From NCBI GenBank assembly GCA_965246885.1, contig OZ251992.1, forward strand, positions 1,888,001 to 1,952,000: DNA of 64,000 nucleotides, given 5' to 3'. Below the pieces are notes generated by a model. The model had not been told where the DNA came from, did no database searches, and saw nothing but the letters and a program-made list of their open reading frames with translations. This document shows, one piece after another, positions 1 to 64,000 of the stretch. Both the position numbers and the translations under genes were made by a program. The stretch comes from Abditibacterium sp. (lineage in GTDB: Bacteria; Armatimonadota; Abditibacteriia; Abditibacteriales; Abditibacteriaceae). Each line of letters opens with the position of its first letter. Position 1 is the first letter of the stretch.

Positions 1-52
1 AACGCGCGGTGCGTGCGAGGGGTGCCCTAACGTTGCTTTCCGCTTTAAGGGT

Positions 53-742
53 TTAACCTTGTGATGAATCTCCCAAGCGGCGAATTGGCTTGAGATAAAC
101 CGTCTCGCGTCCAGCCAGCCAGTCGCTGTTGACGCCCTCGACGCCCAGCACTTTGTCCCAACTGCGCTCGAAGCAATGGGCCGCGTCGGGGAAGCGCGCG
201 GAGAGTTCAAGGGCGCGCCCCCAGAACTTGATGGGACGGGCGCGAATCAGGGCGCGCGAAACGGCAAACTGCCCGCCCAGCCGAAAGGTATAGGTATCCG
301 GCCCATCGCTTCCAAACAACGCGCGGTGAAAGGCGCCCATGCCAAGAGCGCGCCCGTCCTCGTTCTTGCTCCAGCCCCGGAACAAGCGCGCGCCGTTCGC
401 ATCGTCGGTGTCTATGATATGCCCGAACCACTCGAACGACGCAATTTCGTCTGGCGCTTCGGCCATGCGGCGCAATGTCGCGTGGAAGTCGAAAGCGTGG
501 TCGAAGGGATGCCCTTGGCAAAACACCGTCCAATCGGCGAGGGAATCGTAGCGCGCGCAGATGAAGTGCAAGTAGGACTGGGCTTCGCGCCCGACGTTGG
601 GCAAGCGGACGGCGCCGGGCCAAGGGGCGTCGGGGTGCTTGTCGAGGACGGTGCGCGCGAAGGCGGGCGGCACGCGGCGTAGCCAGTTCAGCGCTTCGCC
701 GTAACGAGCGACAACCAGTTCGAGGGAACTTCTTTGCTCCAT
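53..742 (-). CDS. DUF3431-family protein
   Basis: C-terminal part of ORF 53..1480, from ATG 742: LELVVARYGEALNW, LPNVGREAQSYLHFICARYDSLADWTVFCQGHPFDH, GGQFAVSR, HCFERSW. The upstream extension overlaps genes on the other strand. Confidence 0.75.
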   Translation of the reverse strand: MEQRSSLELVVARYGEALNWLRRVPPAFARTVLDKHPDAPWPGAVRLPNVGREAQSYLHFICARYDSLADWTVFCQGHPFDHAFDFHATLRRMAEAPDEIASFEWFGHIIDTDDANGARLFRGWSKNEDGRALGMGAFHRALFGSDGPDTYTFRLGGQFAVSRALIRARPIKFWGRALELSARFPDAAHCFERSWDKVLGVEGVNSDWLAGRETVYLKPIRRLGDSSQG

Positions 743-760
743 ATGATACAGTAAAGGGTG

Positions 761-1093
761 ATGAAACACTTGCTCTTGCTTGGCGCCCTTGCCGCCACCA
801 CGCTGATCGCCGTCGCCGCGCCTAAAACCGCCGCTCCCGCCCCCAAAGCTCCCGCCAAGGTCGCGCCCAAACCCGCGCTCAAAACCTTGAGCTACTGCCC
901 CATCTCCGGCGAGAAGTTGCCCGCTAAGAAGCAGGGCGCCACCACTTACAAGGGCTACAACATCGCTTTCTGCTGCCCCGGTTGCCCCGAAGAGTTCAAG
1001 GCCCTTAGTCCCAAAGAAAAGGACGCCAAAATCGCGGCCATCGTCGCCAAGCAAGCCAAAGCTGAAGCCAAGCCCGCCGGAAAAAAGGCGTAA
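761..1093 (+). CDS. Secreted YHS-like metal-binding protein
   Basis: Signal peptide, Pro/Lys/Ala linker, then CPISG...TYKGYNIAFCCPGC. Confidence 0.7.
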   Translation: MKHLLLLGALAATTLIAVAAPKTAAPAPKAPAKVAPKPALKTLSYCPISGEKLPAKKQGATTYKGYNIAFCCPGCPEEFKALSPKEKDAKIAAIVAKQAKAEAKPAGKKA

Positions 1094-1129
1094 ATCCCTT
1101 TTTGCGCCGCCCGTGTTAAAATGGGCGGC

Positions 1130-1669
1130 GTGAAAACCTTCTTCCTGCTGGTTTGCCTCGTGATTCCAAGTGGGGGCGCGTGGGCGTGCGAAAATGGCGA
1201 AGCGCCGCCCCCGCCCCCTTCGTCCACGCCTTCTATGTCGTCTTCCGCTCCCGCCGCTCACCGCGCGCCCAAACCCGCCGTCGTCGCCCAACTCGAAACG
1301 CTTGTGGACGGCTTGCAAATGCCGTCCGAAACCGACGCGCCCATTCACGTTTTTTGGACGCCCGACGCGCCCGAAGAACCCAAGGCCGCCGACCTTGCCC
1401 GCCTGAGCGGAACGCCCATCAAAGCTGGCGCCCCCGTCGAGATGCGCACCTTGTCCGACCTGCTCGACGGCCCCGCCCAAGAAGAGGACTGGATGCGCGA
1501 CGACGACAAGAAGACCGCGCGCCGCTTCGCCGCCCTGCGTGCCTTCTTAGAAGCCAACTTCGCTGAAATCGAAGTCGTCGCGTGGGGCGATACCGAGAAA
1601 CAAATCGTCGTCGCCGGACGGGTCGAGGGCGGCTACGCCGGGTTCGTCACCCTCATCGTGGAAACGTAA
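1130..1669 (+). CDS. nuiA: Nuclease A inhibitor (NuiA family) with N-terminal signal-like peptide
   Basis: DGLQMPSETDAPIHVF and C-terminal GFVTLIVET; convergent with a NucA-type nuclease; start is GTG 1130 or ATG 1121. Confidence 0.8.
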   Translation: MKTFFLLVCLVIPSGGAWACENGEAPPPPPSSTPSMSSSAPAAHRAPKPAVVAQLETLVDGLQMPSETDAPIHVFWTPDAPEEPKAADLARLSGTPIKAGAPVEMRTLSDLLDGPAQEEDWMRDDDKKTARRFAALRAFLEANFAEIEVVAWGDTEKQIVVAGRVEGGYAGFVTLIVET

Positions 1670-1695
1670 GAGAGCATAAGTGAAGTCGAGAAAAC

Positions 1696-1775
1696 CGTCA
1701 TCCTGAGCTTGCGAAGGAGCCATAGCGACTGCACGGATGGCGTTACTATAGATCCTTCGCAAGCTCAAGATGACG
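1696..1775. repeat. Intergenic inverted-repeat (REP-like) element
   Basis: CGTCATCCTGAGCTTGCGAAGGA ... TCCTTCGCAAGCTCAAGATGACG; 23-bp arms with one mismatch. Confidence 0.8.
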
Positions 1776-1824
1776 AAACTGGCGCTTTTGCCCGCTTTCC
1801 CGACACGTCTCCTAACGGCGCGAT

Positions 1825-2697
1825 TCAACTTTCCGTATCAATCTTTGCTTCGAGGGCGTGCTTCGTCTGCGCGGGCAGGGCGGCGAACAGATCGAGGTGC
1901 GTTGCGCCCTCCACTTGTTTAGGCGTTACCAAATACGACCGCCAATCTGCCGTTTCGAGGCTTTTGTCGTCGGTATTGGGCATCACGACGGCGATAACGC
2001 GCGAGTTCCCATTGATGCGCGCCAAGTCGTTCGTGCCGTTGGGCAGAATAAGCGCCACTTTCCAGCACGCTTGGGGCACTACGACCGCGCCTGAGGCGAT
2101 AGTTCCTGCCGTTCCTGCTGGCCCCGCCACTTCATAGACCTCGTTGCCCGCCCGCACTTGCTCGCGCAGATAGCTTTCCAACTTCTCCCAGACGTGGCGG
2201 TTCAGGGCGGCGGTTTGGGGCAGCATATTGGACATGCAAAAAGTCGCGTCGTTGTTCTCGCGCGAGTCCGTCCGGTCGCCTGAGGGACTCACATGGCCCT
2301 TGTCATAGCCGGAGTTTTTGTAGTCGGACGGCAGAATCTGCCAATCACTGGGCAGGGCCGGGTCGGGGTGGAACTGCCCCCGGCTAACACTGCCTAAGTC
2401 CGACTCATCCGTGTGCCACGCCACCCAGTTCGGCCCGCCGTTGCGCCGGTTGTAGGAGAGCGTGTACTGCGGCTTTTGAACAAGGAAGTTGTTCGCGTCC
2501 GTCGCGGCGCCACTGGGGTTGCCGAGCAGCAAATTCCCCTCGTTCGAGGAGCCGCTCACCGGGCCACCGGACGGAACCGACGACCCGCCCGATGGCGGAA
2601 GAGAAGGAGGAGGCGCGCTTTGTTGGCTTTGATTGCGGCATCCAGCGAGAGCGAGGAGCGCGAAGGCGGCGCAAATGCAGAGAATGCGGCGGTTCAT
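1825..2697 (-). CDS. nucA: DNA/RNA non-specific endonuclease (NucA-like), lipoprotein
   Basis: Lipobox LAGC; LLLGNPS, YTLSYN, NWVAWH, SGYDKGHVSPSGDR, TFCMSNMLPQ; GGAGG RBS. Confidence 0.9.
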   Translation of the reverse strand: MNRRILCICAAFALLALAGCRNQSQQSAPPPSLPPSGGSSVPSGGPVSGSSNEGNLLLGNPSGAATDANNFLVQKPQYTLSYNRRNGGPNWVAWHTDESDLGSVSRGQFHPDPALPSDWQILPSDYKNSGYDKGHVSPSGDRTDSRENNDATFCMSNMLPQTAALNRHVWEKLESYLREQVRAGNEVYEVAGPAGTAGTIASGAVVVPQACWKVALILPNGTNDLARINGNSRVIAVVMPNTDDKSLETADWRSYLVTPKQVEGATHLDLFAALPAQTKHALEAKIDTES

Positions 2698-2733
2698 GGT
2701 GCCTCCAGTTTGACGCCGCGCTAAAATCAAGGC

Positions 2734-4914
2734 GTGAATCCGCTTTTCTGGCAGTTCCCCTTGCCGCGTCCGCATTGCGGCGTGCCGCTTGCCAACGGAA
2801 CCTTGGGTGTCCTCGTGTGGGGCGACGACGTGCTGTATCTTACAGTTGCCCATGCCGGTTTTTGGGATAGGCGCGCGTCGCGGCCCTTTGGCGCCCGCGC
2901 CACCTTTGCGCGCGTGCGGGAGTTGTGGGAAAGCGGCCAAGAAGCGCAACTGCGCGCCCTTTTCGCCGAAGACAACCAGCCGGGGCTACCGCCGCGCCCG
3001 CAACAAATCGGCGGCGGTCGCTTGGAAATCCGCTTCGCGGAAGGCTTCGCGCCGCGCAGTGCGGCGCTTCACTTGGAGCGTGGGCAACTGGAAGTCCATC
3101 TGGAAGCGCCCAATGGTGCGCGCCGGAGCGTGACCGTATGGGTGCATCCCGACGCGTCCGTGTGCGTTCTCGAAGGCGCCGACGATGCGCACTTCACCCT
3201 GCGCCCGACGTGGGAATGGATCGGGCCTCAATTGGAGCAGTGGGGCTTCGAGCCGCCACGCACGCTCGACATCGCGGACGGCGGCGGCTTCGTGCAAGAC
3301 GTGCCCGACAACGAGGCGCTCGCGCTCGTGTGGCGGCGCGGCGAGAGGGTTCTCATTGGCGCCGCGTTGGGTGACGACCCCGAAGCCGCCGCCAAGCGCG
3401 CCGTCCAAAACGCGCGGCAGTTGCCCGACACGGGGGCGCAGTTCTTCTGGAACGCTTATTGGCGCGACGTGCCAACAGTCGAGTTGCCCGACGCGGAACT
3501 GAACCGCAAATGGTGGCTGGGTCTGTGGAAGCAAGCGGGGCTGACGGCGCCGGGGGGTGTGGCCGCGACGCTGCAAGGGCCTTGGATGGAGGAGTATCAG
3601 CTACCGCCTTGGAGCAACGACTACCATTTCAATATCAACGTCCAGCTTATCTATTATCCGGCGCTGATGACGAACCGCTTGGAGCACTTTGCGCCGCTCT
3701 GGGCTTTAATCCGCGAGTGGATGCCGACGCTGCGCGCGAGCGGCGAAGCGTTCTTCGGGCGCGCTGGCGTGCTGATGCTGCCGCACGCGGTGGATGACCG
3801 GTGCGGCGTCGTCGGGCAGTTTTGGACGGGCACGATAGACCACGCTTGCACTGCGTGGGTGGCGCAAATGGCGTGGCTCCACTACCGTTATGGGTTGGAC
3901 GAAAAGCACCTGCGCGAGGTCGCGTGGCCCTTGCTCAACGGCGCGTTTGAGGGCTACTGGGCGATGGGCGAGGAGACCGAAGACGGCATCTTGTCACTGC
4001 CGATGAGCGTGAGTCCCGAATATCGCGGCGACGCCATGAACGCGGCGGGGCGCGACGCCTCGTTTCAACTGGCGGCGTGGCACATGGTCGCGCAAATCCT
4101 GCCGCGCGCCGCCGCCGTTTTGGGCGAAGCCGTTGACCCGCGCTGGCAAGAAGTCGAAGACCGCTTGCCGCTTTGGTCAACGGTCGAAATTCCCTCCGCC
4201 CGCTCGCCGCGCCCCCGGCGCATCGCGCTTTGGGAAGAATTGGAACTGGAAGAGTCGCACCGCCATCACGCGCACTTGGCGGCGATTTGGCCGTTCTGCT
4301 CGGTTGACCCGTTCGACCATGCGCAGGTCGTCGCCCAATCCATTTCGTTTTGGAACAAGGTGGGCGCGGGCGAGTGGACGGGCTGGTGCTTGCCTTGGGC
4401 TGCCATCCTTTGCGCGCGCTTCGACTTGCCCGATGCCGCCGTCGCGTGGCTGGGCTGGCTCGATCACTACACCAACGTCGGCGGCGGCACGCGGCACAAC
4501 GCCGACTTCGCAGGCGCGGGCGCGTGGGACAACGGCGAGATGTGGGACAGAAAGCCCTACGCCGAGGAAGCCGAGATCATGCAAGCCGACGCCGCACTGG
4601 GCGTTTTAATCGCCGTTTGCGAACTGCTCGTCCAAAACCGGGGCGAGGTCGTCCACGTCCTGCCCAAAATCCCGCGCAAGTGGAAGCGGCTCCATTTCGA
4701 TGGCATCCGCACCGAGGGCGCCTTCCTCGTCGGCGCGACGGTCGAGGGTGGGCGCACCGTCGAAGTGCGCGTCCGCTCCGAACGCGGTGGGGTGCTCAAA
4801 CTCGCGCACGGCTTGGGCATAGAGTTCCTCGTGGACGGCGAAGCGGCGCGCGGCGCCGTATGGGAGCGGAAGATGCGCGCGGGTGAAGAGGGAGTGTTGA
4901 GCCGTCAACGGTAA
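2734..4914 (+). CDS. Glycoside hydrolase, GH95 (alpha-L-fucosidase)-like
   Basis: LANGTLG, PPWSNDYHFNINVQLIY, SVSPE, HRHHAHL, FDGIRTEGAFLV. Confidence 0.75.
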   Translation: MNPLFWQFPLPRPHCGVPLANGTLGVLVWGDDVLYLTVAHAGFWDRRASRPFGARATFARVRELWESGQEAQLRALFAEDNQPGLPPRPQQIGGGRLEIRFAEGFAPRSAALHLERGQLEVHLEAPNGARRSVTVWVHPDASVCVLEGADDAHFTLRPTWEWIGPQLEQWGFEPPRTLDIADGGGFVQDVPDNEALALVWRRGERVLIGAALGDDPEAAAKRAVQNARQLPDTGAQFFWNAYWRDVPTVELPDAELNRKWWLGLWKQAGLTAPGGVAATLQGPWMEEYQLPPWSNDYHFNINVQLIYYPALMTNRLEHFAPLWALIREWMPTLRASGEAFFGRAGVLMLPHAVDDRCGVVGQFWTGTIDHACTAWVAQMAWLHYRYGLDEKHLREVAWPLLNGAFEGYWAMGEETEDGILSLPMSVSPEYRGDAMNAAGRDASFQLAAWHMVAQILPRAAAVLGEAVDPRWQEVEDRLPLWSTVEIPSARSPRPRRIALWEELELEESHRHHAHLAAIWPFCSVDPFDHAQVVAQSISFWNKVGAGEWTGWCLPWAAILCARFDLPDAAVAWLGWLDHYTNVGGGTRHNADFAGAGAWDNGEMWDRKPYAEEAEIMQADAALGVLIAVCELLVQNRGEVVHVLPKIPRKWKRLHFDGIRTEGAFLVGATVEGGRTVEVRVRSERGGVLKLAHGLGIEFLVDGEAARGAVWERKMRAGEEGVLSRQR

Positions 4915-4950
4915 GGACGCGCTCCCGCTTCCTGTGCTACATTGTCCGGC

Positions 4951-5760
4951 ATGAAACGCGCGCGCTTGCCCGATGGCACCCCGCTTTGGAGCGATGCCCC
5001 CTTGGGTGTGACCACTGTCTGGGACGAGATCAGCTCCTACTTTGCGGAAGGGGAGGCGGTACGCGCGGGTGAGGTAGTCTTCGATGTCGGAGCCAACATC
5101 GGCCTCTTCTCGCTCGCGGCGTGGCGGCAAAGCGGGGGCGGCGCGCAGATTTACAGCTTCGAGCCGATCCCCGCCACGCACGCCGTTCTCGCGGCCAACG
5201 CCCGCCTCTTCGACCCTATGGGGACAAGCTGGCACACGGTGCGCGCCGGGTTGGGCGCGCGGGTTGAACTGGCGCGGCTGCATTACTTCCCCCGCCTGAG
5301 CGTCCTGTCGGGGAGCATGCGCGGCTCCGGTCAAGCGCGCTGCGAGTTCGATGAACTCTTAGCAGGCGTGCGCATCGGCGCGCCATTCGGTTTCCTCAAC
5401 GCCATTCCGCGCCCCGTGCGCCGTGCTTTGGGCGCCCTCGTTGGTGTGTGGGCGCTTCGCACCCGCCCCATCGCCGCGCCCATCTGGACATTGTCGGACG
5501 CGCTTGACCGCTTGGGCGTCGCGCGCGTGGACTGGCTCAAGATAGACGTCGAAGGCGCTGAATTCGACGTGTTGCGCGGCGTCTCGCCCGACGACTGGCC
5601 CCGTATCGCGCGCGTCATTCTCGAAGCCGAATCCGACGAAGCGGCCCGCGCCGCCGTTACTCTGCTCAAAAGCGCGGGCTTTTCCGTCGCCGTGCGCCCT
5701 AATACCGTCTTTCAAAACGAGCGCCTCCAACTGCTCTTTGCCCGCCGCCCCTTAAGATAG
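4951..5760 (+). CDS. FkbM family methyltransferase
   Basis: VFDVGANIGLFS, FEPIP, LKIDVEGAE. Confidence 0.9.
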   Translation: MKRARLPDGTPLWSDAPLGVTTVWDEISSYFAEGEAVRAGEVVFDVGANIGLFSLAAWRQSGGGAQIYSFEPIPATHAVLAANARLFDPMGTSWHTVRAGLGARVELARLHYFPRLSVLSGSMRGSGQARCEFDELLAGVRIGAPFGFLNAIPRPVRRALGALVGVWALRTRPIAAPIWTLSDALDRLGVARVDWLKIDVEGAEFDVLRGVSPDDWPRIARVILEAESDEAARAAVTLLKSAGFSVAVRPNTVFQNERLQLLFARRPLR

Positions 5761-5841
5761 GTGTAGCAAACCCGCGCGTGGGTCGGGGCGCTTCGCTTCA
5801 GGCTGCTTCGGATTCCCCGTCGGTTTGTGACGATTTATGTC

Positions 5842-5870
5842 TTGCAGGTGAATAGCATATGGTGTACGAT
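5842..5870 (+). promoter_or_regulatory. Putative sigma70 promoter
   Basis: TTGCAG-N17-TACGAT, 8 nt before ATG 5879. Confidence 0.5.
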
Positions 5871-5878
5871 TGCCTCGT

Positions 5879-8056
5879 ATGAAACGACCCGCTTTCTTGG
5901 CATTTTTCGCCTCCCCCACTCCAAAATGGGGGGCGAGGAGGGCTGCATTATTTGCAGTGGCGCTGTGCTTAGGGATGGCGACCGCCGTTTGTGCCGCCTC
6001 TGTTCCTTTTGGCGCGAAGGTGGATTACGGCGCTGGCTCCACCCCGCAGTCGGTGGCCGTTGGCGACTTCAACGGCGATGGCAACCCCGACCTCGCCGTT
6101 CCCAACAGTGGCAGCGGCACCGTCTCCATCTTGTTGGGCAACGGCAACGGCACCTTCGCCGCGAAGGTGGATTACGGTGTCGGCTCTACCCCGCAGTCGG
6201 TGGCCGTTGGCGACTTCAACGGCGATGGCAACCCCGACCTCGCCGTTCCCAACAGTGGCAGCGGCACCGTCTCCATCTTGTTGGGCAACGGCAACGGCAC
6301 CTTCGCCGCGAAGGTGGATTACGGTGTCGGCTCTACCCCGCAGTCGGTGGCCATCGGCGACTTCAACGGCGACGGCAAAATTGACGTGGCCGTTCCCAAC
6401 GACGGGGACAATACGGTGTCGGTGCTATTGGGCAACGGCAACGGCACCTTTGGCGCGAAGGTGGATTACGGCGCTGGCTCTACCCCGCAGTCGGTGGCCG
6501 TTGGCGACTTCAACGGCGATGGCAACCCCGACCTCGCCGTCGCCAACAACGGTGATAATACGGTCTCGGTGCTATTGGGCAAAGGCGATGGCACCTTCTC
6601 GACCAAAGCGGATTACGGTGTCGGCTCTTTTCCCGCCGCCCTCGTCGTCGGCGACTTCAACCGCGATGGCAGTATCGACCTCGCTGTAGTCAACAATGGT
6701 GACAACACGGTGTCGGTGCTATTGGGCAAAGGCAATGGCACCTTTGGCGTCAATGTCTCTTACCCTACTGGCTCCGGCCCTTTCTTCGTCGCCGTCGGCG
6801 ATTTGAACCGTGACGGCAGTTCCGACCTTGTTGTCGCCAACTCGAACAACGACACCCTTTCGGCGCTGTTAGGTAAAGGAGACGGCACTTTTGGCGCCAA
6901 GACCGATTATGGCACCGGCTCCGGCCCCCAATCGGTCGCTGTGGGCGATTTTAACCGCGACGGCAATCTTGACCTCGTGACAGCCAACTTGAAGGGCAAC
7001 ACTGTTTCGGTGTTGCTCAGCAGTCTGTCCCCGGCGGCACCAAGCGGCGCCGTCATTAGTCAATTCCGCTTGGCCGGGCCAAATGGCCCAACGGATGAGT
7101 TCATCGAGTTGGCAAACACCACTGCGTCGGCGCTCCTCCTCGACGGGTGGAGCGTGGCGGCGGGCGGCGTTACCGTCCCCATCAGTGGCAGCCTCCCGGC
7201 AGGCGGGCATTTGTTGCTCGCCAATTCCGGCGGCTACTCCTTGGGCGCCATTGCAACGGGCGATGTGTCCTACACCGGAGACATTCCCACTAACAGCCCG
7301 CTCACCCTCAAAAACGCGGCGGGTACCGCCGTTGACAGCGTGAGCGACCTTTCCGCTACCGCTGCTCCCACGTCCGCCACCGCGCAGTACGCTTATCTGC
7401 GTCGCCTTGAAACGGGTGCCCCGGCCAAGACTGGCAATGACTCCACCGACTTCAACCTCGCCGATACTGCCGCGAACGCCAGCACCGCTGCCGCATCGGG
7501 CGTTGGCACTCTGACTGCCGCGCGCTTGGGAAGCCCCAATCCCCACAACACCGCCAGCACTGTTCAGCGCAATGACGGAATTAGCAACAGCCCGCTTAAC
7601 ATCGGCTCGGTTTATACCGCCGCCCGTTACGCGAGCAAGGGGAGCGGCGTTGACTCCAAAGGTCGCTTGTCCATCCGCCGCACCATCACCAACAGCACCG
7701 GTGCCGCCGTTTCCAAGTTGCGCTTTCGTGTTGTCGCGATAACCGGCGGCGCCAGCGGCACGGCGGGCGTCGCCGATTTGCGCGCCATTTCGTCGGGCGG
7801 CGTGCGCTACTACGACAATACCCACACCATCCAACGCGCCGCATACGGCATGACCTTGGACGCGCCTACCACGCCTAACGAAGCGCCGCTCACTTCCAGT
7901 TCGAGCGGCAAGGGGGGGGGCCTGAACGCTTCATGGACGGCGCAACTTCCGGGTGGTACCCTCGCTGCAGGCGCCAGTGTGAACGTCGAGTTCCTGTTTG
8001 GCATCCAAGCCGAGGGCAAGTTTCGCATCGTCGTGGACGCCGAAGTGCTGCCCTAA
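5879..8056 (+). CDS. Secreted FG-GAP/VCBS beta-propeller protein with lamin-tail domain
   Basis: Signal peptide; seven GD(F/L)NxDGxxD repeats; VISQFRLAGPNGPTDEFIELAN (LTD-like). Confidence 0.88.
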   Translation: MKRPAFLAFFASPTPKWGARRAALFAVALCLGMATAVCAASVPFGAKVDYGAGSTPQSVAVGDFNGDGNPDLAVPNSGSGTVSILLGNGNGTFAAKVDYGVGSTPQSVAVGDFNGDGNPDLAVPNSGSGTVSILLGNGNGTFAAKVDYGVGSTPQSVAIGDFNGDGKIDVAVPNDGDNTVSVLLGNGNGTFGAKVDYGAGSTPQSVAVGDFNGDGNPDLAVANNGDNTVSVLLGKGDGTFSTKADYGVGSFPAALVVGDFNRDGSIDLAVVNNGDNTVSVLLGKGNGTFGVNVSYPTGSGPFFVAVGDLNRDGSSDLVVANSNNDTLSALLGKGDGTFGAKTDYGTGSGPQSVAVGDFNRDGNLDLVTANLKGNTVSVLLSSLSPAAPSGAVISQFRLAGPNGPTDEFIELANTTASALLLDGWSVAAGGVTVPISGSLPAGGHLLLANSGGYSLGAIATGDVSYTGDIPTNSPLTLKNAAGTAVDSVSDLSATAAPTSATAQYAYLRRLETGAPAKTGNDSTDFNLADTAANASTAAASGVGTLTAARLGSPNPHNTASTVQRNDGISNSPLNIGSVYTAARYASKGSGVDSKGRLSIRRTITNSTGAAVSKLRFRVVAITGGASGTAGVADLRAISSGGVRYYDNTHTIQRAAYGMTLDAPTTPNEAPLTSSSSGKGGGLNASWTAQLPGGTLAAGASVNVEFLFGIQAEGKFRIVVDAEVLP
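6014..6600 (+). repeat. 147-bp intragenic tandem repeat (FG-GAP blades)
   Basis: GCGAAGGTGGATTACGG recurs at 6014, 6161, 6308 and 6455; the first units are nearly identical. Confidence 0.9.
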
Positions 8057-8064
8057 ACCGGAAC

Positions 8065-11000
8065 TCAAGGGGCGTACGACGCGGCCTGGAGTTCTCCCTG
8101 CCCGCCATCCCACAGCGCGAAGCTCGCAGTTATTTCCATCCCGGCGGCTTTGGCGGCGCACTTCATCGCGTGGAAACGCGCGCGCGCGGCGGTCTCGTCC
8201 TCTCCCGTCGCCGCGAGCAAAAAGCCGCCCGCATCGAGAGGAGCCAGCCACTCCCACGCGCCCACGACCAGTTCTTCCCTCCGTCCAAACAACGACCCGC
8301 GCGCGCCGAAGGGCACATCTTGGCGCAAGTCGGCGGCGCTTTGGCCGCACGCTCGTAGCTCGCGTTCGAGGAGTTGGCGGATGGCGGCGTCTTTGAGCGT
8401 GGAGGAAGGCGGGCCGTAGAGCGCGTCAAAGCGAACCTCGCGCGCCGCGCCCGCGACGAAGGGAAGGGGAGCTTCGAGCGAGGTCGGGGGCAGATTCGTT
8501 TCGCTCATGCGGGGCGCGGGCGGCTCGGCGTTTTCGGTAAGGGCCGGAACGAGCGCGCGCAAACCGCCCATCGCGGGGCGGGCGAAGTCGGCCCATGAGT
8601 TGGCGGGCGCATCCGCTACGGTTTCGAGCAGAACCAAGTGCGACTGAGCGCGCGTGCAAGCGACGTAGAACAAGCGCTTCCATTCGGCTTGCGAACGCTC
8701 GAACGCGGCGCCGCGCAAGATGTCGTAGGCGAGCGGCGCGGGCGGTTTGTCTTTGCCGTCGCCGTCTTCTTCTCGCTCACGGCCAAGGGAAAACGCCGCC
8801 AAAGTCGCGCCCGCCACTTCTCCCCATACGAGCGGTTGGTCGCCGCCCTCGCGCTTGGCGTTTTCCAGTTGCGCGAGAACGCACGCCGGGAACCCCAAGC
8901 CCTTACTCGCGTGCACGGTCATCAGTTGAATGGACGCGCCCGACGGAAGCGGCGCAAGCGGCTCGCGGTCGTCGTGGCTGTTGGCCTCGAAGAAGTCCAC
9001 AAGCGCGCGCAGACCGCCTTCGCCTTCGGTTTCCCGCGCGCGCACCAAGTCGAGCACTTTGCGCCAGTTCTCGCGCCGGATGGCGGCGTCATGCAGGCCC
9101 GCCTCGTAAAACGCGACCTCGGATTCGTCCAAGGCGCGCTCCAATACGTCCGACACCGGGAGCACGCCCGCGAGCGAACGCCAGCGCGCCATGCGCGGCA
9201 GAACGGTGTGCCACATCGCGGCGTCGAGTTCATCGGACGGCGCCCACCCGTCCACTTCCGCGCGACGTGCGACGTGCCGTTCCAGAAGCGCGAGGTCGCT
9301 TTGCCCGCCCAAGGGCGAGCGCAACAGCCCGACCGCAGCCGCTTCGTCGTCGGGGTCGAGCAGGGCGCGCAAGAGGAGCATACTCCAGCGCACCGCGTCA
9401 CTTGTCCAAAAGCCGCGCCCTTTAAGCGACTCGAACGGCACGCCGCGCGCGCGGAGCACCTCCTCGAAGAGCGCCTTCACGCTGTTGTCGGCGAACAAGA
9501 CCGCAACCGCCGCTTTGCCGCGCGCGATGGCTTGGTTAATCGCGGCGAAGTCGGGTTGCCTTCGCGCACCGCCCTCGGCGCGCGCGTCGGCCACCAACTC
9601 CAACAGCCACGATGCGAGGGCATCGGCGGCGCGGCGGCGGCGCCCTTCGATGTTGTCCCCGGTGGGTGCCGCATCGCTTGCATCCTGCCAGTTGTGCGGG
9701 GCCAGCGTGTAAACGCCGGGGCAATCGCCCGGTGCGAGGGGCGTTTCCCACGCTTGCGGCGCGGCGACAAGCGGGCCGTGCGCGGCTTCAAACGGCTCGC
9801 GCGGTGCGCCGTCGGGCGGCAGGATATGGGCAAAAGCGCGGTTCGTCCACTCGACCAAGGGCGGCGCGGAGCGGCGCGAGATGCGCAGTTGCTCGAACAG
9901 CGCGCCCTCCTTCCCCAACGTGCGGCGGCCCTCCTCGAAGACCCGCAAGTCGCCGCCGCGAAAGTCGTAGATGGCCTGCTTGGGGTCGCCCACCAGCAGG
10001 GTGTTGCCCTTTGTGCCGTTGCCCTCGGCGGCGCGGCGGCGCAAGCCCTCGATGACCTGCCACTGCTCGCGGTTGGTGTCTTGAAATTCGTCCACAAGCA
10101 GCCACTCGATTTCCCCTTGCAAGGCGGCGCTCACGGCGGGGTCGCGCAACAGTTCCAGTGTGGCACGCGACACGTCGGCGAAGTCGGCCAGCCCGCGCGC
10201 CGCCTTCCACGCGCGCTCGGCGTTCTCCCACCATTTGGCATAGCGTGCGAGGGACGCGACCGCGCACCGTGAGCGCCACTCGCGCTCCCAAAGCGGGGCG
10301 CCAACGCCCTGCTCATCGCACCAGCCGAGCGCGTCGCGCCGCACATCGCCATCGGCGACCGCTTCGCGCCACGCGAGCAATCGCTTGGCGAGCGCCGTTT
10401 TCGCCGAATCGGACAGCGTCGGCGGAAACTCGCGCGCGACCGGCGCGCTCCAGCCCGTGCCGGTCAACACGCCGCCACTTTTCACCGGCGCCTTGACGAT
10501 ATTGGGATCGAGAAGTCGCCCGCGCAACGACGGAGCGATGTCTGCCAACCGTTCAACTGCCAAATTGTGCGCCTGCCACAGGCGGTCCGCGCGCTCATCG
10601 AGCACGTCCAACAACAGCGCGGCATAATCCCCGAACTCCGGTAATCGCGCCAACCGCTCCACTTCCTCGCGCGGTCGTCGAGCGGTGTCGCGGATGAGAA
10701 GAAGCGCGTTCTCGCGGCGCTCAAAGATGTCCAGAAACGCGAACAATTCCTCGGCCTCCGGCGTATCGAAGCTGTCGGCCCACGCCCAGAACTCGCGGCG
10801 CAGGGCACGCACCAACGCGCGTTCTTCACCCGCCGTTGGCAAGCGCGCATTGCGAGACAAGGCGGCGGCGTCGGGGAACATGGCCAACAGCCGCGCGCCA
10901 AGCGAGTCGAACGTCCAAATGCGGTTCTCTTCAGCGAAACGAGCGCGTAGCCCCAACAGCCGCGCGCGTTCCCCAGCGTCCTGCGTGCGCCGCAAACGCC

Positions 11001-11304
11001 GCACAAGCGCGCGATACACGCGGCTCCTCATTTCGGCGGCGGCTTTGTTGGTGAAGGTGAGCGCCACGACGCCTTCTAACTCGGTGGGCGCGCCCTCCTC
11101 GCCGCCATCGAGCAAGAGCTTCAAGACGCGCTGCGTCAGCAGTTCGGTCTTGCCCGTTCCCGCGCCCGCCACCACGACCAAGTGCCCGCTCCCCGCGTCG
11201 CGCACGCGGGCTTGTTCGGGCGACAGAATGTGCCCAAAAGCGTCCGCCTCGCGCACGGCGAGTGGAGCATCGGGAGTGTCGAAGAGAAGGGGGAGTTGGG
11301 ACAT
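8065..11304 (-). CDS. addA: AddA-like UvrD/SF1 helicase
   Basis: AGAGTGKT, LTFTNKAAAEM, LLVDEFQDTN, VGDPKQAIYDFRG, MTVHASKGLGF, RLFYVACTRA. Confidence 0.9.
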   Translation of the reverse strand: MSQLPLLFDTPDAPLAVREADAFGHILSPEQARVRDAGSGHLVVVAGAGTGKTELLTQRVLKLLLDGGEEGAPTELEGVVALTFTNKAAAEMRSRVYRALVRRLRRTQDAGERARLLGLRARFAEENRIWTFDSLGARLLAMFPDAAALSRNARLPTAGEERALVRALRREFWAWADSFDTPEAEELFAFLDIFERRENALLLIRDTARRPREEVERLARLPEFGDYAALLLDVLDERADRLWQAHNLAVERLADIAPSLRGRLLDPNIVKAPVKSGGVLTGTGWSAPVAREFPPTLSDSAKTALAKRLLAWREAVADGDVRRDALGWCDEQGVGAPLWEREWRSRCAVASLARYAKWWENAERAWKAARGLADFADVSRATLELLRDPAVSAALQGEIEWLLVDEFQDTNREQWQVIEGLRRRAAEGNGTKGNTLLVGDPKQAIYDFRGGDLRVFEEGRRTLGKEGALFEQLRISRRSAPPLVEWTNRAFAHILPPDGAPREPFEAAHGPLVAAPQAWETPLAPGDCPGVYTLAPHNWQDASDAAPTGDNIEGRRRRAADALASWLLELVADARAEGGARRQPDFAAINQAIARGKAAVAVLFADNSVKALFEEVLRARGVPFESLKGRGFWTSDAVRWSMLLLRALLDPDDEAAAVGLLRSPLGGQSDLALLERHVARRAEVDGWAPSDELDAAMWHTVLPRMARWRSLAGVLPVSDVLERALDESEVAFYEAGLHDAAIRRENWRKVLDLVRARETEGEGGLRALVDFFEANSHDDREPLAPLPSGASIQLMTVHASKGLGFPACVLAQLENAKREGGDQPLVWGEVAGATLAAFSLGREREEDGDGKDKPPAPLAYDILRGAAFERSQAEWKRLFYVACTRAQSHLVLLETVADAPANSWADFARPAMGGLRALVPALTENAEPPAPRMSETNLPPTSLEAPLPFVAGAAREVRFDALYGPPSSTLKDAAIRQLLERELRACGQSAADLRQDVPFGARGSLFGRREELVVGAWEWLAPLDAGGFLLAATGEDETAARARFHAMKCAAKAAGMEITASFALWDGGQGELQAASYAP

Positions 11305-11325
11305 GAAAGCAGAGGGTTAGGGCAA

Positions 11326-14300
11326 TTACCACACGACGGGCGCCGGATAATACACGACTTGCGAGTCTTCGTGCGCCGCCGCGCGCGCCGTCTGAATCGC
11401 CGGGTTTTGCCCGCACATTGCGGCGTGCGCGCAGTAATCGCAGCGCGCGACTTTGGGCGCGCGCACGGACAGGTTGAACGTGCCCGCTTCGATCAGGGCC
11501 GCGATGCGTTCCAGTTGGGCGCGCGTATCGGCGAGCCACTGCGCTTGGACGGCGGGGGCCAGCGCGGTGCGCGCGGCTTTGGCGCCAACGAAGGCGGGCG
11601 AAGCGGCGACCCCGGCGAAGCCCTTACGCGGCGACAGATACGCCGCGCCGACATCGGGCGCCGGTTGCCACGCTCCCGCCAAATGGCGCGCGGCCTCGAT
11701 GTAAATCGCCAGTTGGAAGTGCAAGCGGTCGCTGCCCTTGTGGAACGCAGGAAGCGCCGCCGCGCTTCCCGTCTTGTAGTCGAGAACCCGTAGCGCGAGG
11801 CCGTCGGGCGAAGCATCGAGGCGGTCAATGCGCCCGCGTAGCGTCACGCCCGCCAAAGGCAGGCGAAACGCTTGCTCCAGTCCGTTGCCCACGACGGAAA
11901 GGGCGAAGCCGCCCGCGCCCTGCAAGTGCACAAGCGGGACAAAGGCGCCGGAAAACGTGGTAGCCTCGCCCGCCGCAAGCGCGTCGGCTTCGCGGCACTC
12001 GGCACGCAGGATGCGCGTTAGAGCGCCGTCGCGTGCGGGAGTCCCAAGCAAGCGGCGCGCTTCGGCGCGGCGCAGAATCGGCGGCAAACCCAAGCGCGCG
12101 CACTCGCGCCGGACGTGCGATTCCAACGCGGCGCGGGCGCGCTCGAAGGTGCTTCCATCGAGCGGCTCGCTCCATTCGCGCCGGAAGTGGTGCAGCACTT
12201 TGTGCACCAAGTCGCCCGCTTCGGCGCGCGTCAAGTCGTCTTCGGCGCGCTCCTCGTCGCCCAGCCCCAACACGCGCTCGAAGAAAAAACGCAAGCCGCA
12301 ACGCGCGTAGCTTTCGGCGCCGGACGCGGAAAGCTCCAAGTGCCCGTCGTCGCGCGGCAAAAGCGGCGCGAGCAGTGGGCGCCCGCGTTCGCCCAGCACC
12401 CCATTGGTGCGCCCGAACCCCGCCGCGTCGGTGCGCTCGCGCCGCATTGACTCCAGCGCTCGCAACGCCGGGTCGGTCGGCGCCGCGCCGCTCCTCGCCA
12501 GTTGACGTAGCCACAGCGCGCGCGAAGTCGGGCGCTCTGGCAGGGCCAGTTCGGGCCAAGCCGCGTTTGGAAAGAGGGCGCGCAAATCCTCGATGAGCGG
12601 CGAGGGCGACACCTCGACGCCGTTTTGCCAAGCCGGAAACGACAGATGCAACCGCGCTCCGCCCGCCAGCAAGCGCGCCAAGCCGTGCAACGCCCCAGCG
12701 AGCGGCGCGCTTTCTCCAGCGCGCAATGCTTCCAACGCCTTGGCAGTCGCGGCGGGCCAACGCGATTTGGGCGCCCTCGCGGGCCACGCGCGCTCGGTCA
12801 AACCGGGCACGAACACCTCCGTCTCGCCCTTTTTCCCCGCTTCGCCGACCTCGCCCACGCGCAAAACGCGCACGCACGCCGTCGGAATAGATGCGTCTTC
12901 TTCGGGGCGGACGCTTGTAAGTTCCACCCGCAACCACGCCACCCAGCGCCCCGCCGCGCGCACGTCCTCCTCGCCCGCGCGCGCGACGACACCCGCGATG
13001 CCCGCCCGCAAAGTGGTGAGGGCGGCTTGTTTGAGGGGTGCGGTTTCCTCCGTTTGGAGTGCGCCCGTGAGGGCGTCCGCTTCGCCCTTACGGGCGCACT
13101 CCAAACCTTCCAACAACGCAATTGCCGCTTCCGCCCAACGCGCGGCGCCAAGCGGCTCCGTGAAGGGGGCGAGGAGCGCTTTGAAGCGCGCGACGCCCGC
13201 CAGATCGCCGCCATCGAGCGAAGCGGCCAGCCACCCCGCCCGCGCTTCGTTGGCCATTCCGCCCGCGTCGTGGATGCGGCGTAGCTCGGCCTCCCAGATT
13301 TGCGCCCAGGCTTGCGGGTCGCACCACGCGGCTTCGTCACCCTCGCCCCGGTTCGAGCGGTGCGCGCGGCGCAGGCGTCCGGCGTCCAAACGCTTTTCGC
13401 TCCCGTCTTCCTCGGCCCAGCGTAGTTGCAGCGTGCCGTCGCCGAAAAGGTCGTGCAGTTCGTCCACGCTCCACGCGCCCCGCGCGGCCAACACGCGCAA
13501 CAGCTTTTGCACCAGAGGCGACGCGGCGGGATCGGGAAATTCTGGCGGGAGCGGCACGCCGTGCGCGCGAAACGCGGCGCGAGCGAGGGGCATTTGCGCC
13601 GCGTAGTCGGGCACCACCAAACAAAATTCGTGGGGAAGCGCGCCTTCATCCAAGCGCGCCCGAACGTGCGCGGCGATGCGCTCCCACTCGTCGTGCGGCG
13701 TGTGCGCTTCCGTCAGGAACACCCCATCGGGCAGGGCATCGGGCGTTTGGGCGTCGCCCAATAACGCGCGCGCCACGCTCAAACGGGGCGAAGAGGGCGC
13801 GTCCACCCACTCGAAGCGCGCGCTGCGCCCTTCCCAGAACGCGCGCGCGCGATTGGCCACGTCGTCCTCGAAACCATTGGGGAGCGCCAACGTCGCGCAC
13901 GCAGCACCCGCGCGGTCAAGCAGGGTGCCCAGCCCCAACGCGAGCGCGGGCGACACGTCGGGCAGGTCGTCCACGAGAAGCGCTTTGGGGAACGCGAACG
14001 CGCGGTTGGCTTCCGGGTTGCGCGCGAAAAGGGCGGGCGCCGCTTCGGTATCGAAGGCGCCCGTTTCCGCCAAATGCGCATCATAAGCCGCGCGCCACTC
14101 GTCCAGTTCGGCGCCAAAGGGGTCATCGCCGACGGGTAAGCGCGTCTCGCATTGTCGCCGCATACGACCAAGGAGCGCGGCCATCGCGCGCAGCGAATCG
14201 GTGTCATCCGCGTCGAAATCGAGGTGTTGGAAGCGCGGCTCCAAGCCCCTCAGTACATCGGCCAATGCCCACAAGCGCGCCGCTCCGCGAAGCGCGGGTT

Positions 14301-14544
14301 GGCGCACATTTGCGCCGTGAAAGCGGGCAAAGTACGTTTCCGGTTCGACCAAACGCGGCAATGCCAGTGCGCTCGCCGCCCCCTCGCTCGCTAATGCCCG
14401 CCACGCCGCAAACCCGCGCGCACTCCCCAAAACAAGGGGCGGATCGAGGAGGGATGACGCGCCGCTTTGGGAGAGCCATTGCCACGCGGCGCGCCGCGCT
14501 TCGAGGAGGGTGGGCGCGCAGAAAACGGTGGGGAGCGTGGGCAC
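11326..14544 (-). CDS. addB: AddB-like PD-(D/E)XK nuclease subunit with Fe-S cysteines
   Basis: LSAS..E.YARC, GRIDRLD, VLDYKTG, QLAIY, CDYC-X5-C; directly upstream of addA. Confidence 0.85.
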   Translation of the reverse strand: MPTLPTVFCAPTLLEARRAAWQWLSQSGASSLLDPPLVLGSARGFAAWRALASEGAASALALPRLVEPETYFARFHGANVRQPALRGAARLWALADVLRGLEPRFQHLDFDADDTDSLRAMAALLGRMRRQCETRLPVGDDPFGAELDEWRAAYDAHLAETGAFDTEAAPALFARNPEANRAFAFPKALLVDDLPDVSPALALGLGTLLDRAGAACATLALPNGFEDDVANRARAFWEGRSARFEWVDAPSSPRLSVARALLGDAQTPDALPDGVFLTEAHTPHDEWERIAAHVRARLDEGALPHEFCLVVPDYAAQMPLARAAFRAHGVPLPPEFPDPAASPLVQKLLRVLAARGAWSVDELHDLFGDGTLQLRWAEEDGSEKRLDAGRLRRAHRSNRGEGDEAAWCDPQAWAQIWEAELRRIHDAGGMANEARAGWLAASLDGGDLAGVARFKALLAPFTEPLGAARWAEAAIALLEGLECARKGEADALTGALQTEETAPLKQAALTTLRAGIAGVVARAGEEDVRAAGRWVAWLRVELTSVRPEEDASIPTACVRVLRVGEVGEAGKKGETEVFVPGLTERAWPARAPKSRWPAATAKALEALRAGESAPLAGALHGLARLLAGGARLHLSFPAWQNGVEVSPSPLIEDLRALFPNAAWPELALPERPTSRALWLRQLARSGAAPTDPALRALESMRRERTDAAGFGRTNGVLGERGRPLLAPLLPRDDGHLELSASGAESYARCGLRFFFERVLGLGDEERAEDDLTRAEAGDLVHKVLHHFRREWSEPLDGSTFERARAALESHVRRECARLGLPPILRRAEARRLLGTPARDGALTRILRAECREADALAAGEATTFSGAFVPLVHLQGAGGFALSVVGNGLEQAFRLPLAGVTLRGRIDRLDASPDGLALRVLDYKTGSAAALPAFHKGSDRLHFQLAIYIEAARHLAGAWQPAPDVGAAYLSPRKGFAGVAASPAFVGAKAARTALAPAVQAQWLADTRAQLERIAALIEAGTFNLSVRAPKVARCDYCAHAAMCGQNPAIQTARAAAHEDSQVVYYPAPVVW

Positions 14545-14622
14545 GGGGAGAGTTTAAAGGCACTAACTCGCGTGGCGGGGTAAACCTATGGGCCGCCGAA
14601 TTGCGCGAGGCATCCGAACATC

Positions 14623-15966
14623 ATGGCCGTAGAAATTCAAATTCCATCCGTTGGCGAGTCCGTTTCCGAAATCGAACTGGGCGAGTGGCTCAAAAAAGAA
14701 GGCGACGCCGTCGCCCAAGACGAGATTCTCGTTATGCTCGAAAGCGACAAAGCCACCGTCGAACTGCCCGCGCCCGCCGCAGGCGTATTGGGACGCATCC
14801 TCAAGAAAACCGGCGACTCCGCCCAAATCGGCGAAACAATCGCCCTCCTCGAAAGCGCCGGAAGCGCGCCCGCGCCCGCATCAGGCGGCAACGGCGCCTC
14901 CCTTCACACGCAAGAAACCGGTGATTCCCCGGTCAAGGCCACGCCCGAACCGGGCGCCAACGGCTACGCGACCGGAACCGAGCCGCCTCGTTTGCGCGAA
15001 GGCCTCACCCCCGACGCGCCGCCCCAATCGCCGTCGGAAAACCAAGCGACGCAGCGTTTCGTGATGCCCGCCGCCGAGCGCGTCGCCGCGCAAGGTGGAC
15101 TGGACAGCGCAACCATCGAAGGCACCGGCCCCGGTGGGCGCGTCCTGAAAGAAGACGCGACCCGCGCCGTCGAAGCCAAAACCGCCGCGCCCGTCGCACC
15201 TCCGGCAATTGTCACTGAAAGCGCGCCGACCCCCGCCACTCAAGTTGCGGCTCCCCCCGTTGCTTCCGCTTTGGAAGAAGTGCAGCGCATGACGCCGCTC
15301 CGCCGCCGCATCGCCAAGGTCTTGGTCGAAGCGCAGCAAACCGCCGCCCTGCTCACCACCTTCAACGAGATAGACATGGCCGAAGTGATGGCGCTCCGCA
15401 AGGACAATCAGGAAGCGTTCTCCAAGAAGCACGGCATCAAGCTCGGCTTCATGTCGTTCTTCGTCAAAGCCTCGATAGACGCGCTCAAGCTGTTCCCCGC
15501 CGTAAACGCCGAGATTCGCGGCGACTCCATCGTGTACAAGAACCACTACGACATCGGCGTCGCCATTGGCGGCGGCAAGGGGCTGGTCGTGCCTGTGCTG
15601 CGCAACGCCGACCGCATGAGCTTCGCGCAAGTCGAAGGCGCCATCGCCGAATACGCCGGTCGCGTCAAAGACGGCAAAATCACGCCCGATGAACTCATCG
15701 GCGGCACTTTCACCATCACCAACGGCGGCGTTTACGGGTCGCTGCTGTCTACGCCCATCGTCAACCCGCCGCAGTCCGGCATCTTGGGCATGCACACCAT
15801 CCAAGAGCGCCCCATCGCCAAAGCGGGCCAAGTCGTCATCGCCCCGATGATGTATATCGCCCTCACCTACGACCACCGCATCGTGGATGGCCGCGAAGCC
15901 GTCGGCTTCCTCAAACGCATCAAAGAGTGCCTCGAAAATCCGACGCGGATGCTGTTGGAGGTGTGA
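14623..15966 (+). CDS. sucB: 2-oxoglutarate dehydrogenase E2 (dihydrolipoamide succinyltransferase)
   Basis: Lipoyl [36 protein letters not shown]. Confidence 0.95.
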
Positions 15967-16022
15967 GGCGCCGCGCGTTTTCGGGTATCATCTCTTGGTT
16001 CTTGCGAACACGAGGTGCCTCT

Positions 16023-16263
16023 ATGAAAACACACGACGCATTCGACGACACGCTCTGCTTTTGAGCGAATCAGCAAACGGCGACGGGGCTTCCCGTCCGA
16101 AACCCGCGTCAAGCGCGGCCCGCGCATCGTGCGCGGCGACAAGGAGCTAACTGAAAAACTGGGCCGCCGCGACCTGTGCCCCTGCAATTCAGGGCACAGG
16201 TTCAAAAACTGCTGCCTATCCTCCGGGCGCTACGACGGCTCCTTGCGGGCCTACTACTTTTAG
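16023..16263 (+). CDS. Small SEC-C motif protein; start ATG is out of frame (frameshift or pseudogene)
   Basis: Frame 16027-16263 reads ...[20 protein letters not shown]...[20 protein letters not shown]...YYF*; ATG 16023 with GAGGTG upstream is in a different frame. Confidence 0.7.
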
Positions 16264-16281
16264 GGAGTAAACCGCTTCCAT

Positions 16282-16316
16282 TGGCCCGGTGCGTTTCGCA
16301 CCGGGCCAGTTTATTT
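16282..16316 (+). terminator. Rho-independent terminator
   Basis: TGGCCCGGTGCG-TTT-CGCACCGGGCCA followed by GTTTATTT. Confidence 0.75.
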
Positions 16317-16387
16317 GGAGGCTGTCAAAGGTGCAATTGGCAATTTCGACGCCCTATGCCACAGAGCCACTGGCCACCCAAAGAACC

Positions 16388-16906
16388 ATGTCGCCGCAAT
16401 TGAGAGAGCTTCGTCGTCGGGTCGCGGAAGCGGCGCTGTTGGGGGTGCGCGCGGCGCTGGCTTCGTGTGCGGCGGTGGCCATCGCGCAAAGTTTGCACCT
16501 CACTTACCCGTTGTATGCCGTCGTTGCGGCGGTGATTGTGACCGATGTGTCGAGTCAAAAGACGCAGCAGTCAGGCGTGCAGCGACTGCTGGGAACGGCA
16601 TTGGGGGCGCTCGCAGGGCCGTTGTTTGCGCTTGGGTTTGGGCACTCGCTCGCCGTAGTGGGCGCGGCGATTGCGGTGCTCATCTTCGGCTGTTACGTCG
16701 TGGGCTATACCGAGGCGTCAAAGTTGGCGGGTTATGTCGCAGGGCTGGTGGTGCTCGACCACTCGAATGCGCCTTGGAGCTACGCGCGCGACCGCTTCGT
16801 CGAAACGTCGCTGGGCATCGTGCTGGCGATAGTGGTATCCCTCCTGATTCCCGAACGGCGTTTGGTAGCGCCCCCGAACACTAACCCAAATGAGCCGGGG
16901 CTGTAG
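16388..16906 (+). CDS. FUSC/aromatic acid exporter family membrane protein
   Basis: YAVVAAVIV, RLLGTALGA, YARDRFVETSLGI. Confidence 0.8.
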   Translation: MSPQLRELRRRVAEAALLGVRAALASCAAVAIAQSLHLTYPLYAVVAAVIVTDVSSQKTQQSGVQRLLGTALGALAGPLFALGFGHSLAVVGAAIAVLIFGCYVVGYTEASKLAGYVAGLVVLDHSNAPWSYARDRFVETSLGIVLAIVVSLLIPERRLVAPPNTNPNEPGL

Positions 16907-17588
16907 CCGCCAAGTGCCGCCGCGCGACCCACGACTGCGCGCCGATGGAAAGCAGCGAAGCATATACGACCAGTTTCTGACCGCCCGCTTGGATCATCAG
17001 ACCCGACGCCGAATCCGGCGCGGGGCCGGTCGTGATGAGCTTCAGGTATGCGAGCAAAACGGCAAAAAAGGCGGCGAATATCAACGCGCCCGCTTTGGGG
17101 AACGAGCGGCCCAACAGCATCGCGGCCCCGAAGCACAACACCGCAAGCGGGAACGCCTCGAACGCGGCAAAGACGTGGTGGACGTGTTCGCGCGGATAAA
17201 TGTTGGCCGGAGTTAGCGCGATGCCCACGAAATTGGCGGCGCACAATAAGCCAAAGAACGTCCCTGCCACCGTTGCGATGCGCTGCGCCAAGCCGTTCCA
17301 AAAGAAGCGCGCGAACGACACCCAAAAGACGCCCAACGCGGCTCCGGCGCTTGCTAACGCGGTGAAAAAGAGCAGTGAACCAAAGGGGTTGGGGCGACCG
17401 TTGCCGCGCGCGACGGTGCGACCCAAGTCGGAAAAGAAGTTCTCGAAAAAGCGGTAGCCGTGCGCGCCCCCATCGAGCGAGGTGCCGCCCGGATAAAGCG
17501 CCATTGCGCCCAGCGTCAACAGCACGAACGCGCAGCACACCACAATGACGAAATCAAAAGCCCACGTCGGGCGGCGGGAGAAAGTCAC
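16881..17588 (-). CDS. Polytopic membrane protein (DUF998-like)
   Basis: AMALYPGG, NFFSDLG, HVHHVFA, GQKLVVY; about 6 TM segments. Confidence 0.6.
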   Translation of the reverse strand: MTFSRRPTWAFDFVIVVCCAFVLLTLGAMALYPGGTSLDGGAHGYRFFENFFSDLGRTVARGNGRPNPFGSLLFFTALASAGAALGVFWVSFARFFWNGLAQRIATVAGTFFGLLCAANFVGIALTPANIYPREHVHHVFAAFEAFPLAVLCFGAAMLLGRSFPKAGALIFAAFFAVLLAYLKLITTGPAPDSASGLMIQAGGQKLVVYASLLSIGAQSWVARRHLAATAPAHLG

Positions 17589-17687
17589 ACCGTTTTCCGA
17601 CGCACGGGCGCCCGCCGAAGCGGAAAAGAACGGTCGCGCTGTGACTGCCTCCCCGCGCGCCGTCAGGGACGTCCGCCGCGCGACGGC

Positions 17688-17834
17688 GGGAGGGATTCTT
17701 CCCGTGCGGGGAGGCGGCAGCGCCGTGCGGGGAGGAAATCATGGGACGAGGGGAGGAGTTTTTCCCGTGCGGGGAGGAATTTACGGGACGCGGGGAGGAG
17801 TTTATGGGACGAGGGGAGGAAATCATGGCGCGGC
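17688..17834. repeat. 21-bp-period tandem array (7 units starting GGGAGG)
   Basis: Units at 17688, 17709, 17730, 17751, 17772, 17793, 17814. Confidence 0.85.
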
Positions 17835-17868
17835 GGACGTCCTCCGCGTCATCACGGACGGCGGCGCT

Positions 17869-18618
17869 TCAGCACTTTTCCAACGCCCAGACCTCGACTT
17901 CGACGCCGGGCGAATAAAGGACGTGCGGGGCGCCATGCGGAGCGGAAAACCCTGCGGCACGGACGCAGTTCTCGCGCAGAGACAGCAAGCGCGCGCTTTG
18001 AAGGGGGTACGGCTCGTGATGAACGCGCCCGCGAAACAGTTGGCCGCCACGCTTGGAGTAGAGGACGTACCGCTCGGCCAAAAATTCTTCAAGAGAATCC
18101 GGCGCGGCGGGGTGCGGCTTTCCCAACGGCTCCCAGCGCGCGTGGCAAACGGCGGGTTTGGGCGCGGGCCAGAGGCGCGTTGACCAGAAATCGAAGCGGT
18201 TCCCGCGCTCAGTGAGTCTCATGCGCGCCTTAAAGTAGGGCAAGCGGAACCAAGAGCGGGCGGTCAAGACGGCAAGTGACGAAGCGGCGTCGAGGGAGAA
18301 AAACCACACGCCCGGAACACCGTCGCGCAGGACGTAGGTGCGCACGTTCAGTTCAGGAAAGCGGGAGTAGAAGTGCCCGTAGCGTCCCAATTCCGGCAAG
18401 GGGCGCGGGTTGACGCGGGCCATGCGGAACGGCACCAACCCCACATAAGCGCGCCCCTCGAAGGTGTCCAGTTCGAGGCCATCGGGAAGCAAGGCTTGTA
18501 CGGCTTTAGGCGGATATTGCCAATGCAGAAAGAGCAAATTCCGCCAATGTGGGCGCATCACAACCGGCCCATCGGGGCGATAACGCGACACACGCGCGCC
18601 TTGAAGGGAACGACTCAT
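17869..18618 (-). CDS. DUF2071 (YqjF) family protein
   Basis: WRNLLFLHW, LELDTFEG, FPELNVRTYV, PGVWFFSLDA, FLAERY. Confidence 0.9.
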   Translation of the reverse strand: MSRSLQGARVSRYRPDGPVVMRPHWRNLLFLHWQYPPKAVQALLPDGLELDTFEGRAYVGLVPFRMARVNPRPLPELGRYGHFYSRFPELNVRTYVLRDGVPGVWFFSLDAASSLAVLTARSWFRLPYFKARMRLTERGNRFDFWSTRLWPAPKPAVCHARWEPLGKPHPAAPDSLEEFLAERYVLYSKRGGQLFRGRVHHEPYPLQSARLLSLRENCVRAAGFSAPHGAPHVLYSPGVEVEVWALEKC

Positions 18619-18971
18619 AAGCCGAACCTTGCGGACAATTTGGAAAAGAATGGGCGATTGCGGGCGACGAGGGCGTAGCCAATCTCGATGAATGGTAAGA
18701 AGACGGGCCATTCGCCGATGCGGGCGAGGCGATTCCATTTGGTGAATCTTCCCAGAAACATGACGGCGCGCCCGGCATGAAGCAGGTCTCCGTTGGCTTT
18801 GACGACGTGGATAGCTTTAGTGCACGCGGCGCGCAGGTCGGGCGACAAGGCCACGTCTTGAAAGGGCGCAAATTCGAGGGCGCCAAAGCGGTCGCGCGCG
18901 CCAAGCCACTCGACGCAGCGCCGACAAAAGTCGCACTCGCCGTCCCACAAGACCAAATGTTTCCGGTTCAT
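18615..18971 (-). CDS. DUF393/DCC thiol-disulfide oxidoreductase family
   Basis: [16 protein letters not shown]. Confidence 0.88.
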
Positions 18972-18986
18972 TTAAAATCTAAGGCT

Positions 18987-19475
18987 ATGGATAAGTCCAA
19001 GTTGATTGCCATCATCGCCCTTGTCGTCGGAATAGGTGCTATTGCCGCCTTCAAAGAAAAGCCGTTGCCGCCCGATGAGGACGACGACCACCACGACACT
19101 CCCGCCGAAACCACGCCCACCCCGAAGTTCGATGTCGTGGGCGGCGTGAAGGCGCTGGGCATCAAAGACGTCACGGTCGGCACCGGCCCCGTCGCCAAAA
19201 ACGGCGACACCGTCAGCGTTCAATACACCGGCAAGCTGCTCAATGGCACTACGTTCGACTCCTCAGTGGGCAAAGACCCTTTGGAGTTCAAGTTAGGCAC
19301 CGGCGGCGTCATTAAGGGTTGGGACGAGGGCGTTCTGGGCATGAAAGTGGGCGGCAAGCGCGAGCTAACCATCCCCGGCTCGCTCGCCTATGGCTCTAAG
19401 GGCACACATGGCATCCCGCCCAACGCCACGCTTAAGTTTGACGTCGAGTTATTCACCGTCAACGGCAAGAAATAG
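18987..19475 (+). CDS. FKBP-type peptidyl-prolyl isomerase, membrane-anchored or exported
   Basis: [36 protein letters not shown]. Confidence 0.93.
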
Positions 19476-19571
19476 GGCGGTGCCGGGAGGTGCTGTTAAA
19501 CTTGCTGCTCCGCAGCAAGCGGGGACGGCACGACTGGCCCCACAAAGCCCCTCCCGTTCATCGCTCCTCGC

Positions 19572-20942
19572 TTATTCTGGCTCGGCGCTTCCCTCCAAGA
19601 TGAGGCCGCGCGTTTGCGGGAAGCGGGCATACCAAAGCTCCAAAGCGTCGTGCAGGTGTTTGGCGTAGCGGTAGTGCGCGCCCAAGCCGGTGCGCAGTTC
19701 CGCTTCGTAGATGAACTTGTCGGCGGTGGTGGTGTGCTCGAAAGCGAATTGCGCGCCGAGCAGAAGCCAGTAAACCCCCTGCGGCCCGACGTGTTCGCGC
19801 GCCGCCGCTTCGGTTTGGCGCTCGCCGATGTCCAACAGGGCGCGCAGTTCCGGGTTGTCCGGCGCTTGGTCGCGGGCGCCGTAGAAACCGCGCGGTTGCC
19901 ACCCGACGGACTTGGAGCCGGTGCGGTGACGGTTGAGGTCGCGCAGTTCGGCCAACGCGACGGCGCTCCAGCCAAAGGAGACGCCCGTCATTTGCAAGTC
20001 GCGGCCAACGGGCGCATAGCGGTTGTCGTGAAAGCGCAAGTCTTGGGCGAAGCGGCGCGCGGCTTCTTCGTCGGAGTGGGTGCCGGGAAGCAGGACGCGC
20101 AACGAGGCGTTAGCGGGCGCTTCGCCCTCGCACGATGGCGCAGTGGGTTGCTCCGTTTCCACACGCAAGGCGCTTTGCAAGGAAGGTTGCGCGGTCGCGT
20201 GCTTGATGAGGCGCGGCGCCACAAGCGCGAGTTCGTCGCGGATGAGCGCGCCCAAACTTTGCGATTCGGGCAGGGGATGAGAGAGCAACTGCTGGCACAG
20301 CCCGACCCACGCGCGCGCGGATTGGACGAGCATGACGTTGGTCTTGAGCGCGGCAGGCAAGAAGTAGCGGGCGCGGTCGAAGGCGTAGTTGCGCTTCATG
20401 CGGGCGACGGTTTTCTGCGCTTTCTCGCTCGAATCGCCCAACAACTCGGCAGGGATGCGCGTGACGGCGGGGTCAGCTTCGGCGACGCCTTCCCAGAACG
20501 TGACGGCGCGCTCGTAGGCCGCGAGCGCTTCGCTCATGGCAGCGTGCCATTGGGCTTGGGCGGGGGCGGGGATGCCCAACTCGCTGGGGTCGGGCAGGTT
20601 ATCGGGCGACAAGCGGATGTAGCGCGTCGAGGACTCCTGCCCACCCGCGAGCGGGCACAAACCCCACACGTGGAAGGCGAGCCACATGGAAACCCCGTCG
20701 AGGAAAATGGCGACCGGCGCCATGTCCGCGACGCTGGCGTGCCCATAGTCAATCATCCGAAAGATGGAATCAACGGACTTATCGGGGTTAGCCGGGTCTA
20801 TGCGGGCGAGGATGGCTTCCAGACCATCGTTCGAGCGGGAATAACGCGCGCCGGTCGCGGCCAAAAGTTCGGGGGTAAGCGCAGGCCGCCCCGCGTCGGT
20901 GGCGGCTTGGGTGGGGCAAAGGGCAACGTGGGTGGCGCGCAT
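19572..20942 (-). CDS. thyX: Tandem-domain FAD-dependent thymidylate synthase (ThyX-like)
   Basis: GARYSRS, YGHASVADMA, QESSTRY, FDRARYFLP, LRDLNRHRT. Confidence 0.7.
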   Translation of the reverse strand: MRATHVALCPTQAATDAGRPALTPELLAATGARYSRSNDGLEAILARIDPANPDKSVDSIFRMIDYGHASVADMAPVAIFLDGVSMWLAFHVWGLCPLAGGQESSTRYIRLSPDNLPDPSELGIPAPAQAQWHAAMSEALAAYERAVTFWEGVAEADPAVTRIPAELLGDSSEKAQKTVARMKRNYAFDRARYFLPAALKTNVMLVQSARAWVGLCQQLLSHPLPESQSLGALIRDELALVAPRLIKHATAQPSLQSALRVETEQPTAPSCEGEAPANASLRVLLPGTHSDEEAARRFAQDLRFHDNRYAPVGRDLQMTGVSFGWSAVALAELRDLNRHRTGSKSVGWQPRGFYGARDQAPDNPELRALLDIGERQTEAAAREHVGPQGVYWLLLGAQFAFEHTTTADKFIYEAELRTGLGAHYRYAKHLHDALELWYARFPQTRGLILEGSAEPE

Positions 20943-20984
20943 GAAAGAAGCGGCCCGCAGTTTAGGGCGGGCCGCTTGGGAGGT

Positions 20985-23777
20985 TTAACCGTCACCCCCA
21001 TCGCCATCGTCGCCCATGCTCGCGTCCGTGCTGTTCTTGACCCTAAAGGCGGCGTTGATGCGGCGCACGGCGTCAGTGGCGAAGAGGCGGGTGAGGGTGT
21101 CGGGCGAGCTTTGCGCAGTTTGCTGAAGGGCGGTGCGCAGCGTTTTGAGATCGCCCTGCGCCAGCAGGCGGGCATCAAGGGGCGCCGTCGGCATCTTGTC
21201 GGTCGCCATTTGGATGAGCAGTTGCAAGTGGTTGCGCGCGAGGTCGCGCTGTAAGTCGTCGTAGACCGTCTTCGGCCCAATTTGCCCCCAGACGCCTACG
21301 CGCGCACTTTGGAACAGTGTCGGGAGCGGCAGAGTTTGGCCGGGGAACTTGAAGTTCCCGTTGGACAAGCGGCGCAGGCGCGCGGAGTCGAAGAGGTCGA
21401 GGAGCAGTCCGGTGCGCAGGTTGGTGATTTGGTCGCGGATGGGAAAGGCGCTTTGAGCGGTGGCGTCGTTGATGTCGAGCAAGTCGGGCGAGGTCTTGGT
21501 GAGGTAAGACTGCGGCACGCGCCATGCGTGCTCATCGAAGACGAAGCGCTTCATCAGGTCGAGGGCGCGCTGCTGCTGGGCCAAGGGGATGGGGGTGAAC
21601 GGCTCGATGCGGGTCTTGTCGCCCTTGACGACGCGGCGCACGCGAAAGCCGCCGATGAAGCGCTGCGTGTTGTCGGCGTCCACCGTTAAGGAAGACAGCA
21701 ACCCGCGCAAGCGGCGGGTGAAGTAAGCGTAGGACTGGCCGGTCTTCGGCTCGCGCTTGCCGAGGGTGTCCAACAGGTAGCGGGTGACGCCAAAGGACTT
21801 CTCGGCGTAAGCGAGCGGGTCGCTGCTAAGGTCGTAGCGGACGTTGGTGGGGTCGTAGCCGTCGGCGAGTTCGTCGCCGTAGTAAACGAGGCCCGGCTCG
21901 CCGTTGCGGTTGGCAATGGCGGGTAAGGCTTTTTCGTTCGCGCTGTAGCCGTAGGCGATGGCCCAGTAGTCGTACTTTCCCGGCCCACGACTGTAAAGCG
22001 GCGCGTGGGTGCGCAGGCCAAAGACGTTGAAGCCGACGTAATCCATGATGCTGGCGGACACATTGTTCGCGCGCACGGTCGCGGGGTCGGCCAGTTGTTT
22101 CGGGGACAGGTACGTGGAGCCGACGAAGTTGTGGCGCAGGCCGAGAATATGCCCGAACTCGTGGCAGACGATGGCGCGCAGAAGATCGTCCACGTATTGC
22201 TCGTCGTTAAAGCGCGGGTCAACGGACTGCGCCGCGTCCAAACCAAGCGCGGCGTTGTCGGCGATTTGCCCGTCCAGTTCGCACGCTTCGCCCGCGACGG
22301 TGCTGCTTGTTTTGGGCGCGCGGGCGCCGTGCGAAGCGAGCGGGTCAATAATTTGGTTCTTTTCGCGGTAGCCGATGCGGGCGAAGTTGGCGTTGACGGT
22401 GATGGAAGCGTTGATGATTTCGCCCGTCAAAGGGTTCTCACGCAGTAGAGCGACGGCGTAGGCGCCGGAACTGGACGGGGGCGAAGCGACCCAGCGCAAG
22501 GTGTTGAAGCGCATGTCGGCGTGGTCGTACTCTTGGTCTTGCTTGGTGGTTTGCTTGGGCGCGTCGCGCACGACGACCGCGCCCTCGATGCCCAGCCGCT
22601 CGAACGTGGCGTTCCAAGAAAGGATGCCCTCGCGCATGGCTTTGCGGTAGCGGACGGGCACGGAGTCGTCTATCAGGAAGGTGATGGGCTTAACCGGCGG
22701 CGACATTTTGGCGTCGGGGTCAGCTTTACGCAGGTTCCACCGGTTGATGTAGTGGGTGCGCGGGTCGGTGGCGGCTTCGTTGTCGAAGTTCTCGAAGCCG
22801 GAGCGGTTAGCGGACAATTGGCCGTTGATAAAGTAGCCGATGCGCGGGTCGGCGAGTCGGGGCTTGTAGCCGTTGTCGGTCGGGAGGCCGTAGACGTTAA
22901 ACGTCACGCGGATGGGAAGTGAGCGCGGGTCGGCTTGGGTGGGCGAGCCGCCGGAACTGCCGGTGCGCCGGAAGTGATAGAGCGACTCCACGACGAGGTT
23001 GGTGGGGAAGTTGCGCAGGCGCTCGATAAAGCTGAGTTCCGGGTCGAGGGCGTACGACCCAGCGCCGGTTAGTTCCGAAAACGGCCCGCCGCGAAAGGCG
23101 GTGTCGAGGCCGGGGATGGAGCCATCGAAGAACGAGGAGAAGTCAACTAACAGGGTCTTCTTCTTGTCGTCGGTCGCCAAAATGGGCGTGATGTCGAGAA
23201 AAGCATCGGGGAAGTCGCGCTCGACGGCGATTTTAAGATTCGGGTCGGTGGAGCGATACCACAAGTTGGGCGTGACGACGGCCAAGCGGTTGTCGGGCGT
23301 TTTTTGCCAGCGCCACACGGTGTCATCGGCGGGGCGCCCCGCAACGGCGCTTCCGGCGTTGCCGGTCGCAAAGGTGGATTGCAAGAGGAAAAGGGGGCCA
23401 ATTTGCGACTCCTTGATTTCGACGAGCAGCTTTTGCTTGTTGTCGGCGGTGCGGCGGTAGATGGTGAACAAGCCCTCGATCTTCTCGTAGTTCTTGGTGA
23501 GTTGCTCGATGGTTTTGGGCTTGGGCGTCGCTTCGGGGTCTGGCGTGGGCGCGGGGGTGCCTTGCGGGGCGGCGGGGCCTTTTTTAGCGGAGCCGGGGGT
23601 GTCGTCTTTGCGCGGGTCTTGAACCGGAGTGCCAACGGGCGTGGGCGTGATTCCCGGCGCGGGTGGGGCGGGTGTGGGAGCGGCAGTGGCCTTGGGAGCG
23701 GGGGTGGGCGGGACTTGGGCGAGGGACGCGCGCGACAGTAGCAAGGGCAGCGCGAGCGCGAGGAAAATTCGGTTCAT
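20985..23777 (-). CDS. Secreted zinc metalloprotease (EcxA-like, DUF5117/DUF4953)
   Basis: Signal peptide; PRLADPRIGYF, HEFGHILGLRHNF, Met-turn SIMDY. Confidence 0.88.
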   Translation of the reverse strand: MNRIFLALALPLLLSRASLAQVPPTPAPKATAAPTPAPPAPGITPTPVGTPVQDPRKDDTPGSAKKGPAAPQGTPAPTPDPEATPKPKTIEQLTKNYEKIEGLFTIYRRTADNKQKLLVEIKESQIGPLFLLQSTFATGNAGSAVAGRPADDTVWRWQKTPDNRLAVVTPNLWYRSTDPNLKIAVERDFPDAFLDITPILATDDKKKTLLVDFSSFFDGSIPGLDTAFRGGPFSELTGAGSYALDPELSFIERLRNFPTNLVVESLYHFRRTGSSGGSPTQADPRSLPIRVTFNVYGLPTDNGYKPRLADPRIGYFINGQLSANRSGFENFDNEAATDPRTHYINRWNLRKADPDAKMSPPVKPITFLIDDSVPVRYRKAMREGILSWNATFERLGIEGAVVVRDAPKQTTKQDQEYDHADMRFNTLRWVASPPSSSGAYAVALLRENPLTGEIINASITVNANFARIGYREKNQIIDPLASHGARAPKTSSTVAGEACELDGQIADNAALGLDAAQSVDPRFNDEQYVDDLLRAIVCHEFGHILGLRHNFVGSTYLSPKQLADPATVRANNVSASIMDYVGFNVFGLRTHAPLYSRGPGKYDYWAIAYGYSANEKALPAIANRNGEPGLVYYGDELADGYDPTNVRYDLSSDPLAYAEKSFGVTRYLLDTLGKREPKTGQSYAYFTRRLRGLLSSLTVDADNTQRFIGGFRVRRVVKGDKTRIEPFTPIPLAQQQRALDLMKRFVFDEHAWRVPQSYLTKTSPDLLDINDATAQSAFPIRDQITNLRTGLLLDLFDSARLRRLSNGNFKFPGQTLPLPTLFQSARVGVWGQIGPKTVYDDLQRDLARNHLQLLIQMATDKMPTAPLDARLLAQGDLKTLRTALQQTAQSSPDTLTRLFATDAVRRINAAFRVKNSTDASMGDDGDGGDG

Positions 23778-23839
23778 GGAAAAGGCAGAAAAAGGACTTG
23801 CCACGCCCCCGCGCGGTTGCGCGGAAAAGCGGAAGAGTC

Positions 23840-23945
23840 GAGCGAATCAATTCGCAGCCAGCGAGAGCGTCAACCTTCGTTGACGTAAGACAGGAATTCC
23901 GTCGGCGAAGGCCGAGGTTCTCGCTGGCTGCGAATTAATTCGCTC
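23840..23945. repeat. Inverted REP doublet (REPIN-like)
   Basis: GAGCGAATCAATTCGCAGCCAGCGAGA ... TCTCGCTGGCTGCGAATTAATTCGCTC. Confidence 0.8.
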
Positions 23946-24722
23946 TTAGTCAAACACCCAGCGCGCCGACACCTGCGGCACGCCCGATTCGGGGTGCGGC
24001 GTCACGCTCATAGGGAGGCCAAAGACGCGTTCCAACGTCTCGGCGCGCAGCACCTCCGATGCGCTTCCGCTCGCGGCAACTCTCCCGCTTTCGTCGAGTA
24101 GGAGGAGCGTGTCGGCGATGCGCGCGGCGAGGTTGAGGTCGTGCAGCGACACGAGGCACGCCAACCCGTCTTCGCGCGCGACCCGGCGCACCACGCCCAG
24201 TATTTCGTGCTGAAAGCGGACATCGAGCGCGCTTACGGGTTCGTCCAGCAACAGTAGGGGCGCGCCCGTTGCCAACGCGCGCGGCAAAAGCGCCCGCCCG
24301 CGCTCGCCGCCCGACAGTTCTCCCAACTTGCGCCCCCGCAGGTCGGGCGCGACACGCGCGATTTGCGCTTCGACCGCCGCCTTGTCCGTCGCCGTTGGCG
24401 TGCCGTAGGGCGGCAGGTGCGGCGTGCGGCCCAGCATCGCCATCTCCTCAATCGTTAGTTCCAGCCCGCCGCCGAAGTTTTGCGGTAACAGCGCCACCAA
24501 GCGCGCGCGGGCACGCTTGTCGAGGGGGAAGGGCGCCCCGTCCCACGTGATGTCGCCGCTTTGCAGCGCGACCAAGCCCGCGAGCGCCCGCAGCAGGGTG
24601 GACTTGCCCGACCCGTTCGGCCCCAACAAGGCGCACATCTGCCCGCGCGCGACGCGCAACGACACGCTTTGCAACACGCGGCGCGCGCCCAACTGGACGG
24701 ACAAGGAGTGGACTTCGAGCAT
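23946..24722 (-). CDS. Iron-chelate/cobalamin ABC transporter ATPase
   Basis: GPNGSGKST, LSGGE, LLLDEP, LHDLNLA. Confidence 0.88.
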   Translation of the reverse strand: MLEVHSLSVQLGARRVLQSVSLRVARGQMCALLGPNGSGKSTLLRALAGLVALQSGDITWDGAPFPLDKRARARLVALLPQNFGGGLELTIEEMAMLGRTPHLPPYGTPTATDKAAVEAQIARVAPDLRGRKLGELSGGERGRALLPRALATGAPLLLLDEPVSALDVRFQHEILGVVRRVAREDGLACLVSLHDLNLAARIADTLLLLDESGRVAASGSASEVLRAETLERVFGLPMSVTPHPESGVPQVSARWVFD

Positions 24723-24746
24723 GGCGGGCGAAAAGGATACGGCGCC

Positions 24747-25667
24747 CTAAACCGCGTTCGCCACGAAGCCGAGCGGCACCACGACGCGCAACGCGCGCGG
24801 CCACACGCTGAGCGCAAGGGGCGTGTGTTGGTTGATTTCGCCGTCCACGTTGACCTTAAGGCGCCTGCCAAGGCTTTCGACGCGCAGTTCTTTGGTCTCG
24901 AAAAAGGGGACTTCGGCGGCTTCGATGTGCGAGTCGCGCATCCAATGCCACGCGGCGCGCGCCAACTCCCACTTGGAATCGCCGCCCAGAGCGAAGACGG
25001 TTAGCTCGCTGTCTTGGAGCGAGGCGTCCTCGCTCGCGCGAATCGGCCCCGCGACGTAGCGCCCGTTGGCGACCATGAGTTGATGGGTGCGGAACGTCTC
25101 GCCGCCCTTGTCGCTGACCAAGCGCAAGCGCACCGCGCGGTGCCCCAACGCCACGCGCGCGCCGATGACAGGCCACGACAAAACGCCCAGTTTGCGCTTA
25201 ATCTCTTCGGTGAGCGCTCCGGCAATTTCGGCGCTCAGGCCGATGGACACGGAGTTGAGGAACACCCGCCCGTTGCACTTCCCGACATCCACCGCTTCGA
25301 TGCGCCCGCCGCCGATGGTTTTGGCGGCGCCTTCCAAGTCCACCGACAATCCCAGCGAGCGCACAAAAGTGTTGCCCGTGCCCATCGGAAGCACGCCCAT
25401 CGCTACCTCGCTTCCGGCCAAGAACCCCGCGCACGCCGAGAGGGTTCCATCGCCGCCGCCAACGACGACCAAACGCGCTTTGGCTTCGATTTCGCGGCGT
25501 AGCAATCGCTCCGTTTCGGCCTTGTCGCGCGTGAGGACGGCTTCCTTGACCTCGACTCCCGCCGCGCGTAAGCGGGCGACGGCGTCGCCGAACTGGGCGC
25601 GGCCTTGGCGGGAGTGGCCGTTGACGAGGAGCAACACGGGGGCAGAAGCGGAGGGCGAATCGGGCAT
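24747..25667 (-). CDS. Diacylglycerol kinase (YegS/BmrU) family lipid kinase
   Basis: GGGDGT, LPMGTGN, NGRYVAG, VDGE. Confidence 0.9.
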   Translation of the reverse strand: MPDSPSASAPVLLLVNGHSRQGRAQFGDAVARLRAAGVEVKEAVLTRDKAETERLLRREIEAKARLVVVGGGDGTLSACAGFLAGSEVAMGVLPMGTGNTFVRSLGLSVDLEGAAKTIGGGRIEAVDVGKCNGRVFLNSVSIGLSAEIAGALTEEIKRKLGVLSWPVIGARVALGHRAVRLRLVSDKGGETFRTHQLMVANGRYVAGPIRASEDASLQDSELTVFALGGDSKWELARAAWHWMRDSHIEAAEVPFFETKELRVESLGRRLKVNVDGEINQHTPLALSVWPRALRVVVPLGFVANAV

Positions 25668-25729
25668 AGGCGCCCCTAACGGGGCAAATCGGCTTCCTTA
25701 ACACTTGCGTCTGTTATTGGCGGAAGCCG

Positions 25730-25756
25730 GGAACAAAACGCGCCCGTTAGGTCTTA
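25730..25756 (+). promoter_or_regulatory. Putative ECF sigma promoter
   Basis: GGAAC-N16-GTCTTA, 16 nt upstream of ATG 25773. Confidence 0.5.
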
Positions 25757-25772
25757 TATCTTACGCATCGCC

Positions 25773-26750
25773 ATGAAACCACTCATTACCCGCGTCGCTT
25801 TCGTGCTGGCCGCTTCCACTGCAATCCTCGCGTGGAACGCCCAAACCAAAACCAACCAAGCCCAAGCCGCCAAGCCCACGCCTTCCAAAGCGCCGGAATT
25901 CATCGGTCAAAAGGAACAGTGGCTTAACACGGACGGAAAGCGCCTCACCCTCGCTTCGCGGCGGGGCAAAGTGACCATCGTCGAGTTCTTCGCCTTCGAG
26001 TGCTCCAACTGCCGCGCCAACGTGTCGGCCTACAAAACGTGGGCGAATCAGTGGCAAGCGCGCGGCGTCGAAGTCGTCGGCATCCACACCCCTGAACTCC
26101 CCGCCGAGCGCGACCCGAAAAACGTTGCCAAATACGCTCGCGAGGAAGGTTTGACCTTTCCGATTCTCATTGACGGCAACGGTGCCAACTGGAACGCTTG
26201 GAAGCAGCACTTCTGGCCCACCATCTACGTCGTGGACGGCGAAGGACACGTCCGCTTCAAGTGGGAAGGCGAACTCGAATCGGGCGGCGCCAAAGGCACC
26301 GCGCAAGTCAACAAGCAGGTCGAGGCCATCCTCGCCGAAACCGCCACACCGGGAAAAATCATGAAAACAGACGCCGAATGGAAGCGCGAACTCTCGCCCA
26401 AAGCCTATGACGTGCTCCGGCACGCCGGAACCGAAGCGCCTTATAGCGGCGCCCTCTGGGACAACCACGAAGCCGGAACCTACCACTGCGCCGGGTGCAA
26501 CCTGCCGCTCTTTTCCAGCGACACCAAGTTCGAGTCCGGGACGGGCTGGCCCTCCTTCTACCAAGCCCTGAGCAAGGGCGCGGTCATCGAAAAGACCGAC
26601 ACCACCCTTGGCATGAGCCGCACGGAAGTGTTGTGCGCGCGGTGCGGCGGGCACTTGGGCCACGTCTTCGATGACGGCCCCAAGCCGACCGGCCTGCGCT
26701 ATTGCATGAACTCCGCCGCGCTTACCTTCGAGAAGAAGGCCGCGAAGTGA
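25773..26750 (+). CDS. msrB: Exported redoxin (CxxC)-MsrB fusion
   Basis: Signal peptide; WLNT, FECSNC, IGIHTPE, WPT; then [40 protein letters not shown]. Confidence 0.92.
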
Positions 26751-27511
26751 AGCGCCTCGAAGCCAAGCACCCGCTCGCCATTCGCTGGTTTCACTGGATC
26801 AACTTCCCGGTGCTCAGCTTGATGGTGTGGAGCGGGCTGCTCATCTACTGGGCCAACGATGTCTACCGCATCGGCATCGGGCACTGGACGCTCGTCCATC
26901 TCTTTCCGCAGTGGTTCTATGAAAGGTTGGGCCTCGCTATCCCCAACGGTGACGGCACTGATAGCGGGCGCTTGGGCGAAGGGATGGCGTGGCACTTCGT
27001 CTTTGCATGGGCGTTCGCGCTCAACGGCTTGGCTTACGTCCTCTATGTCGCGCTGTCGGGCGAGTGGCGCTACTTACTCCCGACGCGCAAGACGCTGGGC
27101 GAGGCCATCCAAGTGGTCTTGCACGACCTCCACATCCGCAAAGCCCCGCTCCCGCGCGCCAAGTTCAACGGCGCGCAGCGCATCGCTTATACGAGCGTCA
27201 TCGTGATGGGCTTTGGCTCGCTCGTGACGGGGCTGGCCATTTACAAGCCGGTGCAGGTCGGCATCGTCACCCGCATCCTGACCCTCACGATGTTTGGTGC
27301 CAGTGGCTACGAAGTCGCGCGCTGGCTGCATTTCTGGCTGACGTGGGCGTTTTGCGCGTTCTTCCTCGTCCACGTCGCGCAGGTCGTGCGCGCCGGATGG
27401 AACAACTTCCGCGCCATGATCACTGGCTACGAGATCGTCCAAGACGACCCCATGCCGCAACTTGCCACCCCAACCGAAACCGCACCGAAGGAAATTGCCC
27501 ATGTCGCCTAA
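26747..27511 (+). CDS. Cytochrome b (PhsC/Ni-hydrogenase cytochrome b-like) membrane subunit
   Basis: [44 protein letters not shown] overlap with msrB. Confidence 0.85.
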
Positions 27512-27689
27512 CACCCAAACCGAAATCTTGCCCGAACCGCCCGACCAGCAACATATCCAATGCGCCCAAGGCTGCACGCCCGCGCACCGCAAACTGCGCC
27601 GCGTCATGCTGTCCATTGTGGGCGTGCTCATCCTCGCGATCCTCGGCACGCTTATTTTTATCGCCCACACGGGAGGACTCACGCCGTGA
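27501..27689 (+). CDS. Small single-TM protein
   Basis: Overlaps both neighbours; HIQCAQGCTPAH followed by a hydrophobic helix. Confidence 0.55.
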   Translation: MSPNTQTEILPEPPDQQHIQCAQGCTPAHRKLRRVMLSIVGVLILAILGTLIFIAHTGGLTP

Positions 27690-28585
27690 CCGAACCCGAA
27701 TCACCCGAAGAAGCGCCCACCCCGGCGGAAGACGCGCCGCCTTCGGCACCCGTCGAGACCACGCCCGAAATCGAGCGCGCGACCGTCCCCGCCGCTCCAA
27801 AGATGCAGGCGGAAGAGGGAGAGGATGCCGAGCGCGCCATGCGCAAGCTGTCACGCCGGTCGTTCATGTGGGCGGGCGCGGCGGCTTTGGGCGTTTTCGG
27901 GGCGCAGCGTTGGATTAACACGCGGCGCACCGAAGACGGCCTCGTGTGGCCGCTCCGCCGCGCGCTCGATACGCAGGGCGATATTACGCATGACTTGTTC
28001 TCCCCCGCGCGCCTCGCGCCGGAGTGGAACCCCAAGCAGGCCCGCGAGCCGCGCACCAACGGCGACATCGGCATGGGCGACGACTTCGACCCCTCCGACT
28101 GGAAGTTGCACGTCACCGGCTTGGCCGATGGTGACTTGGAGTTGCCCCTCCACGCCATTGCCGCGCTTCCGCAACATGCGATGACCACCGAGATGAAGTG
28201 CATCGAAGGCTGGAGCGTCATTGTGTCGTGGAGTGGCGCGCGCTTTTCCGACTTCCTCCGCCGCTACCCGCCCTCTACCCTAAGCGGCAACGCTTATAAC
28301 CTGTCCAAGCCGGACGACCTGCCGCCCTATGTCGGCATGGCCACGCCCGACGGCGCGTATTACGTCGGCCTCGACCGTGAAGCCGCGCTCCATCCGCAAA
28401 CCCTGCTGTGCACCCACATGAACGGCCAGCCGCTCACGCTCGAACACGGCGCTCCCTTGCGCTTAGTGGTGCCCGTCAAATACGGCGTCAAGCACATCAA
28501 GCGCATCGGGAAGATTACGCTCACGAGCGAGCGCCCTGCCGACTACTGGGCCGAGCAGGGGTATGATTGGTATGGCGGGCACTAA
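27686..28585 (+). CDS. Molybdopterin-dependent oxidoreductase (sulfite oxidase/MsrP-like)
   Basis: SRRSFM twin-arginine-like motif; KCIEGWS, HPQTLL, HGAPLRLVVPVKYGVKHIK, YWAEQGYDW. Confidence 0.88.
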   Translation: MTEPESPEEAPTPAEDAPPSAPVETTPEIERATVPAAPKMQAEEGEDAERAMRKLSRRSFMWAGAAALGVFGAQRWINTRRTEDGLVWPLRRALDTQGDITHDLFSPARLAPEWNPKQAREPRTNGDIGMGDDFDPSDWKLHVTGLADGDLELPLHAIAALPQHAMTTEMKCIEGWSVIVSWSGARFSDFLRRYPPSTLSGNAYNLSKPDDLPPYVGMATPDGAYYVGLDREAALHPQTLLCTHMNGQPLTLEHGAPLRLVVPVKYGVKHIKRIGKITLTSERPADYWAEQGYDWYGGH

Positions 28586-28602
28586 GCGACTGCCGCTCTC
28601 AC

Positions 28603-28739
28603 CGGGGATATAAAATCCCCGGCATCCGGGCGCAAGCGCCCAAGCGTTCTCCGAACGCGCTTCCCCAACGGCTCGTCACTTGGCTCCGCGTCCGGCAGAA
28701 CGCTTGGCGAAGCCGGATGCCGGGGATTTTATATCCCCG
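28603..28739. repeat. Inverted REP doublet (REPIN-like)
   Basis: CGGGGATATAAAATCCCCGGCATCCGG ... CCGGATGCCGGGGATTTTATATCCCCG. Confidence 0.85.
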
Positions 28740-29010
28740 TTTCACGCTGGCCCCTCACTTCGTCCAGCGCGGCGCGCACCCGCGTGCCCACTTCGTCCGG
28801 CACCCCAGCTTCGCCCAGCGACTCCCGTACCCGTCCGTCCAACCGCGCCTCGAAGCGAAAGCGCGGCCCGCAATGGCGGCAGATGGCGACATGAAAGGCG
28901 ACGCGGCGACGCTCGACGCGCGGCAGTTCGCCATCCAAATATGGCTCCAAGCGCAGCACCGCGTCGGCGCAGCCATAGAATTCGAGCGGGCCAAGGGCAA
29001 TGCGGTTCAT
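28729..29010 (-). CDS. Zinc-binding anti-sigma factor (zf-HC2, RsrA-like)
   Basis: C...YLDGEL...HVAICRHC; coupled to the ECF sigma gene. Confidence 0.88.
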   Translation of the reverse strand: MNRIALGPLEFYGCADAVLRLEPYLDGELPRVERRRVAFHVAICRHCGPRFRFEARLDGRVRESLGEAGVPDEVGTRVRAALDEVRGQRETGI

Positions 29011-29672
29011 CGGAACATCCTCGCGGCGCCCAAAGCGGCGCACAACAGCACACTCAGTAAGTTCGCTTTGGACGAAGAAGTTCCCGCCGCGCCGGAATCC
29101 CCGTCTCCGCGCACCAAACCGCGCTCAAGCGCCAACTCCCACAGCGCGCGTTGCAACAGTTTGCGCCCGCGATGCAAGCGCGAGCGGACGGTGCCTAAAG
29201 GAACGTCCAACGCGCGCGCTATCTCCTCGTAAGCCAAGCCCGACACCCAAAACAGCGCGCAACACTCGCGGAAGTCGGGCGGCAACCCAGCAAAAGCGCG
29301 GGCGATGGCGGCGTTGTCGAGTTGGTCGAGGAGCCGCGCTTGCGGGTCGCCGCTTCGGGCATCAGTTCCCGTTGAGCGCAGACGGTCATACAGCGTGCTT
29401 TCCTCGCCTTCTTCGAGGGCGGCATCGAGCGAGACGGCATCCACACGGCGCGCACCCGCACGCAGGCGGTTGCGGTGCGCGTTAACCAGTATCGCCGCCA
29501 TCCACGCCGCGAAGTTGGAGCCTTGCTCAAAGCGGTCGAAGGCCCGAAAGCCGATGACGGCGGCTTCTTGCAGCAAGTCTTCGGCATCCTCGCGCCCATC
29601 CGCGAGGCGTAGCGCCAACCCCCACAAGCGCATCATGTGTTGCTCGAACAACGTCTCAAAGGAAGCGGGCAT
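29007..29672 (-). CDS. ECF RNA polymerase sigma factor
   Basis: DAEDLLQE, FAAWM, YEEIARALDVPLGTVRSRLHRGR. Confidence 0.92.
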   Translation of the reverse strand: MPASFETLFEQHMMRLWGLALRLADGREDAEDLLQEAAVIGFRAFDRFEQGSNFAAWMAAILVNAHRNRLRAGARRVDAVSLDAALEEGEESTLYDRLRSTGTDARSGDPQARLLDQLDNAAIARAFAGLPPDFRECCALFWVSGLAYEEIARALDVPLGTVRSRLHRGRKLLQRALWELALERGLVRGDGDSGAAGTSSSKANLLSVLLCAALGAARMFR

Positions 29673-29688
29673 AGTGCGGCAGTCGCCC

Positions 29689-30051
29689 TTAGTGTTGCGT
29701 AACCTCAAAGCGGTTGCCGTCCACATCCAGCGCGAAAGCGTACAGGCTCCCATCGTGCGGGCGCGTCCCGACGCCTTGCAAGAGGGCGCCGCCCGCGTCT
29801 TCGATGAGCGCCAGAGTAGCGGCGATGTCGTCGGCTTCGATGGCGAAATGCGGCGAAGGTTCGTGCTGCCAGCCGTTATAAGCGTGGCGCGCGTCGGACT
29901 GCCAGAGGTGCAGTTGGTTCGGCCCGAACTGCATCCACGCGATGCTCCCGCCTAAACTGGGCACGCGCTCCATGCCCAGCGCCGCCCAAAAAGCCGCCGC
30001 GCGTTCCACGTCCGCGACGGGAATCAAGATGTGGTGAATGAAGCGAATCAC
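29689..30051 (-). CDS. VOC/glyoxalase family protein
   Basis: IHHILIPVADVERA, QLHL, HFAIE, DVDGNRFEV. Confidence 0.85.
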   Translation of the reverse strand: MIRFIHHILIPVADVERAAAFWAALGMERVPSLGGSIAWMQFGPNQLHLWQSDARHAYNGWQHEPSPHFAIEADDIAATLALIEDAGGALLQGVGTRPHDGSLYAFALDVDGNRFEVTQH

Positions 30052-30063
30052 GCCGGAGATTAT

Positions 30064-31041
30064 ATGGATTCTTCCCCCGCCGCGCGCTTGGAACGCGCCC
30101 ATAACTCGCTCGAAGGCCTCAGTGTCGGCGACGCTTTCGGCGAGCAGTTTTTCATGAGCTTCGAGATGGCCGCGCGCCTCCTCGAAAAAGAGGACGAGTG
30201 GGGCGGCCCGCCCTACGCTTTCGAGGACGACTTCATCTTGCGCGAACTCATAGACGTGCGCCGCTTGGAGTTCATGGCGCCGCGCTGGAAATGGACGGAC
30301 GACACTGCCCTCGCTTTGGAAGTCGTCGCCGAACTGCGGGGCGGCTGTATCAATCTCGATTCCCTCGCCATCCGCTTCTGCAAGCGGTATCTCCACGAAC
30401 CCGCGCGCGGCTACGGCGGCGCCATGCACTCTCTGCTTCCCCGCTTGGCGCGTGAGCATTGGCGCGAATCGGCGGGCAATCTCTTCGACGGGCAGGGCAG
30501 CTACGGCAACGGGAGCGCCATGCGCGTGCCGCCGCTTGGCGCCTACTTCGCCGATGACTTCGAGTTGCTCGCGGAACAAGCGCGCTTGTCGGCCATCGTC
30601 ACGCACGCCCACCCCGAAGGCGTCGCGGGCGCGGTGGCCGTCGCGGTCGCAACTGGCATCTGCGCCCGTATGCGGGCCGACTCCGAGGAATTGGAAACCA
30701 CCGCCTTCCTCTCCGAAGTCATTGTCCGCACGCCCCCGTCCGAAGTGCGCGACCGCTTGGTCGAGTGCCGCCGCTTCCCCGACAGTTACACGAGCGAGCA
30801 GGTCGCGCAAATCGTCGGGAGCGGCAACGCCGTCGCCTGCCAAGACACCGTCCCGTTTTGCATTTGGTGCGCCGCGACCGAAAACCTCCATTTCTCCGAA
30901 GCCATGTGGCTCACCGTCGCCGGACTGGGCGACCGCGACACCACTTGCGCCGTCGTCGGCGGCATCGTCGCCGCCAAAACGGGCATCGAAGGAATCCCCA
31001 CCGAGTGGCGAGAACGCCGCGAAGCATTGCCGGAGTTGTAA
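30064..31041 (+). CDS. ADP-ribosylglycohydrolase family protein
   Basis: GDAFG, WTDDT, SYGNGSAMR, VTH, GDRDTT. Confidence 0.9.
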   Translation: MDSSPAARLERAHNSLEGLSVGDAFGEQFFMSFEMAARLLEKEDEWGGPPYAFEDDFILRELIDVRRLEFMAPRWKWTDDTALALEVVAELRGGCINLDSLAIRFCKRYLHEPARGYGGAMHSLLPRLAREHWRESAGNLFDGQGSYGNGSAMRVPPLGAYFADDFELLAEQARLSAIVTHAHPEGVAGAVAVAVATGICARMRADSEELETTAFLSEVIVRTPPSEVRDRLVECRRFPDSYTSEQVAQIVGSGNAVACQDTVPFCIWCAATENLHFSEAMWLTVAGLGDRDTTCAVVGGIVAAKTGIEGIPTEWRERREALPEL

Positions 31042-31440
31042 ATGGACACCTCAAAATCCCTGCAAGAATTGGAAAACGACGACTGGGGCGACCCGCACGG
31101 CCCGACAGGGATGGTCATACGCTGTATGCGATTGCGGCGCGTGCCCGTCCGCGACCTCACAGCGGACGATTGCCGCCTGCTTCTGGGACAAGAAATCGGC
31201 GTGCGCTTCGTCCTTCCTGTCGCGCTCGACTATTTATTTAAGAATCCCCTCGAGAGTGGAATCGGCGATACGGGCGCTTTAATGAGGCGCGTTTTGGAAC
31301 TCCCCACCGCGTTCTGGCAGAATCATCCCAACCTCTGGTGGGAAGCTAAGGAGGTGTTGATGGAAGTGGAGAACGCGCGGAATGCAATTGAAGAACTCAT
31401 GCCGAAAATCCGCGAGTTCGAGGCGATGGACGTCTCCTGA
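31042..31440 (+). CDS. CdiI-like contact-dependent inhibition immunity protein
   Basis: SLQELENDDWGDP, LRRVPVRDLT..DCRLLLGQEIG..FVLPVAL..L..NPL. Confidence 0.75.
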   Translation: MDTSKSLQELENDDWGDPHGPTGMVIRCMRLRRVPVRDLTADDCRLLLGQEIGVRFVLPVALDYLFKNPLESGIGDTGALMRRVLELPTAFWQNHPNLWWEAKEVLMEVENARNAIEELMPKIREFEAMDVS

Positions 31441-31550
31441 AACCCGAAGCAGTTACACTCCCACCCGTGCTTCGCACGGGCAGACGCCCCGCGCCTCCAT
31501 AGACAACAAAAAGCCGCCCACACAATTGTGCGAGCGGCCTTCTTCTTTCG

Positions 31551-31640
31551 CGGAGAGAGAGGGATTCGAACCCTCGCTCCAGCTTGCGCCAGACTACAGG
31601 TTTAGCAAACCCGCCCCTTCAGCCACTTGGGTATCTCTCC
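31551..31640 (-). tRNA. tRNA-Ser(GCT)
   Basis: GGAGAGA acceptor stem, GCT anticodon, long variable arm, GGTTCGAATCC; CCA not encoded. Confidence 0.95.
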
Positions 31641-31656
31641 GAACGTGGCACTTGAA

Positions 31657-31685
31657 ATTATAACGGAGCGCGCGCGGCGGGGCAA
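31657..31685 (-). promoter_or_regulatory. Sigma70 promoter of tRNA-Ser
   Basis: TTGCCC-N17-TATAAT on the minus strand. Confidence 0.7.
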
Positions 31686-31690
31686 TACCC

Positions 31691-32314
31691 TTAGCGCCCC
31701 AACAATTTCTTCGCCCACTTTTCCAATGGGGTCGGGTTGTTCAGTTTCCATTTGTCCTCCTCGGTCAAGAGTTCTGGGGCGACGCGGCTTTTGAGGCGGG
31801 GGAGCGATTTGTTGTCCACTTGGGCGACGGCTTGCATGAGGCGGCGCGAGACGGGGCCGCGCGCTACGACCGAGGCAGCAAAATCAATGACCCACACGTT
31901 GCCGTCGCCTGCCAAGAGTAGGTTCGAGCGCCTCTTCAGGTCGCCGTGTGCGACGCCGCGCGTGTGCATGGCTTCAATCACACGCGCGATGCGGGGGAAA
32001 ACATCGGGCGCAATCTCCCCCATGCCCAGCGTCGAAAGCGGCGTTCCTTCGATGAACTGCAAGGCGAACGCGAGTCTGTCCACGCGCCCGACCAAGTGCG
32101 GGATGCCGTGCGTGCCCCTCAGGTGCCGGAGCGCGCGCACTTCGCGCGCCACTAAAAACGGCGCCACAAAACGCCGGAAGTTCCCCGGCGCGGTTGCGAA
32201 GTCCTTCACCGCGACTTGCTCGCCTTGCCACTCGACCAAGTACACGCTCGACTGATACCCCTTGCCGACGTGAATGGGCCGGATGATGCGCGACTGATAT
32301 TGCTGACGGTTCAT
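31691..32314 (-). CDS. Kdo/WaaP/RIO-like kinase
   Basis: GKGYQS, VAVKDF, REVRAL, HGDLK, VIDF; last gene of the lipid A operon. Confidence 0.7.
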   Translation of the reverse strand: MNRQQYQSRIIRPIHVGKGYQSSVYLVEWQGEQVAVKDFATAPGNFRRFVAPFLVAREVRALRHLRGTHGIPHLVGRVDRLAFALQFIEGTPLSTLGMGEIAPDVFPRIARVIEAMHTRGVAHGDLKRRSNLLLAGDGNVWVIDFAASVVARGPVSRRLMQAVAQVDNKSLPRLKSRVAPELLTEEDKWKLNNPTPLEKWAKKLLGR

Positions 32315-32321
32315 GGGAGGC

Positions 32322-33245
32322 TCAACTCGGAAAGACCGCTCCATCGGCTTCGCGCCAGCGCCGATGCATCCACAGCCATTGATCTGGTTCGTGGCGAATG
32401 ACCTTCTCTAATTCCCAAATTACCCGCCGGGTGCCGTCCAGAATGGCCGTTTCGCGGTCGGCGGATTTTGGCACGCACCAAGGCGGCGACACGCGCGCTT
32501 CGATGCGGCCATCGGCCAGAAAGGGACGCCGTCGCACGCCGAACGCGGGCACGACTGCGGCGCCGGACAGCATCGCCAAGCGCGCCAACGCCGTCCAAAC
32601 CCGCGTTGGTTGCCCAAAAAACGGCAGCAGCGCCCCCTCGATGCCCGCGTGCTGGTCGGGCAAAATGCCCACCGTCTCGTTGCGGCGCAAGACGGACAAA
32701 CTGGCGCGGCCCGTGTCGTATTTGGAAATGACGTGGATACCCGCCGCTCGGCGCGACTCATCTATCTTGCCTTGCACCCCCGCATTGCTCGTGGGGCGCG
32801 CGACCACCGACAACGGGAAATCCATCGCCGCCCGCGCGCCCATCAGTTCCCAGTTGCCCACGTGCGCCGTCAGCAAAACGGCGCCGCGCCCGCCATCGAG
32901 CGCCGCCCACACGTTCTCCAAGCCGTTGATATACGCCCGTTCGCGGATTTCCGCTTCGGTTGCGCTGGGAAAACGCAAGAACTCGGCGAAGGTCATGCCG
33001 AAGTTGATGCACGCGCGCCGCGCCAACTGATGCGCCCGCGCGTGCGAGACACCCAAAGCGAGGCGGATGTTGCGCTCTGCGACGCCTTGGCGCTTGCCAA
33101 CAGCGGCGAACATCAGCATCCCCAGCCAACTGCCGACATAGCGGCAACCGTCGAAACTCATCGTTTGGCACGCGCGCCCCACGCCGCTCATAGCGAGCGA
33201 TTCCAGCAGCGACCGCGCGCCGATTTCCCGTTGTTCTTCTCTCAT
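32322..33245 (-). CDS. lpxL: Lipid A late acyltransferase (LpxL/HtrB family)
   Basis: TAHVGNWE, LPDQH, FFG, PDQWLWMHRRW; start uncertain. Confidence 0.85.
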   Translation of the reverse strand: MREEQREIGARSLLESLAMSGVGRACQTMSFDGCRYVGSWLGMLMFAAVGKRQGVAERNIRLALGVSHARAHQLARRACINFGMTFAEFLRFPSATEAEIRERAYINGLENVWAALDGGRGAVLLTAHVGNWELMGARAAMDFPLSVVARPTSNAGVQGKIDESRRAAGIHVISKYDTGRASLSVLRRNETVGILPDQHAGIEGALLPFFGQPTRVWTALARLAMLSGAAVVPAFGVRRRPFLADGRIEARVSPPWCVPKSADRETAILDGTRRVIWELEKVIRHEPDQWLWMHRRWREADGAVFPS

Positions 33246-33527
33246 AAATGATGCGCAATCCATCAGTTTGACGAACCCGGCCCCTTTGTTGGGTTTTTGC
33301 GCCGTGTCCCGTCTCCCCAAACACAGCCAGAGCGAAGCGAAGAATTAGGCGCGCGCGTGGAAGAATTAGGCGCGCCGTCCGTCCGCCCATGCACGCCACT
33401 GAAAAACAAAGTCGCGCCAAGCGACCGCCCCTGCGCGCCGCCCCGATAATTAATTAACTAACGCGCGAATTAACTGCGCCGCCGCTTCGCCGGGGCGGGC
33501 ACTTCCTTCCCCCACACGATTTTTCGG

Positions 33528-34622
33528 TTAAACGAGCGACTTCAACATCAGCCGCAGCAGTTCGTCTTCTCCCGCGCGCAAGCGCAACCCGATGCGCAGG
33601 CTCAGGAGCGGCCCAGTAAACCAGTTCGGGTCGCACTTGACGGCATCTTTTTCCGTCGTGACGAAGGTCTGCCCGCCCCCGTGCCCACTCGTCCACCCCC
33701 AGAAGTCGCACTCTTTCCAACGGTGGTGGTCGCCGCGCTCGCGCATGGGCGTGTCCACATCGCCCCCCGTGAGCTCGCGCACCATCCGGTGAAACTGCGC
33801 GTTGTCGGCTAACCCCGCAAACGCACGGACGGACTGCCCTTGGAAAGCCGTGAGGGGCAAAAGGGCGCCGCTTCGTTCGTCGCGCCAATCGAGGGGCGCG
33901 TGAAACGCCTCGAAGAGTGGCGCTCCCGTCCAATTGCCGACCTCGCGCCGCGCGGCTTCCAACTCGGTGGAAGAAGCGCGGTCGGCGCGGGTCAATAAAA
34001 TGGCATCGGCGCGCGACAGGGCGGCGCGCTCCTCGCGCAAACGTCCCATCGGCAGCAAGCGCCCGTTGCCAAAGGGCCGTTTGGCGTCGAGCAGAACCAA
34101 GTCGAAGGCGCGCGGCAAGCTCCAGAACTGGAAGCCGTCATCCAAGACGACCACCTGCGCGCCGGAGCGCGCGCACAACTCGACGGCCCGGTGCCGGTCT
34201 TTGGCGATGGCAACGGCGCACCCCGGCAAGTTGCGCGCGTGCAAAGCGGCCTCGTCGCCCGCGCTTCGGGCATCCAATAACACGCTCTTTCCATCGGCCA
34301 CAAGCGCGCCTTCCATACACCTGCCCCCGCCGACGCCGCGCCCCGCGACGCCGACCTTATAACCGCGACTTTGCAGGGCGCGCGCGAGCCACTGGACTGT
34401 CGGCGTTTTGCCCGTCCCGCCCGTCGTGAGGTTGCCGATGCTAACGACCGGGTAGGGCACCTCGGTGACGCGGGCGCGTTCGAGGTTGCGGGCGCGGCGG
34501 CGGTTCATCGCGCGGAAGTAGCACCATTCGAGGGGGAGCATAAGGAAAACTTTGGGACGGGGACTGGCATCCAACCACCAAAGTGGCCGGGCGCTACAGA
34601 GGATGTCAAAAGAGCCGCGCAT
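33528..34622 (-). CDS. lpxK: Tetraacyldisaccharide 4'-kinase
   Basis: SIGNLTTGGTGKTP, GDEA, LDDGFQ, LLPMGRLRE, TTEKDAVK. Confidence 0.92.
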   Translation of the reverse strand: MRGSFDILCSARPLWWLDASPRPKVFLMLPLEWCYFRAMNRRRARNLERARVTEVPYPVVSIGNLTTGGTGKTPTVQWLARALQSRGYKVGVAGRGVGGGRCMEGALVADGKSVLLDARSAGDEAALHARNLPGCAVAIAKDRHRAVELCARSGAQVVVLDDGFQFWSLPRAFDLVLLDAKRPFGNGRLLPMGRLREERAALSRADAILLTRADRASSTELEAARREVGNWTGAPLFEAFHAPLDWRDERSGALLPLTAFQGQSVRAFAGLADNAQFHRMVRELTGGDVDTPMRERGDHHRWKECDFWGWTSGHGGGQTFVTTEKDAVKCDPNWFTGPLLSLRIGLRLRAGEDELLRLMLKSLV

Positions 34623-34740
34623 TGTGATTCCGAGGGGAGCCGAAGCGACCAGAGGAATTTACTCGCGCCTCTCGTCAGCACCAAACGGGCGACTGGAACA
34701 AGATTTCTCTGGTCGCTTCGGCTCCCCTCGGAATGACAAT
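34621..34740. repeat. Long inverted-repeat (REP-like) element
   Basis: ATTGTGATTCCGAGGGGAGCCGAAGCGACCAGAG ... CTCTGGTCGCTTCGGCTCCCCTCGGAATGACAAT. Confidence 0.85.
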
Positions 34741-34768
34741 GCGCGGCTAATGTGGCCTATTTCCAACT

Positions 34769-36058
34769 CTATATACGCTTTACAAACTCCACTGCCCCCG
34801 CCACCTCCCGCGCCATGCGCGTCGCCGCGCCTTGATGGGGCGCCAGCACCCCCGCAACGCGCGCGACATACCCCGCTTTGGGCCGCGCCAGCCACGCGGC
34901 CAAGGTGTCCGCCAATGCGTCGGGCGTGGTTTGGGCGCCGAGGCCATTTGCCAAGATTAACTCCGCCGCCGCGCGGAAGTTGGCCACGCTTGGGCCGAAC
35001 ACGACGGGGGCGCCGCGCAGGACGGGTTCGAGCAGATTGTGCCCGCCGCGTTCGATGAGGGTGCCGCCCACAACCGCAACGTCGGCGGCGGCGTAGAAGT
35101 CGGCCAGTTCGCCGGTGGAATCAAGCAAATAAACGCTCGTAGCGTCGGGTGCGTCGTTCAAAGAACGACGCACCACGCGCCACCCGGCGCCCTGTATTTG
35201 GTCGGCGATGGCTGGGGCGCGGTCGAGGTGGCGCGGCACAAGGGCCAAACGGAGGGCCGGGTTCGTCTCGCGCAAGGACGTAAATGCGCGCAGAAGCATC
35301 TGTTCCTCGCCCTCGTGCGTGGAACCGGCCACGAGAAGCGGTTCAGTGGTGAGACCCAAGCGGTCGCGCCACAAGGCCCGTAACTCGGCGGACTGGACGG
35401 GGGGGGCTTCCAGCTTGATATCGCCCACGACGACGATCTTTTCGGGGGCGACGCCCAAGGCCCGTAAGCGCGCCGCGTCTGCTTCGCCGCGCATCAAGAA
35501 GCGCGCGACGTTGCCGCTCATCCAGCGCCACAACGGGCCAAGTTTGGGCGCGGTTTTCAAGAGGTTGTCGGACACGCGCCCATTGAGCAAGAAGGTGGGG
35601 ATGCCGCGCCGCGCCGCCATGTGGAGCAGGTTGGGCCAAAGCTCGGTTTCCACGAAGCCGATGGCGTCGGGCCGGATGGCGTTAAGGACGGGCGCGAGGA
35701 CGAACGGCACGTCCAAGGGGAAGCCGAACGCCAAATCTACCTCGCCGCTTCGTTCAAGCATTAGTCCCAACTCCCGCCCGGCGTCGGTGGTGTTGGAAAG
35801 CGCCAATCTTACGCCGGGGATTTCGTCGCGCAGCGCCCGCAAGATGGGCTTGGCCGCCATCGTTTCGCCGACCGACACAGCGTGTATCCATACCCTCGGC
35901 CCCGATGCGCGCCCGAACGCGCGCATTGCCGGAGTGACGCGCCCCCACTGTGCGGCAAAGGATGCCGCCGATTTCTTTTGCCCGTAGCGCCGGAACGCCG
36001 TCCACGCCCACAGTCCGGGCAGGAGTGGCGCGAGCAAGGCGTTGAAAAGCGGGAACAC
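34769..36058 (-). CDS. waaA: Kdo transferase
   Basis: WIHAVSVGE, ETELWPN, GSTHEGEE, VPRH, GGHNLLEP. Confidence 0.93.
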   Translation of the reverse strand: MFPLFNALLAPLLPGLWAWTAFRRYGQKKSAASFAAQWGRVTPAMRAFGRASGPRVWIHAVSVGETMAAKPILRALRDEIPGVRLALSNTTDAGRELGLMLERSGEVDLAFGFPLDVPFVLAPVLNAIRPDAIGFVETELWPNLLHMAARRGIPTFLLNGRVSDNLLKTAPKLGPLWRWMSGNVARFLMRGEADAARLRALGVAPEKIVVVGDIKLEAPPVQSAELRALWRDRLGLTTEPLLVAGSTHEGEEQMLLRAFTSLRETNPALRLALVPRHLDRAPAIADQIQGAGWRVVRRSLNDAPDATSVYLLDSTGELADFYAAADVAVVGGTLIERGGHNLLEPVLRGAPVVFGPSVANFRAAAELILANGLGAQTTPDALADTLAAWLARPKAGYVARVAGVLAPHQGAATRMAREVAGAVEFVKRI

Positions 36059-36077
36059 GGCGGGGAGTAGCTCCTCT

Positions 36078-37892
36078 TTACGCTTCGAGCGCGCGAGGCG
36101 GTTGGGCGTCCTCGCTGTCCGCGTCGTCCACCTCGGCGCGCTTGTTTTGGAAGGCTTGCATTTGGAACAAGCGCCAGTACTGGCCTTGGCGGGCCAGAAG
36201 TTGCGCGTGGGTGCCGGACTCGATGATGCGGCCTTGATCCATCACGAGGATGAGGTCGGCGTTCACGATGGTCGAGAAGCGGTGGGCGATGATAAGGGTG
36301 GTGCGGCCTCGCATCAGTTCGGCGAGGGCGTCCTGCACGAGGCCCTCGCTTTCGGCGTCGAGGGCGCTGGTGGCTTCATCGAGGATAAGCAGTTTCGGGT
36401 CGCGGAGCAGGGCGCGGGCGATGGCGAGGCGCTGCTTTTGGCCGCCGGAAAAGCCGTGCCCACGCTCGCCGACGGGGGAATCGTAGGAGCCGGGCAGAGT
36501 GCGGATGAACTCGTCGGCATGGGCGCGGCGCGCGGCCTCGACGACTTGCTCCAAGCTGGCCTTGTCGCTCCCATAGGCGATGTTGTCGCGCAGCGTCCCG
36601 TGAAAGAGGGTTGTCTCTTGCGGCACGGCGCCGATGAGGTCGCGCAGCGATTGGAGCGACACGTCGCGCAAATCGAGTCCGTCAAGGGTGATGCGCCCGC
36701 CGGTCGGGTCATACAAGCGGGGAAGCAAGGAAGCGATGGTGGTTTTGCCCGACCCCGATAACCCCGCGAGCGCGACGACTTGACCGGGCTTGATCTCGAA
36801 GGAGACGCCTTGCAGCACCTCGCGGTCGTCGCCGGGATAGGTGAAGCGCACGTCCTCGAAGCGCAGGTGTCCAGCGACGGGGCGCGCGGCGAGGTCAATA
36901 GCGCCGGGGGCGTCCACGACTTGCGGGCGCTCGTCGAAGAACTCGAAGATGCGCGCGGCGGCGGCATCGGCGGAACTCACCAGCAGGTTGAGCGAGGCGA
37001 CAGCCTTGGCGTTCATGGCGGTGCGGTGAATGGCGACCAGAAAGGTGATAAGCGCTGACGCCGCCATGCGGCCCGCAATGATGTCGCGCCCGCCGAACCA
37101 AAGCGCAATCACAATAGCGCTGACGCCGATCATCTCGATGAGCGGGGCAAGGGTGGACTGGATGCGGATTGGGTGCATCGTGGCGCGGTAGGTTTGCGTG
37201 TTGACCCGCTCGAACTGCGCGACCTCGTGGCGACCCGTGCCAAAGGTCTGGATGAGGCGCATGGCGGCGATTTTCTCTTGCAGGTAGTCGGTTAGGTCGG
37301 CGTTTTTGTTGGTGAGGTCGCGGACGGCGTCTTTAATCCGCCGCCCAGCGCGGGTAATGGCAAAGGAGATGGGCGGCAAAAGCACGACGACGAAGAGGGT
37401 GAGCCGCCAGTTGAAATACAGCATCAGCCCGACGGAAAACAGCAGGTCAATGGGCGCCGACACGAACGAGATGACGGCGGTGGTGAGAACAGTTTGGAGG
37501 GCGGCGATGTCGTTGGTGAGGCGGCTCATCACCTCGCCGGTGCGCTTGCGCTCGAAGAAGTTGATGGACAGACCCGACAAGTGGCCGAACAGCCCTTCGC
37601 GCAGCCGCGCGAGGATGCGTTGCCCGGTGCGCTGAAGGATGTAGATTTTGCCCGCGTCGGCGAGCAGGCGCGCAACGGCGACGAGCAAGATGACGCCGAC
37701 CATGAGATTCAACTGATGCAGCCGCGCGTCGGCGGGGAGGGTGCTGGCATTAAGAACGGGGCGCAAGACGCGGTCAATGAGATACAGCAGCAACCCGTTG
37801 AACAGCCCCGACAGCGCGGCGCACACGATGCCAAGCGTCAGGGCGGCGCGTTGCGCGGCGACAAAGGGCCACAAGCGTTTGAGGTTGTCCAT
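36078..37892 (-). CDS. msbA: Lipid A export ABC transporter (MsbA-like)
   Basis: TM domain plus GLSGSGKT, FSGGQKQR, LDEATSALD; in operon with waaA and lpxK. Confidence 0.82.
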   Translation of the reverse strand: MDNLKRLWPFVAAQRAALTLGIVCAALSGLFNGLLLYLIDRVLRPVLNASTLPADARLHQLNLMVGVILLVAVARLLADAGKIYILQRTGQRILARLREGLFGHLSGLSINFFERKRTGEVMSRLTNDIAALQTVLTTAVISFVSAPIDLLFSVGLMLYFNWRLTLFVVVLLPPISFAITRAGRRIKDAVRDLTNKNADLTDYLQEKIAAMRLIQTFGTGRHEVAQFERVNTQTYRATMHPIRIQSTLAPLIEMIGVSAIVIALWFGGRDIIAGRMAASALITFLVAIHRTAMNAKAVASLNLLVSSADAAAARIFEFFDERPQVVDAPGAIDLAARPVAGHLRFEDVRFTYPGDDREVLQGVSFEIKPGQVVALAGLSGSGKTTIASLLPRLYDPTGGRITLDGLDLRDVSLQSLRDLIGAVPQETTLFHGTLRDNIAYGSDKASLEQVVEAARRAHADEFIRTLPGSYDSPVGERGHGFSGGQKQRLAIARALLRDPKLLILDEATSALDAESEGLVQDALAELMRGRTTLIIAHRFSTIVNADLILVMDQGRIIESGTHAQLLARQGQYWRLFQMQAFQNKRAEVDDADSEDAQPPRALEA

Positions 37893-37925
37893 GAAGTAGG
37901 GCACAGTTTGCCGCACACTGGGGCC

Positions 37926-38480
37926 GTGCCGATTTCTGTCCAGCCTGCGACGCCCGCCGACTTTCCCGACATCCTCGCCTTGCAAGACCGCAACCTCGTG
38001 TCCCGACTTGCGCCCGACGAGCGCGCCGATGGTTTTGTCACCACGCCCTTTACGCTTGAACTGATGGGCGAACTGCGCGGGAACGACCGCTTCTTCACCG
38101 CGCGCGACGACGCGAGCGGCGCCTTGGCGGGTTACGTCTTTATGGGAAGCTGGGCTTTTTGCGCGCGCTGGCCCGCGTTTCGCGTCGCCATCGCGCGCTT
38201 TCCCGTCGTGTTTGAAGGGCAAAGCGTCGGAGTTGAGGAGACGTTCCAATACGGCCCCGTGTGCGTGGCGAGCGAGTACCGGGGGATGGGCGTGTTGCCC
38301 CTCCTGTTCGGGGCGGTGTGCGCGCAAATGCGCCCGCGCTTTGCCGTCGGCACGACGTGGATTAATAAAGCCAACGGGCGCTCGATGCGCGCGCACACGG
38401 AAAAATTAGGATTGGTGCCGCTCGATGAGTTCACGCTCGGTGACGACCGCTTCGTGCTACTTGGCTTTGCGACGGGTTAA
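37926..38480 (+). CDS. GNAT family acetyltransferase
   Basis: GFVTT, QYGPVCVASEYRGMG, INKAN.RS..AH..KLG. Confidence 0.8.
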   Translation: MPISVQPATPADFPDILALQDRNLVSRLAPDERADGFVTTPFTLELMGELRGNDRFFTARDDASGALAGYVFMGSWAFCARWPAFRVAIARFPVVFEGQSVGVEETFQYGPVCVASEYRGMGVLPLLFGAVCAQMRPRFAVGTTWINKANGRSMRAHTEKLGLVPLDEFTLGDDRFVLLGFATG

Positions 38481-38489
38481 ACCAAGAGG

Positions 38490-39518
38490 ATGAACCTCTC
38501 GCAGCTTTTTATTCTCGGCCTGCCCGCCGACAACGACCTCGCCTTTGTCCGCGACTTCCGACCGGGCGGCGTCATTCTGATGGGCCGCAACGCGCGGCCC
38601 TTCGGGGAAGTGCAGGAGCTAACGGCGCAACTCCGCGCCGAACTGGAGCGCCCCATTGTCTCCACTGATCACGAGGGTGGGCGCGTGCAGCGATTGCGCG
38701 AGGGGTTCGAGGCGCTTCCACCCGCGCGCGAACTTGGCTCGTTTGGCAAAGGCTCCGTTTGGGAAACAGCCGCGCGTGTCGGGCGGCAACTGCGAAGGTC
38801 GGGCGTCAATCTCAACTTCGCGCCGGTGTGCGACGTGCCAATTCATCCGAACGACACAGTGATTGGGAGTCGCGCGTTTTCGGTAGGTTTTGAAGGCGCG
38901 GGCGTATGCGAGGCAGCATATATTGAAGGGTTGCAAGGTGCGGGAGTTGGCGCGTGCGCGAAGCATTTTCCCGGTCACGGCGGGGTGGGGGTGGATTCGC
39001 ACTTCGGGTTGCCCGCGTTCGCGGGCACGCGCGCCGAGTTGGAGCCGCACCTTGGCCCGTTCCGCGCGGCGATTGGAGTGGGGGTAAGCGCGGTTATGGT
39101 GGCGCATATCGAGGTGCCCACGCTCGACCCAAGCGGTAATCCGTCCAGTTTGTCGGCGCCGATAACAACGGATTTGCTGCGGGGAGAGTTGGGCTTTGCG
39201 GGCTTGGTGGTTTCGGACGACTTGGAAATGGGAGCGCTTGCGACGATTAGCGCGGGCGCGCTCGCGGTGCGCGCTTTGACGGCGGGGTGCGACGCGCTGC
39301 TGTTTTGCCACTCAAACGACAAGGCGACCGAGGCACGCGCGGCAATCGAGCGGGCCGTGACGCGCGGCGAATTGGACGCGGCGCGCATCGAGGAGGCCTT
39401 GGGGCATGTCCAAAGGTGGAAAGACCGCTTTGCCGCGTCTCCCTCTTTTCCTTCGCTTCCCGGCGACTTCAGTCGCCGGGAGACAGGGGAAGCATCCCCT
39501 CAACCCAATCTGCGTTAA
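38490..39518 (+). CDS. nagZ: Beta-N-acetylhexosaminidase (GH3)
   Basis: DHEGGRVQR, KHFPGHG, DSH, SDDLEM. Confidence 0.88.
   Translation: MNLSQLFILGLPADNDLAFVRDFRPGGVILMGRNARPFGEVQELTAQLRAELERPIVSTDHEGGRVQRLREGFEALPPARELGSFGKGSVWETAARVGRQLRRSGVNLNFAPVCDVPIHPNDTVIGSRAFSVGFEGAGVCEAAYIEGLQGAGVGACAKHFPGHGGVGVDSHFGLPAFAGTRAELEPHLGPFRAAIGVGVSAVMVAHIEVPTLDPSGNPSSLSAPITTDLLRGELGFAGLVVSDDLEMGALATISAGALAVRALTAGCDALLFCHSNDKATEARAAIERAVTRGELDAARIEEALGHVQRWKDRFAASPSFPSLPGDFSRRETGEASPQPNLR
39459..39480. repeat. Solo REP palindrome inside the nagZ 3' end
   Basis: CCCGGCGACTTCAGTCGCCGGG; same core as the REPs flanking the transposase. Confidence 0.75.
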
Positions 39519-39538
39519 ATTCTTACGCACCTTTTCTC

Positions 39539-40981
39539 ATGGACGAATCAGCAACTCTGCCACCCCTGCCGCTCAACCCGCAAGTCCGCTCGCCGCACAA
39601 CCCGCGCGTGCAAATGGCCAAACATCCGCTTCCCTTGCCGCCCCTCCCGATGGGTTGGGACGAAATCACCAAGATACTCCCGCACCGCTATCCGATGCTG
39701 CTTGTGGACAAGATTCTCGAAATCGAGGCCGGGCACCGCATCGTCGGCGCCAAGAACGTCACGGCGACCGAAGAGTTCTTTCTGGGCCACTTCCCCGGCT
39801 ATCCCATTATGCCCGGTGTCTTGATTCTTGAATCAATGGCGCAAATCGCGGGGGTTTTGATTCTCGTGACGCGCAACACTCCCGGCGCGCTGTCTTTCTT
39901 TGCAACCGTCGAGAAGGCGCGCTTTAAAAAGCCCGTCCGCCCCGGCGATACCATCGTCACCGAAGCGATTCTCGACGTGCTACGCGGCCCCGTCGCCAAA
40001 GCGACCGTGACGGGGCGCGTGGACGGCGAGGTCGTCGTCGAAGCGGAGTTCACCTTTTTCACGACCAGCGACTCCAACTCGCAAACCATCATCCGCACGG
40101 CGGGCGCGACTGCGCTCGCGGCGCCGTCCAACGGAACGGCTCCCGCGCCGCCCGTCGCCGCGCCCGCGCCTACCGAAACGGGCGTCAAGGCGCGCGTTCA
40201 TCCGACAGCCATCGTGCATCCCAAAGCGACGCTCGCGGCAGGCGTCGAGGTCGGCCCCTATTGCATCATCGAAGAAGACGTGATCCTCGGCGAGAACACG
40301 ACCCTCGAATCGCACATCGTCCTCAAACGCGGGGTGCAAATTGGGCGCAACTGCCGCGTGTTCCCGCACTGCGTCATCGGCCACGACCCGCAAGACGCCA
40401 AATATAAAGGCGAGCAGACGCGCGTCGTGATTGGCGACAACAACATTTTCCGCGAGATGGTGACGATCCACCGCGCGACGGGCGAGGGCGAAGCGACGGT
40501 GATTGGAAACAACAATATGTTCATGGCCTACGTTCACCTCGGCCATAACTGCATCGTCGGCGACAACAACATGATTTCCAACTCGACGGGCATTTCCGGC
40601 CACGTCACCATCGAAGACCGCGTCGTGATTGGCGGCTTCGTCGGGATTCACCAGTTCGTCCACATCGGCAAAATGGCGATGGTCGGCGGTTTGTCGAAAG
40701 TCGTCCAAGACGTGCCGCCCTTTTGCATGGCCGATGGGCGCCCCGCCGGGATTCGCGGCCTCAACACGCGCGGCTTGCGGCGCAACGGCATCACGAGCGA
40801 CGAGCGCAACCAAATCGGCACCGCCTTCAAACTTCTCTACCGCTCCGACCTCAACACCAGTCAAGCGATGGAGCGCATCCACGCCGAAATCCCGCCCAGC
40901 GTCCCGCTCGATTACATGACCAGCTTCATTGACCGCGTGCGCGAGGGACGCTTGGGAAGGCAGGACGAAAACCCGCTCTAA
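39539..40981 (+). CDS. fabZ-lpxA: FabZ-LpxA fusion protein
   Basis: LPHRYPMLLVD, GHFPGYPIMPGVLILESMAQ; Pro/Ala linker; VHPTAIVHP, PQDAKY, REMVTIHRAT, YVHLGHNC, IHQF, QDVPPF. Confidence 0.92.
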   Translation: MDESATLPPLPLNPQVRSPHNPRVQMAKHPLPLPPLPMGWDEITKILPHRYPMLLVDKILEIEAGHRIVGAKNVTATEEFFLGHFPGYPIMPGVLILESMAQIAGVLILVTRNTPGALSFFATVEKARFKKPVRPGDTIVTEAILDVLRGPVAKATVTGRVDGEVVVEAEFTFFTTSDSNSQTIIRTAGATALAAPSNGTAPAPPVAAPAPTETGVKARVHPTAIVHPKATLAAGVEVGPYCIIEEDVILGENTTLESHIVLKRGVQIGRNCRVFPHCVIGHDPQDAKYKGEQTRVVIGDNNIFREMVTIHRATGEGEATVIGNNNMFMAYVHLGHNCIVGDNNMISNSTGISGHVTIEDRVVIGGFVGIHQFVHIGKMAMVGGLSKVVQDVPPFCMADGRPAGIRGLNTRGLRRNGITSDERNQIGTAFKLLYRSDLNTSQAMERIHAEIPPSVPLDYMTSFIDRVREGRLGRQDENPL

Positions 40982-41000
40982 AGGGCGTCAAGCTGCCGTC

Positions 41001-41237
41001 TCTTGGCTTCCAGAAACCGTTTCTGGAAGCCAAGAAAGAGTTCCGCGAGTTCCCGATGGAGTTCCGCGGCTTCCCGATGGAGTTCCGCGAGTTCGCGCCA
41101 GAGTTTCGGGAAGCCGCGCCAGAGTTTCTTGAGTTCGCGCCAGAGCCGCGCGAGTTCGCGCCAGAGCCGCGCGAGTTCGCGCCAGAGCCGCGCGAGTTCG
41201 CGCCAGAGCCGCGCGAGTTCGCGCCAGAGTCGCGCGA
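41001..41237. repeat. 16-bp perfect hairpin followed by a 21-bp-period tandem array
   Basis: TCTTGGCTTCCAGAAA-CCG-TTTCTGGAAGCCAAGA; nine units from 41038, four identical (GAGCCGCGCGAGTTCGCGCCA). Confidence 0.9.
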
Positions 41238-41262
41238 ACGCCATTTCACGCTCAACCGCCCC

Positions 41263-42375
41263 ATGAAAACCCTCTTTTTGTCCGTTGGCGACGCTTCGGG
41301 CGACGAGCATTGCGCGTTGCTCGTGCGCGAATTGCTACGCCGCCACCCGGATTGGAAAATCGTCGCGCTCGCGGGGCCGCGCTGTATGGAAGCGGGGGCG
41401 GAGCTACTCGGCTCGACGCAGGGTTTGGGCGTGATTGGCTTCGCGTCGGCCTTGGCGATGGTGCCGCGCTCGTGGAAATTGAAGGAAGCCGCCTTCGCTT
41501 GGCTGCGCGCTAACAAGCCAGACGCCGCCATTTTGTGCGATTGGGGCGGCTTCAACACGCGCATCCTGCCCGAACTGCGCGCGCGCGACATTCCCGTCCT
41601 CTATTATTTCCCGCCGCGCTCGTGGCAAAAGGGCGGCGACGGCGGGACGCAAATCGCGCCCTTGGTTCAGTCCGTCGCCACGCCGTTCGAGTGGAGCGCC
41701 GCCAAACTGCGCGCGAGCGGAGCCAACGCCACTTGGGTCGGCCACCCGATTCTGAAGAAAATCGCCGCGCTACCGAGCCGGGAAGAGTTGCGCGCGCGGT
41801 TTGGCTTTGCGGAAGGCGAAACCGTCGTCGCGCTTCTCGCTGGCTCGCGCGCAATGGAGCTAAAGTGGATCGGCCCGCACTTGGTTCGAGCCACCGATTT
41901 GCTGCGCGGCGCCCAAACGGGCCGCAAGTTCCGCTTCGTCTTCGCCGCTCCCGTTAAGGATGCCGAGGAAGTCGTCGAGAATCAAACGCTCGAACTGCTG
42001 CGCGCCGCCGACATCGGGATAGTCAAATCCGGCACGTCCACACTGGAAGCCGCCGCGCTCGATTTGCCGCAAATTGTCGTTTACGACGCGCCGCCCGTCG
42101 TGCATTGGCAGGTCAACCTGACGGGGCTACGCCGCAAAATCCCCTTTGTGGCGATGCCCAACATCATCCTCGACCGGATGGCGTGCCCGGAGTTTCTGGG
42201 CAAACGGTGCCGCGCGCCGCTCTTCGCCGGGGCCGTGCTGGAGTTGCTCGATTCGCCGGAGAAAATGGCGCAGATGCGCGCGGATTACACCCTCGTCAGG
42301 CGCGCGCTGGGCGCCGATTTGGGTTTCGGCGCAACGGGGCGAACGGCGGAGTTGGTGGAAGAGTTGGTTACTTGA
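41263..42375 (+). CDS. lpxB: Lipid-A-disaccharide synthase
   Basis: GDASGD, YYFPP, PFE, WVGHP, LAGSR, SGTSTLE, MPNII. Confidence 0.9.
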   Translation: MKTLFLSVGDASGDEHCALLVRELLRRHPDWKIVALAGPRCMEAGAELLGSTQGLGVIGFASALAMVPRSWKLKEAAFAWLRANKPDAAILCDWGGFNTRILPELRARDIPVLYYFPPRSWQKGGDGGTQIAPLVQSVATPFEWSAAKLRASGANATWVGHPILKKIAALPSREELRARFGFAEGETVVALLAGSRAMELKWIGPHLVRATDLLRGAQTGRKFRFVFAAPVKDAEEVVENQTLELLRAADIGIVKSGTSTLEAAALDLPQIVVYDAPPVVHWQVNLTGLRRKIPFVAMPNIILDRMACPEFLGKRCRAPLFAGAVLELLDSPEKMAQMRADYTLVRRALGADLGFGATGRTAELVEELVT

Positions 42376-42402
42376 CCCTCAGCCTCCGCCGTGAACTCTA
42401 AC

Positions 42403-43033
42403 TGTGCCCGGCGACTGAAGTCGCGGCAACCCACAGCAAAGCCTCCCTGCGGAGGCTGGAAAGTTAGAACTCTTCGGTCTCGTCTATGAAACACTGCTCC
42501 CACTCATCGTGCAAAGTGCCCGCGCGGTGGTGTTCCTTTTGAGAACGGACGTAGCGTTTGACGGCAGGGACGGCGCGGGGACTGACGGTGAACGCGCCGT
42601 AAGCGCCTTGCCAACGGAACTTGTCCGCGCGCTCGATTTCGGCGTTCATCAGGTGCGACGAGGCGCCTTTGATTTCTTGCACCAACCCCGCGACTGCGAC
42701 AACTGGACGGACGCGAACGAGCAGATGCACGTGGTCTTCGACCCCGCCGAACGCGACAACCTTGCACCTCAATTCCTCCGTCTTGCTCACCATCGCGCCA
42801 AATAATCGGGCCTCATCCGACGGTCTGATGAGCGGCTCCCGGTCGTAAGTGGCCCACACCAAGTGGAAATACAACTGATGAAAAGGTTCGCGCATGGTTT
42901 GAACTCCTATGTCTACAGGCCCGGCGACTGAAGTCGCGGCAACCCACAGCGAAGTCGGCCTACGCCGACTGGAAGTGCAGCCTCCGCAGGGAGGCTTTGC
43001 CGTGTGTTGCCGCGACTTCAGTCGCCGGGCACA
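42403..43033. mobile_element. REPtron-like unit: Y1 transposase flanked by three REP copies
   Basis: About 55-bp CCCGGCGACTGAAGTCGCGGCAACCCACAGC... copies at 42403-42457 and 42919-42973, plus an inverted copy at 42978-43033. Confidence 0.8.
42464..42895 (-). CDS. tnpA: IS200/IS605-family HUH (Y1) transposase, RAYT-like
   Basis: HLVWAT, DHVHLL, WQGAYGAFTVS, YVRSQKEHH; no tnpB nearby. Confidence 0.9.
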   Translation of the reverse strand: MREPFHQLYFHLVWATYDREPLIRPSDEARLFGAMVSKTEELRCKVVAFGGVEDHVHLLVRVRPVVAVAGLVQEIKGASSHLMNAEIERADKFRWQGAYGAFTVSPRAVPAVKRYVRSQKEHHRAGTLHDEWEQCFIDETEEF

Positions 43034-43088
43034 AGCAGGCCGGGCACAGGCTGGGCACAAGAAATGGGCACAATAGAAGAAAAGAAGA

Positions 43089-44144
43089 TCAACTCAAATG
43101 CCGCAGAACTGCCGCGCCCATTTCGTCCGTTGAGCAGCTTACTTCGCCCGCGCAGATGTCCTTGGTGTGATAGCCCTCGTCCAGCGCCTTTTGAACTGCC
43201 GCCTCGATTCTAAGTGCCAAGTCCTCGCGCTCGAAGGTGTAGCGCATCATCATGGCGCACGCGAGGATGGTGGCGAGCGGGTTAGCGATGCCTTGTCCGG
43301 CGATGTCGGGGGCGCTGCCGTGAACGGGTTCATACATCGAAACGCCGCCGGGAGCGAAGTTGGCGCTGGGACTCATGCCCAAACTGCCGACGATGGCGGC
43401 GGCTTCGTCGGAAATGATGTCGCCGAACATGTTGTCCGTCACGACCACGTCCCACCGTTTGGGCGAGGGGTCTTGCAAGACGAGGATGCAAAAGGAGTCC
43501 ACTAACTGCGAGGAGCATTGAAAATCGGGGTGATTCTTCCCCATCGCCTCAAACATGCGCCGCCAATACAAGGAGGCGCTGAGGACGTTGGCCTTGTCTA
43601 CCGAGATAATCCGCTTGTCGCGCTTGCGCGCCACGTCAAAGGCGAACTCCAAGATGCGCCGCACGCCGCGCTCGGTGAAAAGGTTGATGTCGGTCGCGGT
43701 GGTGGCGCCAATGCCGCCCATGCGCGCATAAAGCCCCTCGGAGTTCTCGCGGATAATCACGAAATCTACCCCACGCTCCAACAGCTTGTCCTTGAGCGGC
43801 GAAGCGGCTTCGAGTCCGCGAAACAGTTTCACGGGGCGGATGTTGACGTATTGCTCGAAGATTTGGCGAAGCGCCAGAATCCCGTCGCGCTCGACGACGC
43901 CCGCTTCGATGTCGGGCCGCCCCATCGGGCCTTTCAAGACGGCATCGCAACCGCGCAGGGTGGCGAGGGATTCGGCGGGCAGAACGTGCCCGGTTTCTAA
44001 AAAGGTCGCGCCGCCAACGGGGGCTTTGACGAACTCAAACGACAGCCCCGACCCACGCGAGACGGCTTCGAGCGTTGAAACGCCCCACGACACAACTTCC
44101 GGCCCCACGCCGTCGCCCTCGATTACGCCAATTTTATGGTTCAT
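43089..44144 (-). CDS. leuB: 3-isopropylmalate dehydrogenase
   Basis: GDGVGPE, RENSEG, VDKANVL, NMFGDIISD, EPVHGSAPDIAG. Confidence 0.85.
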   Translation of the reverse strand: MNHKIGVIEGDGVGPEVVSWGVSTLEAVSRGSGLSFEFVKAPVGGATFLETGHVLPAESLATLRGCDAVLKGPMGRPDIEAGVVERDGILALRQIFEQYVNIRPVKLFRGLEAASPLKDKLLERGVDFVIIRENSEGLYARMGGIGATTATDINLFTERGVRRILEFAFDVARKRDKRIISVDKANVLSASLYWRRMFEAMGKNHPDFQCSSQLVDSFCILVLQDPSPKRWDVVVTDNMFGDIISDEAAAIVGSLGMSPSANFAPGGVSMYEPVHGSAPDIAGQGIANPLATILACAMMMRYTFEREDLALRIEAAVQKALDEGYHTKDICAGEVSCSTDEMGAAVLRHLS

Positions 44145-44156
44145 AGAGCGCCGAAG

Positions 44157-44516
44157 TTAACCAACTGCCGCGCGGTAGTGCGCCCATACGCGGCTTACCA
44201 ATCCGTCGCCGTCGAAAAGCACGGTTTCCGCCGCGTCCAAGTCGTTCACGCTCCGGTAAACGAGGACAATGCTCTGCGCTCCGGCAAAAGCGCGGGCGCC
44301 CGGAAAGTGCAAATCGGGGAAGCGTTCTAAGGCGAGCGCGAAATAGGCGGCAAGCGCCGCGCGCCCGACAACCAGCGAATCGCCAGTTAGCGCCTTGGCG
44401 AAAGGCGAGGAGAACTCGACATCGGGCGCGTAGTGCGCGAGGATGGCGGGCAGGTCGTGGGCGTTCCAGTCACGGAGCCACGCGGCGGCGAAGCGGTCAG
44501 CGTCGGTTTGATGCAT
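44157..44516 (-). CDS. SnoaL-like (NTF2) protein
   Basis: WNAHDL..ILAHY...VEFSSP, PDLHF. Confidence 0.85.
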   Translation of the reverse strand: MHQTDADRFAAAWLRDWNAHDLPAILAHYAPDVEFSSPFAKALTGDSLVVGRAALAAYFALALERFPDLHFPGARAFAGAQSIVLVYRSVNDLDAAETVLFDGDGLVSRVWAHYRAAVG

Positions 44517-44612
44517 TTGCGGGGAACACCTATCAGTATTGGCATCGAAAGTGCTTGAGTGGAATACGAAGAAGCTCAAGGGAGCAATTTTCAAAAGGAG
44601 AAACAAAACACT

Positions 44613-44858
44613 ATGGGTTTGATTATCACCATCTTGATGGGCGCGTTCATTGGCTGGATTGCGTCCATGATCATGAAGACCGACGCGAGCATGGGCGCGT
44701 TGGCCAACATCATCGCCGGTATCGTCGGCTCCGCCATCGGCGGTTTTCTATTCGGCAAAGGCGGCAACATGATCATTCAGATCATCGTGGGCGTCATCGG
44801 GGCTTGCATCCTCATCGGAATTGTCAAGCTTCTCACTGGAAGAAAGACCACCGTCTAA
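44613..44858 (+). CDS. GlsB/YeaQ/YmgE family stress membrane protein
   Basis: GWIASMIM, NIIAGIVGSAIGG, VIGACILI; AGGAG RBS. Confidence 0.9.
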   Translation: MGLIITILMGAFIGWIASMIMKTDASMGALANIIAGIVGSAIGGFLFGKGGNMIIQIIVGVIGACILIGIVKLLTGRKTTV

Positions 44859-44872
44859 CGGCAATTAACTCG

Positions 44873-44900
44873 AACGCCCCGCTCAAAAGAGCGGGGCGTT
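44873..44900. terminator. Terminator hairpin between convergent genes
   Basis: AACGCCCCGCTC-AAAA-GAGCGGGGCGTT. Confidence 0.75.
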
Positions 44901-44907
44901 TGGCGTT

Positions 44908-45783
44908 TCAGTGGTTGCCCTGCGCGATGAGACGATGCAAATACTGCCCGTATTCCGTCTTCTCGAACCGCTTGGCGGCGCGTAGCACTTCTTCCTCGCC
45001 GATGAAGCCCATCTGATACGCGACTTCTTCGAGGCAAGCAATCTTTAACCCCTGCCGCTTTTCGATGGTGGCGATGAAGCTCCCAGCTTCGAGGAGCGAG
45101 TCGTGCGTGCCGGTGTCGAGCCACGCGGCACCTCTGGTGAGCTTTTGGGCGCGCAAATCGCCGCGCTGCAAGTAGGCGTTGTTGACTTCGGTGATTTCCA
45201 GTTCTCCGCGCGGACTGGGGCGGACGGCTTTGGCAATCTCGACCACATCGCGGTCGTAGAAATAGAGGCCGACAACGGCGAAGTTCGACTTGGGGTGGGC
45301 GGGTTTTTCTTCGATGGACAACACGCGCCCCTCGCGGCTCCACTCGATGACGCCATAGCGGTTGGGGTCGGCGACTTGATACCCGAAAACTTGTGCGCCC
45401 GTTTCGATGGTCGCGGCGCTTTGGAGAGCCTCGGACAAGCCTTGGGCATAAAAGATGTTATCGCCCAAGATAAGGCAGGCGCCCTCGCCCGCCAGAAACT
45501 GTTCACCGATAAGAAACGCTTGCGCGAGGCCGTCGGGCGAGGGCTGTTCGGCATATTCAAGGGAAATCCCCCACTGCGAGCCGTCGCCGAGCAGTTCGCG
45601 GAAGTGCGGCAGGTCGTGCGGCGTGGAAATGAGCAGAATCTCGCGCAAACCCGCCAACATGAGCGTGGACAAGGGATAATAAATCATCGGCTTGTCATAG
45701 ACGGGCAGCAATTGCTTGGAGATAGCGAGCGTGAGCGGGTGGAGCCGCGTGCCGGAACCCCCGGCGAGGACGATGCCTTTCAT
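44908..45783 (-). CDS. rfbA: Glucose-1-phosphate thymidylyltransferase
   Basis: [39 protein letters not shown]. Confidence 0.95.
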
Positions 45784-45903
45784 AACGGCGCGTAGTGTGG
45801 CATTGATTCTGCCGTAAAGACACCCGACTTCCCGACCCCGCGCCCAGATTCTTTTGAACACTTGTCCGCGCGCGGGGTCAAGTTATCCGAGGAAACAACT
45901 TTT

Positions 45904-46443
45904 ATGGCTTATGATCCAGAAGCCCGGCGTCAGGGCAATTCGGCGCTTATTATTGGTTTGGTCGCCCTGCTTATCGCGGGCGGCGCAGCGCTCGCTTACT
46001 TTGCGACGCGCGGCAACAATACCGAGACCCCCCCCGTCGCCGTTGTGCAGGGGCACGACAAAACGGTTATCGTTCAGCAAACGGCGGCCCCCGGCCCGGC
46101 TGTTGTCGTGACTTCGGCCCCGCAAATCGTTGGCGTTCCCGTTGTGGGCGCCACCAGTAAGCCGAACACCATAATCGTGAACCGGAACACTACCACCACG
46201 CGCAACACCCACACCACGACGCACGACACCCGCATCATCGTGGCGCCCACCGCTTCCGCTCAAAGCGGCTCCGCGAGCGGCGGAAACTCCAGCCGCCCTT
46301 CCACCGATACCGCTTCGCCCACCGAAGCTCCCGCCGCGTCCAGCGACTCCAACACCGCGACCAACGACGCCAACACTTCGGCCAGCGACACGAACACTGC
46401 TACTGGTGGCGGCGCAAGCAATACCGGCAACTCCGGTTATTAA
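45904..46443 (+). CDS. Hypothetical membrane-anchored Thr/Ser-rich protein
   Basis: One N-terminal TM helix and a low-complexity tail. Confidence 0.65.
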   Translation: MAYDPEARRQGNSALIIGLVALLIAGGAALAYFATRGNNTETPPVAVVQGHDKTVIVQQTAAPGPAVVVTSAPQIVGVPVVGATSKPNTIIVNRNTTTTRNTHTTTHDTRIIVAPTASAQSGSASGGNSSRPSTDTASPTEAPAASSDSNTATNDANTSASDTNTATGGGASNTGNSGY

Positions 46444-46468
46444 GGCGTTTGCCACCGCTTCGCATCGC

Positions 46469-46544
46469 AAAAGGGCACCCACAGGGGGTGCCCTTTTTTG
46501 CGCCTTCTCCTGTGCCACAGGGCACCTACGTGGGTTGCCCCTAC
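46469..46544. repeat. Terminator hairpin plus GTAG-type REP-like palindrome
   Basis: AAAAGGGCACCC..GGGTGCCCTTTT and AGGGCACCTACGTGGGTTGCCCCTAC. Confidence 0.6.
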
Positions 46545-46614
46545 GCTCCATTAGGCATGCCTCCAATCTCGCGGGGGCGCGGGCGGGCTAATGGGCGTCT
46601 GTCTTTCACCCCCA

Positions 46615-47784
46615 ATGAGATTCCTGCACACCGCCGACTGGCACCTCGGTTTGCGTTTGGGCGCACACGACCTCTGCGACGCGCAGTTCGCCCAAGTCGA
46701 GCGACTCGCGCAAGCGTGCGACGACCTCCAAGTAGATGTGCTCCTCGTAGCCGGTGATGTCTTCGAGAAGCGCACCGGCCTCGCGGCTCTGACCAAGCGC
46801 CTCGCCGCCATCCTCAAGCCGCGCATGGAGCGCGGGTTGCACGTCGTCCTCGCGTATGGCAACCACGACGACCGCGAGCATTTCCGCATGATGCGCGCGC
46901 TTTTGGACATCGAGAGCGACGCGGGCCGCTTGCGCGTGGTCGAAGCGCCCGCTAACTTCGAGCTTGGCGGCGTGCAGTGGGGCGTCGTGCCGTATCCCGA
47001 CCGCGACACCCTCGCCCAATTCGCCGCCGACCGGAGCGACACCCCGGACGGCGCGGGCCGCAACGAGACGCTCAGCCAAAGCTACGCTGCCATCGTGCGC
47101 GGCGTCGCGGAAGGCTTCCGGCCCGACGTCCCTGCCGTCTTCGTCGCGCATATTTCCGTTGCGGGTGTCCAAACCGCCTCCTCGTTGGAGCTATCCTACA
47201 ACCAAGACATTGTGCTCGGCCAAAGCGACTTGCCCGCCAACTGCTCGTATATCGCGCTCGGCCACATCCACCAAGCGCAGCGCGTGGGCGGTGCGGCGGC
47301 GGTGCCCTGTTATTACGCGGGCAACCTCGACCGCTTCAATCGCGGCGAGCGGCACGACCGGCAAAAGGGCGCGTGGCTGGTGGATATTCCCGCACACGGC
47401 CCCGCCCGCTCCGGCGTCGAGGTGCAGTGGCTCGATTTGCCCGTCACGCCGTTTCTCGACATCGCAATCGCCGCCGACGAGGTGGAGGAGTTGCCCGCGC
47501 GCTACCCCGACTTGGCGCGTGGCTTTGTGCACGTGACGCTCGATTGCACGGACACCCCCGACCCCATCAAAGCGCGGCGACGCGTGTATGAACTGTGCCC
47601 GCGCGTGTTGGACGTGGTGCTGACGGGCGACACACCGGCGCTTGCCGAAGAGACATGGGCGCCGCGCGACTGGCGCCAGACGGCGCTGGCGTTCGTTGAG
47701 GAGCGCTTCGCGGGGCGCGCGGACTTGGCCGACTTGCAAGAGAAGACGCGCGACCTGTTGGCGGAGGTGGAAGCATGCTCTTGA
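46615..47784 (+). CDS. sbcD: SbcD/Mre11 nuclease
   Basis: HTADWHLG, AGDVF, GNHD, YIALGHIH. Confidence 0.9.
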   Translation: MRFLHTADWHLGLRLGAHDLCDAQFAQVERLAQACDDLQVDVLLVAGDVFEKRTGLAALTKRLAAILKPRMERGLHVVLAYGNHDDREHFRMMRALLDIESDAGRLRVVEAPANFELGGVQWGVVPYPDRDTLAQFAADRSDTPDGAGRNETLSQSYAAIVRGVAEGFRPDVPAVFVAHISVAGVQTASSLELSYNQDIVLGQSDLPANCSYIALGHIHQAQRVGGAAAVPCYYAGNLDRFNRGERHDRQKGAWLVDIPAHGPARSGVEVQWLDLPVTPFLDIAIAADEVEELPARYPDLARGFVHVTLDCTDTPDPIKARRRVYELCPRVLDVVLTGDTPALAEETWAPRDWRQTALAFVEERFAGRADLADLQEKTRDLLAEVEACS

Positions 47785-50700
47785 ACCGCGTGAGTTTGCA
47801 AGGCTTCCTCGCCCACCGGGGAAGCGAAAGCGGCGGTAAGATGGCGCCCATTGAGGTGGACTTGCGCGCCTCCAACCTGTGGCTGATGCACGGCCCCAAC
47901 GGAAGCGGCAAAAGCGCGGTCTTCGACGCCATCACCTTCGCCCTGTTCGATGAGGCGCGCGGGAGCCGCTTTGGGCAACTGGTCAACGATCAATCCCAAT
48001 CCGCCCACGTCGAAGTCGAACTGGAAGTGGGCGGCGCCCGCTTTCTCGTGAAGCGCCACCTCAAGCTCAACCGCGCCCGTGACGCGCACACCCTGACAGG
48101 CGAGGTGTGGCGCTGGAACGAGGCCGCCGGAAGGTGGGAAGTCGAGGCGGGCGTTGGGAACAAGGTCAAAGAGTGGGCCGCGCGCACCTTGCAAATCTCC
48201 TACGCCAACTTCGTCTCCGCCGTCGTCTTGCGCCAAGGCGAGGCCGACCGCTTTCTGCTCGCCAAACCCCCGGAGCGCAAAGACCGGCTCATGGAACTGC
48301 TCGACCTCGACATCTACAAGCGGCTGGGAAGTGCCGCCAACGCGCGCCGCACCGCCTACGCCAACCTCGCCAAGGACAAGCAAAAGCGCCTCGACGCCTG
48401 TCCTGCCGTGAGCGAGGAAGAACTCGCGTTTGCCCGCACCGCCGCCGAAGATGCCGCGCGCGTCGCCGAGGAAACCCGCGTTGCCCACGAGCGCGCCCAA
48501 AGATTGCACGAGGCCGCCACTCTCGCGGCGTCATTGCGCGCACAAATTGCCGAGAAGGAGCGTTTGCGCGAGGAAGACGACGCCATCTTGCGTGACGAGA
48601 GCGCCATTGAGGAGGCCGCGCGCGAATCGCAAACCCTCGCCGCCGCGCTCCCCCTTTTGCGCGCCGTCGCCGGGGCACGGGGGCAACTCGCCGCCGCGCA
48701 GCAGAACCATGCCTGCGCCGAACGCACCTTGCACGCCGCCCAAGCGGACGCCGAGCGCTTGACGGCGCCCGTCGCCGCCGCGCAGGAAGAATACGCCGCA
48801 TCGCAAGCTGCATCTGAAGCGGCTCGGCAAGCCCTCGCTGCTGCGCGCGCCACCGCCGAGGGTGCCGCGCGCGACGCCGCCACGCTCGCTACCCTCGAAG
48901 TCTTGGAGCGGCAAATCACCGCCGCGCGCGAGCAACTCGTCCCTCACGAAACTATCCTGCGCGCCGCGCCAGTCATCGAAGCGCGCCGTGTCCGTTTGGC
49001 CGAGTTACGCGCGGCGGAAGCCAAAGTCCGCGCCGTCTGGGATGCCCGCGCCAAGGCTTATGCTTCCAACGATGCGTACATGAAGGCCGAGCGGCAACAC
49101 TTGGACGCTATCGGAGACGCGGACGCCAAAGCGCGCGCCGCCTTCGCCGCTCAAGCCGCATTGGAGCAAGCCGCCGCTCACGCTGAAGAGTTGGAGCGCC
49201 AGAAAATCGAAGTCGCAGCCGAACTGCGCTTTCAAAGCGACCTGTCGGCGCGGCGCCAAACGCTGGACAAGGCCGCCTTGTGCCCGACGTGCGGCACCCC
49301 GTTGGACGAAGCTGCCGTTGCCCCGCGCTTAGCCGAAGAGCGCGCACGGTTGGCAAGCGCCATTGGAGCCTTGCAAGAGCGCGCGGCGACTTTGGCCAGC
49401 GACTACAAGCGGGCGCTTGCCGCCAAAAAGCAGTGCGAAACCGCCTTCCAAAAGGCGAACCGTGCCGCTCAAACTGCCAACGAAGCCCTCGCGGGCGCGC
49501 TCGCCTCGTTGGGTGCCGCGCAGCAACTCGCCGCCGTCCGGCGCGCCGAGTTAGAAGAGCGTCGGCGGGAAGCCGGAGCGTTCGCCGACACCTCAGAGGA
49601 TGCCTTGGCCGCGCAAATGCAGGCGCTGAACGCTGAGGGTCTTGACGCTGACTTAGCGCGCTTGGCTGACGCGCGGCGCGTGCAACTGGAAAGCGAAGCC
49701 ACGACTCGCGCGTGCGGCGTGCAACTCCAAGGCTTGCCCGCTTGGGATGCCGCGCGCCGCGCGCACATCCGAGAAAGCGCCCAAGCGGGCGCTGCCTCCG
49801 TCGCGCGGGCCGAGGACGCAGTCGAAACGGCGCGCGTCGCCGAGGTTGCGGCGGGGGAGGCGGCAGTCGCGGCTTGGCGGGCGTCCGAAGCGGCCCAGTC
49901 CGCCGCGCAAGTTGCTGCCGGACTTTTAGAAGGCGCCATTCAATCCGAATGCGCCGCGCTCGAGGCGTTCGAGCGCGAAAGCGCGCGCTTGCCACCCGTT
50001 TGGGCCGCGCATCCCGCCGCGCGGGAGGATGGGGCGCTGCATGAGTTGGAAGCCCGCGCGCAATCGCTGCGCGACATGGGGGAACGACTCGCCCACTTAA
50101 ACCAAGCGCGCACGCGCATGGCGGAACTGACGGGCACGTTAAGTGCTTTGCTGGCGCAACTCCGCGAGTTGCCCGCCGACACGCCGGAGTCGGTCGCCGA
50201 TGCCGGTGAAGCGTTGGCGGGGGCCGTTCACCGTTCCGCCCATGCACGTGAAGCCGCAAACGAGGCCGCGTGGCGCCTGAGCGACTTGGAAACTGCGCGC
50301 CGTGCCTTCGAGACGGCGCGCGCGCAACGCGATGACGCGGCCACTCAAGCCGCGCGCTATGGCGACTTGGCGGGCGCCTTCGGACGCGACGGCTTGCAAG
50401 CCAAAATCGTCCAAGACGCACAGCACTCCCTCACCCGCCTCGCCAACGGCATCTTGGGCCGCTTGTCCAACGGCGAGTGGCAAATAGATTTGCGCGGCGA
50501 AACCGAGAACGAGTTGGAAATCATCGCCCGCGACGAAGCGCGCGGCGGGGTCGAGCGCACCTTTGACTGCTTAAGCGGCGGCGAGCGGTTTCGCGTCGCC
50601 ATCAGCGTCGCCATTGCCATCGGCCAAATGGCGTGCGGCGGCGCCCCGATGAATACCCTCGTCATAGACGAAGGCTTTGGCGCCCTCGACGAAACCAACC

Positions 50701-50867
50701 GCGCCCTCATGGTGGACAACCTGCGCCACCTGAGCGAGCACGAACTACGCGGCGGGCGCATCATCGTCGTTTCGCATCAAGACGACGTGTGCGACGCTTT
50801 CGGCCACCGCCTCCGCCTGTCGCGCGACGCGGGCGGCTACGCGCGCGTTGAAACCGTGCGCGAGTGA
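47775..50867 (+). CDS. sbcC: SbcC/Rad50 SMC ATPase
   Basis: GPNGSGKS, LRQGE, CPTC zinc hook, LSGGE, IDEGFGALD. Confidence 0.9.
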   Translation: MLLNRVSLQGFLAHRGSESGGKMAPIEVDLRASNLWLMHGPNGSGKSAVFDAITFALFDEARGSRFGQLVNDQSQSAHVEVELEVGGARFLVKRHLKLNRARDAHTLTGEVWRWNEAAGRWEVEAGVGNKVKEWAARTLQISYANFVSAVVLRQGEADRFLLAKPPERKDRLMELLDLDIYKRLGSAANARRTAYANLAKDKQKRLDACPAVSEEELAFARTAAEDAARVAEETRVAHERAQRLHEAATLAASLRAQIAEKERLREEDDAILRDESAIEEAARESQTLAAALPLLRAVAGARGQLAAAQQNHACAERTLHAAQADAERLTAPVAAAQEEYAASQAASEAARQALAAARATAEGAARDAATLATLEVLERQITAAREQLVPHETILRAAPVIEARRVRLAELRAAEAKVRAVWDARAKAYASNDAYMKAERQHLDAIGDADAKARAAFAAQAALEQAAAHAEELERQKIEVAAELRFQSDLSARRQTLDKAALCPTCGTPLDEAAVAPRLAEERARLASAIGALQERAATLASDYKRALAAKKQCETAFQKANRAAQTANEALAGALASLGAAQQLAAVRRAELEERRREAGAFADTSEDALAAQMQALNAEGLDADLARLADARRVQLESEATTRACGVQLQGLPAWDAARRAHIRESAQAGAASVARAEDAVETARVAEVAAGEAAVAAWRASEAAQSAAQVAAGLLEGAIQSECAALEAFERESARLPPVWAAHPAAREDGALHELEARAQSLRDMGERLAHLNQARTRMAELTGTLSALLAQLRELPADTPESVADAGEALAGAVHRSAHAREAANEAAWRLSDLETARRAFETARAQRDDAATQAARYGDLAGAFGRDGLQAKIVQDAQHSLTRLANGILGRLSNGEWQIDLRGETENELEIIARDEARGGVERTFDCLSGGERFRVAISVAIAIGQMACGGAPMNTLVIDEGFGALDETNRALMVDNLRHLSEHELRGGRIIVVSHQDDVCDAFGHRLRLSRDAGGYARVETVRE

Positions 50868-50936
50868 AGCGCATCCTTACATAAGATCAGGAAAAACGGC
50901 GCACCTTCACTTGCACGCGCCCGTCCAAGGTGCCCT

Positions 50937-51437
50937 ATGGCCGAATCAACCACTTCCCCCGCGAAGAAAAGCAGCGCCGCCCAAACGATGCGCCGCGTGC
51001 AGCAACTGCACCTGATATTGGGCACCCTCTTCGCGCCGCTCATTCTCTTCTTCTCGCTGTCGGGCGCGCTGCAAACGCTCGGCTTGCACGAGCAAGAGAA
51101 AGCGGGTGGACACACGCCCGCGTGGATGGCGCAACTGGCGTCTGTTCACAAAAATCAGCAGTTATCGCGCGGCGAGGGACGCCCGCCCAAATCCGAAGGC
51201 GCGAGCGATGCGGCACCGAAGAAGAGTCCGTCCGCCGCCCTCAAGGATGAGGGGAATGGAGCGCGCGGCCCGTCGCCTTGGCCGCTCAAGTGGTTCGTGG
51301 TGCTGATGTCGATGGGCCTTGCCTTCACGACCGAATTGGGCGTATGGATGGCGTTCAAATACTCGAAGAACAAAGCGATGGTGTGGGCACTGTTGGCAGT
51401 CGGAACGCTATTGCCCCTCGTGCTCTTGTGGTTGTAG
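50937..51437 (+). CDS. PepSY-associated TM-like membrane protein
   Basis: LHLILGTLFAPLILFFSLSG, LASVHK, three TM segments. Confidence 0.6.
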   Translation: MAESTTSPAKKSSAAQTMRRVQQLHLILGTLFAPLILFFSLSGALQTLGLHEQEKAGGHTPAWMAQLASVHKNQQLSRGEGRPPKSEGASDAAPKKSPSAALKDEGNGARGPSPWPLKWFVVLMSMGLAFTTELGVWMAFKYSKNKAMVWALLAVGTLLPLVLLWL

Positions 51438-52751
51438 CGGGAAGGTGACCATCGCGCGCACGCTGTTCTCTATGGGAGTAAGCGCGACCGTCCACCCGTT
51501 CGTCGCGCAAATGGAGCGGCAGATCGCCAAGCCCAAGCCGTTGCCGCCAGTCGAGGAAACGCGCGCGAAGTCGGGTCGAAAGAATGGCTCGAACCACTCG
51601 TGCGGCACGGCGCCCTCTGGCAAATCGCAGTCGTTGTCTATCTGTAAAAGGGCTTCGGTGCGCGTCGAACCCAGTTCGACGCGCACGAGGGTGCCGGGTG
51701 TCGCGTATTTAGCGGCGTTCTCGATGAGGTTGCGCAGTAGCATTTCCACGTGCGCAGGCGGCGCATCGAGAGGGGTGTCGGACAGGGAACATTGAAGCGC
51801 AAGGCCCCGCGCCACAAAGGTGCCGCGCGCCCCATCGAGGGCGCGCTCGACCCAATGGGCAAGGTCGAGCGATTCATTGAGGGGCCGACTTTGGCGCATT
51901 TCCAAGGCGTTGAGTTGCAAGAGGTCGCGCACCAGCCCCGCGAGCCGCTCCGTTCCGACTTGGATGTGGGCGAGGGCTTGCTCGTGCTCCGCGATGGTTC
52001 GGGCGCGCGAGCGCGCCACGTCTATTTCGCCGAGCAGTATCTGAATGGGCGTGCGCAGTTCGTGCGAAGCCGCCGCATAAAAGCGCCCGCGCGCCGCCGC
52101 TTCGCGCTCCAAGCGGCCCAACAGGTCGTTGAGCGTGCCGGTCAAATGGCACATTTCGGCATCGCTCGAAGGCGATTGTAAACGCACTGGCGCGGTGTCG
52201 GTCGAGGCGTTCTGCGCTTGGGCTTGCGCCGCCAGTTTGTGAAGCGGGGAGAGCGTTTGGCCGACGACGAACCACGCGAGGAGCGCCGTCGCACCCACCA
52301 CGAGCGCGCCCAATTCCCACAACGCCCGCGCCCGCTCCCGCAGTTCGGCTTCAATGGGCGCCCATTCTCGCGCCACTACGAGCGTTTGCCTTCCGCTGGA
52401 AAGCGTGGCGGTGCTCCATTCGTCATCGCGGTCGGGCCAATCGGGAGCGTCGCGGCTCGATTGCCACAAGACACGGTTCTTCGCGTCCACGACCAACAGC
52501 GCTACACCCCCAACGGCCAGTTCCCCTTGGACAGCGCGGATGACGGCAACGAGCGGGCGGTGGAAGTGCGCTTCTTCGGCCACCTCGTCACGGGCGCGAC
52601 CGAGGGAGGTTTGCAGCGACTCCGCTACCCGCGCGAGGGCGCGTTGTCGCTCCTTTTGTTGAATGGCGCCTTCGCCCACGAGCAGGAGGAGCGCCACCAA
52701 CCCCGCGAAGAGAAGAGTCATGCGCGCGCGCATCGAGCGAAGGCCAGTCAC
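51408..52751 (-). CDS. Sensor histidine kinase (HAMP-HisKA-HATPase)
   Basis: ASHELRTP, NLIENAAKY, GNGLGLAI; start is 52751 or 52733. Confidence 0.9.
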   Translation of the reverse strand: MTGLRSMRARMTLLFAGLVALLLLVGEGAIQQKERQRALARVAESLQTSLGRARDEVAEEAHFHRPLVAVIRAVQGELAVGGVALLVVDAKNRVLWQSSRDAPDWPDRDDEWSTATLSSGRQTLVVAREWAPIEAELRERARALWELGALVVGATALLAWFVVGQTLSPLHKLAAQAQAQNASTDTAPVRLQSPSSDAEMCHLTGTLNDLLGRLEREAAARGRFYAAASHELRTPIQILLGEIDVARSRARTIAEHEQALAHIQVGTERLAGLVRDLLQLNALEMRQSRPLNESLDLAHWVERALDGARGTFVARGLALQCSLSDTPLDAPPAHVEMLLRNLIENAAKYATPGTLVRVELGSTRTEALLQIDNDCDLPEGAVPHEWFEPFFRPDFARVSSTGGNGLGLAICRSICATNGWTVALTPIENSVRAMVTFPLQPQEHEGQ

Positions 52752-53416
52752 TAATCCAGCCCCAAACGGTAGCCGACGCCGCGCGCGGTGTGAATAAGCG
52801 GCGAACGGCCCCGGTCTATTTTGGCGCGCAGATAGCCGATGTAGCAGTCGAGGACGTTGTCGTGCCCCGCGAAGTCGTACTGCCACACATGGTCTAAAAT
52901 GACGGCGCGCGCCATCGTTTGCCCCGCGTGCCGCATCAGATATTCGAGCAAGGAGTATTCTGTCGCCGACAGTTCGATGTTCTTCTCGCCGCGCCGCGCG
53001 CGCCGCGTGCCGGGATCGAGCGTGAGGTCGCCGACGGACAAGCACGTCGAGCCGGAGTGCCCGCGCCGCAGGAGCGCCCGCATCCGCGCCAGAATTTCGG
53101 CGACGCGAAATGGCTTGCACACGAAATCATCGGCGCCCGCGTCCAGCCCCTCGATCTTATCTTCAAGGGTGTCGCGCGCCGTGATAAGCAGAACGAGCGA
53201 GCGCACGCTCGCTTCGCGCAAGCGGCGGCAGACCTCGAAGCCGTTCATGCCGGGGAGCATCACGTCGAGCAGAATAAGGTCGAAGGGAGTTGCGCGCGCC
53301 AAGTGCAACGCGCGCAAGCCATCCGCCTCGACGCGCGGCGCATAGCCCGCCTCGCGGCATGCTTGTTCCAGAAAGCGCGACACGCCCGCTTCGTCTTCGA
53401 CGATCAAAACATTCAT
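52751..53416 (-). CDS. OmpR-family response regulator
   Basis: LIVEDE, LLDVMLP, GADDF, KPF, HTARGVGY. Confidence 0.93.
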   Translation of the reverse strand: MNVLIVEDEAGVSRFLEQACREAGYAPRVEADGLRALHLARATPFDLILLDVMLPGMNGFEVCRRLREASVRSLVLLITARDTLEDKIEGLDAGADDFVCKPFRVAEILARMRALLRRGHSGSTCLSVGDLTLDPGTRRARRGEKNIELSATEYSLLEYLMRHAGQTMARAVILDHVWQYDFAGHDNVLDCYIGYLRAKIDRGRSPLIHTARGVGYRLGLD

Positions 53417-53447
53417 GCCCAAAGTTTCCCCTCTTGCGCGCGGCGGG

Positions 53448-53810
53448 TCAGTTCTTTTTAGTGGTTGCGCGGTGGGTGTTCTTGGCACCAGCGGCGGCTT
53501 CCTGCTTTTTCTCGATGCCCTCTTTGGCAGCGCTGGTAGCTTCGATGTCCGCGATTTTGCCGGTGTAAGCGTCCACCATGACTTCGCGTAGCGTGCGGCC
53601 CGAACGCACCATCACGCCGTATTGCCATTTGCCTTCCTCGTTTTCCAAGGTAGTGCGGGCGACGAGTTTGCCGGGAAAGCGCTGAAGAACGACCGCGTTG
53701 GCGCGGGCAACGCCCACTTTAGCATGCGGCGCGGCGTGCGCGGCGGACAAAGCGACTCCTGCAACAGTTATAGCCGCCAATAGGCGGGCGAGTGTGGTTG
53801 ATGTTTTCAT
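53448..53810 (-). CDS. Secreted PepSY-domain protein
   Basis: Signal peptide; LENEEG.W.Y, EVMVDAYTGKI. Confidence 0.85.
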   Translation of the reverse strand: MKTSTTLARLLAAITVAGVALSAAHAAPHAKVGVARANAVVLQRFPGKLVARTTLENEEGKWQYGVMVRSGRTLREVMVDAYTGKIADIEATSAAKEGIEKKQEAAAGAKNTHRATTKKN

Positions 53811-53921
53811 GGTTATGTCGGTAAGGGCAAGTGTGCCCTTTCCCGCACCCCAGTTAACGCCGCGCCCTTGTGAGTACCCTGAGAGTCGTGATAGAAGTTT
53901 CTCAGAGAGATTGTTGCCCAC

Positions 53922-54881
53922 TCAATGTCCATGCCCGCAATTGTTCCCAGCGTGCGAGTGGGTGGTGAGGGCGCAAAAGAGGGCGACTTCTTCTCCCGAT
54001 GGGCACAAACCCTCGACGTCGGTTTGGATGGTGGCGTGGCCGATGCCGTGCTCGTTGTGGAGCAGGGTGGCAAGGGCGCTCACGATGGCGGCGCACTGTT
54101 CGAGCGTGAAGTCGGGGGGCAAGGCGACGTGGCACGACAGGAAGTTGAGGCCATCGCCTACCGTCCAGATATGCAGGTCGTGGACGCCGCGCACGCAGGG
54201 AATAGCTTGCATCGCGGCGACGAGGACGGGCACGTCCACGTTCTTGGGCGTGCTTTCCATGAGGATGTCCGTCGCGTCGCAGACAATTCCCCACGCCGTG
54301 TAGAGGATGAACGCTGCTATAAGCAGCGACACGAGCGGGTCGGCATACACCCAGCCGGTGAAATGCACGACGAGGCCCGCGACGACGACGGCAGCACTGG
54401 AAAGGGCGTCGCCCAGCATATGCACGAACGCCGCGCGCGAGTTGAGACTGTTTTTGGCGTCGCCGGACAGAGCGGCGGCAATGACGGTGTTCATCACGAC
54501 GGCAACGAGCGCTACCCCAATCATCAGGCTTCCGCTTACCGCTTCGGGATGAAGCCAGTGGGCGATGGCTTCGATGCCAATCCACGCGGACAGCGCAACT
54601 AAAGAGACTGCGTTAAACAGCGCCGTCAAGATGGCGACGCGGTGATAGCCGAAGGTGCGCGACCCCGTCGCCGGGCGCGCCGCGACCCCAATGGCGTAGG
54701 CCGCCAAGCCGAGCGCAAGGGCATCGGAGAGATTGTGTCCGGCGTCCGACAAGAGGGCGAGGGAGTGGGACACAACACCTGCAACCGCTTCGACGACGAC
54801 AAAAGCGAGGGTGACGCCGAGCGAAACCCACATCTTGCGCCCGCTCGTCGGGCCGTGAACGTGTCCTGCGTGACTTGACAT
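53922..54881 (-). CDS. czcD: Cation diffusion facilitator (CzcD-like)
   Basis: SLALLSDAGHNLSD, TFGYHR, HMLGD, HDLHIW, HATIQ. Confidence 0.9.
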   Translation of the reverse strand: MSSHAGHVHGPTSGRKMWVSLGVTLAFVVVEAVAGVVSHSLALLSDAGHNLSDALALGLAAYAIGVAARPATGSRTFGYHRVAILTALFNAVSLVALSAWIGIEAIAHWLHPEAVSGSLMIGVALVAVVMNTVIAAALSGDAKNSLNSRAAFVHMLGDALSSAAVVVAGLVVHFTGWVYADPLVSLLIAAFILYTAWGIVCDATDILMESTPKNVDVPVLVAAMQAIPCVRGVHDLHIWTVGDGLNFLSCHVALPPDFTLEQCAAIVSALATLLHNEHGIGHATIQTDVEGLCPSGEEVALFCALTTHSHAGNNCGHGH

Positions 54882-55169
54882 TTTAAATTATTCCGATTTA
54901 ATGCCTGCGCGCGTCGCAACACCCGCGCGAGCCGGTTGTCTCTTTTCCCGTCAAGAGAAAAAGCATACAGACGAACCGCCCTTTGCTGTGCCACCGAAAA
55001 GTGTGCAGGGTATCTTCTGCGTGGAAGCGGTTCTCATCAACGGGCCGTAGAGGGGCGCAAGAGATTTGGCACAATCGGGAGGTTTCGCACAGGTTTTGCT
55101 CTACTCCTTGACGAGCGCGGCGGGGCAATGACAAGCTCCCCGTGCAGCAGGATATTTATCGCCAACGTT

Positions 55170-55928
55170 ATGTCTTTCTTCAACAAGCGCAGCAAAACGC
55201 TGCTCGGTGCCGGAGCGCTCGCTGTACTCGCGCTTTCCGTGGGCACCGCGCGCTACGCCAAAGGCTCCGACCATGCCGGAACCGTCGTCACCGCGCAAAC
55301 CCGCCCCGGAACGGACTTGTCCGATCTCCACATCTTCCCCAGCCCCACCAATCCCAACAACGTCGTTTTGGCGATGAGCGTCCACCCGCTCATTCCCGCC
55401 GGAACCGCTTCGGGCGCCGTGAGCTTCGACCCCGGCGTTTTGTATCAATTTAAGATAGACAACACCGGTGACAACATCGAAGACCTCGTCATCCAAGCGC
55501 GCTTCACGGGTTCGGGTGCGAGCCAACGGGTCTACATCGCTGGGCCAGTCAAGCCAACACGCACAGGAGTTATTACCCAAGCCGAGACGCCTTACGGGAC
55601 GACTGGCACCTTCGGCCAAGTGTTCTCACCAACCGCGAACGTTAAAGTTTTCGCCGGTATGCGCTCCGACCCGTTCTTCATTGACCTGTCGCAACTCTTC
55701 GCCATCTTGCCCGACCGCGCCGACCCGCTCAACGCGACTCCCAAGACCGACCCGGCCAAAGCGAATACCCCCCAAGTTCTGTCCTTTCGCCCACCGGGTC
55801 AAGCGCAGGACTTCCTCGCCAACTATAACGTCCTCGCAATCGTCGTCGAACTGCCCAAGTCGCAGCTAATCAGCGCTGGCACCGGCAAAATTCGCGTTTG
55901 GGAGACGACCAGCATCGCCAACAGCTAA
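55170..55928 (+). CDS. Secreted DUF4331-family protein (N-terminal half)
   Basis: Signal ending AKG then SDH; DLSDLHIF, YQFKIDNTGD, FAGMRSDPFFIDL, NVLAIVVELP. Confidence 0.8.
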   Translation: MSFFNKRSKTLLGAGALAVLALSVGTARYAKGSDHAGTVVTAQTRPGTDLSDLHIFPSPTNPNNVVLAMSVHPLIPAGTASGAVSFDPGVLYQFKIDNTGDNIEDLVIQARFTGSGASQRVYIAGPVKPTRTGVITQAETPYGTTGTFGQVFSPTANVKVFAGMRSDPFFIDLSQLFAILPDRADPLNATPKTDPAKANTPQVLSFRPPGQAQDFLANYNVLAIVVELPKSQLISAGTGKIRVWETTSIANS

Positions 55929-55948
55929 AAGCGACGCCAACACACATT

Positions 55949-56524
55949 ATGAAAAACCTTCTTGTTTTAAGCGCCGCTTGCGGAGCCTTGGCCGTTGCCC
56001 TCGCTGGTTGCGGTGGAGGTGGCAACAGCCCGATCATCAGTAGCCAAACATTTACCCAAACCGACCGCTTGGCGCGGCCCGTCGTCAACGAGGTCTTCGC
56101 CACGTTTGCTAATGGGCGTCATGACGTCAACGACAAAGACAACCCCACCGACGACTCTGGGCAACTCGCCAACGACATTCAAGGCTTCATGACCAGTCCG
56201 GCGGGCCGCTCGCCAGAAACGACCGCTGCGGTTAAATCTGTCCTTGTCCCCGACGTGATGATCGCCGATCTGTCGGTCAATAGTACCACTGCGGCTTATC
56301 TTGGCTCGGAGACTGGTGGTGTGACGGGTAGCAAATTTGGGGGCCGCGCGCTCACCGATGACGTGGTGGACACCTCTCTCGGCGTCATCTTCGGCCCGAC
56401 TATTTCCAAGTTGGGCTTGGCTCCCGACGACAAAAAAGAAATTCCCAACCTCACCACCGACAACGTCGGCCCCGGCGCCAAGAACTTCCAAACCAGCTTC
56501 CCCTACTTGGGCACGCCCAAATAA
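55949..56524 (+). CDS. DUF4331-family lipoprotein (C-terminal half)
   Basis: Lipobox LAGC; QTDRLARPVVNE, GGRALTDDVVD, FPYLGTP. Confidence 0.8.
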   Translation: MKNLLVLSAACGALAVALAGCGGGGNSPIISSQTFTQTDRLARPVVNEVFATFANGRHDVNDKDNPTDDSGQLANDIQGFMTSPAGRSPETTAAVKSVLVPDVMIADLSVNSTTAAYLGSETGGVTGSKFGGRALTDDVVDTSLGVIFGPTISKLGLAPDDKKEIPNLTTDNVGPGAKNFQTSFPYLGTPK

Positions 56525-56608
56525 ACTCCTGCGACTTGAGGTCAAGTCGCAGGAGTACAACGGGCGCGGGTGGAGTTTTTCCACCACCCGCGCCCGTTTT
56601 TCGTTGTC

Positions 56609-57997
56609 ATGAACTCGCGCCGTTTCTTTCCCATTCTCGCCGCCGCCTGCACCCTTGGGGGCGCGCTTGTGTGGGCCAAAGTTTCCGGTTCGTCGCTTCT
56701 GCTTCCGCCGCCACCCGCGCTCTCGACGGCCCGCGTCCGCGCCCCTTATGACCCCAGCGCCGTTCACAAGCTCCTCGAATTCGACGCGAAACAAGCCCGC
56801 TCCGACCCCGGCAACGCCATCTTTGGGGCGAATCTGGCCGCCCAATACCTCGAAAGCTACCGCGAAACGGGCGATGCCGCCGACGCTACTCGCGCCGAAG
56901 CCGCCGCGCGCGCCTCGCTCAAAATCCGCACGCACGGCAACAGCGCCGCCTTCTTCGTGCTCGCCCGCGCCCTCTTGACGCAGCACCGCTTCGCCGAAGC
57001 CCTCGTTGCCGCGCGCCGCGCGTCGTTGGGCGATCCGGTTGGACTGCGCCAGTGCGCCGACATCGAAATCGAACTGGGCGACTACGCCGCCGCCGCGCGC
57101 GACATCAACGCCTCGCAAAAGCTGGTCGAAGCCAGCGCGCACGAAGTCGCCCTCGCGCGTGGCGACGCGCGCTCCGCCAAGCCCGACGAAGACCCCGCCG
57201 TTCTGACGCTCGTCGCGCGACTCCGGGAGTTGCACGGCGACACTAAGGGGCAACTTACGCTTCTAACCCGCGCCGCCCAACTCGCGGACGCCGATGCCGA
57301 CTTGCCCGCCGCGACCGTCGCGTGGTTTCATGAGCGATTGGGGCGTTGCCTGTTCATGACGGGCCGCTTGGACGAAGCCCGCGTCCAGTATCGCGCCGGT
57401 CTCTCCGTCTTCCCGCGCGACTACCGCACGCTCGCCGCCCTCGCCCATCTTTGCGCCGCGCGCGGCGATTGGAAGGGCGCGCTCGATTGGGGACAAAAAG
57501 CCGCCAACATCGTGCCCGCTCCCGAAACCCTCGCCCTACTTGGCGATGCTCATGCCGCGCTTGGCCAAAGCGCGCAAGCGGCGGCGCAGTACAAACTCGT
57601 TGAGCAAATCGGTGCCCTCGGCCAAGCGCAGGGCATTCTCTACGACCGCCAGCGCGCGCTCTACTACGCCGATCACGACCGCAACCCCGCTCAGGCCGTC
57701 GCCTTGGCACGCGGCGAGTTGCGAGTGCGGCACGATATCTATGCCGATGACGCGCTCGCGTGGACGCTTTGCAAAGCCGGGCGCGCTGGGGAAGCCGCAC
57801 CTTTCGCTGCACGCGCCTTGAGGTTTGGAACGCGCGATGCTTCCCTGTTCTTCCACGCCGGAATGATTGCCGCCGCTCTGGGCGACAAGGCGCACGCCCG
57901 TCTAAACTTGACCTGCGCCCTCCAAGTCAACCCCTTTTTCCACCCGACGCAACCCGCGACGGCGCGCGCCGCGTTAGCGCATTTGGCGGCGTCTTGA
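56609..57997 (+). CDS. Exported tetratricopeptide-repeat protein
   Basis: N-terminal hydrophobic segment; helical repeats; HRFAEA, DIYADDALAW, FHAGMI, NPFF. Confidence 0.85.
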   Translation: MNSRRFFPILAAACTLGGALVWAKVSGSSLLLPPPPALSTARVRAPYDPSAVHKLLEFDAKQARSDPGNAIFGANLAAQYLESYRETGDAADATRAEAAARASLKIRTHGNSAAFFVLARALLTQHRFAEALVAARRASLGDPVGLRQCADIEIELGDYAAAARDINASQKLVEASAHEVALARGDARSAKPDEDPAVLTLVARLRELHGDTKGQLTLLTRAAQLADADADLPAATVAWFHERLGRCLFMTGRLDEARVQYRAGLSVFPRDYRTLAALAHLCAARGDWKGALDWGQKAANIVPAPETLALLGDAHAALGQSAQAAAQYKLVEQIGALGQAQGILYDRQRALYYADHDRNPAQAVALARGELRVRHDIYADDALAWTLCKAGRAGEAAPFAARALRFGTRDASLFFHAGMIAAALGDKAHARLNLTCALQVNPFFHPTQPATARAALAHLAAS

Positions 57998-58000
57998 CCC

Positions 58001-59470
58001 ATGAATTCGCTTCGCTTCTGGTGCTTTGTTTGGTTCGCAGGGGTGTGGGGAACGCTTGCCCGACCTGCGAGCGCGCACCCGATGGGCAACTTTTCCATCA
58101 ACCACTACGCGCGCTTTGGCGTCGGCGTCAGGGAAATCAAGCTCCGCTATATCCTCGATTTCGCCGAAATTCCCGCCGCCGAGCGCATGACCCGCCTCGA
58201 TGCCAACGGCGATGGGCGGGCGAGCGACGCGGAAAAAGCGGCGTTTTTAAAAACCGAAGCGCCCACCTTCTTGGGTGGGCTGAGCCTAAAAGTAAACGGG
58301 CAGGCCCTCGCCCTCGCGCTGCTCTCGTCCGATCTCGAAGTGCGTCCGGGCGCCGGTGGTTTGCCGACGTTGCGGGTTTGGATGGATGCGCGGGCGCCGC
58401 TTCCCTCTGCCTCAACGCTTCGCGTTGAGTATAATGACGCCAATTTCGAGGGGCGCACTGGCTGGATGGAGATTCTCGCCCTGCCCGAAAAGGGTTGTGC
58501 CGTGCGCGACTCGGACGCCGGCAGCGTTGACCGCAGTCGCGGCCTGACTGTCTTCCCGCTCGATGCGGGAACTGTTGCGCCCCGCCAAAGCAGTGCAGCT
58601 TTCACCGTTGTTCCTTCGGACGCGGCATCCGCTTCGGCGAGCGCCGCTCCTCCGCCGAGCGCCCCCACGAGCAACGATAACACCCCGCAAAACCGCTTCA
58701 CGCAAAGCATCGCTGAAGGTGAACTCACCCCGGCTTTGGTGGCGTGGGGCGTTCTGTTTGCGCTTGGGTTCGGCGCTGTCCATGCTCTCTCGCCGGGACA
58801 CGGCAAAACGATGGTTGCGGCGTATCTTGTCGGCACGCGCGGCACGCCGCGCCATGCGGTTTTGCTCGGTTTGGTCGTAACCATCACCCATACCCTCGGC
58901 GTCTTCGCGCTTGGGTTCGCGCTGTTGTTCGCGTCGCGCTCCATTCTGCCCGAAAAGCTCTTCCCCGCCTTGAGCGCCCTCAGTGGCATGCTGATTTTCG
59001 GCGTCGGTCTGTGGCTGTTCCTGTCGCGCTGGCAAGCGCTCACCGCGCCGGGGCACACCCACTCCCACGACGATCATACCCACGAAAATGGCGGACATAC
59101 CCACTCGCACGGCGGGCACATCCACTCCCACGCTGTCCCCGAAGGGCCACTGACGATGCGCAGCCTCGTGGCGTTGGGGATTTCAGGCGGCATCGTGCCG
59201 TGCCCCGAAGCCTTGGTCGTCCTGCTGGCCGCCGTGAAGCTGCACCGCATCGGCTATGGCATGGTGCTTATCTCCGCTTTTAGTTTGGGACTCGCGGCGG
59301 CGCTGGTGGCCATTGGACTACTTGTGGTGTCAGCGCGCGGGCGGTTGAGTCGCGTACGCGGCTTGGACGAGAACTCCGCCCTCGTGCGCTGGTTGCCCGT
59401 TGGGAGCGCCGCCATCATCACCCTCATTGGCGCCATCCTCACTCTCCGCGCTTCGATGGGCGCCTTTTAG
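58001..59470 (+). CDS. RcnA/NicO-type Ni/Co transporter with periplasmic N-terminal domain
   Basis: ASA|HPMGNFSINHY; HALSPGHGK, HTLGV, His-rich loop, GGIVPCPEAL. Confidence 0.85.
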   Translation: MNSLRFWCFVWFAGVWGTLARPASAHPMGNFSINHYARFGVGVREIKLRYILDFAEIPAAERMTRLDANGDGRASDAEKAAFLKTEAPTFLGGLSLKVNGQALALALLSSDLEVRPGAGGLPTLRVWMDARAPLPSASTLRVEYNDANFEGRTGWMEILALPEKGCAVRDSDAGSVDRSRGLTVFPLDAGTVAPRQSSAAFTVVPSDAASASASAAPPPSAPTSNDNTPQNRFTQSIAEGELTPALVAWGVLFALGFGAVHALSPGHGKTMVAAYLVGTRGTPRHAVLLGLVVTITHTLGVFALGFALLFASRSILPEKLFPALSALSGMLIFGVGLWLFLSRWQALTAPGHTHSHDDHTHENGGHTHSHGGHIHSHAVPEGPLTMRSLVALGISGGIVPCPEALVVLLAAVKLHRIGYGMVLISAFSLGLAAALVAIGLLVVSARGRLSRVRGLDENSALVRWLPVGSAAIITLIGAILTLRASMGAF

Positions 59471-59533
59471 AACAACAGCGTTGAGAAGAGGCTTAGTGGC
59501 CTCTCCCTTTCTCGCGCGTCCTTGGAGTCGCTC

Positions 59534-60274
59534 ATGAACCCCACCTTTCTCCTGCTGCTGCTCGGCGCGCTTGGTTTCGGCGTTGCCCACGCTTTTGAAC
59601 CCGACCATATGGCGGCGGTTTCCACCTTTGTCGCGGGGCGTCCCAAGCCGCGCGAAGCCGCGCTGTTTGGCGTGCGCTGGGCAATTGGACACGGGTTTTC
59701 GTTGTTCCTTATCGGATCACTCCTCTTTTTGTTCCGGCGCGCGGCGGAAAAAGCGCAACCCGCGCTGTTCGCGTCGGGCGTCTTAGACCGCTTCGTCGGA
59801 TTGGTGTTGGTGGGGTTGGGAGTGTGGACGCTGTGGCAAGTCGCTTCGAGCCGCGCCACTAAAGCGCACGCACACGGCCACTTTCATGATGGGCGCTTGC
59901 ACGCGCACGGCGACCACTCGCACGGCCCTGATGGGCACACCCACTCGCATCAGGGCGGCTTGGCTTCGCTGGGCATGGGCATCTTGCACGGCGCGGCAGG
60001 AACGGGCGCTTTCGTGGGTCAGTCCGTTGTTTCCCTATCGAGTTCTTACGCTTTCGTGTTCTTCTACACGCTGCTGTTTTCGGTCGGTGTGCTCTTGTCT
60101 ATGGCGGTGTATGCGGGCGCGCTCGGCGGCCTCATCACGACGTTTGAAAAGCGCGGTCAGCAGGCGCTCACCGCCGCGCGTGTGGTAACGGCGGTGCTGA
60201 CCTGCGCCATCGGCGCGTGCCTTGTGTCGGGCGTCGAACTTCCCGGCTTGCTCGATCACTTCGTTCATCAGTAA
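59534..60274 (+). CDS. UreH/HoxN-like nickel permease
   Basis: HAFEPDH, WAIGH, His-rich loop, GILHGAAG. Confidence 0.82.
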   Translation: MNPTFLLLLLGALGFGVAHAFEPDHMAAVSTFVAGRPKPREAALFGVRWAIGHGFSLFLIGSLLFLFRRAAEKAQPALFASGVLDRFVGLVLVGLGVWTLWQVASSRATKAHAHGHFHDGRLHAHGDHSHGPDGHTHSHQGGLASLGMGILHGAAGTGAFVGQSVVSLSSSYAFVFFYTLLFSVGVLLSMAVYAGALGGLITTFEKRGQQALTAARVVTAVLTCAIGACLVSGVELPGLLDHFVHQ

Positions 60275-60291
60275 ACTATGCCCATACCGAA

Positions 60292-60322
60292 CAACAGCCC
60301 CCTACTTCGTAGGGGGCTGTTG
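60292..60322. terminator. Hairpin between convergent genes
   Basis: CAACAGCCCCCTAC-TTC-GTAGGGGGCTGTTG. Confidence 0.75.
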
Positions 60323-60325
60323 GTG

Positions 60326-61240
60326 TTACTGCGGCGAATCGGGCAGTGGGCCGCGCACAACGTGGTCGGGGTATTGGTCGGCGCGTGCCGCGCTCCACCG
60401 AAGCCACTTGACGTGTCCGTCGAAATACAGGTAGTTCGAGCCGCCCATGTGCCTATCCCACTTAATCCAGCCCGTTTGGTGCGCCGCGTCGGTTCCCACA
60501 AGCGAGCCTTCACCCGGCCATGTGTCGTAGTCATCTTGAGCGACGGAGTCATTGGGCGGTGCATTGAAGGGCGTGGCCGGGTTGCTGAATGCTTCCGAGT
60601 TGCGTTCGGAGAACATAATGATGCGCGCGTCGGGGAAGCCCGCGACGGCAGCATCGGTGGCGAAGCCATGCAAAGGCGTGTTCTCCATCGCGTAGCGGCA
60701 TGACTTGTGGGTGAAAATCGAGTTCAGCAGGTAAGATTCGATGGTCAGCCTGTTGGTTTTTGCGAGCGCCTGTTCGCTGTTGGGCGGCAACGTGTCTGTT
60801 GTGGATTGAATGGCGCCGTTGTAGTCGAGGATATTGGTCGCCGCGTTTGCCGAACGCGGTGTTGGATCGGACGGACAGTACCCGATTTGGCGGCTTTTGA
60901 GATACGGCTGGAAAAAGATAATCCAAGGCTTCTCGGCCTGACTATTTCCCGCGCCCCCCCCCGTGCACGTATCATCGGCAGTGGCGGGCGGAGGAGGCAA
61001 AGTGGGAATTTGGGTGCCATCGTCGAGAACCCAGCCCTCGTGGTGGTGGAACAGTTGGCCATCGTTGTCTTGCAAATACTGGGCGGCGGCCAAGCCCAGT
61101 TGTTTCATGTTGCTCATGCAGGAAGCTTTGCGCGCATTTTCGCGCGCGCGGGCAAAAGCGGGGAACAAAATCGCGGCAAGAATGGCGATGATGGCGATAA
61201 CTACCAATAATTCCAGCAAAGTGAAAGCGTGTTTGCGCAT
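60326..61240 (-). CDS. Prepilin-type N-methylation / DUF1559 / H-X9-DG protein
   Basis: [59 protein letters not shown]. Confidence 0.92.
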
Positions 61241-61246
61241 GGTGTC

Positions 61247-61274
61247 GGATTACGAACCAAAGTAATCGTAACAC
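61247..61274 (-). promoter_or_regulatory. Putative NikR operator
   Basis: GTGTTA-N16-TAATCC imperfect 28-bp dyad, 6 nt before the prepilin ATG and just downstream of nikR. Confidence 0.55.
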
Positions 61275-61303
61275 ATCTCATGCCATGCGGGGGCGAACGT
61301 TTC

Positions 61304-61768
61304 TTATTCCTGAGCGGAGTTTGCATCGCTCTCTCCAATGACGGTAACTGTTAATCGCCCATGCTCTACACCCTTGGTTCCAATCAGCGCGTCGGACAGA
61401 AAGCGGATGCGGTGGGCGTCGCCGCGCACCACCAAGACTTCGAGGCAGTTGCCGCCGTCCAAGTGAACGTGCAATGTGGACACGATAAGGTCGGCGCAGT
61501 CGTGCTGCACGTCGGTAAGGGTGCGCTGTAGCTGCGGCTTGTGGTGGTCAAAGAGGAGGGTGATGGTTCCGGCGATGACCCCGCCGCTTTCCTTGTGATG
61601 CTCGACCAAGTGCGCGCGGATCATGTCCGCCAAGGCGAGCGAGCGGTTCGAGTAGCCCTTTTGCAGCACCATCGTATCGAGTTCGCGGGCCAAGGCCGCC
61701 GGAAGCGACACACTAAAACGCACTGCGCCTTCGTTGGGGATGCGGGAGTTGTGGTGGTGAGAAGCCAT
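61304..61768 (-). CDS. nikR: Nickel-responsive regulator NikR
   Basis: RFSVSL, GYSNRS, FDHH, LHVHLD..NCLEV, KGVEHGRL. Confidence 0.93.
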   Translation of the reverse strand: MASHHHNSRIPNEGAVRFSVSLPAALARELDTMVLQKGYSNRSLALADMIRAHLVEHHKESGGVIAGTITLLFDHHKPQLQRTLTDVQHDCADLIVSTLHVHLDGGNCLEVLVVRGDAHRIRFLSDALIGTKGVEHGRLTVTVIGESDANSAQE

Positions 61769-61817
61769 ATTGCTCCAAGTAAAGCGTTCCCGGCCCCGGC
61801 GGACGAAAAAATAACCT

Positions 61818-61990
61818 GCGCCATTCATCGGCGCGGCCCGGTGAACGGTTGGCGCGACCGCGCCATTCGTTGGCGTGACCGCGCCATTCGTTGGCGCGGC
61901 CCGGTAAACGGTTGGCGTGACCGCGCCATTCGTTGGCGCGGCCCGGTAAACGGTTGGCGTGACCGCGCCATTGACTGGCGCGGCCCGGTG
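61818..61990. repeat. 21-bp-period tandem array of two unit types
   Basis: GCGCCATTCGTTGGCGCGGCC and CGGTAAACGGTTGGCGTGACC, 8 units in total. Confidence 0.9.
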
Positions 61991-62038
61991 AGTGAGTCGC
62001 CGACGCCTCTCGGCGTGTGCGCGGCCAAACTGAAAGGC

Positions 62039-63862
62039 GTGCCGCCTTCCCAACTTCCGCCCGCGAAGAAACCGCCCTCACCCGCGACACTGCGCCGCGT
62101 CGTCGCGCTGTTTGGCGCTTACAAACCGTATCTCGTCGGAATTTGCCTGCTTGTGCTCAGTTCAGCGTTAGTGGGGCTACTCGCGCCGTTTTATCTGCGC
62201 TCGCTCATCAACGACGGGTTGCAACAGAAGAACTTGGCGGTCGTGTCGCACTACACGCTGCTGACGCTCGTCGTGACCATCGGCTCGACCGGATTGGCAT
62301 TGGGCTACGGCTACTTGTCGTTGCTTGTCGGGCAACAGCTAATGCGCGACCTACGCAATCAATTGAACAGCCACTTGCAGGGGATGTCGCTCCGTTTCTG
62401 GACGGGAACGCGCACGGGCGAGGTGCAATCGCGCCTGGTATCGGACGTCGGCGGCGTGCAAAACGTGCTGTCCGACACCGCCGCGAGCGTGCTTTCCAAC
62501 GTTGCGACGGTGCTCTCGACGCTTGTAGCGATGATCTACATGGACTGGCGGCTCACCCTCCTGTCCGTTGGCATCCTGCCGTTCTTCGCGTTTGTGGCGT
62601 TCAAGGTCGGGGACATGTCGCGCGGCTTACGCACGCAAAACCAGAAGCTACTGGCTGATTTGAACTCGACGATGAGCGAAACCCTCTCGGTATCGGGGGT
62701 GCTCTTGTCGAAAACGAATGGGCGCCGCGCGCTGACGGCACAAAAGTTCGCGCGCGAGAACGAGGCGCTTACGCAAGTCGGGCTAAAGTTGGCGATGCTG
62801 ATGCGCGTCTTCTTCAACCTGATAGGACTGAGTTTCTCCCTCACCCCGGCCCTTGTGTATTGGCTGGCGGGCTGGTTGTCCACGCAAGGAAGCGCTGCTC
62901 TTTCTATTGGCACCATCGTCGCGTTTTCGTCGCTGCAAGCGCGGCTCTTTTTCCCGCTCACCTCGCTCTTGAACGTGCAAGTCGAAGTGAACTCGGCGCT
63001 CGCGCTGTTTGACCGTATCTTCGAGTACCTCGATTTGCCCCAAGAAATCACCGACGCGCCCGACGCGGTCGAGCTTTTCCCGGAGCAAGTGCGCGGGCAG
63101 GTCGAGTTCCGCGACGTGTCGTTCTCCTACGATGCAGGGCAGGAGCGCCCGACGCTGCATGAAGTCAGCTTAGTCGCGCGACCGGGCGAACAGATAGCGC
63201 TGGTCGGCCCGTCGGGTTCGGGGAAAACGACGATGACGTATCTGCTGTCGCGCTTATACGATGTGACGGGCGGCGCCATTGAGATAGATGGGCGCGACCT
63301 GCGGCACATAAAACTCGACTCGCTCGGTCAAATCATCGGGGTCGTGACGCAGGAGAGCTTTCTTCTGCACGACACCATCCGGGAGAATCTGCGCTACGCC
63401 CGCCCCGATGCGACGGACGCGCAGTTAGAAGAGGCAGCCCGCGCCGCCGCGATTCACGACTTCATCGCCGCTTTGCCGGACGGCTATGACACGGTGGTGG
63501 GCGAGCGGGGCACGAAGCTGTCCGGCGGCCAAAAGCAGCGCGTCGCCATCGCCCGCGCCATCCTGAAGAACCCGCCGATTTTGGTGTTGGACGAAGCGAC
63601 GTCGGCGCTCGACACCCAAAGTGAGCGCCTGATTCAAGAGGCTCTGGCGCGGCTGTCCAGTGGGCGAACGACCTTTGCCATCGCGCACCGCTTGTCAACG
63701 GTGCTGAACGCCGATCAGATTTTAGTGTTGGAAGCCGGGGAAGTGGTGGAGCGCGGCACGCACGCGGAGCTATTGGCGCTGGGCGGGGCCTATGCGCGCT
63801 TGTACGCGGCGCAATTTGAGGGTGAAGCCGAGGAAGTCGAGGTCTCGACTTCCTCGACGTAG
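62039..63862 (+). CDS. ABC exporter (TM + ATPase fusion)
   Basis: RTGEVQSRL, GPSGSGKT, LSGGQKQR, LDEATSALD; start uncertain (GTG 61988 or 62039). Confidence 0.9.
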   Translation: MPPSQLPPAKKPPSPATLRRVVALFGAYKPYLVGICLLVLSSALVGLLAPFYLRSLINDGLQQKNLAVVSHYTLLTLVVTIGSTGLALGYGYLSLLVGQQLMRDLRNQLNSHLQGMSLRFWTGTRTGEVQSRLVSDVGGVQNVLSDTAASVLSNVATVLSTLVAMIYMDWRLTLLSVGILPFFAFVAFKVGDMSRGLRTQNQKLLADLNSTMSETLSVSGVLLSKTNGRRALTAQKFARENEALTQVGLKLAMLMRVFFNLIGLSFSLTPALVYWLAGWLSTQGSAALSIGTIVAFSSLQARLFFPLTSLLNVQVEVNSALALFDRIFEYLDLPQEITDAPDAVELFPEQVRGQVEFRDVSFSYDAGQERPTLHEVSLVARPGEQIALVGPSGSGKTTMTYLLSRLYDVTGGAIEIDGRDLRHIKLDSLGQIIGVVTQESFLLHDTIRENLRYARPDATDAQLEEAARAAAIHDFIAALPDGYDTVVGERGTKLSGGQKQRVAIARAILKNPPILVLDEATSALDTQSERLIQEALARLSSGRTTFAIAHRLSTVLNADQILVLEAGEVVERGTHAELLALGGAYARLYAAQFEGEAEEVEVSTSST

Positions 63863-64000
63863 GGGAGGGGTGGAAGGTTGCCTCATGTTGCTGGCGCCGG
63901 GGCACCTGCCGTTGCGTCGGTGCGGCGCAGCATTTGGCGCAATTCCGAGCGGTTTCCAGCGTATTCGAGGGCTTTTTCCTCGCTGATTTTGCCCGCCGCG

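Follow-up and report, generated by a model that had tools for sequence, protein, structure and literature searches.

The locus described here represents a bacterial module that occurs widely and likely captures nickel outside the cell, on the histidine-bearing tips of exported proteins. The reading that we favor, if by a slim measure on the side of probable, is that the module is an envelope nickel-capture and uptake system.

Within the window (the whole stretch of 64,000 nucleotides that was analyzed), the original prediction had placed five co-oriented genes, here called A to E, facing a nikR-prepilin pair, and all seven open reading frames are present as claimed (Table 1). The intergenic gaps are 20 nt between A and B, 84 nt between B and C, 3 nt between C and D and 63 nt between D and E, while gene F lies 51 nt from gene E and 63 nt from nikR. 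Divergently from gene A, the window encodes a CDF exporter and a two-component system for heavy metals.

Table 1. Features of the locus, in positions of the window.
Feature	Position	Strand	Length	Description
gene A	55170-55928	+	252 aa	exported, PF14224 N-terminal half
Ser33-Asp34-His35 of gene A	55266-55274	+		predicted ATCUN-type mature N-terminus after Ala-Lys-Gly
gene B	55949-56524	+	191 aa	lipoprotein, PF14224 C-terminal part
stem-loop	56525-56556	+		perfect 14-bp stem, directly 3' of gene B
gene C	56609-57997	+	462 aa	TPR protein (Pfam TPR)
gene D	58001-59470	+	489 aa	signal peptide, His1 anglerase-fold domain and RcnA-like membrane domain
gene E	59534-60274	+	246 aa	second permease, optional; HAFEPDH and His-rich loop
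gene F	60326-61240	-	304 aa	DUF1559/H-X9-DG prepilin-like
NikR-type operator	61247-61274	-		GTGTTAC-N14-GTAATCC, just 5' of gene F
nikR	61304-61768	-	154 aa	nickel-responsive regulator

The order DUF4331-TPR-permease is kept in several phyla and recurs on plasmids of Streptomycetaceae, Marinobacter, Lichenicola and Comamonadaceae. Among the 38 loci of the phylum, a TPR gene follows DUF4331 in 37, and the permease is of the D type in 21 and a HupE/UreJ-2 protein in 8, with neither seen in 9. At least 528 DUF4331 stretches were confirmed in GTDB genomes; 58 of the 80 GTDB loci had at least 5 kb downstream, and these 58 held a TPR gene in 53 cases and any permease in 40, the absence of a permease from the other 18 and from several plasmid loci counting against uptake. 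In many DUF4331 operons, gene D is replaced by a HupE/UreJ-2 protein that has the His1 tip as well, and since the two types never occur in one locus, in the phylum or in GTDB, they fill one slot. A second, importer-type permease is found only together with D (NiCoT in 10/10 GTDB loci, gene E in 7/7 loci of the phylum). The original prediction would have been refuted had the DUF4331 and TPR genes not co-occurred with nickel permeases elsewhere, and it passed this test: in many phyla they accompany permeases of the NicO superfamily or of the HupE/UreJ-2 type, and nine in-frame NiCoT-DUF4331 fusions were identified, each with an internal signal peptide and with Ser-Asp-His kept.

Genes A and B match successive parts of PF14224 in Pfam, at positions 1-240 for gene A (E 3e-33, 116.1 bits) and 251-421 for gene B (E 1e-14, 55.2 bits), both against a gathering cut-off of 27. 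The lipobox of gene B reads LAG-C21, and its cysteine is at least 90% conserved among 19 relatives. The Ser-Asp-His tip of gene A is invariant in 27/27 aligned sequences, and in all 137 anchored DUF4331 homologues an Xaa-Xaa-His follows the predicted signal-peptide cut. By the -3/-1 rule, a cut before this tripeptide fits 136 of the 137, versus 102 for a cut before the Asp and 1 for a cut before the His; across the family, the predicted mature N-termini are Ser-Asp-His, Ser-Ser-His or Ala-Asp-His. Judged from sequence, the tip is a predicted copper or nickel site that would be created by signal peptidase, and ATCUN-type tips bind both metals, as reported in part of PMC12509749. The tip His is absent from the DUF4331 of one locus (L065) and from 4 GTDB-locus proteins, which counts against capture, and many Asp, Arg and His residues beyond the tip are invariant as well. 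The model of gene A (pLDDT 79.3) is a predicted Ig-like beta-sandwich, for which the best Z in a structural search was 6.3; 1ulv (Z 5.7), 2ivf_C (Z 5.2) and 4zel (Z 5.0), which we take to be DOMON-type domains, stand amid many Ig-like rows of equal Z, and no catalytic fold was recognized in the structural searches of this model. In the searched literature, DUF4331 had no main-text mention, and no paper was found on the core of the module. The stem-loop after gene B (-31.2 kcal/mol, z -4.7), which has counterparts with z <= -2 downstream of the DUF4331 end in 19/33 other loci, is predicted to raise the abundance of A and B over that of C, D and E. Gene C starts with a hydrophobic stretch that, by hydropathy, is a signal or an anchor.

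Gene D joins a second predicted metal-binding tip to a permease. Its His1 is invariant in 20/20 sequences and directly preceded by x-x-Ala in 22/22, the cut itself being predicted. The model of the outer domain (pLDDT 88.1) has the Cu/Ni-binding anglerase Ang-1 (9GCE) as its top match (Foldseek E 3.5e-5; VIA Z 9.6, rmsd 3.8, 142 aligned, with the next match at Z 7.2), and structural alignments give 13-18% identity to Ang-1. The membrane domain is six-helix, RcnA-like and of the NicO family: it scores 43.2 bits with NicO PF03824 in Pfam, over the cut-off, and also matches DsbD_2, while PF13795 (HupE/UreJ-2) gave no Pfam match at E 0.01. Its best NCBIfam match is RcnA PRK10019, at 113.8 bits and below the cut-off of 195. 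HALSPGHGK lies at residues 261-269, within a HAL-PGHGK that is invariant in 18/18 sequences, and the central loop is His-rich in 17/18; we take HALxPGHxK to be a motif of E. coli RcnA. Gene D would work like an anglerase-permease but outside that family, given the absence of PF13795. Two points count against our preferred reading here: the membrane domain is closest to RcnA, an exporter, and anglerases hold copper more tightly than nickel, with Ang-1 binding them at 74 nM and 220 nM, respectively (reported in part of PMC12537917).

Gene E follows D in each of the 7/38 loci of the phylum that contain it. With 23.2 bits for NicO it stays below the Pfam cut-off of 27.7; it has HAFEPDH at residues 19-25, a His-rich loop at about residues 112-140 and, by hydropathy, five helices. 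Going by the motif, it is presumably UreH-like, though the Pfam and NCBIfam searches gave no UreH-specific model. True NiCoTs have eight helices and score 318-349 bits with NicO. No urease, hydrogenase or Ni-SOD gene lies beside gene E.

The link to nickel regulation was assessed through nikR, which is present in a single copy and exceeds the cut-offs of PF08753 and of PRK04460 (151.7 bits versus 105, NCBIfam), and through the operator consensus GTGTTAC-N13/14-GTAACAC of delta-proteobacterial nik(MN)QO operons (PMC545781). The box 5' of gene F deviates from this at 2 positions and is the only site with a 14-nt spacer and <=2 mismatches on the chromosome; in relatives, the box before F has 1 (G003, G105), 2 (G072, G199) or 3 (G010) mismatches, and a NikR-type box in G012 precedes a TonB receptor. 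Boxes with <=2 mismatches precede DUF4331 in 4/16 loci of NikR genomes (G004, G009, G011 and G105) versus 0/20 loci of genomes without NikR, against a background of 4/6448 windows. Three of these four belong to one genus, where the box lies about 200 nt 5' of the start and may act with either sign; that of G105 lies within about 75 nt, a repression position. The absence of a box from the other 12/16 loci, and from the stretch before gene A in the window, counts against nickel uptake, as does the restriction of three boxes to a single genus and the place of nikR itself, near the DUF4331 operon in only 2 of the 16. The earlier proposal that the exported proteins capture or carry nickel has gained partial support, from the tips of A and D, which are predicted to bind metal, and from the boxes before DUF4331 in four relatives.

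The original prediction had left the nickel client unknown, and this is now partly answered: the same genome encodes larA (2 matches), larB, larC and larE, the Lar (nickel-pincer) system, so that a cytoplasmic client exists. Genes D and E are its sole NicO matches, and no NikM/CbiM was found in it. Neither NikR (16/38 versus 117/201) nor LarC (28/38 versus 159/201) is enriched with DUF4331, which counts against uptake. In the capture-and-uptake reading, signal peptidase would free the N-terminal tips of A and D, and A would join the lipoprotein B in a single DUF4331 protein tethered to the membrane, which the stem-loop after B would bring to excess and which would bind Ni(II) (or Cu(II)) at the processed Ser-Asp-His. 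The TPR protein C would dock DUF4331 near D, and the ion would pass to the His1 domain and permease of D, which, aided by the optional permease E, would move it inward to supply the Lar pathway. Gene F may add to the capture from a structure of the pilus or secretion type, and NikR would shut off F, and in some relatives also the DUF4331 operon, at plentiful nickel.

A possible, though less probable, alternative is that A and B, together forming DUF4331, are themselves the client that a loading chain supplies with nickel or copper. In this chain, an importer (E or NiCoT) brings the metal in, the RcnA-like D moves it out and the His1 of D hands it to the DUF4331 tip, with the TPR protein as a maturation scaffold. 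DUF4331 stays a possible client because five carriers (G064, G075, G088, G118 and G142; 94-99% complete) keep the module and lack every nickel enzyme tested, namely LarA, LarC, NiFe hydrogenase, urease and ARD, as well as Ni-SOD, for which the search had no positive control; these genomes could nevertheless encode other clients, for instance glyoxalase I or quercetinase. The resemblance of D to an exporter, the restriction of the second permease to D-type loci, the additional nikMQO of G009 and the invariant residues beyond the tip all fit such a chain, as does the recurrent stem-loop, which suits a product made in quantity alongside scarcer maturation factors; part of PMC11247825 also proposes RcnA as a periplasmic nickel supplier in cable bacteria. 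However, NikR normally represses at plentiful nickel, which fits uptake, the G105 box is in a repression position, the D slot is also occupied by HupE/UreJ-2 anglerases, which are proposed importers, and gene A lacks a recognized catalytic fold. The fuller form of this idea, in which DUF4331 is an exported metalloprotein of an unrecognized class, with its nickel (or copper) site at an Xaa-Xaa-His tip made by signal peptidase, and the TPR protein, the anglerase-RcnA fusion, the paired importer and a nickel-controlled pilin form its dedicated import-export-load chain, we consider somewhat unlikely, a shade below the chain alone.

Whether nikR and F belong with the operon at all is a separate matter, and one compatible with any of these readings. 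It is somewhat unlikely, in our estimation, that nikR-F is an independent member of the NikR regulon that adjoins genes A-E by happenstance, leaving the operon without nickel control in the present genome. No NikR-type box precedes gene A in the window, where the closest sequence deviates at 4 positions; five genomes (G010, G072, G098, G139 and G156) have nikR-F pairs apart from DUF4331, and this genome has 59 prepilin-type matches. Gene F, which exceeds the cut-offs of PF07963 (N_methyl), PF07596 (DUF1559), TIGR02532 and TIGR04294 (H-X9-DG), nevertheless falls in a single-copy prepilin-like clade with an HHHE motif that has a nickel-related neighbor or box in 20/27 genomes. Members of this clade lie within or next to the DUF4331 operon at 7/38 other loci (6 co-oriented, from several families), and in G096 one follows TPR-HupE/UreJ-2; 18/27 genomes with the clade carry DUF4331, versus 38/201 overall, although kin are not independent in this comparison. 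Prepilin F is a recurring partner of the module and not a random paralogue.

Improbable is a role in which the module handles or detoxifies copper or cobalt during envelope or oxidative stress, with tips that sequester Cu, Co or Ni, an RcnA-like permease that exports the excess and nickel control as a local addition in some Armatimonadota: the metal range of ATCUN-type tips, the copper preference of anglerases, ECF sigma genes at 9/80 GTDB loci and a Pseudoalteromonas locus, the listing of DUF4331 in the context of ECF18s13 and ECF214s1 (in the supplement of PMC7826278) and the divergent metal-resistance genes agree with it, but nickel supply is what the NikR-type boxes, the true NiCoT importers and the fusions of NiCoT to DUF4331 suggest, and no CDF or PepSY neighbors were found beside the operons of relatives.

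The module offers a concrete job to DUF4331, to its TPR partner and to a single clade within the very large family of DUF1559 prepilins, and it can be probed at individual residues (His35 of A, His26 of D and the His triplet of F) and at one DNA site, the NikR box. With gene D, anglerases are extended to another family of permeases, which is commonly taken to export, and the module thereby bears on what sets the direction of transport among NicO proteins. If the loading chain were true, the short list of nickel clients would gain a new class of protein that works outside the cytoplasm, and a DUF4331 metalloprotein would provide a client in genomes without a known nickel enzyme.

Among known systems, the Ang-1/Ang-2-HupE/UreJ-2 proteins (PMC12537917; 9GCE) share with gene D an invariant His1 directly behind the signal peptide, a beta-sandwich in which a helical insert comes after strand 2 and a fused membrane permease, whereas the membrane domain of gene D is NicO/RcnA-like and not PF13795; in the section on anglerases of that paper, neither DUF4331 nor a TPR, NikR or prepilin partner is named. 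With RcnA, the Ni/Co exporter of E. coli, and with the RcnA of cable bacteria (PMC11247825), gene D shares HALxPGHxK after the first helix and a central His-rich loop, but it scores below the PRK10019 cut-off and adds the exported His1 domain. Gene E has the H-X4-DH and the His-rich loop between helices III and IV of UreH/SodT and NiCoT importers (from part of PMC4284471) and differs in its sub-cut-off NicO score and its five helices, while true NiCoTs occur in the same optional slot or fused to DUF4331. NikR-repressed nickel uptake operons (PMC545781) have the operator consensus, an adjacent nikR and downstream transport genes in common with the locus; their targets are ECF-type or ABC importers, unlike the prepilin-like gene here and the DUF4331-TPR-anglerase permease operon in relatives. 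Finally, the predicted DUF4331 mature N-terminus has the NH2-Xaa-Xaa-His of ATCUN copper and nickel sites, with the difference that this tip would arise by the action of signal peptidase on a bacterial family of exported proteins.

The original prediction described five co-oriented genes facing a nikR-prepilin unit, and open reading frames together with profile matches bear out all seven genes (see the table). The plus-strand genes comprise the split N- and C-terminal halves of a DUF4331 (PF14224) protein (A and B), a TPR protein (C), a permease consisting of a His1 outer domain and an RcnA-like NicO membrane domain (D), and a second permease (E); they converge on the minus-strand prepilin-like gene F and nikR. 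D and E are the sole NicO matches in the Abditibacterium genome, in which CbiM/NikM was not found. The nearest named homologues of A belong to Abditibacterium, Capsulimonas and Chthonomonadaceae, which points to an Armatimonadota host. Across 24 aligned relatives of C, His126, Trp239, Asp381, Trp385 and His416 are invariant, which exceeds what a plain scaffold needs. The neighbouring divergent block of metal-related genes was rejected as a part of the module, since neither a CDF nor a PepSY gene turned up next to the operons of relatives.

Features of the module, its surroundings in the window and related loci (L, fetched loci)
Feature	Coordinates	Strand	Description
A	55170-55928	+	One end of DUF4331
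B	55949-56524	+	Other end of DUF4331; lipobox present
C	56609-57997	+	TPR protein
D	58001-59470	+	NicO-type membrane protein
E	59534-60274	+	NicO-type membrane protein
F	60326-61240	-	DUF1559/H-X9-DG prepilin-like
NikR-type box	61247-61274		Immediately upstream of F
nikR	61304-61768	-	NikR over curated cut-offs
Tandem repeats	~61820-61985		Imperfect, GC-rich, between nikR and a divergent ABC transporter gene
Divergent metal-related block	50937-54881		ZitB-like CDF exporter (53922-54881), PepSY protein, heavy-metal-type response regulator and histidine kinase, PepSY-TM-like gene
Coiled-coil ATPase ORF	47775-50867		SMC/SbcC-like, 1030 aa (by inspection)
Tip-less DUF4331 protein	L065:9906-11237		No TPR or permease neighbour
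TonB block (genome G012)	L029:13910-19651		nikR, then NikR-type box, TonB-dependent receptor, ExbB/ExbD-like and TonB genes
Small W-I-x-H-E-L-x-H protein	L081:6844-7191
Small W-I-x-H-E-L-x-H protein	L083:1839-2189
Small W-I-x-H-E-L-x-H protein	L084:6546-6968
Small W-I-x-H-E-L-x-H protein	L085:5146-5481
Small W-I-x-H-E-L-x-H protein	L088:6762-7115

The combination of DUF4331 and TPR genes with a permease, which had been proposed for checking across genomes, does recur: a permease is present in 40 of 58 GTDB loci. DUF4331 was found in 38 of the 201 phylum genomes. Of 38 fetched loci, all but one (37/38) have a TPR gene downstream; 21 have a D-type permease, 8 a HupE/UreJ-2 permease and 9 neither (some loci being truncated), with E following D in 7. 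The GTDB set consisted of 80 loci from Armatimonadota, Cyanobacteria, Gemmatimonadota, Eremiobacterota, Planctomycetota and others, and was counted over the 58 loci with at least 5 kb downstream (22 with less were dropped); because it possibly overlaps the phylum set, the two were tallied separately. TPR genes occur in 53 of these 58 loci, and the permeases divide into 28 D-type and 12 HupE/UreJ-2. The two types were never seen together in one locus, either among the 38 phylum loci or among the 58 GTDB loci, and NiCoT, where found in the GTDB loci, was partnered with D in 10/10 cases. DUF4331 exists both split and fused; nine proteins are in-frame NiCoT-DUF4331 fusions and two are DUF4331-TPR fusions, one apparently through a frame error. 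In P0121 and P0123, a PEP-CTERM-like domain, recognized by eye, is fused ahead of a signal peptide that leads into a complete A+B DUF4331 protein.

Among 10 plasmid loci inspected out of 33 matches, two from Streptomycetaceae carry a TPR gene and a “nickel transporter”, three proteobacterial loci carry HupE/UreJ, and no permease was found at the remaining 5/10. At one of these five, DUF4331 comes after genes for an ECF sigma factor and its anti-sigma partner; two border on type II secretion genes. The latter context is seen in L048 and L050 (Sulfitobacter and Paracoccus plasmids), where DUF4331 has neither TPR nor permease and is flanked by an A24 prepilin peptidase and type II secretion genes, which hints at secretion, or a tie to pilin-type machines, for some members of the family.

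DUF4331 proteins share a tip that is a predicted copper/nickel site. Ser33-Asp34-His35 of A is invariant in 27/27 aligned proteins, and xxH was found in 137/137 anchored DUF4331 proteins (SDH in 131, ADH in 5, SSH in 1), after 4 of 141 stored proteins that could not be anchored were dropped, of which two are truncated and the other two show SSH on visual inspection. The tip was found at 10/10 plasmid loci and 37/38 phylum loci. Signal-peptide cleavage follows a rule of small residues at positions -3 and -1; applied to the 137 proteins, a cut directly before xxH fits 136, a cut before Asp 102 and a cut before His 1. The NiCoT-DUF4331 fusions retain an internal signal peptide ahead of SDH, as would be expected if the N-terminus has to be free, and D itself has an invariant His right after Ala-Ser-Ala. 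In the available text of one source, NH2-X-X-His constitutes the ATCUN motif for copper and nickel (PMC12509749). The tip His is absent from the DUF4331 protein of L065 and from four GTDB-set proteins, in which Ala-Asp-Ala or Phe-Asp-Ile/Phe-Asp-Phe replaces the tip; nature thus provides controls for the proposed role of the tip. Modeled alone with its signal peptide included, A forms an Ig-like beta-sandwich (pLDDT 79.3, about 46 in the tip region). No clear structural relative emerged: the A profile had no match among solved structures at E <= 1, Foldseek returned none for the model at E <= 0.001, and the best VIA matches (Z 6.3) were generic Ig-like domains; A was assigned to no fold family.

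NikR-type boxes were first spotted by eye in upstream regions and compared afterwards with the published delta-proteobacterial consensus, GTGTTAC-N13/14-GTAACAC in the available text of PMC545781. The box in the window has 2 mismatches to it and is the sole site on the chromosome with a 14-nt spacer and at most 2 mismatches; as background, 4 of 6448 windows reach this level with spacers of 13–15. No such box lies ahead of A in the window. L065, whose DUF4331 has no tip, and L033, which has no assigned NikR status, were left out of the box count. Of the loci from genomes with NikR, 4 of 16 (G004, G009, G011 and G105) have a box with at most 2 mismatches ahead of DUF4331, against 0 of 20 from genomes without it. 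As each of the four has its upstream gene in the same orientation, these boxes belong to the DUF4331 promoter region; three are from one genus and lie ~200 nt from the start, and that of G105 lies at most ~75 nt away. Only 2 of these 16 loci have nikR close to the DUF4331 operon. Alignment of 16 upstream regions of 300 nt gave no motif common to all. In G009, a site ahead of nikM keeps the TTAC-N14-GTAA core with 4 mismatches to the 14-base consensus, a weak lead towards a possible further NikR box. In G012, a TonB block converges on the DUF4331 operon and occupies the place that F has in the window; its receptor is a candidate outer-membrane nickel receptor. A small protein (112–141 aa) with a conserved W-I-x-H-E-L-x-H, a ribbon-helix-helix-like C-terminal half (by eye) and no Pfam match is encoded divergently from F or NiCoT/D genes in family f31, in which 1 of 12 genomes has NikR; it is a candidate alternative nickel regulator.

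Although the Abditibacterium genome contains 59 prepilin-type matches, F is not a random paralogue, as it shares 44–64% identity with operon-linked orthologues versus less than 30% (over long alignments) with its own paralogues. Its clade has a single member in each of 27/201 genomes. F lies in or beside a DUF4331 operon in 9 of these 27, is adjacent to nikR in 7, follows a box with at most 2 mismatches in 5, neighbors NiCoT in 3 and has larE/larB-like genes downstream in 1; altogether 20 show a nickel-related neighbour or box, and no such link was seen in 7. DUF4331 is present in 18 of the 27 genomes, which include kin and are not independent. Of 18 clade members examined, 15 retain an HHHE motif, and in the ESM Atlas F falls into generic DUF1559 clusters.

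The best reading of the module, which we place slightly above an even chance, is nickel capture followed by inward transport. The DUF4331 tip would capture the metal and the TPR protein mediate docking, whereupon the metal would be handed to the His1 domain of D and moved inward; E or NiCoT would be an optional second permease, and F an accessory under NikR control. NiFe hydrogenase, urease, Ni-SOD and ARD were not found in the Abditibacterium genome (92.7% complete; the Ni-SOD positive control gave no match) and were rejected as clients here. The original prediction noted no urease or hydrogenase in the window and took the client to be unknown; this view does not stand in full, given that the genome has two LarA matches together with LarB, LarC and LarE. 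Lar uses a nickel-pincer cofactor. Neither LarC (28/38 DUF4331 carriers versus 159/201 phylum genomes) nor NikR (16/38 versus 117/201) is enriched, and their co-occurrence was therefore dropped as family-wide evidence. Among the 38 carriers, 11 gave strong urease matches and 4 gave hydrogenase-family matches over the cut-off; Ni-SOD was found in 0/38 (its positive control gave no match). Ten carriers have neither LarC nor NikR; LarA is present in four of them and gives a sub-cut-off match in one, and in the other five none of the nickel enzymes tested was found. These five are the main result against simple uptake.

The persistence of the module without known nickel enzymes is what one would expect if the same parts worked in reverse, with metal being loaded onto DUF4331. 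In line with this, the importer is found only with the RcnA-like type, and the available text of PMC11247825 proposes that RcnA exports nickel to the periplasm in cable bacteria; we nevertheless consider such loading, the main rival to uptake, rather unlikely. A perfect 14-bp stem-loop directly follows B, and 19 of 33 other loci have a strong one past the DUF4331 end, versus 1/12 control regions after A and 2/13 after the TPR gene, a comparison that is indicative only, as it used mononucleotide shuffles and unmatched, mostly coding controls. Because of this stem-loop, DUF4331 is likely made in excess over TPR protein and permease, which fits an abundant capture protein and an abundant client alike. 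A role in copper or cobalt stress is considered improbable.

DUF4331 is not named in the main text of the literature searched (supplements and subscription papers may differ), and the available part of one supplement places it near ECF18s13 and ECF214s1 (PMC7826278). Within the searches made, no counterpart of the DUF4331-TPR core was found. For D, a known system offers a closer comparison. By sequence, its outer domain gave weak EF-hand-like matches only among solved structures, the HupE/UreJ-2 protein of L028 gave none, and the ESM Atlas placed the domain in unnamed clusters (recognition 2127, below the 2300 mark). Its model (pLDDT 88.1) had the anglerase Ang-1 (PDB 9GCE) as top Foldseek match (E 3.5e-5), and VIA-align ranked 9GCE first among 48,161 chains (Z 9.6, rmsd 3.8, 142 aligned; next Z 7.2). 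According to the available text of PMC12537917, Ang-1 binds copper at 74 nM and nickel at 220 nM and is the proposed feeder of HupE/UreJ-2 permeases. D would work like the anglerase-permeases, but its permease belongs to a different family, which places it outside that group.

Follow-up and report, generated by a model that had tools for sequence, protein, structure and literature searches.

A DUF1559 prepilin gene behind a predicted NikR operator in Abditibacterium: a candidate nickel-capturing pilus subunit

In the archaeal bindosome, Sulfolobus sugar-binding proteins carry prepilin-type leaders and are handled by the Bas assembly system, and minor pilins for DNA uptake, ComP among them, equip a retractile pilus with ligand specificity. 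For nickel, the known outer-membrane step is that of TonB-dependent receptors, as described in the accessible part of PMC11247825. Few families have expanded as much in Planctomycetota, Verrucomicrobiota and Armatimonadota as the DUF1559/H-X9-DG prepilins, to which the literature we searched assigns no ligand. Tuwongella has 91 DUF1559-type proteins, which occur in membrane fractions and are given no assigned function in the accessible part of PMC8567305, and enzyme export has been suggested for one DUF1559-type pseudopilin encoded in an alginate-induced cluster (accessible part of PMC13274419). Our full-text literature searches, with subscription journals largely outside their scope, returned nothing joining DUF1559 with nickel, nothing on DUF4331 and nothing on prepilin-mediated uptake in an Armatimonad; the combination of NikR, TonB, nickel and pilin gave unrelated work only, and a search for a prepilin as a NikR target found none. 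Here we describe a DUF1559 prepilin encoded beside nikR in Abditibacterium sp., within a window of 64,000 nucleotides (assembly GCA_965246885.1, contig OZ251992.1, positions 1,888,001 to 1,952,000).

The prepilin gene runs from 61240 to 60326 on the minus strand and encodes 304 residues. As a first-pass annotation of this DNA had stated, it lies downstream of nikR on the same strand with a gap of 63 nt (61241-61303); the span of 60326-61303 given there holds for the gene as far as 61240, and the stretch up to 61303 is intergenic. On its other side a 14-bp hairpin between convergent genes (60292-60322; z -5.3, 0 of 200 shuffles equally stable) is a likely bidirectional terminator, indicating that the pilin is the last gene of its unit. 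The protein starts with a short leader, MRKHA, followed by F-T-L-L-E. The N-terminal cleavage/methylation motif has its F at +1 and E at +5, with Ala rather than Gly at -1, and scores 29.8 bits with TIGR02532 (N-methyl prepilin leader, cut-off 16.3); PF07963 is also above its cut-off. TIGR04294 (H-X9-DG) is matched with 26.8 bits against a cut-off of 19, and PF07596 with 31.6 against 23.3, yet the latter match covers residues 31-55 only (model positions 2-26 of 268). Both sequence motifs named in the first pass are present: FHHHEGW at residues 64-70 (61031-61051, minus strand), a candidate metal site, by its conservation, right behind the pilin helix, and H-X9-DG at H264-G275, within an H-X9-DG(H) motif (H264-H276; 60413-60451, minus strand) that is generic to the family. 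A cluster search (Atlas) returned only unnamed DUF1559-like clusters, with the automatic name 'DUF1559 family PulG-like putative transporter'.

The neighbouring nikR (61304-61768, minus strand, 154 aa) is the single copy in the genome. Its product scores 151.7 with NF003381 (cut-off 105) and 107.9 with the C-terminal nickel-binding domain model PF08753 (cut-off 22). Alignment to 2bj1 and 2ca9 indicates that QH, HxH, the Cys of NCLE and the RFSxS strand are kept; we take the QH, HxH and NCLE residues to be the high-affinity nickel ligands. A predicted 28-bp NikR operator, GTGTTAC-N14-GTAATCC, occupies 61247-61274 (minus strand), 6 nt before the pilin ATG. A dyad had been proposed at this very place in the form GTGTTA-N16-TAATCC; the place stands, but those hexamers are complementary at only four of six positions; it is the inner TTACGA-N10-TCGTAA that pairs perfectly. 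Compared with the delta-proteobacterial NikR box, GTGTTAC-N13/14-GTAACAC in the accessible part of PMC545781, the site agrees at 12 of 14 positions. No other N14 site in the 3.56-Mb genome comes within two mismatches of that box; spacings N13 and N15 give two other sites each. It is also identical to the E. coli nikA operator (NC_000913.3) at 19 of 28 positions. The E. coli hexamer pattern GTATGA-N16-TCATAC misses the pilin site at two mismatches and has 25 other matches, and was set aside for the better-fitting delta-type box. An Rfam scan found no riboswitch within the window. Tandem repeats of 21/42/63 nt lie at 61818-61990, between nikR and a divergent ABC exporter and partly within the 5' end of the exporter gene.

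To score the operator in other genomes we trained a matrix on eight loci picked solely for the presence of nikR within the locus. With this matrix the pilin operator, itself part of the training set, reaches 23.8, the maximum of its genome, where the next score is 17.1. Other NikR targets in the same genome were considered and rejected, the next scores (17.1 and 16.7) falling in an rRNA-like stretch or inside reading frames, and no site scoring above 12 was found ahead of the nearby DUF4331 operon. The matrix was then applied to 300 nt upstream of 83 other homologue loci, leaving aside duplicates, loci lacking an N-terminus and those with less than 100 nt upstream, with the threshold set at the 99th percentile of 515 background windows and the nikR status of each genome taken from whole-genome searches; the genomes were mostly assembled from metagenomes. 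The first-pass annotation had called for a motif search upstream of orthologs, and this one found the operator conserved and tracking nikR: it was above threshold at 9 of 10 loci from nikR-bearing genomes, in which nikR is not adjacent, and at 2 of 73 where nikR was not found, related genomes in these counts not being independent. The nikR-bearing locus that misses the operator is L109; the exception in the other direction is a strong operator at L036, from a genome without a nikR match. A matrix built from the published half-sites alone (accessible part of PMC545781) gave the same ordering for most loci and missed the GTAGCAC-type sites. In a quick tree the operator-bearing loci belong to several clades across two phyla. 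The linkage of nikR to the pilin also recurs, in 8 of 99 independent loci.

These comparisons bear on an alternative, that the site is a mere conserved -10 promoter element or a chance match and the pilin a bystander beside nikR. By eye, the left operator half contains an extended -10-like element, TG-n-TACGAT, and the sites of homologues likewise overlap -10-like hexamers (TACGAT/TACTAT), with TTGACG 16 nt upstream in L045, L085 and L108; this speaks for the alternative, as does the strong site at L036, in whose genome nikR was not found. A sigma-70 scan of 60200-62100 returned 0 promoters. The right half-site is conserved too, however, the site follows nikR even where nikR lies far away, and the same site heads cbiM/Q-type and TonB-dependent receptor genes in sister genomes, all of which makes the bystander explanation very improbable. 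Sites that overlie -10-like hexamers also fit repression. We therefore regard the pilin as very probably under NikR control through the predicted operator.

Nickel is thus well supported, by these sequence comparisons, for the regulation of this copy of the pilin. As the ligand of the whole group of orthologues, which we call subfamily A, nickel is something that we infer, because most homologues occur in genomes in which nikR was not found, many of them without a known nickel enzyme. In two search sets nikR was found in 5 of 38 and 4 of 29 homologue genomes. Riboswitch control of subfamily A was considered for genomes without nikR and rejected, 10 such loci containing no riboswitch, cobalamin included. 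In five loci whose genomes lack nikR (L126:9062-9418, L122, L123, L119 and L049) a conserved His-containing protein of about 110 aa is encoded divergently from the pilin. It appears by eye to be a ribbon-helix-helix protein, ATTACA-like repeats occur in the shared intergenic DNA, and it is a candidate replacement regulator; it has no detectable relation to NikR and no Pfam or PDB match. At L031:9076-9103 (G161) a second operator-like site (score 18.5) lies downstream of the pilin, ahead of an unrelated small gene.

Conservation within subfamily A points to the motif behind the helix. Of 1469 candidates, 1102 proteins matched pilin residues 55-304 at E 1e-10, and the top 120 are 55-71% identical to the pilin. 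In an alignment of 112 of these 120, H66, H67 and E68 are invariant (112/112) and H65 is kept in 110, so that the conservation of the HHHE motif, on which the first-pass proposal hung, is borne out. Invariant acidic residues occur as well (E103, E156, D237, D239 and E244), and D73, D74, D236 and H178 are found in 111 of 112. Over 99 independent loci, defined as less than 95% identical to each other, the triad reads HHH in 80, RHH in 10, QHH in 1 and LHH in 2, and is unreadable in 6. A pattern search of the own genome found 54 H-X9-DG paralogues, and HHH follows the helix only in the NikR-linked pilin. Subfamily A ranges over Abditibacteriaceae, other Armatimonadota, Phycisphaerae and Verrucomicrobiota, and its tree (a quick tree of 91 rows, 8 being left out for length) broadly follows taxonomy. 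Judged from this conservation, nickel binding by the pilin is likely. The paralogue closest to the pilin in its own genome (E 1e-9; L174:1429-2187, G000:C1 2847.0-2847.8 kb, minus strand) has QQHE after the helix and 9 His, and a long leader with a hairpin-like repeat and no Rfam match; it is possibly another metal subunit.

Convergent to the pilin, on the plus strand, an apparent operon at 55176-60274 encodes a DUF4331 protein split into two genes, an N-terminal half with the predicted mature N-terminus S-D-H (55176-55928) and a C-terminal half with a lipoprotein-like leader (55949-56524), both assigned by profile match; a TPR protein (56570-57997); an RcnA-like NicO protein, again a profile match, with a periplasmic N-terminal domain and a His-rich loop (58001-59470); and a His-rich NicO-like membrane protein (59534-60274; a weak match, below cut-off). 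A membrane protein, a two-component pair, a PepSY protein and a CDF metal exporter adjoin this operon (50937-54881), forming a wider metal-handling island. In a genome of the same genus (G084) the order is DUF4331-N, DUF4331-C, TPR, RcnA-like, NicO-like, a convergent TonB gene, a TonB-dependent receptor, the operator and nikR. This is the gene order of the window, with the receptor and TonB where the window has the pilin. Each of the 8 receptor loci of full length has the operator, placed ahead of the receptor gene or ahead of a nikR-receptor pair. Among 27 Abditibacteriaceae genomes, 11 have the receptor (3 partial), 3 the pilin orthologue, 13 neither and none both; this count leaves out as a generic paralogue a hit in G267 (E 9e-9, 32%), set aside because it scores like the second-best hit in the own genome, and if it were counted one genome would hold pilin and receptor. 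In a quick tree the three Abditibacterium genomes with the pilin group together as a single clade, so the exclusion may reflect one event. PF00593 (TonB receptor) has 0 matches in the own genome and is present in 23 of the 27, which means that the two other pilin genomes retain other TonB receptors. The pilin itself has no Pfam match to a plug or beta-barrel domain; by its domains it is not a TonB-dependent receptor, and it could work like one for nickel only in function. The operator-headed receptor family of Abditibacteriaceae (L210:9913-15633 in G084; L162-L169) is in its own right a candidate new nickel receptor.

The swap also bears on where the pilin would act. It could bind nickel under NikR repression and yet stay anchored in the inner membrane, or in a short pseudopilus, and act there as a periplasmic binding protein or chaperone that passes nickel on to NicO/HupE/NikMNQO carriers or the DUF4331 protein and leaves the outer-membrane step unreplaced. 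We consider this unlikely. In its favour, linkage in the 99 loci is often operon-like, DUF4331 being a neighbour in 27, TPR (as in the window) in 21 and HupE_UreJ_2 in 16; the other neighbours counted are nikR in 8, NiCoT, CbiM/Q and DUF4198 in 4 each and RcnA-like in 3. The predicted mature start of DUF4331 proteins is a conserved S-[SD]-H and that of HupE_UreJ_2 proteins is His; N-termini of the X-X-His type or with His bind Ni or Cu. The Tuwongella DUF1559-type proteins, moreover, were mostly in the detergent-soluble fractions S2 and S3 (accessible part of PMC8567305). Against a purely periplasmic role, the gene displaced in the swap is an outer-membrane receptor and not a periplasmic binding protein, and B12 and TPP riboswitches head paralogues of the pilin in a genome without a TonB receptor match.

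How far nickel can be extended to subfamily A as a whole depends on carriers and on demand. A nickel/cobalt carrier or nikR lies nearby in 33 of 99 loci, and in 26 of the 63 with 5 kb on both sides; carrier, nikR or operator are found in 43 of 99, and adding DUF4331 raises this to 48. The remaining 51 loci have none of these, and they count against the reading of the pilin as a nickel receptor, as do the 13 loci in which the first His is replaced. The own genome has LarC and two LarA-family genes as nickel clients; urease, NiFe hydrogenase and CbiM gave no match there, and a NiSOD search was blank, as was its control. Of 91 candidate pilin-bearing genomes 80 were searched for LarC, and 34 of them lack it. 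Two of these 34 have a full urease match, none of five tested has a NiFe hydrogenase, and no NiSOD was found in 59 genomes, the control search again being blank. In LarC-lacking genomes DUF4331 adjoins the pilin in 18 of 34 and occurs elsewhere in 9 of 10 others tested, a frequency that has no phylum baseline and that also suits the periplasmic role. Either DUF4331 is an unrecognised exported nickel protein in the LarC-lacking genomes without a known nickel enzyme, or the ancestral cargo was another metal.

The second of these options would make the ancestral ligand Co, Cu, Zn or a metal-bearing small molecule, with NikR control added in some lineages only. The scarcity of nikR and of known nickel enzymes in homologue genomes agrees with it, and His-rich and X-X-His sites bind Cu as well. 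ECF sigma and cupin genes recur near Verrucomicrobiota loci: in L087 (6253-7644) and five others a conserved 460-aa protein without a Pfam match stands beside the DUF4331-pilin cluster, and an ECF sigma and ChrR-cupin pair accompanies it. The HupE/UreJ, NiCoT and Cbi/NikMNQO carrier families, too, contain nickel and cobalt members alike (accessible part of PMC2667541). One pilin-adjacent CbiM is nearer to PDB 4m58 (E 6e-31), which we take to be the nickel-type NikM, than to 5x3x (E 6e-12). Cobalt demand was rejected as an explanation, CbiC being absent from 52 of 52 pilin-bearing genomes searched. Together with that absence and the lack of a cobalamin riboswitch in the 10 loci from genomes without nikR, the occurrence of NikR sites in several separate clades of two phyla and the displacement of a receptor under the same operator render another ancestral ligand quite unlikely. 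One of the two LarA-family genes of the own genome has an H-X9-DG prepilin gene some 1 kb away (G000:C1 1189776-1192346; L158, L250).

Inspection of nikR surroundings in 20 other genomes brought out a second NikR-linked group of DUF1559 prepilins, subfamily B (motifs EWDRCNAG and GGATC; loci L157:6810-10077 in G041, L175-L199). Its prepilin genes head runs of nikR, pilin, membrane protein, CbiQ-like protein and ABC ATPase. It shares only generic family motifs with subfamily A, having two conserved Cys and no His triad. Subfamily B is found in 38 of 201 genomes of the phylum, 36 of which have nikR, within about 1 kb in 10, and the operator is present at 15 of 24 readable loci (25 of 38 were fetched). 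No genome holds both subfamilies, A being present in 30, against 5.7 expected to share, related genomes again not being independent; in genus g53, five genomes have A, seven have B and none has both. By these sequence counts subfamily B is likewise tied to NikR and excludes A. That a subfamily without any His triad is linked to NikR also counts against the receptor reading of the pilin.

The own genome has matches for pilus assembly and retraction machinery. It contains a pilB-pilT-pilC run, in which the PilB and PilC matches are below their own equivalog cut-offs, three PilT/PilU over cut-off, and 8 ATPase and 6 secretin matches. About 2 kb upstream of nikR lies the end of a gene for a PilT/PilU-family ATPase (63886-64000 of the window, continuing past it; L257:387-1484, minus strand), a linkage not seen in the loci of relatives. 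The predicted pilin model (pLDDT 91.4, pTM 0.88) has a helix at 8-58 and strands at 170-173, 208-213, 267-272 and 277-280. With VIA-align, type IV pilins or pseudopilins fill the first 21 rows, in alignments that reach the C-terminal strands, at weak Z of 4.3 or less and an rmsd of 3.8 over 121 residues; Foldseek against PDB matched the helix alone, with nothing at E 0.001. Rfam scans, which covered the stretches upstream of most H-X9-DG paralogues, placed one cobalamin riboswitch directly ahead of an H-X9-DG prepilin gene (L233:309-418; G000:C1 ~3011030-3011140) and one TPP riboswitch directly ahead of another (L240:122-239; G000:C1 ~852280-852400).

Taken as a whole, we lean towards a low-nickel-induced, nickel-capturing pilus subunit that stands in for an outer-membrane nickel receptor. 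Nickel-loaded NikR would, very probably, shut the gene by occupying the 28-bp site, which overlies the -10-like element, so that expression occurs only under nickel scarcity. The leader would then be cut before F6 and the pilin built by the PilB/PilC machinery into a type IV pilus or pseudopilus, a step we think probable. The head is likely to hold Ni(II) or a Ni chelate through H65-H66-H67-E68 and some of the invariant acidic residues. In the last and most speculative step, PilT-driven retraction through a secretin might deliver nickel into the periplasm, where an inner-membrane carrier would take it over (of the NicO type here, NikMNQO, NiCoT or HupE/UreJ in relatives), with LarC/LarA and possibly the DUF4331 protein as clients; our support for import by retraction is tentative, falling somewhat short of even. 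The first-pass proposal of a Ni-repressed substrate-binding pilin is thereby upheld for nickel-linked regulation, where the operator tracks nikR and the pilin trades places with a NikR-controlled receptor, and extends less surely to nickel as the ligand of the whole subfamily. A wider reading, which we offer with less confidence still, is that Armatimonadota/Abditibacteriota and PVC bacteria import without TonB by a retractile type IV pilus with interchangeable DUF1559 receptors: subfamily A for nickel, a second, unrelated nickel subfamily that excludes A, paralogues for B12 and thiamine, and DUF4331 as an unrecognised exported nickel protein that would explain demand in genomes without known nickel enzymes.

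If the pilus model is true, it would provide a route across the outer membrane without a TonB receptor, and nickel would be the first named metal cargo for the DUF1559 family. This member makes the function of the family testable with a cheap ligand, since its regulator is known, its operator is precise, its candidate site is invariant and a TonB receptor naturally takes its place in a relative. Compared with the NikR regulons described for delta-proteobacteria and E. coli (nikMNQO and nikABCDE; accessible parts of PMC545781 and PMC2667541), the locus shares the regulator family, the 27-28-bp dyad and its place over the promoter by nikR; the targets given there are ABC, ECF or NiCoT transporters, and the target here is a prepilin. 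From sequence alone we make the smaller claim, that of a new kind of NikR regulon member, and the novelty of kind would lie in the proposed mechanism. With the nickel TonB-dependent receptors (FecA3, FrpB4, CntO, NikH and others; accessible part of PMC11247825) the pilin shares the genomic slot and the operator in a sister genome and, putatively, the outer-membrane nickel step. It differs in having no beta-barrel or plug but a putative pilin fold with a large insertion, and its energy would come from pilus ATPases rather than from TonB. By motif models it is a member of DUF1559/SBP_bac_10 (PF07596) with N_methyl and H-X9-DG (TIGR04294); unlike DUF1559 at large, subfamily A is a conserved orthologous group with FHHHE and acidic motifs of its own and a named regulator. 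ComP (5hz7, 2nba) resembles it as a minor pilin that would lend ligand specificity to a retractile pilus, although the cargo of ComP is DNA and the two are alike in structure only weakly (Z 4.0 and 3.1) and only in the pilin core. With the archaeal bindosome it would share substrate capture by way of a type IV prepilin leader and a pilus-type assembly machine; there the captors are ABC-type binding proteins in a one-membrane cell, whereas here a pilin-fold head, an outer membrane and a metal cargo are proposed.
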